A stretch of DNA of 64,000 bases, taken from positions 110,112,001 through 110,176,000 of the forward strand of contig OX597823.1 in NCBI GenBank assembly GCA_951406725.2, read 5' to 3'. This DNA comes from Octopus vulgaris (Eukaryota). The position numbers and the translations under genes are program-made. Shown here one piece after another: positions 1 to 64,000 of this stretch (position 1 is the stretch's first letter; each line of letters begins with the position of its first letter). The notes beneath the pieces were generated by a model. That model was not told where the DNA came from. It made no database searches and saw only the letters and a program-made list of their open reading frames with translations.

Positions 1-183
1 AGAATTGGTGTTGTAGTTGTGTTGACAGTGGTAGTTTTAGCGATGGTGGTTGAACTGGTGCTGGTGTTAGTGACGATTGTAAGGGGCCATGCCAGCAGCA
101 GTGAGAACAATGGTAATGCTTGTGGTAGTTGCAATAATGATGGCAATGTCAGCGTTTGCGGTGTTGCTATTTGTAGTGGTGCG

Positions 184-200
184 AGTAGTAGTAATAGTAA

Positions 201-282
<82 letters not shown>

Positions 283-298
283 GGTGGTGGTGGTGGTG

Positions 299-342
<44 letters not shown>

Positions 343-355
343 GGTGGTGGTGGTG

Positions 356-398
<43 letters not shown>

Positions 399-466
399 GA
401 GTGGTTGTGGTGGTGATGGTGGTGGTGGTAGTAGTAGTAGTAGTGGTGGTGATGGTGGTGATGGTG

Positions 467-536
<70 letters not shown>

Positions 537-560
537 CAGCAGCAGTAGCAGTAGTTGTAG
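184..560. repeat. Compound (AGT)n/(GGT)n trinucleotide microsatellite
   Basis: Read directly. It produces the poly-Ser/Gly and poly-Val ORFs 19..564 and 89..601. Confidence 0.95.
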
Positions 561-632
561 TTAATGTTGCTTTTTTTATGTGTTCACAAACTATATCTTG
601 ATCTGCTTCATTCGACTTACCCTTAGGGCCTT

Positions 633-701
633 TATCTATCTATTTACCTATCTATCTATCTCTCTATCCATCCATCCATCCATCCATCCATCCATCCATC
701 C

Positions 702-757
<56 letters not shown>

Positions 758-830
758 GTCTGTCTGTCTGTATCCCTGTCTCTCTATCTACCTGCCTCTG
801 TGTCTGTCTGTCTTTCTATTTATCTATCTG
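633..830. repeat. (ATCT)n/(CCAT)n/(TCTG)n tetranucleotide microsatellite
   Basis: Read directly. Confidence 0.95.
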
Positions 831-1822
831 TCTACATGTGACTATCGACACCTCTTACCCTGTTTTTACCTTTTCCCGCCGACCGCCGAAACGACTGGTC
901 GTAATTTCTCTCATTTCCCACTTTTAATACGTTTCTCTGTGTCTCTGTGGTCCTTCTGTTTCTAATCTTTTACGATTTTCCTCCTGGATTTAAGTATATT
1001 TTCCTCTCCTGTCTATATATCTGTTTCAGTTTGTTCGTATGCCCTCATTTCGTCTTGCTTTTTCCTCTCTGTCCACTAATGGTCTTCTTTTGAATCACAT
1101 TTATTTCATGTTTGTATGTTCGCTTTCATATTGCATATTTGTTTAATTCTTGTTTGTTTGTTGCTTTTCAAAGGATTGGTCCCTTGTTCGTTGGTTCGCC
1201 ATTTCCCGGCGGCTCATTGCTACCAGTACCACCAGCAATGCGGAACAATATCATCATTTAAAGGCGCGAAATCGCGCTGATCCTTTGGTCGATTACTGAT
1301 GAGGATTTAGCGACCGTCTCTGTCGTTACATCCTCATCAGTTTCTACAATTTTTGTTTGATTGCACATTGTTTATTGTACATTTTTTGTCCGATTGTTTG
1401 TTCATTTATTACGTTTTTAACTTATTTTATGTGTGTGTGCGTGTGTGTGTATTAAAGAACTAAAGGTCTCTTTCAAGGTAGGTCCAGATGCTATTACGTG
1501 CAAGTCAGCAGACCTGCTTCAAGTCCGATGCGTCAGTTCGATTGTACCTGTTTTCAAGGAGTGTCTAACCACGTACATTTAAGCAATTGCATGCGTTCAT
1601 GCACTCAATATGTATTTTGAATGGATAGTGCATCGTAAATTGTATGAATACGATGACCTCGGTCTATAAAACACTTGAGATAGATTGTCATCTATTTCAA
1701 TTTATATATGCTCAGTAAAAAACTGAACCTCACAACACTTACACGTATCGACTACTATATATTGCCCCAGAACTTTTTCTAACCACATTTATATATGCAT
1801 GTGTGTGTGCTCGTGTGTATGC

Positions 1823-1869
<47 letters not shown>

Positions 1870-1901
1870 TATTTATATGTATATACGTGAGCATATATAT
1901 G

Positions 1902-1941
<40 letters not shown>

Positions 1942-1943
<2 letters not shown>

Positions 1944-2048
1944 CCTGCTCGCTTAGCCAGCGGCGTGGCATCATTCGAAGGCTAAAAGTATGCGAACGCA
2001 TTGTGACCAGTGATGTGTAGCAACACCTGATGGTCTAGTCAGTCACGT

Positions 2049-2050
<2 letters not shown>
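1942..2050. repeat. Short GC-rich interspersed-repeat fragment embedded in (TA)n
   Basis: ~110-bp complex island (ggcctgctcgcttagccagcgg...agtcacgtga) with (TA)n on both sides. It resembles a truncated retroposon 3' end. Confidence 0.5.
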
Positions 2051-2104
<54 letters not shown>

Positions 2105-2110
2105 TGTATG

Positions 2111-2142
<32 letters not shown>

Positions 2143-2199
2143 TGTTTGCGCGTGTATATACATATGAGCATATGCATATATTTCCAAGCGTTACTCTTT

Positions 2200-2900
2200 G
2201 TCGATGATATTACTCACTAATTCTTATTACTTGTATGTTCATTTAAAACGAATCTCATATCGCTTATGAACTGATACATTAAGTCAATCATTTCGGTCTC
2301 AATCTCCCGGTATTGGTTAACATGAAATAATGCAATCAATTATAACTTATGTAACATATTAACAAAACTTGCATGACATCAGTTACTTGATATTGTAAAA
2401 CCAACTATTTTGATTGCAGACACAACTGTACAAAAGAACTGTGCTTTATTGAAAATATTTTCACTGATATCCTTTAGACTGAACGAGATTACATATAACA
2501 TCAGACAATGGCCTGTATTACAGTTCAACTCACATTCTTTTATCTTAAAATATATCTCTAATTAGGTTACGTAATTTTGAGAAAGGAATTAATATATCGT
2601 ATCAATTAACCTCAGTGCTTAGAAAGTACGTTATTTTTTCGGTTCCGGCTGTATTTCTTGCTGATTTCGTCAGTAACTGAACGCAAAATATTAGGGACCG
2701 CTCTACCGATTCTGGCAATCTACCATTCTTCATATAATATGAAGAAACATTTGTAGAAGGAATTCCAAGTGTAATGAACCTCATTAAACGTATCTGTAAG
2801 TTCAGCAGCACACCAAATATTCAGAATATGGAGTCATTAATTTTCAGTGTAACACCTTCCTGTAAATGAATTTCCAGGTAGAAGCGCCACATAAATGTAA
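2200..2900 (-). mobile_element. Highly degenerate Penelope-like RT C-terminal/thumb remnant
   Basis: Broken-frame similarity: 'HYTWNSF', 'VERSLIFC' (cf. L..RA..ICS), 'EKITYFLST' (cf. EL..I...L..NGYP). Confidence 0.3.
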
Positions 2901-3169
2901 AAGCTCGTGTCCAATAACTTATTGAATTGCAATTACAATTTTGGTGGTAATTCTAAATCATCGTTAAATCGTTGACAAGGTCTTGCAGTTGTGCGTTTAG
3001 AAATAGAAATCTATCTGGAGATCCAAACTTAAGTTACCAAATTAATATTAATCCCGAAAATAGGACAGAAAATTACAGGACAACAGCAGGAAGAACGGTG
3101 TACAAATATTCAGCTTTTATACTCTGTGAGAGAAGAAAATCTAAAGATTTTATGGCATTAACAGCAACA

Positions 3170-3551
3170 TCTTTATATATAAAATTGAGGTTTTGTGCTG
3201 TCTGTCTCCTACGATTTAGATTCCTAACTACTCCCACATTTTGCGGTGCAGTTTAATCAAAACCGGGTATCTTATAGTCGGGATTCATATCGAGCCCTTC
3301 TGGGTATTAGCGCGCGTCTACCATGAGTCTACGATTTAAAAAAAATTTACCATCAATTTTTCCCATTTTTAATGCATTTTTGGCATATATAAGGGAAGTA
3401 GCTCTCTAAAAATCTATTATTAAATCTCAAAGCTACAGTAACACTTTTGTGGTTAGCCATATTGAGATGGCTATTATACTTTACATCTCTAAAAATGCTT
3501 ATATAGTTATTTCCCTTACAAAACCCGAGCAACGCCGGGCGATACTGCTAG
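3170..3551 (+). mobile_element. Non-autonomous Helitron (~380 bp)
   Basis: Starts TC (tctttatatataaaa) after an A. Ends with a GC-rich subterminal hairpin cccgagcaacgccggg (3524-3539), then CTAG (3548-3551), then T. The A|T insertion site has no TSD. Confidence 0.85.
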
Positions 3552-3779
3552 TTTATAATAAAACTTCTTTGATAGTCACAAGGGCTCGGAGAGTTGCAGA
3601 AAATACAAAGACACAAAATGGTGATCTTACAAATTCATGTTGAGAGGAGCAGATAAATTACACCATAATCGTGGTAGAGGTAAATGCGATATATAACTGA
3701 GCCATTTAAATATTTATAAAATGAAAAATGTGTATTGAAATAAAAATTAAGTAAAACAATTTATTTCTATAAAAAATAG

Positions 3780-6560
3780 ATATTTCCACCTGCGCTAACC
3801 AGAGAACCCCACTTCCTTGATAACACCTGCAGTTTAATTTCTTGTATTGTTGCTTGCTTGAGATTCCGAAATCGTCCGTCAGGAGTTCTTGTATTCTTGT
3901 GTCAGTGAGAAAGCCACGTCCTCTGGATCTTGGAAATATAATAATTTGCGAAGTCTATTTGAAATCTGAAATATTATACTGTCGTTGTTGTTGTTGCTAT
4001 TGTCATATCATTCACTCCTTCATCCATACTCTCCATGGATATTCTTTGCGCATACTTATATAAGAGTCTTATTAGAGACTTTTATTATTGCGAATTCCTG
4101 TGAATTTCATATCGTCTATATCGGGAGCCAGACCCACCTCACGTGATATTGGTTCTCCTTTGTTATATATGTGTCTTTCTCAGTGGGAAGATGCTTTCTG
4201 GGGTGGAGGAAGTGTAAATGAATCTCACATGTTTTATAGCTTATTCTGGTATCTTTGTTGGGGTTTCCGTTTATTATATATATATTTTTTATTGTGGCAT
4301 GTTTATCCACATCGGCCTTTGTCCGGCTGAGATAGAAGACTTTTTGGTCTCGTGCCTAACTCCTGATAATAAGGAAAGGGAAATTTCATAATGTCATTTA
4401 CCTATTTCTTTATTACCCACAAAGGGCTAAACACAGAGGGGACAAACAAGGACAGACATAGGTATTAAGTCGATTACATCGACGCCAGTGCGTAACTGGT
4501 ACTTAATTTATCGACCCCGAAAGGATGAAAGGCAAAGTCGACCTCGGCGGAATTTGAACTCACAACGTAACGCAGACGAAATACCGCTAAGCATTTCGCC
4601 CGGCGTGCTAACGTTTCTGCCAGCTCGCCGCCTTTCATAATGTCATTTACCGATCCCTGATTTGTGCCTGTTGTCCCTCTGGGATCGACAAATCCCACGA
4701 TATTTTTTCTACTTTTCATCTGTTGACATATTTGCGCAGAAATCTTTGACATCTGTTATTGCTCCCACATATTTAAGTGTTGGGTGGTATTTCTTGCACA
4801 GTGAACTTTAAGGTCTTCCTCTCAGAACACTCTAGTAGATACAATTTTAGTAAGGTTTGCGGTCTTGGTGTTATTAGAACTAGTATTTTGGGTCTTGATG
4901 ATCATTAGGGTTTGCATCTCCATCGTAGTTCCAATCGGTCACATATCATCTCAGCTTACCATCTGCCCATATTGTTCCTCGAAGGTAAGTACTAACCAGG
5001 GATTGACATCATCACCGTTGACCTTTTATCAAATACTGTAGAACCACATTATGAACAGGTTTACCGGCTGAAAATATTTGGTTTCAGCTTCTGTTCTGTC
5101 ATTCGCACTCACAGTAACATACTTGCCCTACCAGATGACGATTATTTCCCTAAAAATATATACCAGGACAGCTTCGAAAATGTGTTTGAAAAGGACGAAA
5201 AAAACCATTATACTTTTTGTAAGGTAGGGAGATACTACTTTACTCCTTGTACGGTCCTTTGTCAGACATTGGGTTGTCTGGCTTCTGTGCGAATTGTCTG
5301 GCCTCTGTACAAATTGCAGTGAAACTTTTAATGGTTAGAGACATTTTATCGCGTGAGTTTTCTGTTTAACAGAACACTAGCAAAAGACAGTTTGCCGTTG
5401 TTTGCATTTTTACATTCGAAACAATACGTACATGCGCACCATTATTGTTGCTGGTGATAAGAATTCCACTAGGTTTTTCAAATTGACTTTGTTTTTCTCT
5501 TCGTGTATATTATTAAAATTTTGCGTTGCACTTATATTATAGTTGTGTATTTTTATGTTTTCTCTGTCTGAAATGTATTATTTAATACATTTTCAGCTTT
5601 TTTTAATGTTGATGGTGATGTCTCGTGATACGTCCACGAGTAAAAATATAAATATAAATTTTAATTTTTCTATCGAGTCCATTAGCCATTTCTTGAAATC
5701 CCTCGTACATCCAAATGTGCCCATTAACATTTTCTGATTGAGTTGAGATTCGAAGTAACTTACATCCTCAAGAAACGTTTTGATGATAAAAAATATATTA
5801 TTAGTAATAAAATTATCAATAGAATTTTTTACGCTTTCATCCTCTAATTTTTTTATTTCATTTCAATACTTGCTTCGTCTTCATCTGCAGCCACAACAAT
5901 ATGTTGATGTACCAATGAAACGCTGTCTACTTATTTGTATGACTGTTTATTTCATTTCAAATTCCTTCGAGTCATTTTGTTGGTTATGGATATGAGGTGG
6001 GGTATCAGAGTATTTCTGAGATGGTCGCTGTTGTCTTGTTGAAAAATTTCATTAGGGTTCTGAGAAAGGCCATCGTTATTGATTATGCCAATGTGAACCT
6101 TCCTACCCCATATTTATCTGTCTTCTGTGGGTTTCTTGAATAGCGATGGAAATGACTATTCCACTTTTCTTGTTATTGCTTGCTTGGGAAGCATTTTTCT
6201 TTTATATAATATATAAATATATATATTTATATATTATATTTGTCTTTCGTTTTGCTCTTTGCGTTCTCCATCATCTGTGAATTCTTTAGCAGTTAGTATT
6301 TCCTCCACTTCGTTGATACATGAGGATTTCACAAACAAGTGGAATGCATTTGCTCACTTGTTTCTTTAATCGAATATGAAGTGACTTCCTTCCTCTAATT
6401 CAGTTGTGACTGATTCTATTTCTGGAAATTGGTGCTTGTTATACTGATTTCTCTGTGTTGTGTTCCTTTCTTATTTCTTATCTTAATATTACTACTTTGA
6501 GTAACAACTAGGCTTTATGATTTGCACCATCAATCCAATGCCTTACGTTTCGGCACTCTC
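3780..6560 (-). mobile_element. Heavily decayed R4/Dong-like (RLE-type) non-LTR retrotransposon fragments, interrupted by a SINE
   Basis: Broken-frame motifs on the minus strand: 'IDDMKF' (YMDD-like, ~4110), 'PRSRGRGFL' (LPRxxGGRG-like, ~3920), 'KISWDLSI' (KILWDFxIQTD-like, ~4690), 'ERKTL' C-terminus (~4820), and a FRPI-like segment (~5070). Confidence 0.4.
4403..4632 (-). mobile_element. tRNA-derived SINE, family A (ggcggcgagctggcagaa head), full length
   Basis: A box/B box-like head (gagttcaaattcc). Flanked by a 19-bp TSD tttcataatgtcatttacc at 4384-4402 and 4633-4651. Many homologous copies in the window. Confidence 0.9.
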
Positions 6561-6623
6561 TGTTCGGAACAGATCTGGAAATACCTTCTTGTGTTATGGG
6601 CTTGTTAGAACTTGCAAATCTTA

Positions 6624-6820
6624 AGGCGGCGAGCTGGCAGAAACGTGAGCACGCCGGGCGAAATGCGTAGCGGTGCTTCGTCTGTTTTTACTTTCTGAGT
6701 TCAAATTCCGCAGATGTCAACTTTGCCTTTCATCCTTTCTGGGTCGATAAATTGAGTACCAGTTGCGTACTGGAGTCGATCTAATCGATTGGTCCCCTCC
6801 CCCAAAGTTTCAGGCCTTGC
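6624..6820 (+). mobile_element. SINE family A
   Basis: Homologous to the 4403-4632 copy. 10-bp TSD gcaaatctta at 6614-6623 and 6821-6830. Confidence 0.9.
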
Positions 6821-8904
6821 GCAAATCTTACTTGGCCACTCTTGACCAACTTTATCTTCTCGTAATCTCTGCCTTAACCGTTGGTCTACACTACAATATA
6901 AAACGAACTACGAGCCAAGGATCAAAATCGTTAACAGTCTCCAAGATTGTTACCGTTGTATATCTCTGGTCCATATATTGAGACAAGTATGTAAATTAAT
7001 ACAAGATTTTTTCTCATGGTAGGGTGTGAAGATGAATCACCTCATGACAAAAAATACCTGAACCAGCTGCTTGGAATTTACTGTGTATATATGTGTGGTG
7101 GTGGTGGGGGGTGGGGGGCGTGATATGTGCGTATTCGTGCTGTGTGTTATGTACGTGTGCGTATGCGAGTATATAGGTAAATCATACCCTTAATATCAGT
7201 TTGCCTATCTAGTCTTTTAGCGAAAGGCAGTGTCATGCATTTGGATCAATTCTATAGTCTGTGGAATATTCAATATCCTGAATATTCTGGTTTTTCCATG
7301 AATCATGACTTCGCACCGCTGCCACAACCCAGCTACGATGTACTGCAACACAAAAAAAATGTATAAATTGGGCATTATCTTCGTCCTAAAAGTAAACTAA
7401 ATATATGCACACTCACATTCAAATACCGTTGTTCGTATATGTACTGTATATATTTACATACATATATGCTAATAATTCATGTATGTTTACGCACACATTC
7501 ATACGCACATATGTATATACGTACACACAGATAATTTTTTTATCTTCCAAAAATATAGCATTGTTTGAATAAATAAATAATAGGTTGCTTATTTATTTTT
7601 TACATTCAAATATAATTTCACATACTGTTGATATTTACTCAAACATTTCAGATATTTTAACCAGAAATACAAGAACAGGAATGCATAACCACACACACAC
7701 ACGCACATAGCTAGAGAGAGACTTATATTTAAGCTTGTCTGTATTTATATACTTTTTTTTAAAAATAAAACTGAAGAGTGATATAAATGAGTAAAAAAAA
7801 AGACTACTTCGTCTTTTTTTTTCTAAATGTGGTTACACATTAAACGAATCTAATGATATTAATATACATATGAATATATGCTTACACCAATACACCTACG
7901 CACGCACATATACACGCTGAATCACACACATATGCACACCCCATACATATGTATTTATATATTCATATATAAATACAATTTTAAAATGGGCAATTCATAT
8001 TTTACCATGAATATTTTAAAAAATCTACAACACAAAGCCACATTGTATTATTTTTTTCAGTTTTGATAAATGTAGTCTGATATAATGGGCAACAGATATA
8101 GCATTGAAATAATGTTTGCTGTAACAAAGTTACCGGAAATTTTGATAAGGCAAGCGACTAAGAGAGAGTGAGTTTGAGAGAAAATGGAGAGAGAACAGAA
8201 TCGGCGATGGAGGAAGAGAGAGAGAGCGAAAGAGAAGGATGACAAAAGACAAAATATACAAACCACAAAAATCAATTTTATTTTATTTCATTCTATTTAT
8301 GGTGTGGTTAATTTTGTTTTATTTTGGTGGGGGGGTTTAATTTTTATTGCTTTTTATTTCGGCTTATATTATTTCATTTTGTTTATGAATATTGTGTTTA
8401 TATATAAATATTTTTTGACTTTTTTTCAATTGGGCTTTGAAGATTTGACAGTAATAGAACAATTTATTTCAGGGGTCAATCATAATTTTTGTCTGGATTA
8501 CAACGAAACAATAGATTGGGAAATTATTTGAATGGTTATTTCAATTCATTTAGATTTATTTTTTTTATTGTTATTAATTTCTGTGTATATTTTGTACGTT
8601 TATGTGTAGGTTGGTGCATGTGTGTCTGTATGTGTTTCTAATGTACGGTTTGTCTATTGGGTTATCTTAGAGTGTATGCGTGTGTGTGTGAATGTGTGTA
8701 TTTTTGTATGTTTTGGGTGTGCGTACATCCGTGCGTGTGTGTGTGCGTGTGCGTCAATGTATACCCTTATTTGTTTTTCATTATTGATTTGTGTGAGTAT
8801 ATTTTTTAGTTGTTGATTTTCCGTATGATGTTTATTTTTTTGCCAAGATGTACGTATGTGTATATGGGTATATATGCGTGTGTTTGTATGCATATGTATG
8901 TGTG

Positions 8905-8939
<35 letters not shown>

Positions 8940-10557
8940 ATGTGTATATGTGTGTATATATATGCGCATCCACTCTCGTACAGGCTCATACACATGTATA
9001 TATATATATATATGTGGTGTGGGTGTATGTATGTGTGTCTTTGTGTGTGTGTCTGTGTTTGTGTATGTGTATGTGAGTGCATGTGTGTTTAAGTGTGTGC
9101 GTACGTTTATGTCTTAGTGAGTATGGGTGTTATTTCGGTTTTAAATATGAAAAGAAGATAAAATTTATTTTTGAACAATAGGGAAAATAATTATTGATCT
9201 GCTCACTTCCCCTCTGTCACATTTATACACAATATAACAAATATTTATAACAATGACAATAACATCACTACTACCGCTGCGACTACCATTATCATTACTT
9301 CTTGTAATAATAATAATGATGATGATGATGATGATGATGTCGATGTTGATGATGGTGGTGGCGACGGTGGTGGTAGTGTTAGCGGTGGTGCTGGTAATGG
9401 TGGTGGTGTTGGTGATGGTGACCACGATGATGATGATTTAGTATTGCTAGTCATAATAGAGGCAAAATTGCAACACTAATAGTATCAATGGTAATTATAA
9501 TTTCTTTCGTAAATTCATAATAATACTTGTTATAATGTATACTGAGATTTCCATCTCGTATTCTTTACATTCAACATAACAAGTCCCTTCAGCAAAATCG
9601 CTCTTTGTTCTTTGTAACATAACAGTAGCCAGTGGTGGCAGTGATGTTTCCTTATACTAAGACTAAACTTTAAAAGTTATTACTTATCGTTCCGCTAAGC
9701 ATGTAGGACTAACATTCTACAATCAGTTTCAACCATTGCTGCTACCAGTACCACCACCTTTACCTCCACTATAACCGCAACATTTAACACTATAATGCAA
9801 TAACCACAAAATTGACAGCTACTTACTTCTAAACCTATCCATCCAGAGTGAATATGCCCCTGGGTCTTTCGAGAGTTTACGGTAAAACTTTGAATAAATT
9901 ACTCATGTTCGTCAAACTGTTCATGACAAATCTAAAATTTAGTACTCGTAGACTCAAATATATTACCGTAAAAAACTGCTCAAAATAATTTTGTCGCTAG
10001 TAACTTAACTTATTTGAGCGTGTGTATCTTGAAACCCTTTCTTGAAAACTAATTTGCAAGTCTTCCTTATTAAAATATAACACACCTAGTTATAGGTCTG
10101 AACATGATTCTTATTTAAATGTATGTATTATGTATATACCTACGTATATATGCATGTATGTTTGTATGTATGTATGTATGTATACTTGTATGTGTGTGAA
10201 TGTATGTGTGTGGCATGTGAGTGTATTTGTGTTTAAACATGATGTAATATTCATTTGGTGGGGAGAGTGTGAATTTCAATTTGATCACAGATATCGATAA
10301 AATATGTACATATTTTCTATTAAGGTCGGATCTAATGACATTAAACCTATTTTTACAAATCTAAAATGGTGCCATCGGAATATTTTTTAATGCATGGCTT
10401 GATTTAATGTTGCTAACGTTATGTTGCTCATTTAAACTATTTGGAACACTCTCTAGTTTAATATAATAATGTGCGAAGTTCCTAACTTTTAGATATGTCG
10501 TGGGGATACGTTTGCGTTTGCTATAAAAAATACTTCTGCTTCAAAATTGAACTTACA

Positions 10558-11080
10558 GAGAGAGACAGAGAACGAGAGAGAGAAAGAGAGAGAGAGAGAG
10601 ATGTATTGAGAGAGAGAACGGGAGGGAGAGAGAGAGAGAACAAGAGCGAGAGAGATGCAGTGAGAGGGAGAGAATGAGAGAGAGATGCAGTGAGAGGGAG
10701 AGAGATGCAATGAAAGAGAGAGAACGAGAGCGAGAGAGATGCAGTGAGAGAGTGAGAACGAGAGAGAGATACAGTGAGAGAGAGAGAGAACGAGAGAGAG
10801 AGATGCAGTGAGAGAGAGAGAGAACGAGAGAGAGAGAGATGCAGTGAGAGAGAGAGAGAACGAGAGAGAGAGATGCAGTGAGAGAGAGAGAACGAGTGAG
10901 AGAGATGCAGTGAGAGAGAGAGAACGAGAGCGAGAGAGAGAGGCAGTGAGAGAGAGAGAGAACGAGAGAGAGATGCAGTGAGAGGGAGAGAACGAGGGAG
11001 ATGCAGTGAGAGAGAGAGATAACGAGAGAGAGAACAAGAGTGAGAGATGCAGTGAAAGAGAGATAGAACGAGAGAGAGCG
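10558..11080. repeat. GA-rich minisatellite: (GA)n-ATGCAGT-(GA)n-AACGAG units
   Basis: About 15 recurrences of gatgcagtgagag alternating with gaacgagag. Followed by a long (GT)n at 11086-11220. Confidence 0.9.
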
Positions 11081-11084
11081 TGCG

Positions 11085-11221
<137 letters not shown>

Positions 11222-11357
11222 CGTGTGCGTGCGTGTGTATGAAGGATAACGTAGAAAGTATATATTCACCACCTGAAAGAGTCTATGTTCTCTTTTCTAC
11301 CATTCTTTTATTCTATCATTCTTTTACTGCTGTCTCTCGTTATACCGACAGCAGTGA

Positions 11358-11575
11358 GAGCGGTGAGCTGGCAGAATTCTTAGCAGTGCCGGACAAAATG
11401 CTTAGCGGCATCTCCTCCGACTTTACATTCTCAGTTCAAAGACTTCCAAGGTCGACTTTGCCTTATCAAATTGGGTTCGATAAAGTAAGCACCAGCAAAA
11501 CATTTAGCTAATGCTATCACCCTGCTCCATTCTGTTAAAAAATGTACTAGCCTAGTGCCAAAATTTGAATCAATT
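11358..11575 (+). mobile_element. SINE family A, degenerate
   Basis: gcggtgagctggcagaattcttagca...ggtcgactttgcctt...gataaagtaagcaccag. Confidence 0.75.
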
Positions 11576-11917
11576 ATACCGACCTCAGTGCGTAGTTTAG
11601 CATTTATTTTAAAGACCGTTACGTTGAGACAGCAGGATGCAATACGTAGATTACACCTGTAAACAGAAATAGATGCAAAAACTCTAACGGTTAATCCATG
11701 CATTCTCCCAGATAGACATATGCACACACACACATGCACACACGCACATGGATACACATAAACGCACAGACAGACAGACACACACACATAACGAAATTTT
11801 AGTGTTAAGCAGTGTTTAGGCAAACAAACCGGGTATGTTCACACCTTTTACCGTAGCAGCAGTGTATTTGCGTTTTAGCAGTTAAAATATCTCATAGGAT
11901 CGTGAGTATGTGTGTGT

Positions 11918-11990
<73 letters not shown>

Positions 11991-12029
11991 TGTAAGTGTG
12001 TATGTGTCTGTGTGTAAGCATTGTACACA

Positions 12030-12160
12030 ACAGTCAGGCTTTTACCGAGTTTCATTCTAGCACAAGCCACTAGGAGTGCATTAACGTATCCGAGAGTACA
12101 ATGAGAAACATACGTGGAATATGCCAGGCAGTGGGATCGAATTCGAATCAACGGCTATGT
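12030..12160 (-). mobile_element. Degenerate SINE family C fragment
   Basis: Loose similarity to the reverse complement of 28086-28250. Confidence 0.4.
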
Positions 12161-12249
12161 TCTATAAACTAATGCAGAAAAGATATCCTCATCAAGCTTA
12201 ATTCCAGGTGTAAGTTTAGCAGTGAAGCGGCGTCAAAATGTATATACAT

Positions 12250-13150
12250 CAATTTTCGTATATTCATGAAAATAGATGTGGAGATAATCTTGTGAGTTTA
12301 AGCTCCCCGTTGGTTTATGTGACTAACGTCTTTTCACTTGGATGAGAATAGAAGGATGATCTCTTAACACTTCGGTTATTTCCTGTCTACAAAGACGAGA
12401 GTGTTTATTTATTTATCTATCAATTTTTACGATCCATTGTTGTACCCAGGACAGCCTTATGAACAGCTATTTCCACAAGCTACCTCTGTTTTTGTTGCTA
12501 TGGATTCTGTCTTTAAACAAATTTCGAGCAGAAAGCTCTTAAATGGCTTTTATTACTACGTCTACAGTATATGAATTCTGCTTTGGGAGAGGAATTTAAG
12601 AGTTTTTTATCAGCATCCTCTGCAGGATATAATCCCGGTGTTCTTTTCTTCTCGTGGTCGTGAGAAAATGTACATATGTGGCTAACTGCACCCGACTACA
12701 TATAAGTGCTTATCATGTTGCCACTCACTGCCCACCAATACTTTGTCAAGACAACGACTCCAAGTCACGAGCCAGCGTCAAAGATATTATTAAATGTATC
12801 CCAAATATTAAATACTAGTTGCGCTTTAGACATTTCTTTTTGAAAGAGAAGACACATTGTTCCATAACCCTTCGCTATACAAACGAAGATTACACACCGT
12901 ACATTCACTTTTATGTAATTCTTCCATGAATACCACAAGAGAGGGTATGTTTGGCTCAAACCAGTCACATATATGTTACATATATATTCTTTCGCAAACC
13001 TGCGATAGATTACCTGAGGCTGGCGAGCTTCTTCTGAGCGGAAGTTTTTCGAGAATTATGTCGTTTAGCAACACATGTCGTATCAAGACTTTTCTGGCTG
13101 GAAATTATTTCGGGGAACAATGGATGATTGTTAGTATTCAACACAATTTC
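12250..13150 (-). mobile_element. Very degenerate Penelope-like RT remnant
   Basis: Broken-frame similarity to G.AMG..SP..A, IY.RYVDD and VYRK.T motifs. Confidence 0.3.
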
Positions 13151-13334
13151 GTTTAACAAAGACTGTGGTTGAGAACTGATGTTGCTACTGTTGTTGTTCT
13201 CAAATGTGTTGCTTTTTATTTTGTAGAAATGTTTCTTTCCTATAGTTTATGAGTTAATTTATATGTGTCTGTGTGTAAGTGTGCGCGTGTATGTACATAA
13301 ACGTAAGCACACATGTACATACACACACACATAT

Positions 13335-13395
<61 letters not shown>

Positions 13396-13490
13396 CATAC
13401 ATATATACATGAGTGTCTTTGTATATATAATATATATATATTATATATGTGTGTTTGTGTTTGTGTGTGTGTATATATATATATACATAC

Positions 13491-13554
<64 letters not shown>

Positions 13555-13589
13555 ATAAAGTGTTAGGTGTGCTGTATAGAAATTGAATA

Positions 13590-14000
13590 TTGAGGAAAAT
13601 GTTAGAATTCTTAGTAAAAGAATGTGGAGTTAGGAGATGTGGAACATGCAACAACATCAATTTCAAATACTTAGAAAATGGTTCTCATATAAAATTCAAG
13701 AGCGGATCCCTTTTGAAAATAAATGCAGATATGAACTGCAAAGCGCAAAACTTCATACACTGCATTACCTGCCCAAACTTCAAAGAAAATTACATTGGCG
13801 AAACAAATAATTCCCTCTGTCATCTTGCAAGAATCCACAGGCAACATATCCGACAAAAGATTCCATTAAGCAAACGTCTGGAAATACGCAGAGACGGAAA
13901 ATTCAAAATTTTTCCCTTTTAGAAATGCGCATGGGACGATCTGCAATACCGAAAAGCAATGGAACTGCATTTCATCAAAAAATTCTCTCCAAAATTGAAC
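13590..14000 (+). mobile_element. Penelope-like GIY-YIG endonuclease fragment (pseudogene)
   Basis: ORF 13590..13922 reads C-GVRRCGTC linker, 'NCKAQNFIHCITCPNFKENYIGET...RIHRQHIR', 'FKIFPF'. After a frameshift it continues 'ELHFIKKFSPKLN', the typical PLE endonuclease end. Confidence 0.8.
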
Positions 14001-14497
14001 GTTCGAAAGAAAAGCGGAGACAGTACATTTTGTATTCTAAATATAACTCAAATATCGGAAAGATAATACTCAACTCTGTAAATATTCAGGTGTATATATG
14101 TGACATTGATATGTTCTGAGCTTTGTGTGTTTCTCCATTTTGTGTTCTCAAATAGAAAAACATGAAATTGAAAGAGGTTGTGAAAAGATGTACGAGGAAA
14201 TTGTCAGAAGACAAGGGATTCGTAAGAGAAAGGAATAATAGGAGACACTATTATTCCTTCCCTTTTCTCGATGGTATTTTCATATTACCCACCCAAATGG
14301 AAACGCGACCCTACTCGAAACTGTGATAGTGCTTTCATTTGCTCACTAGAGATCTACTAGAAATAGCAACGGAATTCTCCTCATAGTATATATTCAAACC
14401 TGTATGAAAAAGGGTTAGGGTTATATACTTCATATAATGAAGTTGTATGTATATTGTTTGAAAATAAGCTGAGCATCAAATCCATAAGCATAAATAA

Positions 14498-16817
14498 CAG
14501 ATGGGATGATAACAAAAAAATGTATTGTCTACTACCCAGACGAATTGTGCTGTACTAAACTAAATCGAGTACGCAGAATATGAATCTGAACTCAGAATTG
14601 CTATAGCATGTCAGGATCTTGAGTTATGCGCATAATTATATCTTGATACTATATTAGAATCAGGAATAGTTAAGTTCAAGGTAAATCATTTTTATAATTA
14701 TTATAATTATATATTAGTACTGTTTATAGTAAATTTATGTTCAAGGCAAATGGTATTATAATATAACGGTACATAGTATATTTATGTTAAGGGAATACTC
14801 AGTTTATTTTTGATATGCTCATCTCAGAAATGTTTGAGAAACTTACTCTTGCGCCTATGTGTTGTGCTGGTCTGCCGTTGTAGGAACCAGCAGTAGTCAC
14901 CCACCATGCGTGGATTGAATCCGCCTTGATACCTTATTTCCATCTCAGATATGTCCTGGTGATATCTCTCAGCATGCTCATCACCAAGGGAAGCACAATT
15001 TGTTGGAAAAAATCGGTCAGAATGCAAGAAGTGCATTTTAAGGGACATTTGGCAACCCATTCTTTCATACGCTGTTAGCATGTTGTTTAGTAAATCAGCA
15101 TAGTTTTCAGCACTGTGATTTCCAAGAAATTTCTGTGCCACTAACACGAATGAATCGCATACCATCCGTTCAAGTGGATTCCGTTTACCTCTAAATTTGC
15201 TATCAGATATCAATTCTCTGATATTGGGTCCACTGAAAATGCCTGCTTTCAGTTTTCCGTCACTTTTCTCTACACCAAATTTTACTTTTAAGTACTGGAA
15301 ACCACCACCATTGTATGTCATTGCTTCTACAAAGTTTTTCCTGAGGCCACGTTTGATGTGAAGGGGTGGAAGGGAGATCTTTCCAGGGTAATGATTGATG
15401 TCGTAGGGGTTGCTCCAAACACACAAGAAGCACATAGTTTTGCTATATCCCAGCTGCAGTCCTAGGAGGAGGGAAATCACCTTTAAATCACCACAGACAG
15501 ATATTCCACTTATGTACTGAGTGATTAACTCCTTTTCAGAATGAGTTCTCTCGATCCATAAGTTTCTTCCATACCGAAAACAACCACATGAATGGAAGGT
15601 TTTTCCATAACCGTTATGTGACAACACAGCTTTGAGGCAAAGCTTACTCGGGTCTATGAACAATCTTCATTCGTTAACCACATGCACGTGTCCTACATGA
15701 GTGCATTAACGTCAGTACAGAAACAAGCATTATGTTCTTGCTTCAAAAAGACGGACAAACCTTTATGGCGAGAACGGAAAATGGAAATTTTCGTACCTTG
15801 CTGTTGGAGATTCCGTTCTTGTATAGGTCCGTTGTTGTGATTTGGATCCCAAAACTTCTCTCCCTTTGGACAATGCTTGGGGGAGAATCAGGGGGTTCAT
15901 CGTGCGCCGTGTCAAGTTTTCAAGTGAAATATGTGAGAGGGGAACAGCGACAGTGTTCTCGAAGTCATGTGGGACCGGTTTTAGAGCCGACTTACAATCT
16001 GCATACACAATTTTTGCTTTGCTCTTCTTCGAGAAACCACTAATATTAGTCATGCAGAAATAACACTCAGAGACATGATTGGCTGGCTCACGTCATACCA
16101 TTGGTACAGCAAAAGGCATTACTTTCTGTTTTCCATTCAGCCACTATGTAAACCCTAAGTAATACCCGGGGTAGCATTTATGATGTGCCCACCTGTTGTC
16201 TTGGTCCTCAACTTTACACCCAAATAGCTGGCTGTGGAAAGAGATAGAGGAAAAGTGGAATTGTTTCGTACAAACACACGCATATATGTATATATATGTA
16301 TAGGCGGTTTTTAATTTGTTGGCAATTTTCTTCCGCTGGTCACGTGGAGCACACTTTCCACAGACATAATATAAATTGCCTGGGTGATTTACACAGCTTC
16401 TCCTATTCATGATCTAACACAATAAACACAGATAAAACAGTAATCACACAGAGCGAGAGATACGCATACCACACGTGACAGCAGCGCAGACCGAGAGTTA
16501 CCAAGAACAAACTGACGTACTTGGCATTGCACACAAGACATCAGAGCCATCTAAAGCTAAACTAAATAATGAACTTTCTTATTGTTTGTTTTATTGCAGT
16601 TATTTCTTTAATTCTGAATTAAGATCGCTTTCATTTTAGCAAATTTTATAATGTGGCCTATATCTAACCGAAAGCATAGTTATAAATCTTGCACATGCAT
16701 ATAGCTCAAGATCCAGCCGTGCTAGAACAATTCTGAGTGCGGATTCGGAATCAGCATCCTCGATTTAGTCTAAAACACATGCTTTTATTCCAGTAGCAAA
16801 ATCCTTGTTGTCCAGTG
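14498..16817 (-). mobile_element. Chapaev3-like (CMC superfamily) DNA transposon, near full length, with disrupted transposase
   Basis: Imperfect TIRs of ~120 bp (14500-14635 vs 16697-16817; shared core ctaaatcgag..gaatc..actcagaattg..tagca..ggatcttgag). The right end reads CACTGG on the minus strand and is flanked by TAA. The left end (taa-cag) is eroded. Transposase fragments lie in between. Confidence 0.8.
14824..16410 (-). pseudogene. Chapaev3-type DDE transposase, frameshifted into at least 3 pieces
   Basis: N-terminal 'RSCVNHPGNLYYVCG...FGCKVEDQDNRWAHHKC'. Middle 'IVYADCKSALKPVPH'. Catalytic part 'LFIDPSK..LKAVLSHNG', 'CGDLKVISLLLGLQLGYSKTMCFLC', 'LPPLHIKRG', 'MSLKMHFLHS', 'DEHAERYHQDISEMEIRYQG', 'DYCWFLQR'. 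Confidence 0.85.
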
Positions 16818-17610
16818 TAATAGCTGAACTGGTGCTAAACAATATCACCAACTGAGTCGAGAACGATAACCCTGTTGCATACAGATTAAAATAACAACGG
16901 ATTATGATCAACCATGTATACATGAAATACTTGAAATTCTTGCATTTATGGTACGCGAATTCTATGGAAAGCAGTGATGTTATTTGGTTTGGAAATAAAA
17001 TGTGCCAAGGACATCTTGGAGATATTAAAGTTATTAATAAATAAGAATCCGTTTCATTATCGTAGCTGGAGAAACTGAGAAAAGAGAAATAGTTCAATGA
17101 GAGACGTATTAATACTTATTAATGAATTAATGAATTAGAATATAACGTATACAATTGATAGTAAAGGTTAAGATCGAATATTATACCATACATTTGAGTA
17201 ATAATCAAAACAGACCTAAATAGCAAGCTAAGATATCACTACCCTAGCCGTTCCAGTAATAAGATATCTTTATATATTATTCCGAAACGGAAGTTTAGTG
17301 ATTTTACAAGACGAGCTAGTAAAGCAAGGAAAAGACCATTGTTTTGTATACACTAGCAGAAAGATAATGCAGAAAGTTGTATTTATCACTAGACCCTGAG
17401 ATGCAAAAGTCGTCTGCAACCAGAAAATTGTAACAAAATATATAATAGAAACATATTCAGTATAAAATAGAAGAAAAAATAAATATTACAAATAATTACA
17501 AAACTAAAACATAGCGAAATCAAACATTTTTACTTTTGCTTCTAGGATAGGCACCAAAATATATAACGGTGATACGAAGAAAACTGGGGAACTATATTAA
17601 AAGAAATACG

Positions 17611-17692
17611 TTGATGATGATGATGATGATGATGATGAAGATGATCATGATGATGTTGATGATGCTGATGACGATCGTTATTTACTTTGCTA

Positions 17693-17754
<62 letters not shown>

Positions 17755-17840
17755 GCAACAACAACAACAACAGCAACAATAACAATAATAATGATGATGA
17801 TGATGATGGCGATGATAGCAATAATAATAATGATAAAAGC

Positions 17841-17879
<39 letters not shown>

Positions 17880-18076
17880 TTATAATAATAATAATAATAA
17901 AATAATAATAATAATGATAATAATAATAATAATAATAAAAATAATAATAATAATTTACAATAATAATAATAATAATAATAATAATAATTTATAATAATAA
18001 TAATAATAAAATAATAATAATAATAATAATAATAATAATTTATAATAATAATAATAATAATAATAGTAATAATAAT

Positions 18077-18160
<84 letters not shown>
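17611..18160. repeat. Compound (GAT)n/(CTA)n/(CAA)n/(AAT)n microsatellite
   Basis: Read directly. Confidence 0.95.
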
Positions 18161-18162
<2 letters not shown>

Positions 18163-18223
18163 GATCGTCAAATATAGAATTACGTGTTATGAAAGATCGT
18201 CAAATATAGAATTACGTGTTATG
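18160..18223. repeat. Exact 32-bp tandem duplication
   Basis: aaagatcgtcaaatatagaattacgtgttatg at 18160-18191 and 18192-18223. Confidence 0.9.
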
Positions 18224-18479
18224 GCTATAGACTGGCACAAGATTTACAACTTATAGAATATTTTATCCCAAGGTCTTGAAGACATTGATGTGTTCATAGT
18301 TACAAGAAAGGCAAAATATTATAGTGCTTATCATACCAATATTTATAGCATATTATGTCGCATGTTGTCATAAGGTATGCAATATAATTTAGTTCCATTT
18401 GCTTTAACATTTTACAACACGTATGGAAATGCTCAGATGCGTATACTCAGCTATCGTTGCACCTGGTCCTACGATTTAT

Positions 18480-18866
18480 GGAGGCGCAATGGCCCAGTGG
18501 TTAGGGCAGCGGACTCGCGGTCATAGGATCACGGTTTCGATTCCCAGTCCGGGCGTTGTGAGTGTTTATTGAGCGAAAACACCTAAAGCTCCACGAGTCT
18601 CCGGCGGGGGATGGTGGTGATCCCTGCTGTACTCTTTCACCACAACCTTCTCTCACTCTTACTTCCTATTTCTGTTGTACCTGTATTTCAAAGGGCCGGC
18701 CTTGTCACTCTCTGTGTCACGCTGAATATCCCCGAGAACTACGTTAAGGGTACACGTGTCTGTGGAGTGCTCAGTCCACTTGCACGTTAATTTCACGAGC
18801 AGACTGTTCCGTTGATTCGGATCAAGCGGAACCCTCATCGTCGTAACCGACGGTGTGCTTCCTCCC
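18480..18866 (+). mobile_element. tRNA-derived SINE, family B (ggaggcgcaatggcccagtgg head), full length
   Basis: A box tggcccagtgg and B box-like ggtttcgattccc. 13-bp TSD tcctacgatttat at 18467-18479 and 18867-18879. Near-identical copies at 31350 and 37177. Confidence 0.92.
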
Positions 18867-19129
18867 TCCTACGATTTATAATTTGTTACCCATTATGTTA
18901 TTTCAATATCCAAAAATTGTATCGTTTAATTTATATAGGTATAAGACAGTTGTGATTTGCTTGTTGTGGTATAGAGACGTTTGTCATCACATTGAACATT
19001 CAAGGGAATCTTAAATCGGATCGTGTGTTGGTGAAGCAGATGCTGATGCTGATGATAATGATGATGATGATGGAAATGGTGATAATACCAATGGTGATAA
19101 TAATGATCGCGAAGGTTTTCCAGATAAAC

Positions 19130-19166
<37 letters not shown>

Positions 19167-19169
19167 TGC

Positions 19170-19223
<54 letters not shown>

Positions 19224-19245
19224 ATATATATATATATCTAAATAG

Positions 19246-19338
<93 letters not shown>

Positions 19339-19803
19339 TGTTTGTGTGTGTGTGTGTGTGTGTTTGCTTCGTGTGTTTTAATATATATATATACTTATTT
19401 TAAGTTTCTTATTCACTATTGTGCACAAACTATCTTCTTTATGGTGTGAAATATATGGATACATAATTTATATGAAAATGTAAAACTCATTCTCTGCGTC
19501 TCTCTGGAAATGTATGTATATAAACATATATATATATATTCATACATATATATATATGTGTGTGTCTATGTGTGCGCGTGTGTGTGTGTGTTTGTGTGTA
19601 AAGAGATTGACACGAGAATAGTATATTGTTATATTTTATGTATGCATATATTTCATATCATAAAATAGGTAGTATGTTCTGTGCACAAAAGTAAATCAGA
19701 AACTTAGAAAAAAACCTATATATTGAAAAACAGGCAAACACACACACACATGTATATGAATATTATATACATACATATATACATATATATATCTATATAT
19801 CTA

Positions 19804-19894
<91 letters not shown>

Positions 19895-19916
19895 ATATAT
19901 ATATATATATACATAT

Positions 19917-19967
<51 letters not shown>

Positions 19968-21250
19968 TAGATATAGATAGATATATCGATAGATAGATGC
20001 CGAAGCTTGCAGACAATCATATGCATGCATACACAAAACTACTTATTAAAAATATCACTCATAAGTATAAAGAAAAACAACAATGCTAAAAAAAGTACCA
20101 TACACGAAAGCACCTGTCTGTTTTAGTGTGCACTCCCCATCTACAGATCTGGTTACAGAAAACGAGACACCGTATTCCTCCAAATACATATACATATATA
20201 TATACACAGACAAATAAAGAATTCCACTTTTCTTCTATCTCCTTCCTCAGCCAGCCATCTACCAAGCATTCACTGGATAGAAATTGTCCATTTAGCACCA
20301 CTATTACACTCAATTCCTCACTGGACAACGAAGTCAATTATTTCAGCTAAAGAAATATCTTTCTTAAACCCTCTATTATTCATTTCTTTTCATCTATTTC
20401 AGCCGACATACTAATATAAGATACCATTTAGAGTAACAGATTGGACATTGTCAATAGAAATGTTAGGAGAAAATAGAGGAAATACAGGCTTTTTATCTTT
20501 TTTTTTTACAATACTTTCATAATTTTCTAAAGAACCAAAATGATCTCGAAAAAGAATAAGAAAAATATAATACAAGATTGTAGACGACTCTATGTTTATG
20601 ATATATGTATTATGAATATAACTATCTATAGATGTGTGTATATATGTATTTATGAAGCTATACACACCCACCAAAACGACGCACTCACACACAGACACAC
20701 ACATATATATATATATATACACACATACGCTTACACACATATATCTATATCTATCTATCTATCTATCTATATAAATATATATATGTATATATAAGAATAC
20801 ATACATACATGTATGCATGTGTACATGCATTTGCTATATTTTCGTTCTGTATATCTGTATGTATCCGTGAAACAATGTCTAGTCTGTCTACGTTACTGTA
20901 CAAATGTATAGTAACTAGACATTAAAATACCGCCTCATTAGTTATTTCACTTTTTCACTATTCTTCTCTCTATTAATATGTATATATATGTGTGTGTGTG
21001 TGTGTATGTTAGTATGTGTATGCATGAATGTATATACAGAGATATACATTCACTCACTCATGAGCTTTTATACATGTATTACTTATATGCAATTGTGTTT
21101 CTACACACTCACTCAGATACACATACACACTTATATCTATACATGCACATATACATACATACATACATACATACACATATATGTGTGTGTGTACATTGTA
21201 TATGTATATATTTATGTATATATATATGTACATATATACGTATATATATA

Positions 21251-21308
<58 letters not shown>

Positions 21309-21541
21309 ACGGCCTTGATATTTAAGATGCAAACACACCTGCAAAGACACAAGTGCACCAGTATACATATACATGTGTGTGCTCGTTTGTCCTTTTATCT
21401 ATACTTACATCTATGAATATATATATATATATATATGTGTGTGTATACATATATATATATATGTATATATATATTTATACATTCATACATATATACATAC
21501 ATACATACATACATACATACATACATACATACATACATACA

Positions 21542-21575
<34 letters not shown>

Positions 21576-22098
21576 CATATATACATACTCGTCAGTTAGT
21601 GTGTAAATGTGCCCTTTGTAATTTGGTTATGTCTGTTTATTTGTATCTGAAGAAAAGCTCATAAGGTAATGCTATGATATATTTATTTACTTATTTTTAT
21701 TTTGTCTAAAGTTCGTCCATCCAAATAGAGTTATCTTGAATGCATTGCAAATCTGTGCAGCATTATAATTGTAATCTTAGAAAAATGAAACTAAATAGTG
21801 AATGCTGTATTTCCCATTGTCCTTTGTATCATTTATTTGTATAATATTGTTGGTCGTGGTTTTAAGTTGTATTCGCTCTTGCTTGAATCAACTCAACCAT
21901 CTGCTTTCTAAATCATAATTTATATTGAATCCAGTATTCTATTGATGTGACCAATTCCAATAAGGGGATAATGCAGTATGTTTGTTCATTCCAAGACAGC
22001 GTATTGCTATTTTCAGGCATGCTTCAACAAAAATGTTTTCCTTATATCTATGAAACTGTAACACACAGACTAATGTATGGGGGTACAAACACACACAA

Positions 22099-22176
<78 letters not shown>

Positions 22177-22209
22177 CCTACCTCTCTATCTAGCTATCTA
22201 CCTACCTAC

Positions 22210-22249
<40 letters not shown>

Positions 22250-22277
22250 ATATCTATCTATCTATCTATCTATCTAT

Positions 22278-22333
<56 letters not shown>

Positions 22334-23710
22334 GTGTGTGTGTATGTGTGTGTGTATATAGCTTTCTATCTCCTTCTCACTCACTCTCTCTCTCTCTCTC
22401 TCATATACATATATATATATATGCGTTTTTACAGGCATAGACATACGTATGTATAAAGTATTACTTGATACATTCATATTAATGCATATAAAAGCGCTTA
22501 ACTACACACACATAGACACACTTTCACCCATGTACCAATATATGTATACATATGTGTGGATTTATCTACGTGTGTATGCATGCAAGCATGCATGTTTGTA
22601 TATATACAAGTATGTATATGTGTATGTACATGTGTACGTATGTGTGTGTGTTTGTGTGAGAACACTATATTTTAGAATTATCACACTAATATATAAAATA
22701 TAAGCATTTCCCATGTTTGTGGTTCTTATCGTTGGTAACATACTGCATGCACGATAGTTGTTTACGTTTCTGTAAACAATGTACCCATGGCAACGCATTC
22801 GCATTTCATATTAGCACAATGTTCAAACTATATGTCAGTGTATATGTGTGTGTATATACATAAAAGTACTTATGCATAAGCGCATAAATTTATATATAGA
22901 TATATATATATGCATACGCATATGTACACACACACACACACAAACATATATACACATATATATATAGATGAATAGATATATAATATATAACATATTGTGG
23001 TATAATATAATATAAGCGTTTGTGTGCATATGTACTTGTCTGGTTGTTTGTCTGTGACTGTGCGTTCGTGCGCGCTCGCATCTGTGTGTGTGGGTATGTG
23101 TGTGTGTGTATGTAGGAATGTTTTCATACACTTTAACTACGAATCGATTGAAATGACAATACGGCAAATATACCATAAATTTCTTTATCACAGACACAAT
23201 AAAACCGGTATATCGAAATCAAGCAATGGAATTGCGATCCATTTGTTCAAACAGCTGTTTCTTCTATTTCTTAAAGCAAACTAAATAAATGACTCCATCT
23301 TAATAGGGCTTCAATGAATCTAACAGAAATCATTGAAATATTCAAAGCCGTTTATTTAATCGTATAGCTATATTTTAAACTTTGTATAGGAAAACAATAG
23401 GGCTTTTGTGTGTGGTATAGCATTGGTTGCTGTGGGGTTCTGGAAACGTAAATTAGATCCTACAACAAATTTCTGTTGTTTCTGCTTCTATTCTTCTAAT
23501 ATATACCTAAGCAAGATACAACAGTAGACTGGCGTGTTTCTTCGTGGATTTAAATAAGTATATATGAAAAAACGAACAGGTCATCACCACCGAACATTAC
23601 CACGCGTACACGCACAAGCATAAGAGAAGCAAGGGAAAACTCGCACATACATGCATCCATGTATACATACACGCGCGCGCGCGCACACACATAGACACAC
23701 AAACACACAG

Positions 23711-23783
<73 letters not shown>

Positions 23784-23891
23784 GTTCAGCAAAAATTTAG
23801 ATTCAGATGAATATGGTACTTAAGTTAAAGGCACCAGAATTTGGTATGGTATTATCCATATAAATCGAATTTAATTTTAAAAAATTTGATA

Positions 23892-23979
23892 TGTGGCTGA
23901 AGAGTGCTCTACATTTTAAAACTGCTGTAATACTTACATTGTTTAATTAAAAGAAGTAGCATGAAACGATTTTACTACG
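23892..23979 (+). ncRNA. Degenerate type I hammerhead ribozyme-like motif
   Basis: tgtgg-CTGAAGA-gtgc(tc)tac...gtagcat-GAAA-cgatt-TTA-ctacg. Stem I tgtgg/ctacg pairs using G-U wobbles. Stem III is broken. Confidence 0.4.
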
Positions 23980-24040
23980 CTACCTTAGGATATCCTTGTT
24001 GTTTATTTGGATATATATATATATTGAGGTAGTAATTGTG

Positions 24041-24121
24041 CACGGCTGAAGAAGGCCAGAGACACACATTATGCATTGTTATAAATCCGTCTAATAAAGG
24101 CCCGAAACATATGTACCGCTG
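24041..24121 (+). ncRNA. Type I hammerhead ribozyme-like motif with a long stem-II insert
   Basis: cacgg-CTGAAGA(24046-24052)-aggcc...ggccc-GAAAC(24104-24108)-atat-GTA(24113-24115)-ccgctg. Stem I is cgg/ccg plus ca/tg. Stem III is the palindrome acatatgt. Confidence 0.65.
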
Positions 24122-24148
24122 AATCCTTGGCATCAAGTTTTTATTTTG

Positions 24149-24201
<53 letters not shown>

Positions 24202-24206
<5 letters not shown>

Positions 24207-24690
24207 ATTTTCTCCTCACAAAGAACAAGTGAGGGTTCAGTAAAGTAAGGCGTTAATCATGTTCTATGGACACGAATGTGTCTCCTGAGGCCTGCCGGTG
24301 CCTTGCAATCCCTTTTGGCAAATGGAACAAGTTGACGACTCAGTTTGCCTGAGTGCTTATGTATCATTCAATATGTTTTCCTGTGTGGCCAGCAAGGCCT
24401 GCTTTGCTTCGTGCACAAAAACGACAATGACAGGTAAAGTTTCCATTTCGAGAAGCAGCGTTTTTCCAGCGTGTCTTTATGTTTGCACGAACTTCGCCCC
24501 GATGATGGAATCGACTTTGCTCAAATCTTTGAACTGAGGAGAAGCAAGACTGGCTTCAGGTCCTGTGTTCTGATACTTCGTTTTCCCAGGAAGAAAAGAG
24601 ACATTTGCATCGCTTCAGATTGACTTTTAGTTTGTCTCTGAAGTGCGAGAATGGCCTTCCAACTGACCTTCCTGTTGGAAATTGGCCAAA
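24202..24690 (-). mobile_element. RTE-BovB-like LINE 3' end (ORF C-terminus with two C2H2-like fingers), decayed
   Basis: 'GRPFSHFRDKLKVNLKRC...SSWENEVSEHRT*' (cf. GRP..RYKD.LK..LK...WE..A.DR..W), then 'CHCRFCARSKAGLAGH' and 'CSICQK/DCKAPAGLRRHIRVH' across a frameshift. Confidence 0.7.
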
Positions 24691-24729
24691 GAGAAATTAC
24701 ACACGCACATACAGACACACATATGTGTA

Positions 24730-25150
24730 TATTGTTGTTGGAATCCTTTTGTTTCGGGAGACAATGGAGTTGCGCATAAACTAATGCAGTCTGGTTTTTA
24801 CATTGTCCTCTCCAACTTCCTCTCCAGTTTTGCGCAGGCCTGGGCTAGATGTAAGAAAATCCTAGGTAACCCAATCGTCAGGATTCCTCTATCGACCTTG
24901 CTGACGTAGTCCAAAGGAGTGCAGAGCATTACGTTTGGCACCAGCCTGGTTGAAGGATCTGCCGGAATAGTGTCGAGTCGAACACTAAACCGCCTACGGG
25001 GCTCCACACCGGATTTCTTTGAAGGTTGTCTCCTTTCTGTAATCCTGGATAGCGGCCTATACCGGGTACTGTCAACCGGAGCCAGCTGAGCCCGGCAAAC
25101 ATGTCAGGTAGGGTCGTCACTCTCTGAAGTACTGAAGAAAATCGCTACCC
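24730..25150 (-). mobile_element. GC-rich non-coding interspersed element with (CAA)n-like tail, probable non-autonomous retroposon
   Basis: Roughly 50% GC island of 420 bp bounded by TA/CA microsatellites. The minus strand ends ...ggattccaacaacaat. No recognisable ORF. Confidence 0.5.
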
Positions 25151-25270
25151 ACTATATATGTATATATATATATATGCATATTGCCATGCATACATACATA
25201 TTTCTGTGTAGTTTTACGTATATAGACTCACACATATACAAATATATACACACATATATATATGTGTGTG

Positions 25271-25580
25271 AGGATGCATCACCTAACGGTTAGAATATGG
25301 CACTCACGATTGCAAGATTGTAGTCTCAGTTGCTGGACAGGGTGGTTGTACTGCATGGTGCGTTTTGTTCTTGAGCAGAACATTTCATTTGACGTTGCTA
25401 TGCCATCATTTTAACACCTAACATGTGGTACTCGGAGACATGTGGTACTGTTCAGATAACGTTGATTCGATGGAGGGAGCGAGCTAATGTAGAGCACGTA
25501 CATTTCATCACGATAAACAAATAAATTGTGCAGATTTGTTCAGTAAAAACATTGCGGAACCGTCTTTCTCGGACTGCGAG
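25271..25580 (+). mobile_element. Degenerate CORE-like SINE, family D
   Basis: tRNA-like head followed by gttcttgagcagaacatttcattt (CORE-like). A related reverse fragment lies at 59640-59790. Confidence 0.5.
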
Positions 25581-25623
25581 TAACTACAATCATGTATGCC
25601 GGTATATATAAACATAAGTGTAT

Positions 25624-25854
25624 GGCGGCGAGCTGGCAGAATTGTTAGCACGCCGGGCGAAATGCTTAGCAGTATTTCGGCTGCCGTTACGTTCTGAGTT
25701 CAAATTCCGCCGAGGTCGACTTTACCTTTCATCCTTCCGGGATCGATAAATTAAGTACTAGTTACGTACTGGGATCGATGTAGTCGACTTAATCTGTTTG
25801 TCTGTCCTTGTTTGTCCTCTCTATATTTAGCCCCTTGTGGGTAGTAAAGATATA
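25624..25854 (+). mobile_element. SINE family A, full length
   Basis: Homologous to 4403-4632. 19-bp TSD ggtatatataaacataagt at 25601-25619 and 25855-25873. Confidence 0.9.
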
Positions 25855-26624
25855 GGTATATATAAACATAAGTTCTCGAAGTGTCGGAACTCGGAATCAG
25901 CATTTCTCCTTTGCAATACCAGAGCTCTTAATGTTGTATAAGTTATGCTTAGTTATAAAAACATTTGGCCGCTTTCTTTTAGTCCTATGTTAACGAAAAA
26001 TATTTTTTGCGTCATTATTTATCATTCACTATAAATGTCAGCATGTATCATTTTGTAGAAATGCCAAAACATTTCTAATGAGATTATTTGAATTCAAATT
26101 GTATTTATATGGAATTCTTTGCAACAATATGTGAGAAACTGAGTGGCGAATCAATATGTATGCCAAAATCTGTGGAACCTAGTCTATGTTAAGTATTTTA
26201 TTATTATATTTAGATGTAATGAGGTTGATTTTTAATTTAAAAAAAGACAAAGAGAAATTAGCAGCAGAGATAGTTAATATTTGGTATGGAAAAATATTGA
26301 AGATATTGGATCATAGTCCGATCCTTTTATCCATGTATATTAGGGGAAATTGTTAATGTCTTCCAATCCTCTTTCTATAGCGGAACGGACTCTTAAAAAC
26401 CATCTACTTGTGTTGACACTTAGACAGACGTTCGAATGACATTCAACTCGAGCATATTTTTAGGTTTTCGTGTCCATTTATACCAGATACAAAATAAACA
26501 TGTACATATTGCACGTGTTTGAGTGGTATAACACAAGAAAGTCCGGATACATGTATATCCATACAGAGAGATAGACAGAAAAGCAGATATACAGCTAGCT
26601 AGATAGCTAATTACCTATATATAT

Positions 26625-26821
<197 letters not shown>

Positions 26822-27108
26822 AAAACAGACTGACAAGATTTATGATTAAATCGTTCCAGTCTTGAAGAATCCATCCCACTTCCAGGAATAGTAAACAGTG
26901 CATTAAAACTCAGTGTGTCTTACAATTTTAGGGCAGAAAATTTTTCATAGGCACACATATGAACGAACATCCACAGAACCCCGTTGGATTCCTCGTTCGC
27001 ATAATCACCGAACCTGGAGCTTAACTATAATGTGTCCATAGCTCTTACTCAGTATTATCTGATACATTTGGGTCTTCTTGACAACATTACCTCTCATATC
27101 CTATATAT

Positions 27109-27365
27109 ATGTATATATCCAGCAATATCATCTATTGCATCTCCTGCTCTCTCTGCCATTTCCTGTACATCGGACAAACGGGACGCCACTTGGCTGACCA
27201 ATTCGCGGAACACCTCCGAGACATCCGCCTGGCCAATGACACACCGGTCTCACGCCATTTCCGCTCCACCGGTCACTCCTTGGAACAACTCTCTGTGTTC
27301 GGATTGTCCTTGCACAGAGGCCATCCGGATTCCCGTTTGCGCCGTGAACAGGGATTAATCTTAAT
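27109..27365 (+). mobile_element. Penelope-like GIY-YIG endonuclease fragment
   Basis: 'SSNIIYCISCSLCHFLYIGQTGRHLADQFAEHLRDIRLANDTPVSRHFRSTGHS...RLRREQGLI'. Confidence 0.88.
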
Positions 27366-27367
27366 TT

Positions 27368-27652
27368 ACAGAGTGAGATGAAAGAATCCAAGGCTGTGAA
27401 AGATTTCAAAACATTTATAAAGAGAAGGTCTTACAGCTATTTTGGGGATATTTTATATATCCCTTCACATGAGAGACAGTGCGAGAAAATGGATAAGTAA
27501 TAGTTATTATTATAGAGAAGATATGAAATACAGAGTGAAGTGGAGGAATGAAGACGCGAGATACGTAAGGATGTCCCGGAAACTGCTCTAAGACCGTCAC
27601 TTTATAAACGTTCTGAAATCTTTCACAGTCTTGGATTTTTATCTCATTCTGT
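27368..27652. repeat. Imperfect inverted repeat (~93-bp arms, ~100-bp spacer)
   Basis: 27368-27461 matches the reverse complement of 27560-27652, e.g. aatccaaggctgtgaaagatttcaaaacatttataaa vs aatccaagactgtgaaagatttcagaacgtttataaa. Confidence 0.85.
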
Positions 27653-27790
27653 TAATGTCTTATATATATATACATGCATGCTAATATATGACCTACGGTG
27701 GACTCCCCGTTCGCATAATCACCGAACCTGGAGCTTAGCACTTACTCAGCATTACCTTTGGGTCTTCTTGACAACATTACCTCTCGTAAC

Positions 27791-27877
<87 letters not shown>

Positions 27878-28085
27878 GTGAGAGAGAGAATTACTTGAGA
27901 GAGATTTTGGCGTACAATTAACAATAGTTGTTTATAGGACTTGATTCTGTGGACAGTTAAAACGAGTAAATAGTATTACCAAAGAACTGAATTTCATCCC
28001 GTTCTCTTTTACTCTGTATATAAAACAGAAGTGTAAATATTTGTCCAAATGTACGTTGCTGATTAAAATTTTATTCATATAATCT

Positions 28086-28492
28086 GCAGGAGTGGCTGTG
28101 TGGTAAGTAGCTTGCTAACCAACCACATGGTTCCGGGTTCAGTCCCACTGCGTGGTATCTTGGGCAAGTGTCTTCTGCTATAGCCTCGGGCCGACCAATG
28201 CCTTGTGAGTGGATTTGGTAGACGGAAACTGAAAGAAGCCTATCGTATATATGTATAGATATATAAGTGTGTGTGTATATGTTTGTGTGTCTGTGTTTGT
28301 CCCCCCACCATCGCTTGACAACCGATGCTGGTGTGTTTACGTCCCCGTCACTTAGCGGTTCGGCAAAAGAGACCGATAGAATAAGTACTGGGCTTACAAA
28401 GAATAAGGCCCGGGGTCGATTTGCTCGATTAAAGGCGGTGCTCCAGCATGGCCGCAGTCAAATGACTGAAACAAGTAAAAGAGTAAAAGAGT
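28086..28492 (+). mobile_element. tRNA-derived CORE-like SINE, family C, full length
   Basis: Head tggctgtgtggtaag...gggttcagtccc, CORE-like cttgggcaagtgtctt, internal (TA/GT) tract, LINE-like tail and (AAAAGAGT) repeats. Confidence 0.88.
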
Positions 28493-28778
28493 ATATCCCT
28501 TTCGAAAAGAACTTAGCTAACCTAGCTGCTGCTTGCTGTTTTACGGTTCCCGATATATTGGTATAAATAATGAAGAGCAATAAGCAAAATTTATATCGTT
28601 TATTTTCACGGGAGCTGGCTAGTTTGACGCAACGTTTAAATGAGATAACTGATGCGGACCAAATATTGTTTTCTGGAGATCAGTGTTGACAGATAACAGA
28701 GCACAGCTTGAGGAAAAGAAGAAAACAAACGTAAAACAATATGAAACTGCTTGTTCCTTTGTTAGTAAATCATTATAT

Positions 28779-29079
28779 ACATCGTGACGTATATTTGCCA
28801 TCTAAATATGGCTAACCCCTAAGGGTGGATGCTACTGTAGTTTGTAGCCCCAAGAGGACACCTCCTCCAGCTGGCTATAGACACAGTTTCTGTGCCCTAT
28901 CAGTATTTGCAAAGGTAAGCCATCCTTCCTGTCTTCAACTTCCCTTTGCAAATACTGATAGGGCACAGACAGTGTGTCTATAGCCAGCTGGAGGAGGTGT
29001 CCTCCTGGGGCTACAAACTACAGTAGCATCCACTCTTAGGGGTTAGCCATATTTAAATGGCAAATATACGTCACGATGT
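28779..29079. repeat. Near-perfect long inverted repeat (137-bp arms, ~27-nt loop)
   Basis: 28779-28915 is the reverse complement of 28943-29079, with about 5 mismatches by eye. Confidence 0.95.
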
Positions 29080-29419
29080 GTTGTAGCTACTGTTTATAAC
29101 TCGCTCTAAGATTTCTTATTGCATTAAATACACTTCTAGATTAAAATTTCTTGGAGTATGATTTGCATGAGAGATTACGAAAATGTCTTATAAAATACGG
29201 TAACTAAAACACGAACGTCTCAGATATCTGTGTTTGGATGATATTTTTAGCTGGCTCAAATGACTTCAGTAAATATTAAGCATACATTTGTGTATGTAAA
29301 TATATCACTTTCATGCTGAAAATATTAAAGGATACTATTTTGATGACCCATCCTTAGATACCTGGATATACCACAAACATTTGGGAAAACTGTGACGTAC
29401 ACAACTGTGTAAGTAGGCA

Positions 29420-29620
29420 AGGCAGTGAGCTGGCAGAAACGTTGGCATGCCGGGCGAAATGCTTAGCCGTATTTCGTCTGTCTTTACGTTCTGAGTTCAA
29501 ATTCCACCGAGGTCGACTTTGCCTTTAATCCTTTCGGGGTCGATAAATTAAGTACTAGTTGCGTACTGGGGTCGATCTAATCGTCTTGCTCCCTCCCCCT
29601 AAATTTCGGGCCTTGTGCCT
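29420..29620 (+). mobile_element. SINE family A
   Basis: ggcagtgagctggcagaaacg...gagttcaaattcc...ggggtcgataaattaagtac. Confidence 0.88.
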
Positions 29621-30307
29621 AGAATAGAAAAGAACTGTGTATGTAGGCATGCGTATGCATAAGTGCACGCGTATATGAATGTGTGTGTCTATTTATATAT
29701 ATATATATATCCCGTGTATATTTGTATTCGTTCCATCCATGATTATAATCTTCTTCATTTTCGTTATACTTTCTTTGGCATTTATTCGAAGTAATTTGAT
29801 GTATAAATGAGAATGAACTACAAATGCAGAATGTGGAGCAACTATTTGTAACGAACAATTAGGAAACCAACAAAACTCAACTAAATTATGGTAAACTATT
29901 CTATGACTCGAAAATCATTGACTTAGAAACTCTAATTAACTTTTATCTTTTTTATATATTTTCCTTTTTTAAAATATCTTGTTTACGTTTTGTATGAGTG
30001 CATATGCATAAGTGTATTTCCCTTTTATGGTAATGCTAACAATTCTTGGTCACTGGTGTATTTTTCGTGCTTTATCTACCTTCCCTTTTGTTATTTATAT
30101 CTGCGTATATTTTGTTTTCTCTCTGAGTATATAGTACCGTCATACAGGAATGTGTATATATTGAATATTGTTATAAAAGGATGATCTAGAAGGAAAATGG
30201 AGCATTTGTTTTATACGTGAGTGTATGCGCGCGTTTGTGTAAGTCAGTATGTGTGTTTAAATGTGTATGTGCATATATATATGTATATATATATACATAT
30301 ATATATT

Positions 30308-30357
<50 letters not shown>

Positions 30358-30375
30358 TATAAATATATACATATG

Positions 30376-30407
<32 letters not shown>

Positions 30408-30414
30408 CATACAA

Positions 30415-30458
<44 letters not shown>

Positions 30459-30884
30459 TATATGCACAAATGTATGGATATACATATATTATGTACACAA
30501 AGCGAGAGTGAAACAGTAGAAAAAAACAACAAATGTACAAACTCACATGATGGACGATTCTCACCAAGAGAGAAAGGAAAAAAAAACAGATGCTAATATC
30601 TGAATCACATATTGTTGGTGTAGAAGTAAATTTTGAATAATTTCGCTACACTTCAATACTGAGGAAGCAATTGCGGCAATTGACAATGAGGCAGGTGAAA
30701 GTAAGAATATTAGTTAGGGAGATAAAAGGACATGAATATGTAAGGGGTAGGGAGCGAGGTAGCGAGAATTGCTGTCTCGATAATAAATATTGACCGTTTA
30801 TGTGAATGCTATGATGGTGATGATCACTTCTTTCTTTTATCGCTAATGTTAGTATTATATTTTGTTGGTGGAAAATAATAGAAC

Positions 30885-31090
<206 letters not shown>

Positions 31091-31349
31091 GAAAAAGAGA
31101 AACGTAGTGGTAGACTCATTTTTAATTGTGTTGGTTATGATGTTCATGTGAATAATGATGACTCACACATTACTAATACTCAACTTCATTGTCGTTGCTG
31201 CACTTGTTATTCTGTTGTGCTCATGTTGCTCTTGTTGTTTCTGTTATACTTAAGCCAGTGTCAAATCTCACCGCGCGAGTTTACGTGACCATCTTCCACA
31301 TTTAAATGAAATACATAGAACTATGTTATAAACTCTTTCATTGCCATGT

Positions 31350-31736
31350 GGATGGAAGCACTCCGTCGGTTACGACGACGAGGGTTCCAGTTGATCCGAA
31401 TCAACGGAACAGCCTGCTCCTGGAATTAACCTTGTCAGTGGCTGAGCACTCCACAGACACGTGTACCCTTAACGTAGTTCTCGGGGATATTCAGCGTGAC
31501 ACAGAGAGTGACAAGGCCGGCCCGTTGAATTACAGGTACAACAGAAACAGGAAGTAAGAGTGAGAGAAAGTTGTGGTGAAAGAGTACAGCAGGGATCACC
31601 ACCATCCCCTGCCGGAGCCTCGTGGAGCTTTAGGTGTTTTCGCTCAATAAACACTCACAACGCCCGGTCTTGGAATCGAAACCGCGATCCTATGACCGCG
31701 AGTCCGCTGCTCTAACCACTGGGCCATTGCGCCTCC
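31350..31736 (-). mobile_element. SINE family B, full length
   Basis: Reverse-complement copy of 18480-18866. TSD tcattgccatgt at 31338-31349 and 31739-31750. Confidence 0.92.
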
Positions 31737-32452
31737 TCTCATTGCCATGTATCTAATGAAAGACACTATCGTGATTTCAATCAGTTTTTAAATGAGGAAA
31801 AACTTAGTAAAACGACTTCGTTATTATTAATCTGGCTTTTTTATTACATGGAATTTGGTGGGAAGGTTTTATTTTTAGATCGGAGAGGCGATTTAAGACA
31901 GGTTAGTGTCATTAAAATGTCCTCCTCATTCTGCCCGTATACATTCCAACACACTTTTCAGGATTTGTCCCTTCTTCCCTCTCTGCCCCTCTAGACACAC
32001 CCACACGCACTCATGCACACACACATACATACACACATATCTGCGTGTCCATATATATGTATGTCTATGTGTATATTTATACTTACACACACGCAAATGT
32101 ATGCACACACGCACACATACACACAAACATATATATCTCCTTGTATTACACGCACCTTGACGTCATGGTGCCGAAGAACTCAATGAGATAAAATCTGTTC
32201 GTAGAACCGTAGTGTTGTAACGTTGAAAACACAATATATAAACACAATGCAGTGATTCGCTCAATTGAAGGAAGGCACAGCGTGTTCTCCAGAGCCAACA
32301 TCGATGTTTGTCTCACTCCGATATATATTGTACTTTTAGCACAAGTCTATGAAATGATTTATCTCAGAGAACTCCACATCATCATGCCTTCTAATTGTAT
32401 ATGTATATAATGAGTGATACATATATCTCTCTTTCTCTCTCTCTCTCTCTTT

Positions 32453-32519
<67 letters not shown>

Positions 32520-33780
32520 GTTGAATAAAGTTACAACATGGCAAGTAATATTGCTGCGCCCGGCAAACCATGATGGTTACACTGCATGCTGAACCATTTT
32601 TGAAAACTTCAGCTTGTCGGAGCCTTCTAAAATGTAAAAAAAGGACAGAAGTCATTTCAGTACAGTTGTCAAGAACTCAGCTGTCAGTTACATACATTTT
32701 GAAATCTGATGATTACTACGAACGTATGAAAGTGCTAATTGAACATTACAAAAAATATATATTTTTTCAATTTTTAACATACTTTAATATCGTAAAAAAC
32801 AAAATTTTTAATACGATAATAAAAACGTGAAAAACAGACCATGTTCTAACATTATTCTATACACATTTACACAAATTCGGAAAATATATAGGAAGTTAGC
32901 TCTTATTTCTAAACAAATTGATGCTTTCTCGCATCCTTATGCTCTGTGCTTATTTTAAATTTCATACCTATATAATGCTGTTAAACCTGTGAAGCGCCTA
33001 TGGTACTGCTGTTAATATTACCATTTAAAATATTCACCAAAAGATGATATTAACAATAATAACATCTTACTTCGAATGTAAACATTTGAATATTTTGCTC
33101 GTATATATATTTACATGTGTGTCTGTGTGTGTGTGTGGAGAGAGAAAGAGAGACAGACAGAGAGACAGAGACAGAAAAAGAGAGAAAAAGAAAAGAGAGA
33201 GTAAGAGAGAGAAAAGAAATTGATTTGAATTTGGTATCCTTTATTTCATTTAATACATGCGTTTCAGAGTTCAGCGATACATGATGTCCCACTAAAAATG
33301 CAAACCTAACATGAACCTCATAATTCAGCCTCCGTAATCTATCCGATGGGTGTTTAATTCGATTAAAAACGAGAGGCGAAAACTAAACGGTAAAATTGTT
33401 GTGTACTAAGCGCATTCTTTTCTACTAATATATGTGTGTGTAATTGTGTGTGTGTGTGTGTGTGTGCGTATGTGTGTGTGTTTGAGTTTTTTTGTGTGTC
33501 GCTGCTGTGTCGTGTGAAAGATACAGCAAGATTCTCTTATTGTTTCCAGTTCCCCCGAAGAGACCATTTTCATCCATTCGCAGAGGCAAAACTATGTATG
33601 GTTAGTTACATTGTGGTAACTGTATAATGCATGATGATGATGGAGGCTAAATTAATAAATGTATAATTATTCTTATTTAACTCATTAGAATATGATATGA
33701 GAAACAATTACATGTTATTGCCAGCTTGTGATAGTATGAGGTAGAATTCCTCACCGTTGCTCTTGGCAATATTATTCATA

Positions 33781-33995
33781 AGGAGGCGAGCTGGCAGAAT
33801 CGTTCGCGCTCCGGTCAAAATGCTTTTCGGCATTTCGTCTGACTCTACGTTCTGAGTTCAAATTCCGCCGTGCCCGACTTTGCCTTACAACCTATCGAAG
33901 TTGATAAAATAATTATTAGCTGTGCACCGGGCTCAGTGTAATCGATTTACCCTACCACCGACGTTGCTGGTTTTGTGCTAAAACATGAAATCAGT
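33781..33995 (+). mobile_element. SINE family A, diverged
   Basis: aggaggcgagctggcagaatcgtt...gagttcaaattccgcc. Confidence 0.8.
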
Positions 33996-34683
33996 AATTT
34001 ATTTTTCTTAAAGCTGTAATCGTTGCAAATTTTTGACGTAGGTTTTGTGTTGTTGTTATTTCTGTTCAGCAGCAACTCATATACTTTCCAACTATTGTCC
34101 TCCAGACTCGTTTTCAGGCAATGTTGCAACTTGGCTAACGTTGTTCAAAGACTAATTTGTAAACGGTTGTATAACTTGATGGAAACATTGCGAGATCTTT
34201 CGAGCCCACTCGTATCTTTATATAGAATTTCTTGATGGATATCTTTCTCTCTCTCCCTCCCTCTATCCCCTTTCTCTCTCTCTCCTATCCCCTCCCCACA
34301 CACTCTCTCTCTCTCTCTCAATCTCTTTCTCTGTTTAGTGTATAACTGGTGATTATTGTTGATTTTCGGATACTACTTTTGTTAGTCTTTCGTGATGTAA
34401 CTTCAGTACGATATGGTTTACAATATCGTTGTTCCTATTGTTTAGTGACAGAGAAGCATGGTTTGTACGCGAAATTGGTCAATGCAGCAATTAGCTGTGA
34501 TAGTTATGACGTCGTTTCTGTAGCCAATTTAGCTCTAGGTTATGTTAGTTAATAACACGTTGACACCGCTCTTTGAGTTACAAATAACATTGGCAGCAGT
34601 CAATTTTTCAGATTGCCATGGTACTTCGAATGGTGGGCCATCTCTTTCACTCTACCCTTTTACTTTTTTTTACAAGTGATTTT

Positions 34684-34910
34684 GGGGGACAAGCACAGAC
34701 ACACAAACACGCCCACATACACACATATATATATACATGCATATATTCGACGGGCTTATTTCAGTTTCCGTCTTCCAAATCCACTCACAAGGCTTTGGTC
34801 GGCCCGAGGCTATAGTAGAAGACACTTGCCCAAGGTGCCACGCAGTGGGACTGAACCCGGGACCACGTGGTTCGTAAGCAAGCTAATTACCACACAGCCA
34901 TTCCAGCGCC
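34684..34910 (-). mobile_element. SINE family C, 3'-truncated
   Basis: Reverse complement matches 28086-28310. Confidence 0.85.
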
Positions 34911-36624
34911 TATACTGGAGAAGCTGCTAATCTAAACATATGAAACACCCCCAGGAAATTATCAGGGTTCCTTGAACTGGAATTGAAATATGGAAGTTTT
35001 AACTGGACAACTACATCATTACGATCATGACGATGTCGATGACAACGATAGCGACAGCATCAAAAACGATGACAACGTCAGTGACAACAAAGCTGGCGAA
35101 TTTACTTATAGCATATTTGCTTGGGAGAAAAAATTGCGTGAGTTTAGATGTTATGTTGCTTTTGGTTCTGAGTGTATATTTTATCAATATGGCTGACATC
35201 TGAAGCCAGATGTATCTCATATAGGAAATACTTAGCTCAAAATTACTACTGCTAACAATATATATGACGGAAGTATAATGGGGTTATTGCAGTGCTTGCC
35301 ATGGATCAAACTGACTTCACGCCAAATGGTCTTACTATCATTCAATTTTTACTTAATCTAAATTCTTTTTTTCTTTTAATTATATGTAACCAATCACTTA
35401 ATGTCACTTTTTAAATACATTTATTAGGCTTTAATAATACTCAATTAAGTTTTGGGCTCACTACACAAGAATTAGATATAATCATTCAGCTATTTGTTTT
35501 TCATGCTATGTTGTCTCTGGGTTAAATTCCTCAACTCTCAACTTTTCATGATATTGTAAGACTATACTCTCTCCAAGAACAGATGAACAGATACAATGAC
35601 AGGTGAATTGCTACCATCTACAACTAATTATTTACGTAGATTTATTTCATTTCTTTGTATTATAGCTAACTGGTTTTTGTTTATATTCTATATTTATATA
35701 TTGCTGTTTATTGCATAGAAATACAACAGACACTTGAAACAGTTTTGAACTTATGAACTCAATGGTTTTCCTTCTATGAAAATGATATTCAGCAAATTTT
35801 TTACATCGTGCATTTTCCTTTTGTGAAAGAGGGTTGAAGGATAGGTCTCTGTACGTAAGGATTTATGTATGTGTATAAATGTATGTATTTGTGCATGCCC
35901 GTGTGTTTTTGTATTTACAGATCCCTATCTATTTCTCCTTGTTCTTCCTTAAGCTAAGTGCTTTAATTGTATAGTAGAGAAGACCATTTTCTGAGAATAA
36001 AATACATTTACAAAAGCAGCAAGATTGAGAGCATTCATCAAATTGTATTTATTAAAAAAAAATTCGAGGTGTATTTAAAGCTGATTCTGTCAAGTATATT
36101 TGTCATATAACTCATCCAAATCAAATAAATAAGTTTTCTTTTTATTTCACTAAAGCGAAAAATGAATGTGTATGTGTGTATGTATGTATGTATGTATGTA
36201 TATATGTATATAGATGTGTGTGAATGTATGTATTATGTATACACACATGCATGATATATATATGTATATATATATATACATATATTACATATAAAGTGAA
36301 ACAGAATAGAAATAGATATTAAAAAATAATTAAATAAATCTGACAAGAATAGAGACGAAAAGTAGATATCATGTCATCGTATTGACTTGTATACCTATTT
36401 ATTGATATATTTATTTTTGTATGGATTGGGGGAGCTTCTGAATTGAGAGTTTTACCAATTTTCGTTTTAGCAAGAATTTTTTTCTCTTTTTTTTTGCGGT
36501 AAACTCGTGTCTTGTCAAGTAATAATCCATTAAACATATCACTATAGATAGAGTGAGCGAGATTAACCTTGCAAGGATTCGTTATTAATATTATCATAAT
36601 GATATTATCGTTGCTATTATAAAA

Positions 36625-36625
36625 G

Positions 36626-36661
<36 letters not shown>

Positions 36662-36822
36662 CCATCATCATCATCTTCATCATTATCATCATCGTCATAT
36701 TCATCATTATCATCATCATCATCACCACCATGTTCTTCTTGTTCTTGTTCTTCTTCTTGTTGTTCTCCTTCTTCTTCTTCTTCCTCTTCCTCTTCTTCTT
36801 CTTCTTCTTCTTCTTCTTCTTC
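36625..36822. repeat. (ATC)n/(TTC)n microsatellite
   Basis: Read directly. Source of the poly-E/D/K ORFs. Confidence 0.95.
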
Positions 36823-37176
36823 ATTATTGTTATTTATCATCGACCTTATTCTTGTTTATGTGTTATTATGCTTGTTATTATCATTTATTTCCGAATTTTA
36901 TTATTAATTGATAAATATGTGTTGTGCGTGTGTGTGGTGTGTGTGTGTATGAATATATATGAGTGTATGTGCATGTTTGAGTGCGTTTGAGTTTGTGTGT
37001 ATGTGTGTGTGCGCGCTCGGATACATGTGTGCGTGTGTGTGTTTTCATTTTATTGCAATTATAATTTGTTTGTTCGTTCTGATAGATTGTGGAACGATAA
37101 TACAAAGAAGTAATGAAAAATATATGCCTGAAGTTAATGTGTGTGTGTGTATGTATATATATATATATATATATAT

Positions 37177-37558
37177 GGAAGCACACCGTCAGTTACGACG
37201 ATGAGGGTTCCGGTTGATCCGAATCAACGGAACAGCCTGCTCGTGAAATTAACGTGTAAGTAGCTGAGCACTCCACAGACACGTGCACCCTTAACGTAGT
37301 TCTCGGGGATATTCAGCGTGACACAGAGAGTGACAAGGCCGGCCCTTGAAATACAGGTATAACAGAAACAGGAAGTAAGATTGAGAGAAAGTTGTGGTGA
37401 AAGAGTACAGCAGAGATCACCACCATCCCCTGCCGGAGCCTCGTGGAGCTTTTAGGTGTTTTCGCTCAATAAACACTCACAACGCCCGGTCTGGGAATCG
37501 AAACCGCGATCCTATGACCGCGAGTCCGCTGCCCTAACCACTGTACCATTGCGCCTCC
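37177..37558 (-). mobile_element. SINE family B, full length, inserted in (TA)n
   Basis: Near-identical to 31350-31736. Confidence 0.92.
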
Positions 37559-37669
37559 ACACATATATATATAAAATTAAGGCCGAATGATGCATATAGC
37601 TGCTATTATGGAGATTTGCGTATTGTAGTGATCAATATATTAGTGGTTGATATTACTCCGAGTAAAATT

Positions 37670-37785
37670 ATTAGCGGCATTCCGTCTGCCTTTACGTTCT
37701 GAATTCAAAATCCACCGAGGTTGACTTTGCCTTTCTTCATTTTAGGATCAATAAATTAAGTACCAATTGGACACTTGGGACAATG
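37670..37785 (+). mobile_element. SINE family A internal fragment
   Basis: ttagcggcattccgtctgcctttacgttctgaattcaaaatccaccgaggttgactttgcc. Confidence 0.75.
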
Positions 37786-38122
37786 CTTCTTTCAAAATAT
37801 ATATTTGTAAATATTAGTTAACTGCATGCCCTTTGGAAAACAAATTTTTCCGTAAAAACAATGTATAAAAATACTCTCTAAGGAAAAAGTTATCAACAAC
37901 CACTTTGAACTTATAATGAGATGCAACCATACGCTTTGCAAAACTTTCAGAAAATGCAGGCGGAAGTATTTGATGGAGATTGATTATTTATTCTAATCAA
38001 TATCTGATACTCATCCCATAAACTGGCTTAAAGTTAGTACACAAGAATATCTATCGGGTATATATATCTATATATCTATATCGATCTATCTATCTATCTA
38101 TCTATCTATCTATATATATATA

Positions 38123-38159
<37 letters not shown>

Positions 38160-38167
38160 CTCGCTCT

Positions 38168-38270
<103 letters not shown>

Positions 38271-38923
38271 TAATGTTTGAAACATAGTACAGTCTGTCGT
38301 ATTAAACTATAATTAAAAAGGCATAAAATTTCATCTAGCCACATGATTTATAAAATTTCTGGACACGGAGAACGACTCTATCTACTTACTTCTCTTGTTT
38401 TATATTTATGCTCTCCTCCATTCCTCATCATATGTATTGATGTATTGATTGGGGATTTAAATCGTGGATCAATCAGTTTTTTTTGTTTTTTTTTTCTTGG
38501 TTTACTTGTGATATGTAAATGTCTTCTTATAAATACCTCTACATGCTATATGAATACGTTACCGATGATAAAAGATTAACACAGCATCCTGGTGAGGTGA
38601 CGTTCGATTTTATCGATGTAATGATAAATCTTGATTATATAGTTGCAAACGTAATATAATAATGAAACAATACTCCTGCGTTCGAACGCCTGTTCAAAAA
38701 TTGCACATTTACGTAATAAAACAATTCGCTCAGTCCGTTGTCATTCTTAACAATTATATTAGTCCTACCGGTATTTTGGAGTTTCGGAAATATGAAATGT
38801 AAAAAATTCACATCTTATTTATAGTCATTTTCAATAGTTTGCACATATTGATGAACTTAGAAGAGTAAAGTGCTTTTGCCCCCGGATAAAATTGCTATCA
38901 TATATATCTGATGGATTCGGCTT

Positions 38924-39530
38924 TAATATTCTTTTACGTTAACATGGCTGACAGGTCAGTTTTAGCTTCTCTACTATTATAATGTAAACCTTTTTGAACT
39001 CATAATATTATCTATTAGGAAATAGATAATATTCTTTTACGTTAACATGGTGGACAGGTCAGTTTGAGCTTCCCTGCTATTATAATGTAAACCTTTTTGA
39101 ACTCATAATATTCTGTGCGTGTATACCAATATTCCACTGAACTTTTTAATAATTCATTCTGGAAATTATCTTGAGAATGTATAATATATTTGTTGTAATC
39201 TTTTGTGCCCAATATTTCAATGAACTTGTTAAACTTTTTTTATGTTCTTAACATGCTCTTGTCACCAAAGACTGTATATATATGTATTGTAGTACTCTGT
39301 GTCAACCAATATTCTGTGCGTGTTTGAATATACAGATACAATACCAATATCCCACTGAACTTTTTAATAATTCCTTCTGGAAACTATCTTTAACATGTTC
39401 TAGAGAATGATTATGCTGTAATCTTTTGTGCCCAATATTTTAAGGAACTTGTTAAACTTTTTTATGTCCTTAACATGTCCTTGTTACCAAAGACTGTATA
39501 TATGTAATGTAGCATTTTGTAACAACCAAT
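38924..39530. repeat. Two adjacent imperfect tandem duplications (~85-bp and ~200-bp units)
   Basis: 38924-39008 resembles 39027-39111, and 39108-39310 resembles 39308-39530. Confidence 0.85.
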
Positions 39531-39672
39531 AATTAACGCAACCAAATTTCTACATGTTACTTTTGACAATCTTTTTCCAAAGAGTGAAACCGGTAAAGTA
39601 AATAAACATCTTCTAAAATTGCATTTTCCAACCTTCTTTCGTATATATATATAGATATATATATATATATAT

Positions 39673-39749
<77 letters not shown>

Positions 39750-40949
39750 GATAGAGATAGAGATATATACATATATACATATATGTAGACATATATACTA
39801 AATTACGCACATTTATCTCAGTGTCACTTCTTTGTTTGATTACTTGATGCATGTATTAGCTGACAAAGCTCTTTACTAGTTAGAAATTAGTTGGTACTAT
39901 GTCTTAAGTCCATGTGAAATAAATATAAGGGAAGTATATATTTTGCATACATAATAATAGAGAAAATATTCATTTAGAGAGTTCAGAGTGTTAAGGTAAA
40001 CGTCCGAGGCATTGGTTTTATGTTTCAATGAATGTGTGCGTAATTATGAATGTTCACGTGATATAAGTAAAAAACCCATATATTTATACATAAATCCACC
40101 TTTACAGATGCACACATACATAGGTATCAGGACACATAACTAACTATATTGATAGAGACAATGCTAGATAAATAGTTACATAGATAGAAAGATAAACCTA
40201 TCGAGAAGTATAGATATTGATGTATATAATTATGATTGTAAGCCTTTTTATATTATTTATATATGTAAACGTATACACGACTATCTGCTTCACAATATGT
40301 ATATGTGTGTGTGTGTGTGTGCGTGCGTGTGTGTTGTATTATTGCGTATATAAGTGTGTATGTGAGTATTTGTATATTTATGTATACATACGCACATACA
40401 TGCATGGGTATATATTTGTGTGCTTCTGTGTGTCCACGCGTTTTTGCGGTGTGCGTGCGTATGTGTGTACTTATGATCTATATGTGTTTATATGTTTTTG
40501 CTTTCATATGATTATGTGGGGAATCATCTGCAATATTTAGAACCTGATATCGCTCTGACATTATAACACATCAATCTATGAAATATTATCTTTCCCCAAT
40601 CAACTCTATTTTCAAAGATAATGTTTTATTGTTTTCTCTTTCTGTCGGCGTCGTCGTTGCTGGAATCTGTGTGAAGCTCAATGAATTTGTTTCATTTATT
40701 CCAACCTTTCCCACTGAATAATTTGATCATCTTTAATTCTTTCATTTAAAATCTTATTTGTATTGTTGATATTGTTGTTGTTGGTGCTGGCAAAAAGCCA
40801 GAGAAGCTTTGAAGGAGAAAAATAGAAGTTTGATTATCACCTCAACATAGAAAGAGTATTTCTTCTGCGATCGATCAAACATCTACGTGATCACTCAAGA
40901 TGCTAGACATAGCAGCCAGATTTCATTTAAAGATACTTCGGATTATGAA

Positions 40950-43174
40950 ATACTAGTTATTTCATGTCTGGAAAAAAAAAGATGTTTACAAAATCAGCTG
41001 GAATTTTATCGTGTACCCTACTATTTTATGATGCCTCACCTAAAGTATACTTCGAGAAGAACTATCTACCACATGAGTCCTAAGCTCACTTCACCCACCC
41101 GCAGTGTGTAACACTAATTGTACATATAAGACAACTCGACAAAGTTATATGTACTACATATCACCCACCAGATGCCCCAAATCACACAGGACTCATCGCA
41201 GACTGCCTTGCAAAAATAGAAGATGTATTACAGAAAATAGAAGAGCTCATCAGTGTACTTCAACCTGCCCAATTAGAAACGGCCCGAAGGCCTTCTCTTC
41301 TCAGGTATGATGCAATATGACTAAAGTCAGATGGAATCCCTGCTCGACCCCACCAATGATGTATATATGGGCAAGCAATATACCTTATCTCTACCTCTTA
41401 AATAATGTGGATCTCATCCATAATGTCAAAATGATACCGATGCTAATCTCGGATCACATTATGGAGCTGACCATGTATAGACTAAAGGAACCCACAGACA
41501 TGCAGCCTATGAAAAGCACCCGAAACCTATCCGATTTGAACTATCACAAAAAGGACAGGAAATCAATTGAGAAAGAGATGACCACACCGGACTGGTACCA
41601 ATGTTTCTCTACACCTAACATAGACATGATTTTGAAAAGTTTCATGTCCGCAAATAAAGCTATATGCTACAATTATGTCCTAGAGAGAAGGGCCATTGCA
41701 CATATATAAAAGATACCCAGGGAGAGGAAATTCTTATGAGACGGCGTACAAATATTACAAACCGTCTCAACAGAGAACTCAACGGCAGTGAGAAATCCTG
41801 CCAAGAAACAATACTTCTGGAGATTGATAAACAACTGAAGCACTCCCATGGGAAAGAAAAAGCAGGCAGAGAAGCCTGCGTCATAAGAAATATAAAATCA
41901 GAGCTTAAATCCTTCTTTAGGTAAAGCAAAGAGACTCTCTCTGCGTTGCAGGGTAGGGCCACTCTTCCAAAACAATGGCTCCCTCACGAGAAACCCAATG
42001 ACGATAAGTGAAACTCTGAATGAACAGTTCAAAGATGTCTGCACCCCACCCCTACGGCTCATGCAAGTTAGCAAACCAGTAGGATTATTTTCCGCTATAG
42101 AAGCTGAACGGGAGGCAGTAAGACTTGATTACATCAACATCGAACAAAAGGATGTAATGCTAGCAATAGATGATATAGATACAAACTCAGCTGCTGGCCC
42201 TAATGGGTTCCCAGCAATACTCGTAAAGTTATGCAAACGAGTCATTGCAAAACCATTGCAGCTACTCTTTCAGAGCTTCCTCGCAAATGCACACCTCCCG
42301 AACAAACTAAAGGAAGGAATGATATGCCCCGTCCAGAGAAGATACTAAAAACTATAGGCCTACCTCCCTGATCTCGCATATCAGCAAAGTCATGGAACGA
42401 ATAGGCCGAAGGAAATTAATTCTATTCCTTGAAGAGAATGACTCGCTGACTGACACCCAGCATGGTTTTCGACTGGGTAGAAGCTACCTGACCCACTCTT
42501 GCAGCATTACCACTGGGTGCTAAAGCAGCTGCTCAACAACTCAAATGTGGACGGGATATACCTAGACTTTGTAAAAGCTTTTCACAAAATCGACCATGGT
42601 ATGATGTGTCACAAGCTCCGAAATCTTGGCATGTTTGTAAAACTTAGAGAACGCCTACATGATTTTCTAAAAAATACAAGTCAGGTTTTGGTGGTCAATG
42701 CGGCCACCTCAACGAAAACAAATAAGGAGTGGTGTTCCACAGGGTACTGTTCTGGGGCCACTGATATTCATTGTGGCGTTCTCTGACCTTCCATCAGCTG
42801 CTCAGCTGTGCAGACGATACAAAAGTCTCTTAGAAGATACAGAACCCTAGAGAGGTTGTGCATCTACAACGTGAGTTGGATGCAATATACAAGTGGACTG
42901 AGAAAAATGACAGGCATTTAATGCTGGAACATTCCAAGCCCTGCGCTACCAACACATCGTAAAGATGCAGGCATTATCAAAACGAAACTAGACTTCTTTC
43001 TGTCAAGAGTTCCGGATGAACCTACCTCTAGACATGAAACACAGATGAGGGCAGCAATATCAAACTCCCTCACCCACCAAACAACTCATATCAGGTGAGG
43101 TTTAGCGAAGTTGAAGCAAAGCAAACGGTTGTGCCCGAGCATGACCGCAGTCCTTAGACTGAAACTTTAAATAA

Positions 43175-43176
<2 letters not shown>
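40950..43176 (+). mobile_element. CR1/L2-group (APE-type) LINE, decayed, with internal deletions
   Basis: 'SAAGPNGFPAILVKLCKRVIAKPLQLLFQSFL', 'NYRPTSLISHISKVMERI', 'QHGFR', 'VDGIYLDFVKAFHKIDH', 'GVPQGTVLGPLIF', 'ADDTK'. Upstream endonuclease remnants include 'SDH'. The 3' tail ends gactgaaactttaaataaat before (TA)n. Confidence 0.88.
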
Positions 43177-43256
<80 letters not shown>

Positions 43257-46200
43257 CAACATTCAAAAGTATGAAATGTCAAACAAGTATCAGTTATATT
43301 TAAAACAAATTAAAAACTAAAATGCTTTGAAAAAATCTAAAGAATTCTTCCCATTTTTTATTAAATAAGAAACTACCGGTTTTATCGTTTAAAAAAACCC
43401 CATCTAGTGATACTAAAATGTAAAGGAAAATAAATTCAAATAAATTAAATTGAATTAAATTTTAATAACATCAGTTCAGGAGGTTCATAATTTCTTCCTC
43501 CTAAAATGATATTGGTCTGTATTTCGTTCACCTTGTTAGGCAGTTATTGGTTGTCATTATATCTAACTGTTAGACTAACAACAATTTCCTTCATATGTCT
43601 TACCTTCAGCTTGGAAAACACTTTCAAGGACGAACGCATCTGTGGCTTAGATAATCTGCTTAAAGGAATAAGGAATGAGCGAAAAGAAATACTTCAGAAT
43701 AGACAGTGTCATGTATTTGAACAACATGCTTTTGGATATGAGTATAATAAATAGTATAGAATATATTCTCTCTCTCTTTCTCTCTCTCCCTCCACACACA
43801 CAGACACACATATATATATGTATACACACACATACATACACACACACAAACACACATACATATACGCACATACACACATAAATATGGTAAATGAGACGGA
43901 GAAACGGTGTAAAATGTGAGATGAAGATAGAGAGGGAGAAGAAGAATATGGCCAACATTTTCTTTTACTATCCTGTCAAGAAATCATAGAAACGACCGAA
44001 CAATACTATCCTCCTCCAAACCATCCAAAGTAAAGTTAGATGATCTACCTGTCACGAAATAGAAAACAACAACAATATCTATTACAAAGAATAAAACAAA
44101 GAAACCGTACGCAAAAATTACCCGAAATTTCTTGCAACTAAAAGCAAAATAAAGAAAAAAATCTACATACGCGCGCGCACGCACATAATGAAGAACGAAG
44201 AGAAATGTTTGATTGACATTAAAGTTCAAAGATAGAAAATGATACTAGTTAGTCAAAGATTGTATGTTGTACGGTAAGATAATGTCTAGACCGAGAATCA
44301 AAACTTAATCTCATCTTTAAAACTAGCAGGCAAGATTCGTGAACTTTCGATAAAAGGTCTAGCAAGAGATTTGGAAATTGAGATAGTTGGCTATTTAGAA
44401 ATGAAAAAAAAATACATACATAGGCATACACATATATATAGACGCGCAAACAATTATATACATATGTGCATACATACACGTATTATATAGGCTTAGATGC
44501 AGATATTAAAGGAACAAACAGATGAAGATATATACAAATACATACGCATGTTTTATCATACACATCCGCATATTATCAGTGTCAGAGTCTATAAGATTTC
44601 ATTCGAGAATAATCTATTTTAAAGCAACATCTCTCTCTATTTACAGCAACGCCAATGCATCACGCACACTGCCACATACATGCATGCTTATTTACGTACA
44701 TACAGTTATACATGCATGATTGCATGCGAGTATGTGTTTGTATGCATTTTATAGCGATTGTCGAATATATATTAAATCGATATCAAATATATCTTAAAAT
44801 TGCTACCGCATTTCTTCGCTTTCGCGCGATTCTCGAAGACTTCGGTGGGAAAGAGAACACAGCTAAGTTCATTTAATGCTTGTGATAGTTAAGGTAACGG
44901 TAATTTTTTCAAGAAGTGAAGATACTGGAAGTGTTTTGTTTTCATACCCCGCTGAAATAAAGCTAAGCGTTATAATAAGCAAATAATACGTTCAAAATTT
45001 ATGAGGCCAGTTGCAAGTAATCATAATTTTAAAGAGGACAGCTTCACTTCCCTTCTTTATTTTACATGAAATAACTGAAGTATTTCACAGCCTCTTCACC
45101 GTAAATACGATCATTTGTACATGTGGTTCATAAAACGTTATTTGTATTATAGTTTTAAGTACAACTTATAATTATTCGTCTGTCTAGGATTATATTTCTG
45201 TTGGGTTATTAAAGCAATGTCTAGTTTTATTTCTTCCTACAAAACTGATAAAAGAGAAAATATTCTATAAATATTGCATGCGTGCTTAGAAATTCGCCCA
45301 TTTTTTTTATTATCATTGAAACAAATATGAACGATTAGAACTAATATCTAGAGATTTTAATAGATATTTATCAATTATTCTTATAGACTGCGTTTCCTTG
45401 TAGTGTATTTAATGTATAACTACAAATATGTAAAATTAAACAAAAATTCGAACGATATCAATTTGAAGCAAAATTTAGTTTTGCGATTTATGATAAAAGA
45501 TACAGTATTGTATGCATTACATGATTCATAGAGAAAATTTTTAACAGCTGCGTTAACATGAAGTTGATCATTTTAAAATTAGACATTCACAGCTACCTGT
45601 GCATGAAAAATTGTAAGCACACATTTTACCTGTTTGATTTTCGTTCACTTTCGTTCCAGCGTTTAATAGAAAATCGACTCCTTTTCTATCTCTTCCTCCC
45701 AAAGTGACGATCATCGAAACAGGCTAAATAATGAGGCGTATGAGAAAATCTACTCTTTTCCACTGAAAATTATAAGCACGGCAAGTATTAGAACTGAAAC
45801 CTAATCTAAATTTAGTAATAATTAATTAATTATGTACATGACTTGGCTAGCATATTTCTCAGAGTAGTTAAATATATATATTGGCGCAGGAGTGGTTGTG
45901 TGTTACGAAGCTTGCTCCCCAACCGTGTGTAGAGCGAAGTCATATAGAATAGGTAATAAAATGTGTTTATAATGCACAACAGATTTTATGAAAATACTCT
46001 AGTCGAGAGAGGTATTACTGTACAGCATTGAAGAGATGGGAACAAAATGCCGACATAAGAATAACTTTACATATAATTAAAGGAAAAATATATGAAATTA
46101 TAAACCCCCACCAGTATGTCATTTCTTAAACAATTATGAAGAAGTTAATTAAAAATAGTTATAATATAATTTTATAGTAGTATTAGATACAGATATACTA

Positions 46201-46832
46201 GGAACCGAGAGTTTATCGGTATTGTAATTTAGGTGTTTAATTTTTTAATTTTTAAAAATATTTTTTTAAATTTTATATGCTTATTATATTCTATTCATAT
46301 TCGTATTTTTCTATTTAATATGTATTCTTAACATTGATCCGTTAATAATAATAACAATACGATAAATAGCCTGAGGACGCACTGGTGGATTTATGTAATA
46401 GGTATAGCCTTGATAACCACTTCAGCGCAGAGAACAGGATAAATGATTTCCTTGATGGTGATAGTTTCAATTCATCTTCAAGACATTTCGGCTCTAAAGC
46501 CTTTTTCTGCAGGTACTTGTTAACTCTGCAACGCCAAATTTTGTCGATTTGCAAAAGACGTTGCTGTTCGTTACACTTGAAGTGTTCTTTGAACAATGAT
46601 ATCTCAGTTTACCTGGAGAGAAACAAAGCAAATATTAATAAGTAAAGTTAAACTTAATGCATCCAAGACTTTACTACTCAAGAATTATTCCTTCAAAATT
46701 AGCCTATGAAATTTTCAACCTGCCCTCGTACCGGATTAAATATCTACCTGATTCGACACCGTAACATGGTAAAAAACAACCATACGTACACATACACACA
46801 TACAAACATACATACATACATACATACATACA

Positions 46833-46863
<31 letters not shown>

Positions 46864-46899
46864 TTATACGTATTCTTATATATACACATGTGTTTCATA

Positions 46900-47240
46900 G
46901 ATGCTGGCGTAGCTGTATTTGCTTCCAAAATTACATGGTACCGAGCGCAAGTATCCTCTATGTTAACTCCGGTTTAACTATAGCGCTGGGAATGGATTTG
47001 GTAGGCGGAAAGTGAAAGAAGTCAGTCGGATATGTGTGTGTGTTTGTGTGATAGATAGAGATAGAGATTGTATTTATCCCCCCATCACCAGCTTGACTGC
47101 CGGTGTTAGTTTGCTGACGTCTCTGTAACTAAACGGTTCGGCAAAAGGTTTCGATAGACTAAGTACCATGCTTGAAATCATTTAAGTAGTTGAGTTGATA
47201 CGTTCCACTAAACCTGTACCCCAGTTAAGACGCAAATATA
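46900..47240 (+). mobile_element. SINE family C, degenerate
   Basis: ggatttggtaggcggaaagtgaaagaag...cggttcggcaaaagg...aagtacc matches 28210-28390. Confidence 0.7.
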
Positions 47241-47574
47241 TGATAAAAGATATGCCTATATGTATATGTGTATGTGTGCTTGTGTGTGTGAATGAAAGAA
47301 AGGGAGAATGAAGGTACATGCTTATCTAAATCTCCAGTAAGTGATATAACTTATTCAATAAGTATTTTATATGAGCGCCAAGGTATGTAACTTTGTGCGT
47401 ATTTAAATTCCTGAATAAATTCACATGAGATCAATTTCTAAGCCCGTATAGAGGCAACTATTCAACAAATTTATCTTCAAAATTATAGCTAAAAATATTG
47501 GTTCTTTACATATCAACATGAATTCGGTCTACGATTCAGGCACACTCACATACATACATACACACACACATATA

Positions 47575-47615
<41 letters not shown>

Positions 47616-47839
47616 ATACACGATCAAATTTCGGAACGACGACCTGTCATGCCAGGATTATTGGCATTTTATAAAGATTACGTTCAAAAATATAAAACAA
47701 AAGTAAATTGCAAACCTGTATGAAATTTTCATATTTATCTAATATACTTTTCTAAAATTACATTATTTCATAAACACGAACATCCACATTCTAAAATATA
47801 TGTATTTCATAAATACATATGTATAGATATATGCATATA

Positions 47840-47886
<47 letters not shown>

Positions 47887-48465
47887 CTACACACATATAT
47901 ATGTGTGTCTATGACGCTCATGCATACGCACACAGGCACATATGTATAACTGAGTCTAAAATATGTCCATGTGTCTGTACGTTGTACATTGAAAACAGTT
48001 TCAGAAAATATAGAAATATGGAATAAATTCTTATATTTTTATTAATAAAATTTCTATTAAATTTTCTGTATTATTTTTGGTTGTGCTCATTTTTATCTTA
48101 ATATTACTTAAATTCTTATTGTTTTCCGCTACTAATAATCTTCCACTACATCATGAGCATCAACTTTCAACTGAAGATAAACATTTTTGTCAAATATCTA
48201 GAAATGCTGAAATGTAATTCGTCATCACTCTGAATAATCATCAACATATTCATTATATTAATCACCATAATCATAACCAATAGTGTGTTTTTTTCCATTA
48301 ATCGGATGCCATTTTAATACGTTTCGTTTCATTGTTTTAATTTTTGTAGTATTTTCTGAAAATTATTTTCTTTAGATTTATTCAACTAGACAGAAATAAA
48401 ATAAATTTTTAGTTATTGATATGGATATTTATAATAGCATCCAGAATATGTAGCAACAATCGATG

Positions 48466-48534
<69 letters not shown>

Positions 48535-48706
48535 TTGTGTGTGCACGTATTAGTTAGTGTGTTTATGTACATATGTAAATGTATGTATATACATATATAT
48601 ATGTATATCTATGAATGTATATGTATCTATCTATCTCACTTTCTTTCTCTCTCTCTCTCTTTTTCTCTCTCTGTCTCTCTCTCTCTCTGTCTCTGTCTCT
48701 CTCTCT

Positions 48707-48768
<62 letters not shown>

Positions 48769-49031
48769 TGAGAGAGAGATAGAGACAGAGATGAAGAGAT
48801 AGATAGACTGATAGATATATAAATATATAGATAGAAAGCTACATACATTTATACATACATACATACATACTTATATATCGAAAATCAACATTTTATTGAT
48901 GATGTCATGACAACACTCCCGTATTGACAGTCATAAATTATATTTTCTATAGTTAGAAACCTTCAGGTTCAATAAAATGAAGAAACACAACTTCATATGT
49001 ACATTTTACACGTTGACACACACACACACTT

Positions 49032-49087
<56 letters not shown>

Positions 49088-49112
49088 GTATGCATGTATG
49101 TATGTGTGTAGG

Positions 49113-49160
<48 letters not shown>

Positions 49161-49844
49161 CACACACACATGTATATATCCAAAGACTCATATAAAAACA
49201 TAGACCCAAGATATATTACGACAAAAAAACAGTCAATGAATTATAACATTCAACACAAGGACATTTTTCGCGACAATTCCCCACACAAGCCCATTTTTTC
49301 TTTTTTTTTTGTTGTTATTATTGAAATTATCGAATTGAATTTCTATGAATTAAATAAATCTTTCGGAAACAGATGACATTTCTTCAAGAAAATACATAAC
49401 AGGAAATGTCTACGTTAATCCAATGTCTTTGATATGATTTTAAATGACATGTGTATAGAGAATTAAGAATATCAGTTATTGTAAATGAAAGTTTTGAAAT
49501 AAAATTGCATTATGTTATTTTACATATTTGTGCACGCGCGTGTGTGTAAGTGTATGTGAATGTGTATTTGTGTGCATGCATGTGTACGTAAGTGTGTGTG
49601 TATTTGTGTGCTTCTATGTGTGTATCAACACACTAACGCATGCATACACACACATATATATATAAATATGTGTATACGTCTCTGTCTGTCTATTTCTACC
49701 TTTATTTCTCCCCCTATCTAATATTCTCTTGCTCCAGTCTTATAACATCATTCAGTTTACCTCTAGGATGACTCAAGGAAATGTTAAGTCATAGCCAATA
49801 TGTCTCTGGAACTTTAAGGCTGAGAGCCACCCGAATTATTACGG

Positions 49845-50300
49845 GCAATTCGTCCGTCTTTATGTTATCAGTTCAAATTCCGCCGAGGCTGCTTTTGCCT
49901 TTCATCCTTTCTAAGTAGATAAAATAAGTACCAGTTGAGTACACGGCTCGATTTAATCGACTTACACCGTTCCCCTACATTGCTAGCCTTCTGCCAACAA
50001 TTTTAAACCAATATTTCAATGATACTTTTTTGGCGGTGAGCTACTAGAATCGTCAACACACCAGGCAAAATGATTTGAGTCATTTCATGTGTCTTTACGT
50101 TATGGGTTTAAATTGTGCAGAGATCGATTTTGCCTTTCATTCATCCAGGATCGACAAAATAAGCGGTAGATAAGCTTAATCCCTCCCCACAAATTGCTGA
50201 CCGTCTGTCAATTTTTGAAACTAATATTCAACTGGTACTTTAATTTATCGACCTCAAAAGGTCGAATGATAAAGTTAACATCTGTGTGATTTAAACTTCG
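49845..50300. mobile_element. Cluster of three degenerate SINE family A fragments (two +, one -)
   Basis: 49845-50010 (+), 50032-50200 (+) and 50232-50300 (-). Confidence 0.7.
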
Positions 50301-51076
50301 TAGGTTAAAACCCATGTCTATCATTTGGTACCTGCTCTCACATATTATGCAGACATTGTCACGGGAAATTAATTCCTTAAAAATTTTAAAAACCAAACAT
50401 CTCTTTAACATTTAGCATTTTCTTTACAGAAAACTTTCGTTAAATCATAGACAATAAGTCACTGGAAATTTAAGGCTGAGAGCTACCCGAATCGATTCGT
50501 TTGAATCATTTTTATTTATTTCTTCTTGATTATCATCCATATGATATGCATGTTTCTGTTTCATATTTAAAATGCCTTCATTATCGACATCCATATTTCG
50601 CAAGTGAAGCAATTCTTTGATTTTGATCTTCCAATGATCTGTTCCCGAAGTGCCCAGAAGTGAATACAGTCAATTCATTTCAGCTACTGCTTTAATCAAG
50701 TTATTTATTGCAATTATTATCTCTTCATTAACTTAAAGTTTTTAGGCATACGTGTCCAAAACTGTTTTCTTTTATTTTTTTGTCAAATTTAAAGATTCTA
50801 TAGTTACATTCTCCATCGACATTATCCACCTGCTGAGAAATCTTACAGCCACACAAGAATACAGGATTGTATATTTCTCCACAGACATCAAGCTACAGAC
50901 GGACGACAAGCCAATATTTGAATTTTTGCAAGAATTCATGTCTCTTCTTTGTGAGCGATACTAGTAGAATAAACCATTGCTTGCAAATTTTATACGCAGA
51001 ATTTGGAATTTGATAGGAAAAGTACAAAATCCAAGAAAAAGTCGGTGATCGCATGCCCACGTGTTTCATTCTTTCT

Positions 51077-51148
<72 letters not shown>

Positions 51149-51398
51149 ATATCTATCTATCTATCTATCTACCTATCTATGTATCTATCTCTCTATTTCT
51201 CATTTTCTCTCTCTTTCTCACTCTCTCTAACTCTCTGTATACATACATATATATGCATATATGTATATGCATACATATATAGACATACGTATGCATTATG
51301 CTTTTGCGTATGTATGTATTTATATACTACTTCAGAGATGATAATTTTTACAATATATATATGTATACATTCATACACACACACACACAAACACACAC

Positions 51399-51488
<90 letters not shown>

Positions 51489-52389
51489 TTTATATACACA
51501 TATATATGTGTGTGTGCGTGTTTGCCTGCGTGTGTCTGTAAGTATGTATGTACGTATGTATGTATATATGTATACATATATATTGTACTGTATTGGATCA
51601 TATAATTTATAATATAATGCTTCTTCTGCTCTATTCTCATTGATTCTCCTTCGAAAAGTTCTTCTTGCATTAAATTGTTGTTCAGAGAAGTATAAGGACA
51701 AGAGAAACAAAGTCAATCGTATATTTGCGTACACACATATATGTATATACACCTCTCTCTCTCTCTCACTGTATATGTGTGTGTGTGCGTATGTGTCTGC
51801 GTATATGTATACATGTATATATATATGCGTGTGTCTGTGTGTGTCTATATAAGTATATTTATGCATATGTATATATGCAGATATACATATATACGCATGC
51901 CTATGCATACACACACACACACACAAAGGAATATATGCGTATTTATAAATACTTAGAAAATAAACAAGAAATAACGATATAAACCTTTATAATATATTCG
52001 AGAAATGCTCTTTGTAGATAAACGATCCGATTATTGTGTGGAAGTCGTGGATTCGTTTGTCTGTTTTGTTATAAATGTTCCTTTCTTGTTAACAACAACA
52101 TAATAATATTCACCAAATCTCAACAAGAAAGTGCCGTTACAGCTGCCAGCAAATGGCCAACTATTTAGTTAGATGGCGTTGCTTGGTGATTAGGATGTTG
52201 ATAGCAGGACCAGCAGATTTTAGATTCTTCTTTGTTTGTGTTTTTTTTTTTTGGCTTTCTATTTATTAATTATTCCCATTACCGTAAAATAAAAGAAGCG
52301 GGGAAAAGAACTAATCAGTTTTAAAAGAATAAATTTCAATACCAACCACATCAACATTCTCAGCCAAAACACGATCGTCAACGCTAACA

Positions 52390-52543
52390 CCCATCATCAT
52401 CAGCATGACTACCGCCAACGCCATCATCACCAGCATCACAAACGCCAATCCCATCCTTACCAGCATCACCACTGCCAACCCCATCATCATCATCATCATC
52501 ATCATCATCGTCATCAACATCATCATCATCATCATCGTCATCG

Positions 52544-52588
<45 letters not shown>

Positions 52589-52890
52589 CCATCATCATCA
52601 TCACCATCACCATCACCACCATCATCATCATCATCATCACCTTCTTTATCATCATTATTAAACCATCAGCACAACCACAATCATCATCATTATCATCATC
52701 ATCAAGGTGGGTGTTGAGGTCATCGTCATCATAACCATAAATATCATCCCCAACGTAGTCATTGTCGTAGTCATCAGCATCCTCCCCCACCACCTCCTCA
52801 TCATAATCATTCATCTTCCGCTTCTCTTCTTTCTTCGTATTATCATCAATTCCATCGACGTCACCTTCATCATCATTATCACCATTACAC
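52390..52890. repeat. (CAT)n microsatellite and degenerate flanks
   Basis: Read directly. Confidence 0.9.
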
Positions 52891-53276
52891 TCATCTACAA
52901 ATAGCAGCAATCATCTCCCATCCCACCCAGATTCTGTCCCCCGTATGAAATGTATCTATTTTTATAGAATATTTACCATTTCTTCATAAATTCTATTGCA
53001 GTTCCTTACAATTCCTTCATCTCCATTGCAACTCCACTGCGCTTCTTCTTTCATCAGTTTTGATAATTATTTCTCGGTATTTTCCTATATATCTTTTTTG
53101 TGGGACATTTCTTTCTTATTTCTAGTGCTCTATTTATACACATATGCACACGCACACATATACACAGTGTGTCTGTATATGCTCACACATATACAAACAC
53201 AGTCGGCACTCACACACACATATGTATACATAACGTGTATTAGATATATCATATATTTTGTGTATATGTATGCATG

Positions 53277-53310
<34 letters not shown>

Positions 53311-53650
53311 GTACGTATGATGCATATGTATAAATGAGAATATGAAAATGTATGTGTAGGTTTGTGTGTCTATTCTGATTTTTGTGTGAATGTGTGCCTG
53401 CCAACTTTTTATATTTTACTCGTTTATTTTATGTTGTTGACATCTTTGAAGTAATGGTCATTTGTTAAATATTCCAGTAATAAAAGAGACAAAAAATCTT
53501 GAAATGTTTAGTTCAATCAGACATCAACGAGCATAGATTTCACAAAAGCAAAAGACACACAACAAGAGGAAACAAGAACACATATTTCTATATTATTTAC
53601 TTTATATAACACACATTCGAAACACATATATGACACACACACACACATAC

Positions 53651-53762
<112 letters not shown>

Positions 53763-54864
53763 GTCTATATCTATCTATGTATATATGTGTGTGTGTGTAT
53801 CTATATATGTATATACATACCTATACATATGCAATAATATGTAATTGTGTATATAGATACAAGTGTGTATATAATAACGTGTGTGCGTTTATATAATTTT
53901 ATATCGATGTTTTCGGCAATATATGTGTGTGTGTTTGTGTGTGTGTATAAATAAGTATATGGAAAATTGAGGATATATTTACGTGCATATTGATAGAAAA
54001 TAGAAGGAAAGATTCAGATATTTGTAAATACTGATATGAATGCGAATAAATATACTAATATACATGATATATACACGCTCGCGCGCATTTATAAATACAC
54101 ACAGCTTTGCTTCACATATGCCTCACACATCTTTTGTTCATGTGGTAGCTTCATCACTATACATTTATTTTCACAGAAGCTGTTATTTAAACAAAGTCGG
54201 GCCTGTTGGAATACGATAACAAGTCATACCAATGAAAGAAAGTCCACCTTCCACCTTTCTTAAGCGTTTTATTTATTCGTATTCAAAGTTGTCTCTAATG
54301 ATATTATCTCTGCGATTTTAACTGCAGATGTGATTAGGTCAACTGAGATACAAATTGAGGAATTCTTCGGAACACTGAAATAAACCAATTCTTATTCGAG
54401 TATTGTCTACAAAGTTTCATATATGTTTATATGTTTTTTTATTGAAGCATTTGTTGACAACAGCAAGCGCCCTCCTTTTGACAGTCGTCATACATTTTCC
54501 ACTAAGTTCCCGCCACCTTATTAGATTGTCCAAACCGTTTACTAGTGTTCCAAACTATAATGTCAAATTGTACTCTGGATTAATTTCAGATTGACAAGTC
54601 ACGTGAGCTTTGGAAGAGTTCGGCTAAATTGGACATAATTAAAATATAAATAAAATGTGTCATAATTAAAATACTTTTCTAAATATTTGTCCATTTTTAT
54701 GGTTTAAATGGTCGGAAATGTCAGGCAGTAGCTGTCAGACATGTAATACACACCGAGGCTCGTGAACACCCACCCACACATATACACATGAACATGTAAC
54801 TTATATATGATATATATGCATGCGTAACACACGACTATTGTCACAGTAATATGTGTGTTTGTAT

Positions 54865-54895
<31 letters not shown>

Positions 54896-54971
54896 GGATG
54901 AAAGAGAGGGAGAGATAGAAATAGAGAGAAAGACAGAATGAAAAGAGGCAGCAAAATTTCTTTGGAACTGC

Positions 54972-57610
54972 AATATCCAACGTTTCAGACATCATCGTTC
55001 TTCAATATTAAGAAAACAAATGCATAATTGGAGAAAGGCCACTTATGTCATTATGTATGAGAGACTGTCTGTAACTGTGAGGAAAATAGGAACGAAAATA
55101 GTAAGAAAAGCGGGCGAGTGTGAAGTGGACGCAAAAATTAAGGTGAGTGGTAAATTAAAACATAAAACTAAGAGTATGAAGTAAGATGGGGTGAAAAAGT
55201 AGAAAGACAAACTTATTTAACACGTCAAAGCCATGCTCCCGAAATTGGATATGAAATGTTGTTCCTTCCAGTGTGCGGATATATAATGCGCAAAGGTGCT
55301 GCATACTTGAAGAATATGCTTAAAGGAATAACATGATGTGTTGATGTGGTGGGTTGGCCTGGCATACGTAGCAGTGTGTCTTGAAATATGTTCGTGACTG
55401 GGATCGGCAAGGCGACGGCCTGTTTACCTAACGTAAATTCACCACAGATTTTGTAAAATAATACAATATATATGATTGGAAGATGTGCATCTGAGATTTT
55501 AGGTAAAGTGGTTTCTGTTCCTTAGTTCGATTGTTTTATTGCTGTCAATGTTGGCACAATTATGGCATCACCAGGGAACGCATTTATTAGTGTCTGGTTG
55601 GGAATGGCAAGACCCTACTCTGCTTCTACCTGGAGCTGAGGTACCTATATTTGTTGAAGAGGAGATGAAATATTTCATAATCGATCGACGCTGGTTGGGG
55701 CTTAAAGTGTAGGATTTGGAATTCGCGGATGCCTGCGCCTTTAATAGTAGGATGAAGGATGGGCGGTAAGGGACAGTGGAATCGCTGTTGTGGGTGTCCA
55801 TAAAACGGCCAGGAAAGTGGTGGTGTAGTGCTTTTCCTGGCCTGATGAAGTGCTTGATTCACAGCCAATGGAGAATACCCACGATTTAAGAAGAACGTTA
55901 GATTGAATTTGGAAATATGAATCAATGCAGCAGAGTCGGTAAAGCCGGGGGTGGGGATCGCAAGAATCGCAAGATTTAATGAAATTGGTATGAGAAGAAG
56001 AGGGGGTAGAATTAGGATTGAGAATTAGTTGGACTTTAGTTTATGGACGCAGAGAAAAGACGCTGTTGATATTAAAGATCTTGAGGAAACTAGCACTTGT
56101 GTTGGATACAGTTGAAGTAAATTCCAATAATGGATAAGAAGCGTTAAATGAAAGAGGTGAACTTACGAGCTATTGTCTGATGAAGGTAGAAGCACCGAAA
56201 CAACCGTTGATATATGTATTTAAGCGATGCTAAGCCGTTGATGTCTGGAGAAACGACTTTACAGGCAGGAGACATCGTTCCAACTCAAAATATTTCTCTT
56301 CAACAGAAATTTGACAAATGTTTTCACGAAATACCAGTAGCAATGTCCACTACAGTACATGAACTTATCTATTCTGGTTAACCTTCACCCTCTGCTAATG
56401 GTATCATTGTAACTACACTTCATATAACTACACTTCATATAACTGCCCAACGGAACTTCTCTCTGCACACTGCGACAAAGTATTATCGCTACCCATCACT
56501 ACCACTTAAATCCACATATTTAAGACGGTAGACATACCCTAGTCCTTCAAAACTTTTTCTTTTTCTGTCTGGACAGTCGAAGAACACTTTACCCCTGACA
56601 TTAAAGCACTCTCCATAAATGAACTCTAGATATTCAAATATCTTTGCAGGCCAGATTCAGGAGCAAATCTTTTTCCTTCGCATGATCTCCAGGTGGCATC
56701 GAGTTTCGATGTGAGAAAATTTTATGTACTCAGTCAATTCTTTAAGCTGAAGCTTTTGAAATCGTAACGGCATTTATTTACAGACATATCGACCAAGTAA
56801 TATAGGCAGTCCTGGCTACACATCCAGTAGGAGTTGCACATTTCTAAGTTGGTGATATCATCTTCCATTGGAGGTACTTAACTTCTATAGAAATACCAAG
56901 TTGGGTTTGATGGAATAAACTGTGTCGGCACGTACGTCGAACTCAACTTCTCTTGTAGGAGAATAGTACCTAATCCCGTTCGGCATCTGTGAATGGTAGA
57001 TCTCTTGGGATGGTGAATGCCATAGAATATACTGCGAGTGGTCTGGAAAGATTGCGATGCCGGCGGTGGAGCAGGAATTGTATGTAGGGATTTTGCGTAA
57101 CCCATAAAGTTTACTTTTGAAATCCTGTGTTTGAAGGTAAAAGAGCAGACGAGGTAGAGATGATCTTGACTGGGATAGCTCTCGTATCAGGTGGCTGTGT
57201 TTGTTGCATAAAGATTGGGTGGTGGCTTGCATTTGCCGTTTCGAACAAAACGCAAGGGTGTGAAGACCGTTTGCAAAATCTTTTGTGGGGAGAGTGATCT
57301 GAAGTCATAGATGGATGAAAGATCAGCTGCAAGGCATAACAGAACGTCACTGTGGTGAAGAAAGATGCAAAGAAAGTATGACTGCTCCCAGAAACGAGTT
57401 CATATTCCACAGATTCCGGTTGGGTTATTGGGATTAGACAACAGTAAATGTGAATTTGGTAGCTGCATCAGGGTCCAACAAAAGACTGGTGTTGAACTTA
57501 GACGACGAGACATGTATTAATTCGGGGAAAGCGGGAGTGGAGTATACAACGTTTCGGACATCCTTTCTTCAGCGTAAATATAAGACGGAAAAACGAAAAA
57601 GCGCACGTGC
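54972..57610 (-). mobile_element. Penelope-like element relic (pLTR - N-terminal ORF - RT - GIY-YIG - pLTR), frameshifted
   Basis: RT 'YINGCFGAS' (YIDDCFG-like, ~56200). Thumb 'FFLNRGYSPLAVNQALHQAR'. Endonuclease 'CTSSNHIYCII' and 'TGRRLAD' (~55410). Hammerhead-core-like motifs at both ends (54972-55009 and 57541-57580). Confidence 0.75.
56290..56880 (-). mobile_element. Possible Gypsy-type integrase remnant nested in the Penelope relic
   Basis: Weak broken-frame similarity ('VVMGSDN' cf. V.SDNG; a VYWP-like and a PW-like segment). The sequence interrupts the PLE ORF. Confidence 0.3.
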
Positions 57611-57679
57611 TATATATACTCTGTTTCATCAAATATGTGTGTGTGTGTGTGTGTGTTTGTGTACGTGTGTATGTGTGTC

Positions 57680-57711
<32 letters not shown>

Positions 57712-58299
57712 TTTACATAGTAATATGTGTGTATGTATGTACGTACTTATATATGTATGTAATCATGCATACGTACATCTATGTGAACGGGGAATGAGTA
57801 TATGTATGTTCATATTATTAAGGGGCGACACGTGTTTTATTATCGTTTAGCCCCAACTGAGCAGGCTTATGACAAAGGAAATTCTATCGAAGAACATCCA
57901 GTCATATTTCAGATATAGGTTACTACAGTTTCTGTTATGCAATGTGTCACTCAGAAAATTTTTAATGTGCTTTCGAAAATAAACTAGAGAAAGCCATTTT
58001 GTGAATCTAGCTGTGTGGAATTTCATGTGAGTGACCATTCCTGTTTTGTATGAAAGAGCTATGTCATCTATTTTGATGTCATCACGTAGAACTTTGTGAA
58101 TTTACCGAAGTCCATGGTGTTGAAAATATTTTGCCAAGTGTGAAGATAACTTACTCTCATCCTCTCCCTAATTTTGTATTAGCGGAAAATGTAGTGCACC
58201 ATCATTCTTGCCCTGTGTTAGTAATGAGTAAATATATCTTTTTCACCGTAATTAATACTCAGGAGAGACCGGTATGATTGTCTGCATTATGATGCAGGC

Positions 58300-60400
58300 C
58301 TTGTTATTTTCAGTTAAAGTAATCCGTCCAAGCTGACATGCAATTACTGAGATCACAGATTTACACACGTGTCTTGGGTCGAAGCAATGCTATATGTAAT
58401 TTATTGGAATAGGATCAGAGTCATTATGATTGCAAAATTCACTGCTTAACCAATACACTACAACTTTATTAAGAAACAAAAGTATAAAGCTGTTAAATAC
58501 ACAGCGTTTCATACTGTTCTAAAAAGCAAATTTTGCAAGCTACATAGGAGTTCTAACAGAAGATATGTGGCATTTCAAGAGTTCAGTGGGTAGGACTCTG
58601 AACGTTAAAAGACAAAGCTGAAAAGAATTAAACAAAAGGTGAAGTACAAAAATATATAAAAGAACTTCGTGGGCCGTAAGTTAAAAGCGATGAGCTTTTT
58701 TATATTCGTTAGGAGGACGGGAGATGTGAAGTGTTCCAAAACTGCAAGCTTTTGTTTTTATGTCAGTTTAAGTCTGGATGACTCGTAAGATAATTGTCTC
58801 AGAATCAGTAGGAATTAAATTGCACTGCTGCACAAATGGTAAGAAGAGTGTAAGTTTTCTTGTGCGATGGTGTTCGATGCATTTTATGACGCAATTAACG
58901 AGGAACTTCCAGAAGAGGATATTGAATGAGGCGTATATATAGGTAGCGAGAAAGAGCGCTTAGTGAATGTGAGACACGTGATCTGGTTACCGATATCAGC
59001 CTCAGTATGTTGCGCAATGTTAATTGATAAATGAAGTCCAGAGGTGTGGAACGTTAGTCATCTATTCAATAAATGCATCCGATTACGGAAATCATAAACT
59101 AATAACTCTCTTGGCTAACCAGGTAATATGTCAAGGATTGTTTTTATTGACAAGCGTACAAGTGACATCGACTGCTTCAAGGAGTAAGTATTAGGGAGGA
59201 ACGAGTATAAGCGATTTATATTGATAGAACATATCTTGAAAGAAGCTAATAGTATTTTGATAAAGTCTATATATGACTCAACGGTGTTGGTTGTAGATGT
59301 GCGTTTAGATTCTATAGGATTGTTTGAAACAAGACTTGGATTATTAATGAGTCAACTGCTAGAAAAGTCTCAACTAATTTGATAATTACTAGAAGACAGG
59401 CCAAAATTCCTAGTAGTGTATCGTAGTTCAGAAAGGCCCATTGAAGCTAAATAGATTTAGGGAACCGTACAAACCGTATAAACCATATAAACCATAGCCA
59501 TCACTCACATGCGAGTATACATGATTTCACTAAATGTTTCAGATGATTATATAGTCGCGAGCAGACGTAGAGACTATCTCTTTCGCTCTAATCAATGGCT
59601 CAGAAAATATCATAGCTGTAACAACTGGTAAAAGAAAGGCTGGTACGCTGGTACATATTTTCAGCTAAGTAGCCTGGAGCAATGCAAAATGATATGCCTT
59701 CTTCAAGAATACAACGCCCCAAACAATACCAAAATGAAACTCATGGCCTAATAAGCACAAACACAGCACCCAATTCCGTAGATCAGGCGCTTTCCCCATA
59801 ACCCATCTACAGCTAGAGTATGAAATATTTATTTTACGTACAAAGTTACTTCGCTCTTTTGTTCCGATTCTGCTCCTATTAATATTTATTAAAACTCTTT
59901 AGACTAAACCACGATGAATAAAATTATTTTGATATTGAGAAACGTTTAAAAGGTAGTTACCATAACAGGTTCGGCGAAGAAGTTACAGAAAATTATCCAT
60001 AACTGAATTCTGGTCCTTAGTCCAAAGGTCCTAAAATCAACAGAAGACAAAGCTATGTTTAAACTTCTAATGTTCTCGGGGAAATTGTTCTGATTGGAAA
60101 ATACAAAAGGAATCCGCAGGGACATGACACAAGCTTCGTACGTAATATTTGCCGTGTATTTAGTACAAAACTAAGAGAATCATAAGTTTCAGTGTAGTCA
60201 ATTACCAGGAGTGATTAACAGTGGTAAAGCACACGAAGTTGATGACCACTACATGGGACTTTCTGTTAACAGTGCAGGAGTTTGTAATGAACATAAAGTA
60301 GATAGATTTTTTAAGATTTGTTTATACAGTTCACAGAAAGAGAGATATCGTTTTCTATGGAGAGCCCCTAGTGTATATGGAAGTTAGTGGGTGATGTCTT
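58300..60400 (-). mobile_element. Possible very old L2/CR1-type LINE remnant
   Basis: Weak motifs 'VVVINFVCFTTVNHSW' (cf. FLDLSAAFDTVDH) and 'ILGPL'. The region is unusually free of microsatellites. Confidence 0.3.
59640..59790 (-). mobile_element. CORE-like SINE family D fragment
   Basis: agctaagtagcctggagcaatgcaaaatgatatgccttcttcaagaatacaacgc is a reverse CORE-like segment. Confidence 0.5.
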
Positions 60401-60879
60401 TGGTAGTTGAGGCTGGTGAAATGTAGACTAGTATAGAGACCTCTCGAGATTCTACAGAAATGAGGCATGTAAATGTTATTCAGTATCTGATTTTGGCTTG
60501 TACAAGAAGAAACCTGAAACGATAGAAAACAGAGAGAGAGAGAGAGGAGGGAAGCTGTTAGGTAATAAAATGTATCGGAGGATGATATAAGAATCTGTTA
60601 GTACAGTTGAGGGATTCACAGTGATTGATAATGAAAAAGCTCCCTGTGCTTTCAATAGAGGGTAACTACAACAGAGAAAATGCGAAGTCGTTGAGATATG
60701 AATGTCTAAGACTGGTCACAAGAACAACAAAAGTAGTTGAAAGTAGTTGTCTTGCGGATACCATCAATGAAATAATTGTTGATAGAGTGAGAAAAAAAAA
60801 TTGAAGGTGCTTACATATGATATATGAAATATGATATCTGATATATGATATATGATATTTATATCGGCCATGCATCGGA

Positions 60880-61597
60880 TTTTCTAGCCATTCTTCTTCG
60901 CTTTTCTTCTGGGCTTGTTTTTCATCTCTTCCTTAACTCTTTTAGCAAACTGGGTTACTTTCTCGCTCGCCTTCATCCTAGGTTCCTCTTTCATCAGTTG
61001 CTTCTTAAACTGTACAGATTCTTTGTAAACCGAGTATAGCTTCTTTACTTTATCATGCTGGTGCACAAGCTTCATTAACGAATGTTTTGACAGCTCAAGA
61101 TATGTATTTAATCCTACAGTGGTGGCTCTGTAAGATAATTCTAATTGAGTTTGTCCTCTTCCTCCCATGCTTCTCGGTAAATAAATCCTATTCACGTCCG
61201 CTTTGGGGCGGTTCATTCGAGCCACGGTTAGTAGTTTTCTGGTCTTAGAGTCTAGCTTCTTTAATTCGCTCATTTGCCAGTTGATTATATTGAAACTGTA
61301 AGCTACGATTGGTACTGCAAAAGTGTTAATGGCTTCTATTTTGTTTGCAGCGTTGGGATCAGCCTTTGTTACTAACCGTACTCTCTTGTAGTACTCTTTT
61401 CTAATCTTCTCTTTCATTGATGAATGTTTTATGCCGTTACTTTCGTCTATGCCTAGGTATTTATATGCTTCTTCCTGGTCCAGTGCTCGGATTCTTGTCA
61501 GCTGGTCATGCTATATCTATGATCCTGCATTGTTTGCTATCTTTCTCAATTAACACCATGTCTGGTTTCCAAATCTCTATTTCACTATCTGGCTGTA

Positions 61598-61601
<4 letters not shown>
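60880..61601 (-). mobile_element. R4/Dong-like RLE-type non-LTR retrotransposon fragment adjoining (TAA)n
   Basis: 'IQPDSEIEIWKPDMVLIEKDSKQCRIIDIA' (RLE PD..D motif), 'EAYKYLGIDE', 'NKIEAINTFAVP...YSFNIINW...LDSKTRKLLT...RIYLPRSMGGRG'. Confidence 0.85.
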
Positions 61602-61674
<73 letters not shown>

Positions 61675-61720
61675 GTTGTTGTTGTTGTTGTTGCTGTTGT
61701 TGTTGTTGTTATTATTGTTG

Positions 61721-61766
<46 letters not shown>

Positions 61767-61803
61767 CATTATCATCATCATCATCATCATCATCATTATT
61801 ATT
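61602..61803. repeat. (TAT)n/(GTT)n/(CAT)n microsatellite
   Basis: Read directly. Confidence 0.95.
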
Positions 61804-61804
61804 A

Positions 61805-62035
61805 GGGTAGCCTCCTGGTAGAATCGTTAGCACCCTCGGCAAAATGCTAAGCAGCATTTCATCCGTCTTTATGTTCTGAGTTCAAATTCCACAAAAGCCG
61901 ATTTTGCCTTTCATCCCTCCGGAGTCGATGAAATAAGTACCAGTCGAGCACTGGGGTCGACATAATCGACTTACTCTCTCTCTCTCTCTCTCTCTCTTGA
62001 TATTCCTGACCCTGTGCCTAAAATTTGAAATCACA
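61805..62035 (+). mobile_element. SINE family A, diverged
   Basis: ctggtagaatcgttagcaccctcggcaaaatgct...gagttcaaattcc...aaataagtaccagtcgagcactggggtcga. Confidence 0.8.
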
Positions 62036-62397
62036 ATTATTATATTATTTGTAGTAGTAGTTGTTGAAGAAGAAGAAAAGAAGATGGATGAGGAGGGAGA
62101 AGGGGAGCAGGAGGAGGAAAGAAAGCAAACGAGAAGGAAAGAAAGAAGGCGAATGAGGATCTGTAAAGCAGATGTATGGTGATGTATCGGAGCCAATTAG
62201 TATTAGGAGAGCAAGATGTATTTAAGACAGGAAGTAGATGTAGATCTATTTTCTCAGAGAAATTTCATTGGAATAAAAGAATAAAATACAGCTGCGTTTC
62301 GGTTTAGGTGTCGAGGGGCAGGATTGTGGTAGTGGTGGTAGCGGCTGCTATGTCTATGACTTACAAGCAGGAATAAGTCGAGGGAAGCAATACACTG

Positions 62398-62429
<32 letters not shown>

Positions 62430-62473
62430 TGTATATGTATATGTATATATATATATGCATGCGCGCACACATA

Positions 62474-62510
<37 letters not shown>

Positions 62511-62531
62511 GAATATATATATATGTGTATA

Positions 62532-62571
<40 letters not shown>

Positions 62572-63569
62572 TATGTATGTATATATTTGTTTTATATCTA
62601 TCTATATCTATCTATCTATCTATATCTATATATATATATATATATATATATAACAACAAAAACAGTTACAACATTCTTAAAGGATGGTTGGATTAAATGC
62701 ACAAGATATACTTATGTACACAAATACAGATGTGTACACAAATATATATAATTGCGTGTATGTGTGTGTCTGTATGTGTTTGTGTGTGTGAGTAAGTGAG
62801 TGCGTGCATTTGAGGTTGAGTGTAAGGTTGATAAAAGTATCATGTTAAAAAAATGTAGGAATGGAAAAGGAAAAAGAAAGAAAAATTCTCAGAGATATTA
62901 GAAAACAAAACAAAATAAGCCATAGGTATAACATCCTGTTAGATATCATTGCTTTAAAAAAATCGAAAAATGTTCATATATATATATATGTATCTTTTCA
63001 TACACACATAACACACTCACACAATACCGTACGCACGCACACACAAACACACAAGCACATACACATACTATATATGTACGTATACTCTTAGGAATAAGCA
63101 CTAGGCAAGAAATATTTCAGAACATACCGTCTCTTTTTAAACCCTTCCAGCCGAACAACAAAGTGATGGGGAAGTCATATTAATGAAGACGTTTTTCGTT
63201 TTTCAGCCATACAATCGCATGTGTCTGTTCTTATATATACATACATATATATATAAATGTATGTATGTATGTATTTATATATGTATATATGCGTGTGTGT
63301 GTCTCTCTCTCTTTGTGTGTGCATTGTGTATATGTGTGTATAATGCTTTCTTTGTCATACCGTTTTACCATATGCTAAAAATAAACGGTGATACTAGCAT
63401 GTATGAATGGTAATTCATTTGAAACTAGATGATGCTGATGATGATTATGATGACTAAAACGATAGCGATGGAGATGATGACGACGATAATGATGATGAAG
63501 AAATCCATACATGTAGTGATAATAATTGAATCCCTGATTTCCATAGGGGCTCACTCGTTATTAAAAGCG

Positions 63570-63780
63570 GATGTGAGGTAATTCAATTGATTCAGTGCAG
63601 GTGACTGCTATAAATATTGTCTACCAAAGGAAGATGAGGGTGAAAGTGGACCAAGGTGGAATTCGAACACGAAACTTAAGGAGTTTATTTAAATAACGTA
63701 AAACAATTTACCTAAAAGTGTACTGTCGATGCGAGTGATTTAAAGTAATTGTAATTCACTCTCCATAAGGAAGCAGAGTG
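63570..63780 (-). mobile_element. SINE family A, highly degenerate
   Basis: ggaagatgagggtgaaagtggaccaaggtggaattcgaacac resembles the reverse family A body. Confidence 0.5.
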
Positions 63781-64000
63781 GGGAAGATTGCAAACGGGAA
63801 TTTTATCGGGAGAAGAAAGACAGGGAAAATGAAGAACCTTTCTACCAAAAATAATGAAAGAGAAACTGAATATGACAAAAAAAAATACCCAATACATAAC
63901 TTGTGAGAAGTTTCGTGGATTGGTGGTTAGATAGTTTAGGTTCGTAATCATGTCATGAGTTCAGTTTCGGGTGGTGAGTTGTGTTCTAGACCTAATTGTT

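Follow-up and report, generated by a model that had tools for sequence, protein, structure and literature searches.

Type I hammerhead ribozymes near the 3′ end of Penelope-like elements (PLEs) have been described for the Hydra clade (Craig et al. 2021, PMC8557442). In the available parts of that source, the clade is defined by the motifs DKT and CxCX5C, by CxxC and CxH around E and N and by the absence of CCHH. Its members have a GIY-YIG endonuclease at the C-terminus, target (TA)n and have tandem or inverted ends with a tail, and the base of helix II in their hammerheads is often non-pairing (U.U in most of the Hydra magnipapillata rows). The octopus sequences reported here, assigned to two families termed A and B, are alike in these features. 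One octopus family, Hydra-1_Obim, is included in the clade, with a hammerhead of a 7-bp stem and an 8-nt loop; the family B protein is visibly unlike the Hydra-1_Obim fragment when the two are compared by eye, unaligned. The main differences are in size. Loop 2 is 3-10 nt long in the Hydra clade, whereas 51 and 59 nt separate the boxes here, and the unit is below 3 kb there and 4.7 kb here. As far as File S2 of the same source shows, loops of about 30-35 nt are found only in two plant PLE-X elements, marked as deviating.

The motifs also resemble the minimal type I hammerheads that PLEs carry in metazoans (Cervera and de la Pena 2014, PMC4209133, available in part), with a short stem I, a palindromic helix III and predicted action as dimers, and with mostly single motifs in truncated copies and inverted pairs 100-700 bp apart. 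A helix II called larger than usual in that study has 6-8 bp, as has the long helix II of PMC13725137 in its available parts, compared with about 40-65 nt and 15-20 predicted pairs here, and the G10.1-C11.1 pair, highly conserved in that set, was present in 12 of the 34 families sampled here. With the metazoan non-LTR retrozymes (Cervera and de la Pena 2020, PMC7229834; Li et al. 2026, bioRxiv 10.64898/2026.07.22.740005; both available in part) our sequences share type I hammerheads, an arrangement on one strand and a link to PLEs. Such retrozymes are, however, tandem repeats of one ORF-less unit, each with a hammerhead, whereas the cassette reported here consists of two different units that each terminate an element with an ORF and are joined only once. 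In the green anole element Poseidon (Frangieh et al. 2024, PMC11167929, available in part) insertions run through an uncut hammerhead, with two preferred downstream end regions (a short end and the tail) and AT-rich targets, as here; Poseidon belongs to a different clade, its ORF starts inside the hammerhead and not 196 nt after the predicted cut, and its helix II is described as canonical where ours is long. Hydra-element hammerheads, a Hydra family from octopus, the targeting of (TA)n and inverted ends have all been described before. A literature search of incomplete coverage, in which longer arms may have been missed, gave no description of animal PLEs with a helix II of 40-65 nt or of how widespread such a form is, nor of cephalopod hammerheads.

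The window, i.e. the whole 64-kb stretch of Octopus vulgaris DNA analysed here, contained two CTGAAGA cores at 23897 and 24046, found by direct reading and by a scan of both strands. Their distance of 149 nt agrees with the 150 nt or so of the original prediction, and no other CTGANGA...GAAA core on either strand of the window has 4 or more pairs in helix II. Both motifs have the CUGANGA and GAAA boxes, an NUH site and their ends in stem I, as expected of type I. The region was first described as a single (TA)n-flanked cassette. The flanks are there, but a further (AT)7 run divides the cassette into two repeats, the family A portion (23779-24011) and the family B portion (24024-24156), as listed in Table 1.

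Table 1. Features of the cassette and its flanks, in positions of the window. Family assignments and cut sites are predictions.
Feature	Position	Strand	Details
(TA)n tract, left flank, target microsatellite	23749..23782	.	
Family A, inverted 3′ extension (tail), putative left arm of a tandem/inverted Penelope-like insertion	23779..23869	-	similarity to the tails of L080 and L093
Family A, 5′-truncated 3′ end (pLTR) of a putative decayed Hydra-type Penelope-like family	23868..24011	+	best copies 94%
Hammerhead A	23892..23979	+	stem I 23892-23896/23975-23979; core 23897-23903; helix II 23904-23962 (59 nt); GAAA 23963-23966; predicted cut after 23974
(AT)7 run separating the two probable insertions	24011..24024	.	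boundary between two match classes
Family B, 5′-truncated 3′ end (pLTR) of a putative young autonomous Hydra-clade Penelope-like element	24024..24156	+	97.7% to many copies
Hammerhead B	24043..24118	+	stem I 24043-24045/24116-24118 (4 bp in family copies); core 24046-24052; helix II 24053-24103 (51 nt); GAAA 24104-24107; palindromic helix III ACATATGT 24107-24114; GUA ending 24115; predicted cut after 24115
(TA)n tract, right flank	24157..24201	.	

A similarity search of the octopus genome (2.8 Gb, 227 contigs) with 23783-24156 as the query, in which 40 of 3,182 candidates were scored, found the query in at least 54 places. Only the window covered it in full; the other 53 matches fell in query positions 1-243 (family A) or approximately 224-374 (family B) and none spanned both halves. 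In the whole genome the exact hammerhead pattern of family A occurred in 905 places and that of family B in 1,461, with none for either reversed-pattern control, and the two motifs are therefore not due to chance. The A pattern followed by the B pattern at a spacing of 60-90 nt had one match in 2.8 Gb, the window itself, so the cassette is a multicopy repeat in its halves but single-copy as a joined unit. BLASTN of A against B gave no similarity beyond words of 7-10 nt, and in a forced global alignment with 26 gaps 75 of the 105 aligned positions were identical, which makes A and B distant relatives at most. Both families prefer (TA)n and end in it, and the microsatellite association first proposed thus holds for each. 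The cassette very probably represents the hammerhead-bearing 3′ ends of two Hydra-type Penelope-like families that were likely inserted separately into one (TA)n tract, and the locus itself is ordinary transposon debris.

In hammerhead B, the palindromic stem III, the GUA triplet and the ggcc/ggcc stem II of the original prediction were all read in place, with GGCC/GGCC closing 41 nt and an A.C at the base of helix II. The stem I pairing cacgg/ccg-c-tg is likewise present in the window, but its bulge reflects a G>A mutation at 24042 by which the window copy has a shortened form of the GCGG/CCGC stem of the family. The A.C mismatch had been proposed as a possible cause of reduced activity. All of family B shares it, and helix II has an unpaired base position in 12 of the 34 families sampled and in published Hydra motifs as well, so the mismatch is no defect of the window copy; an axolotl motif with U.U at this position still cuts (PMC7229834, available in part). 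Helix III is self-palindromic in family B at 8/8 positions and in family A also at 8/8, with two G.U pairs, in line with the predicted type I hammerheads of Penelope-like character. In the window copy of A this palindrome is broken by T23972, as noticed at the outset. The family has G at this position (most copies, and the dominant base in all four sequencing runs compared), and the T replacement is common to 3 of 46 distinct A sequences. The A triplet is UUA in the window and GUA in the family.

With flanks of 7 nt, the hammerhead fold was the MFE structure in the family B copy L023 and lay 1.1 to 1.3 kcal/mol above the MFE in the other B subfamily and in family A. The corresponding difference was 1.8 kcal/mol in window B and 5.9 kcal/mol in window A. 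With wider flanks the B MFE was not the hammerhead in unconstrained folding, as a competing hairpin wins, and whole motifs were no better folded than shuffles (z +0.75 to +1.04). Hammerhead B of the window would be weakened, and hammerhead A, with its broken helix III, is likely inactive. The duplex energies of the 8-nt helix III strands were −7.0 kcal/mol for B-B and −5.8 kcal/mol for A-A, compared with 0.0 (family) or +0.9 kcal/mol (window) for A-B. An A-B heterodimer was rejected on the grounds that the palindromes pair with themselves and do not pair A with B, and neither an A-B dimer nor a circle would be expected at the locus.

Copies of family B run upstream through an AT-rich region of approximately 2 kb into a GIY-YIG domain. 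A search with the B protein gave 131 matches, several in frames of 818-850 aa, and open frames of 842 aa with RT and endonuclease were found in four (L065, L068, L069, L070) of 14 stretches fetched, 13 of which contained the B-end sequence. Read by eye in L065, L068 and L073, the protein shows DKT and CxCX5C, a CxxC ahead of the conserved E, a CxH following the N and no CCHH; a single Cys lies between the GIY and YIG positions, and the N-terminal motif is RWA where the Hydra clade has RWK (PMC8557442, available in part). The single ORF has the order of the Hydra clade, RT and C-terminal GIY-YIG, in B and also in the remnants of A, and the (TA)n preference, the hammerhead in the pLTR and the tandem or inverted ends with a tail are further features of this clade. 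Neptune or Naiad parentage was rejected, as the endonuclease motifs differ. Pfam had no match for the C-terminal part of the B protein and, for the full ORF, one sub-threshold unrelated match with no RT or GIY-YIG, and a PDB search gave no matches; the Atlas clusters were HTH_animal, GIY-YIG and RVT_1 at 0.95-0.98. By these motifs, read by eye, B is assigned to an autonomous Penelope-like element of the Hydra clade, whose 3′ end it represents.

A direct upstream pLTR in the order hammerhead, tail and start codon was found in L068 and L136-L140, and L243 contains a complete unit with an inverted hammerhead, a direct 5′ hammerhead, the ORF (one frameshift) and a 3′ hammerhead. The distance in L243 is 4,684 nt from cut to cut and 196 nt from cut to ATG. 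From this layout, the tail of B is the 5′ UTR of the next unit. The family is young, with intact ORFs and complete pLTR-ORF-pLTR copies, and the window holds the last 133 nt of the element, ending 41 nt past the predicted cut. Two further arrangements of family B sequence were seen. A full copy in L069 (2500-2560 and 6900-6950) starts at its 5′ end at the short motif where the 3′ end stops, and is thus of unit length but permuted to about 40 nt past the cut site. At another locus (L155/L156, G000:C4:23559085-23559838), units of approximately 245 nt form tandem and inverted repeats, starting 3-5 nt upstream of the predicted cut and extending into the beginning of the ORF.

The cassette opens with 90 nt that match, as reverse complement, the tail of family A itself; a plus copy truncated at the 5′ end comes next, and this tandem/inverted arrangement is known from Penelope-like elements. 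The inverted tail is 93% identical to the tail of L080 (minus strand) and up to 100% to that of L093, and in L080, L093 and L103 the tail is located downstream of the hammerhead. Longer A copies reach upstream RT and GIY-YIG remnants (L133, L126, L130), in which the RT is 53-65% identical to that of family B, and CxCX5C was also found in the A endonuclease (L122, L129, L133). No intact A reading frame was present in any of the 20 loci fetched. A is thus assigned, from these remnants, to a related but decayed family of Hydra type. Beside one family A copy (L120:2917-5247, oriented) lies a 777-aa ORF with cadherin repeats, similar to a protocadherin.

The ends of the insertions were compared with the cut sites. 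Of 79 B placements, 33 reach (TA)n at 22-54 nt past the cut and 20 at 102-125 nt; the remainder comprised 12 that end elsewhere up to 200 nt and 14 without (TA)n within 320 nt. None of the 79 ended at the cut site, and none of the insertions at 30 loci began there, with the loci picked by best score in part in the former case and throughout in the latter, which disfavours copies stopping at the cut. The genomic ends therefore give no sign of cleavage. Over the B pLTR, the contigs of the sequencing runs, which are uninformative on expression and cleavage, showed neither joints nor an accumulation of ends. A single loose end, in run X3, was presumably a library adapter.

In the anole PLE, uncut RNA is the main substrate, cleavage needs protein and is dispensable for insertion, and RT initiates at two internal sites of the RNA (PMC11167929, available in part); the genomic ends of B fit this pattern by analogy, with uncut RNA copied and two end regions. 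We propose that the element endonuclease would nick (TA)n and that RT would copy the element RNA from a position downstream of the predicted cut, at a distance of 20-55 or about 100-125 nt, mostly stopping early and leaving short ends with an intact motif. In a full tandem element each pLTR would contain a hammerhead, with 196 nt to the start codon. Hammerheads in copies of the same family would pair via the palindromic helix III and cut slowly, likely assisted by protein, giving the 4.7-kb unit RNA. Dimer cleavage within a family may hence process tandem transcripts, while insertions would be copied from uncut RNA, and the long helix II would likely serve as a selected structural arm. PLE hammerheads are described as cutting weakly and as dimers (PMC4209133; review PMC6765202; both available in part). 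For viral hammerheads a role of cleavage in translation has been reported (PMC13725137, available in part), and such a role could be taken here as a lead only. Family B offers a direct system for studying how dimers cleave, whether protein assists and what part the arm plays in the Hydra clade, on which the literature consulted contained no biochemical work, and bears on the question of what hammerheads contribute to Penelope-like elements.

Neither motif of the window has a helix II of 4-8 bp with a short loop, and the 51 and 59 nt found instead are a variant feature. The original prediction saw oversized AU-rich loops in stem II. The size is family-wide, but the supposed loops fold as long irregular hairpins. 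That standard models would miss them was borne out by Rfam, which had no match in the window at the gathering score and, at E≤10, 15 weak matches around the cassette, none of them a hammerhead. In the whole genome, the pattern CTGANGA-N40-66-GAAAC-N4-GTH had 38,124 matches, approximately one per 75 kb, compared with 1,498 for the control, and the same pattern with 10-39 nt between the boxes had 17,970 compared with 1,475. The counts cover only hammerheads with C15.2-G16.2 and a loop III of 4 nt, both being set in the pattern. Long arms account for about 36,600 matches above control, or about 69% of the above-control excess, and as Rfam missed this arm in both cases in the window, the number of ribozymes in such genomes has likely been greatly underestimated.

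The first 74 long-arm matches listed represented 72 distinct places, grouped by an ad hoc threshold into 34 families in which chance matches are included. Loop III was a strict palindrome, of 11 kinds, in 23 of the 34 families (shuffled 3.9 ± 1.8, maximum 11 in 10,000), and stem I had at least 4 bp in 16 (shuffled 0.9). The arm was closed by at least 4 pairs in 26 families (3.8 expected). Its folding had a mean z of −1.8, with 15 families below −2, and trimming gave a mean z of −1.2 ± 0.24 (8 nt off each side) or −0.95 (10 nt). RNAalifold on 14 A-like sequences recovered stem I and the long helix II; pairing held in 90% of cells, and both sides had changed in 10 of the 27 pairs, two of them in the distal hairpin. 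These sequences are related, were picked by similarity and were scored on a structure derived from the same alignment, so the two-sided changes are supportive and no proof. Covariation of stems I-III was found across the 34 families and in the A-like sequences, while the copies of family B are too alike for such a test on their own. These comparisons show a long helix II that is fixed in families A and B and in most genomic hammerheads of the pattern class.

What the arm does is a separate matter. It is quite possible, if short of our favoured expectation, that a long helix II is merely tolerated, as a neutral expansion of an AT-rich loop without a function of its own, or that long-arm motifs no longer cut. 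Arm length (42-65 nt among family representatives) and sequence vary widely, short-arm families thrive in the same genome, the arms of 11 of the 34 families have a z above −1 and no genomic end marks a cut. However, core, stem I and the loop III palindrome covary across families, the inner arm is more structured than shuffles and two-sided changes occur in the A-like families. We put forward, as a speculation rather unlikely to hold in its entirety, that selection maintains the 40-65-nt helix II as a functional arm in a hammerhead subtype dominating the genome with dozens of families, as a binding platform for the protein of the element or a translation element for the uncapped unit RNA that cleavage 196 nt ahead of the ORF would yield, and that because of this arm current models overlook most Hydra-type ribozymes in such genomes.

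An ORF could be tied to three hammerhead families, namely A, B and the 39-nt-arm family of L239; there was no ORF between the same-strand long-arm pairs in L236 and L237. L239 (G000:C1:8128200-8133900) is a Hydra-type element with RWK and a frameshifted ORF, and its two ends each carry a hammerhead, with 4,842 nt between them. The most frequent long-arm family in the first 72 places has 17 members with a 53-55-nt arm and a GUC site (among them L069:8962 on the minus strand, L166, L188, L236 and L241), for which a parent ORF was not found. L233 (G000:C1:5010500-5013200) contains a near-identical 534-bp tandem array with three 50-nt-arm hammerheads on the minus strand; it had no match to the PLE proteins tried and is a candidate for a proper retrozyme.

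The origin of the cassette may be considered against this background. Neighbouring hammerheads of unlike long-arm families, less than 500 nt apart on one strand, occurred in at least two cases among the first 74 matches listed (C1:1710572/1711019 and C1:4011976/4012351). The latter (L214) has a B end, (TA)n and the hammerhead of a third family, 375 nt apart on one strand, in the same layout as the cassette. We consider it unlikely that A and B derive from one event, in which a Hydra RT switched template between B and A RNA, in either order, at a single nick. The halves do lie on one strand, 14 nt of (AT)n apart, and belong to related families, Penelope-like insertions are often complex, and the relative ages are indistinguishable at the locus from the identity to copies (94% to the best copy for the A plus part, 99-100% for the A inverted tail and 97.7% for B). 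Against this, the decayed ORFs of A in 20 of 20 loci and the intact 842-aa frames of B suggest different periods of activity, and the (AT)n spacer is the remnant expected of a nested insertion into the target.

The originally proposed non-autonomous retrozyme of approximately 390 bp, whose two hammerheads would act as a dimer and release circular RNA, is suggested by the two type I motifs 149 nt apart on one strand between (TA)n runs and by the existence of tandem hammerhead arrays in this genome, but is almost certainly wrong and was rejected, given that the A-B unit occurs once, that no tandem repeat crosses the cassette in a repeat scan of the window, that A and B are unlike and no repeats of each other, that their helix III strands are incompatible with that of A broken, and that each half leads into the RT-endonuclease ORF of its own family. 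Two separate insertions into one (TA)n tract are thus preferred. Contigs of the sequencing runs did not bridge the locus, and relatives of A and B were present in runs of three organism codes.

Other features were seen in the window, where Pfam had nothing for 20 ORFs. A fragment of a GIY-YIG endonuclease of Neptune/Naiad type with a CX2-5CxxC linker lies at 13614-13871 on the plus strand (tblastn E 3e-20 to a similar fragment in L048). A 280-aa open frame at 14824-15666 on the minus strand, without a Pfam match, resembles a remnant of a DNA transposase. Adjoining the cassette at 24202-25140, a further multicopy repeat lies between TA runs and has a match in L029.
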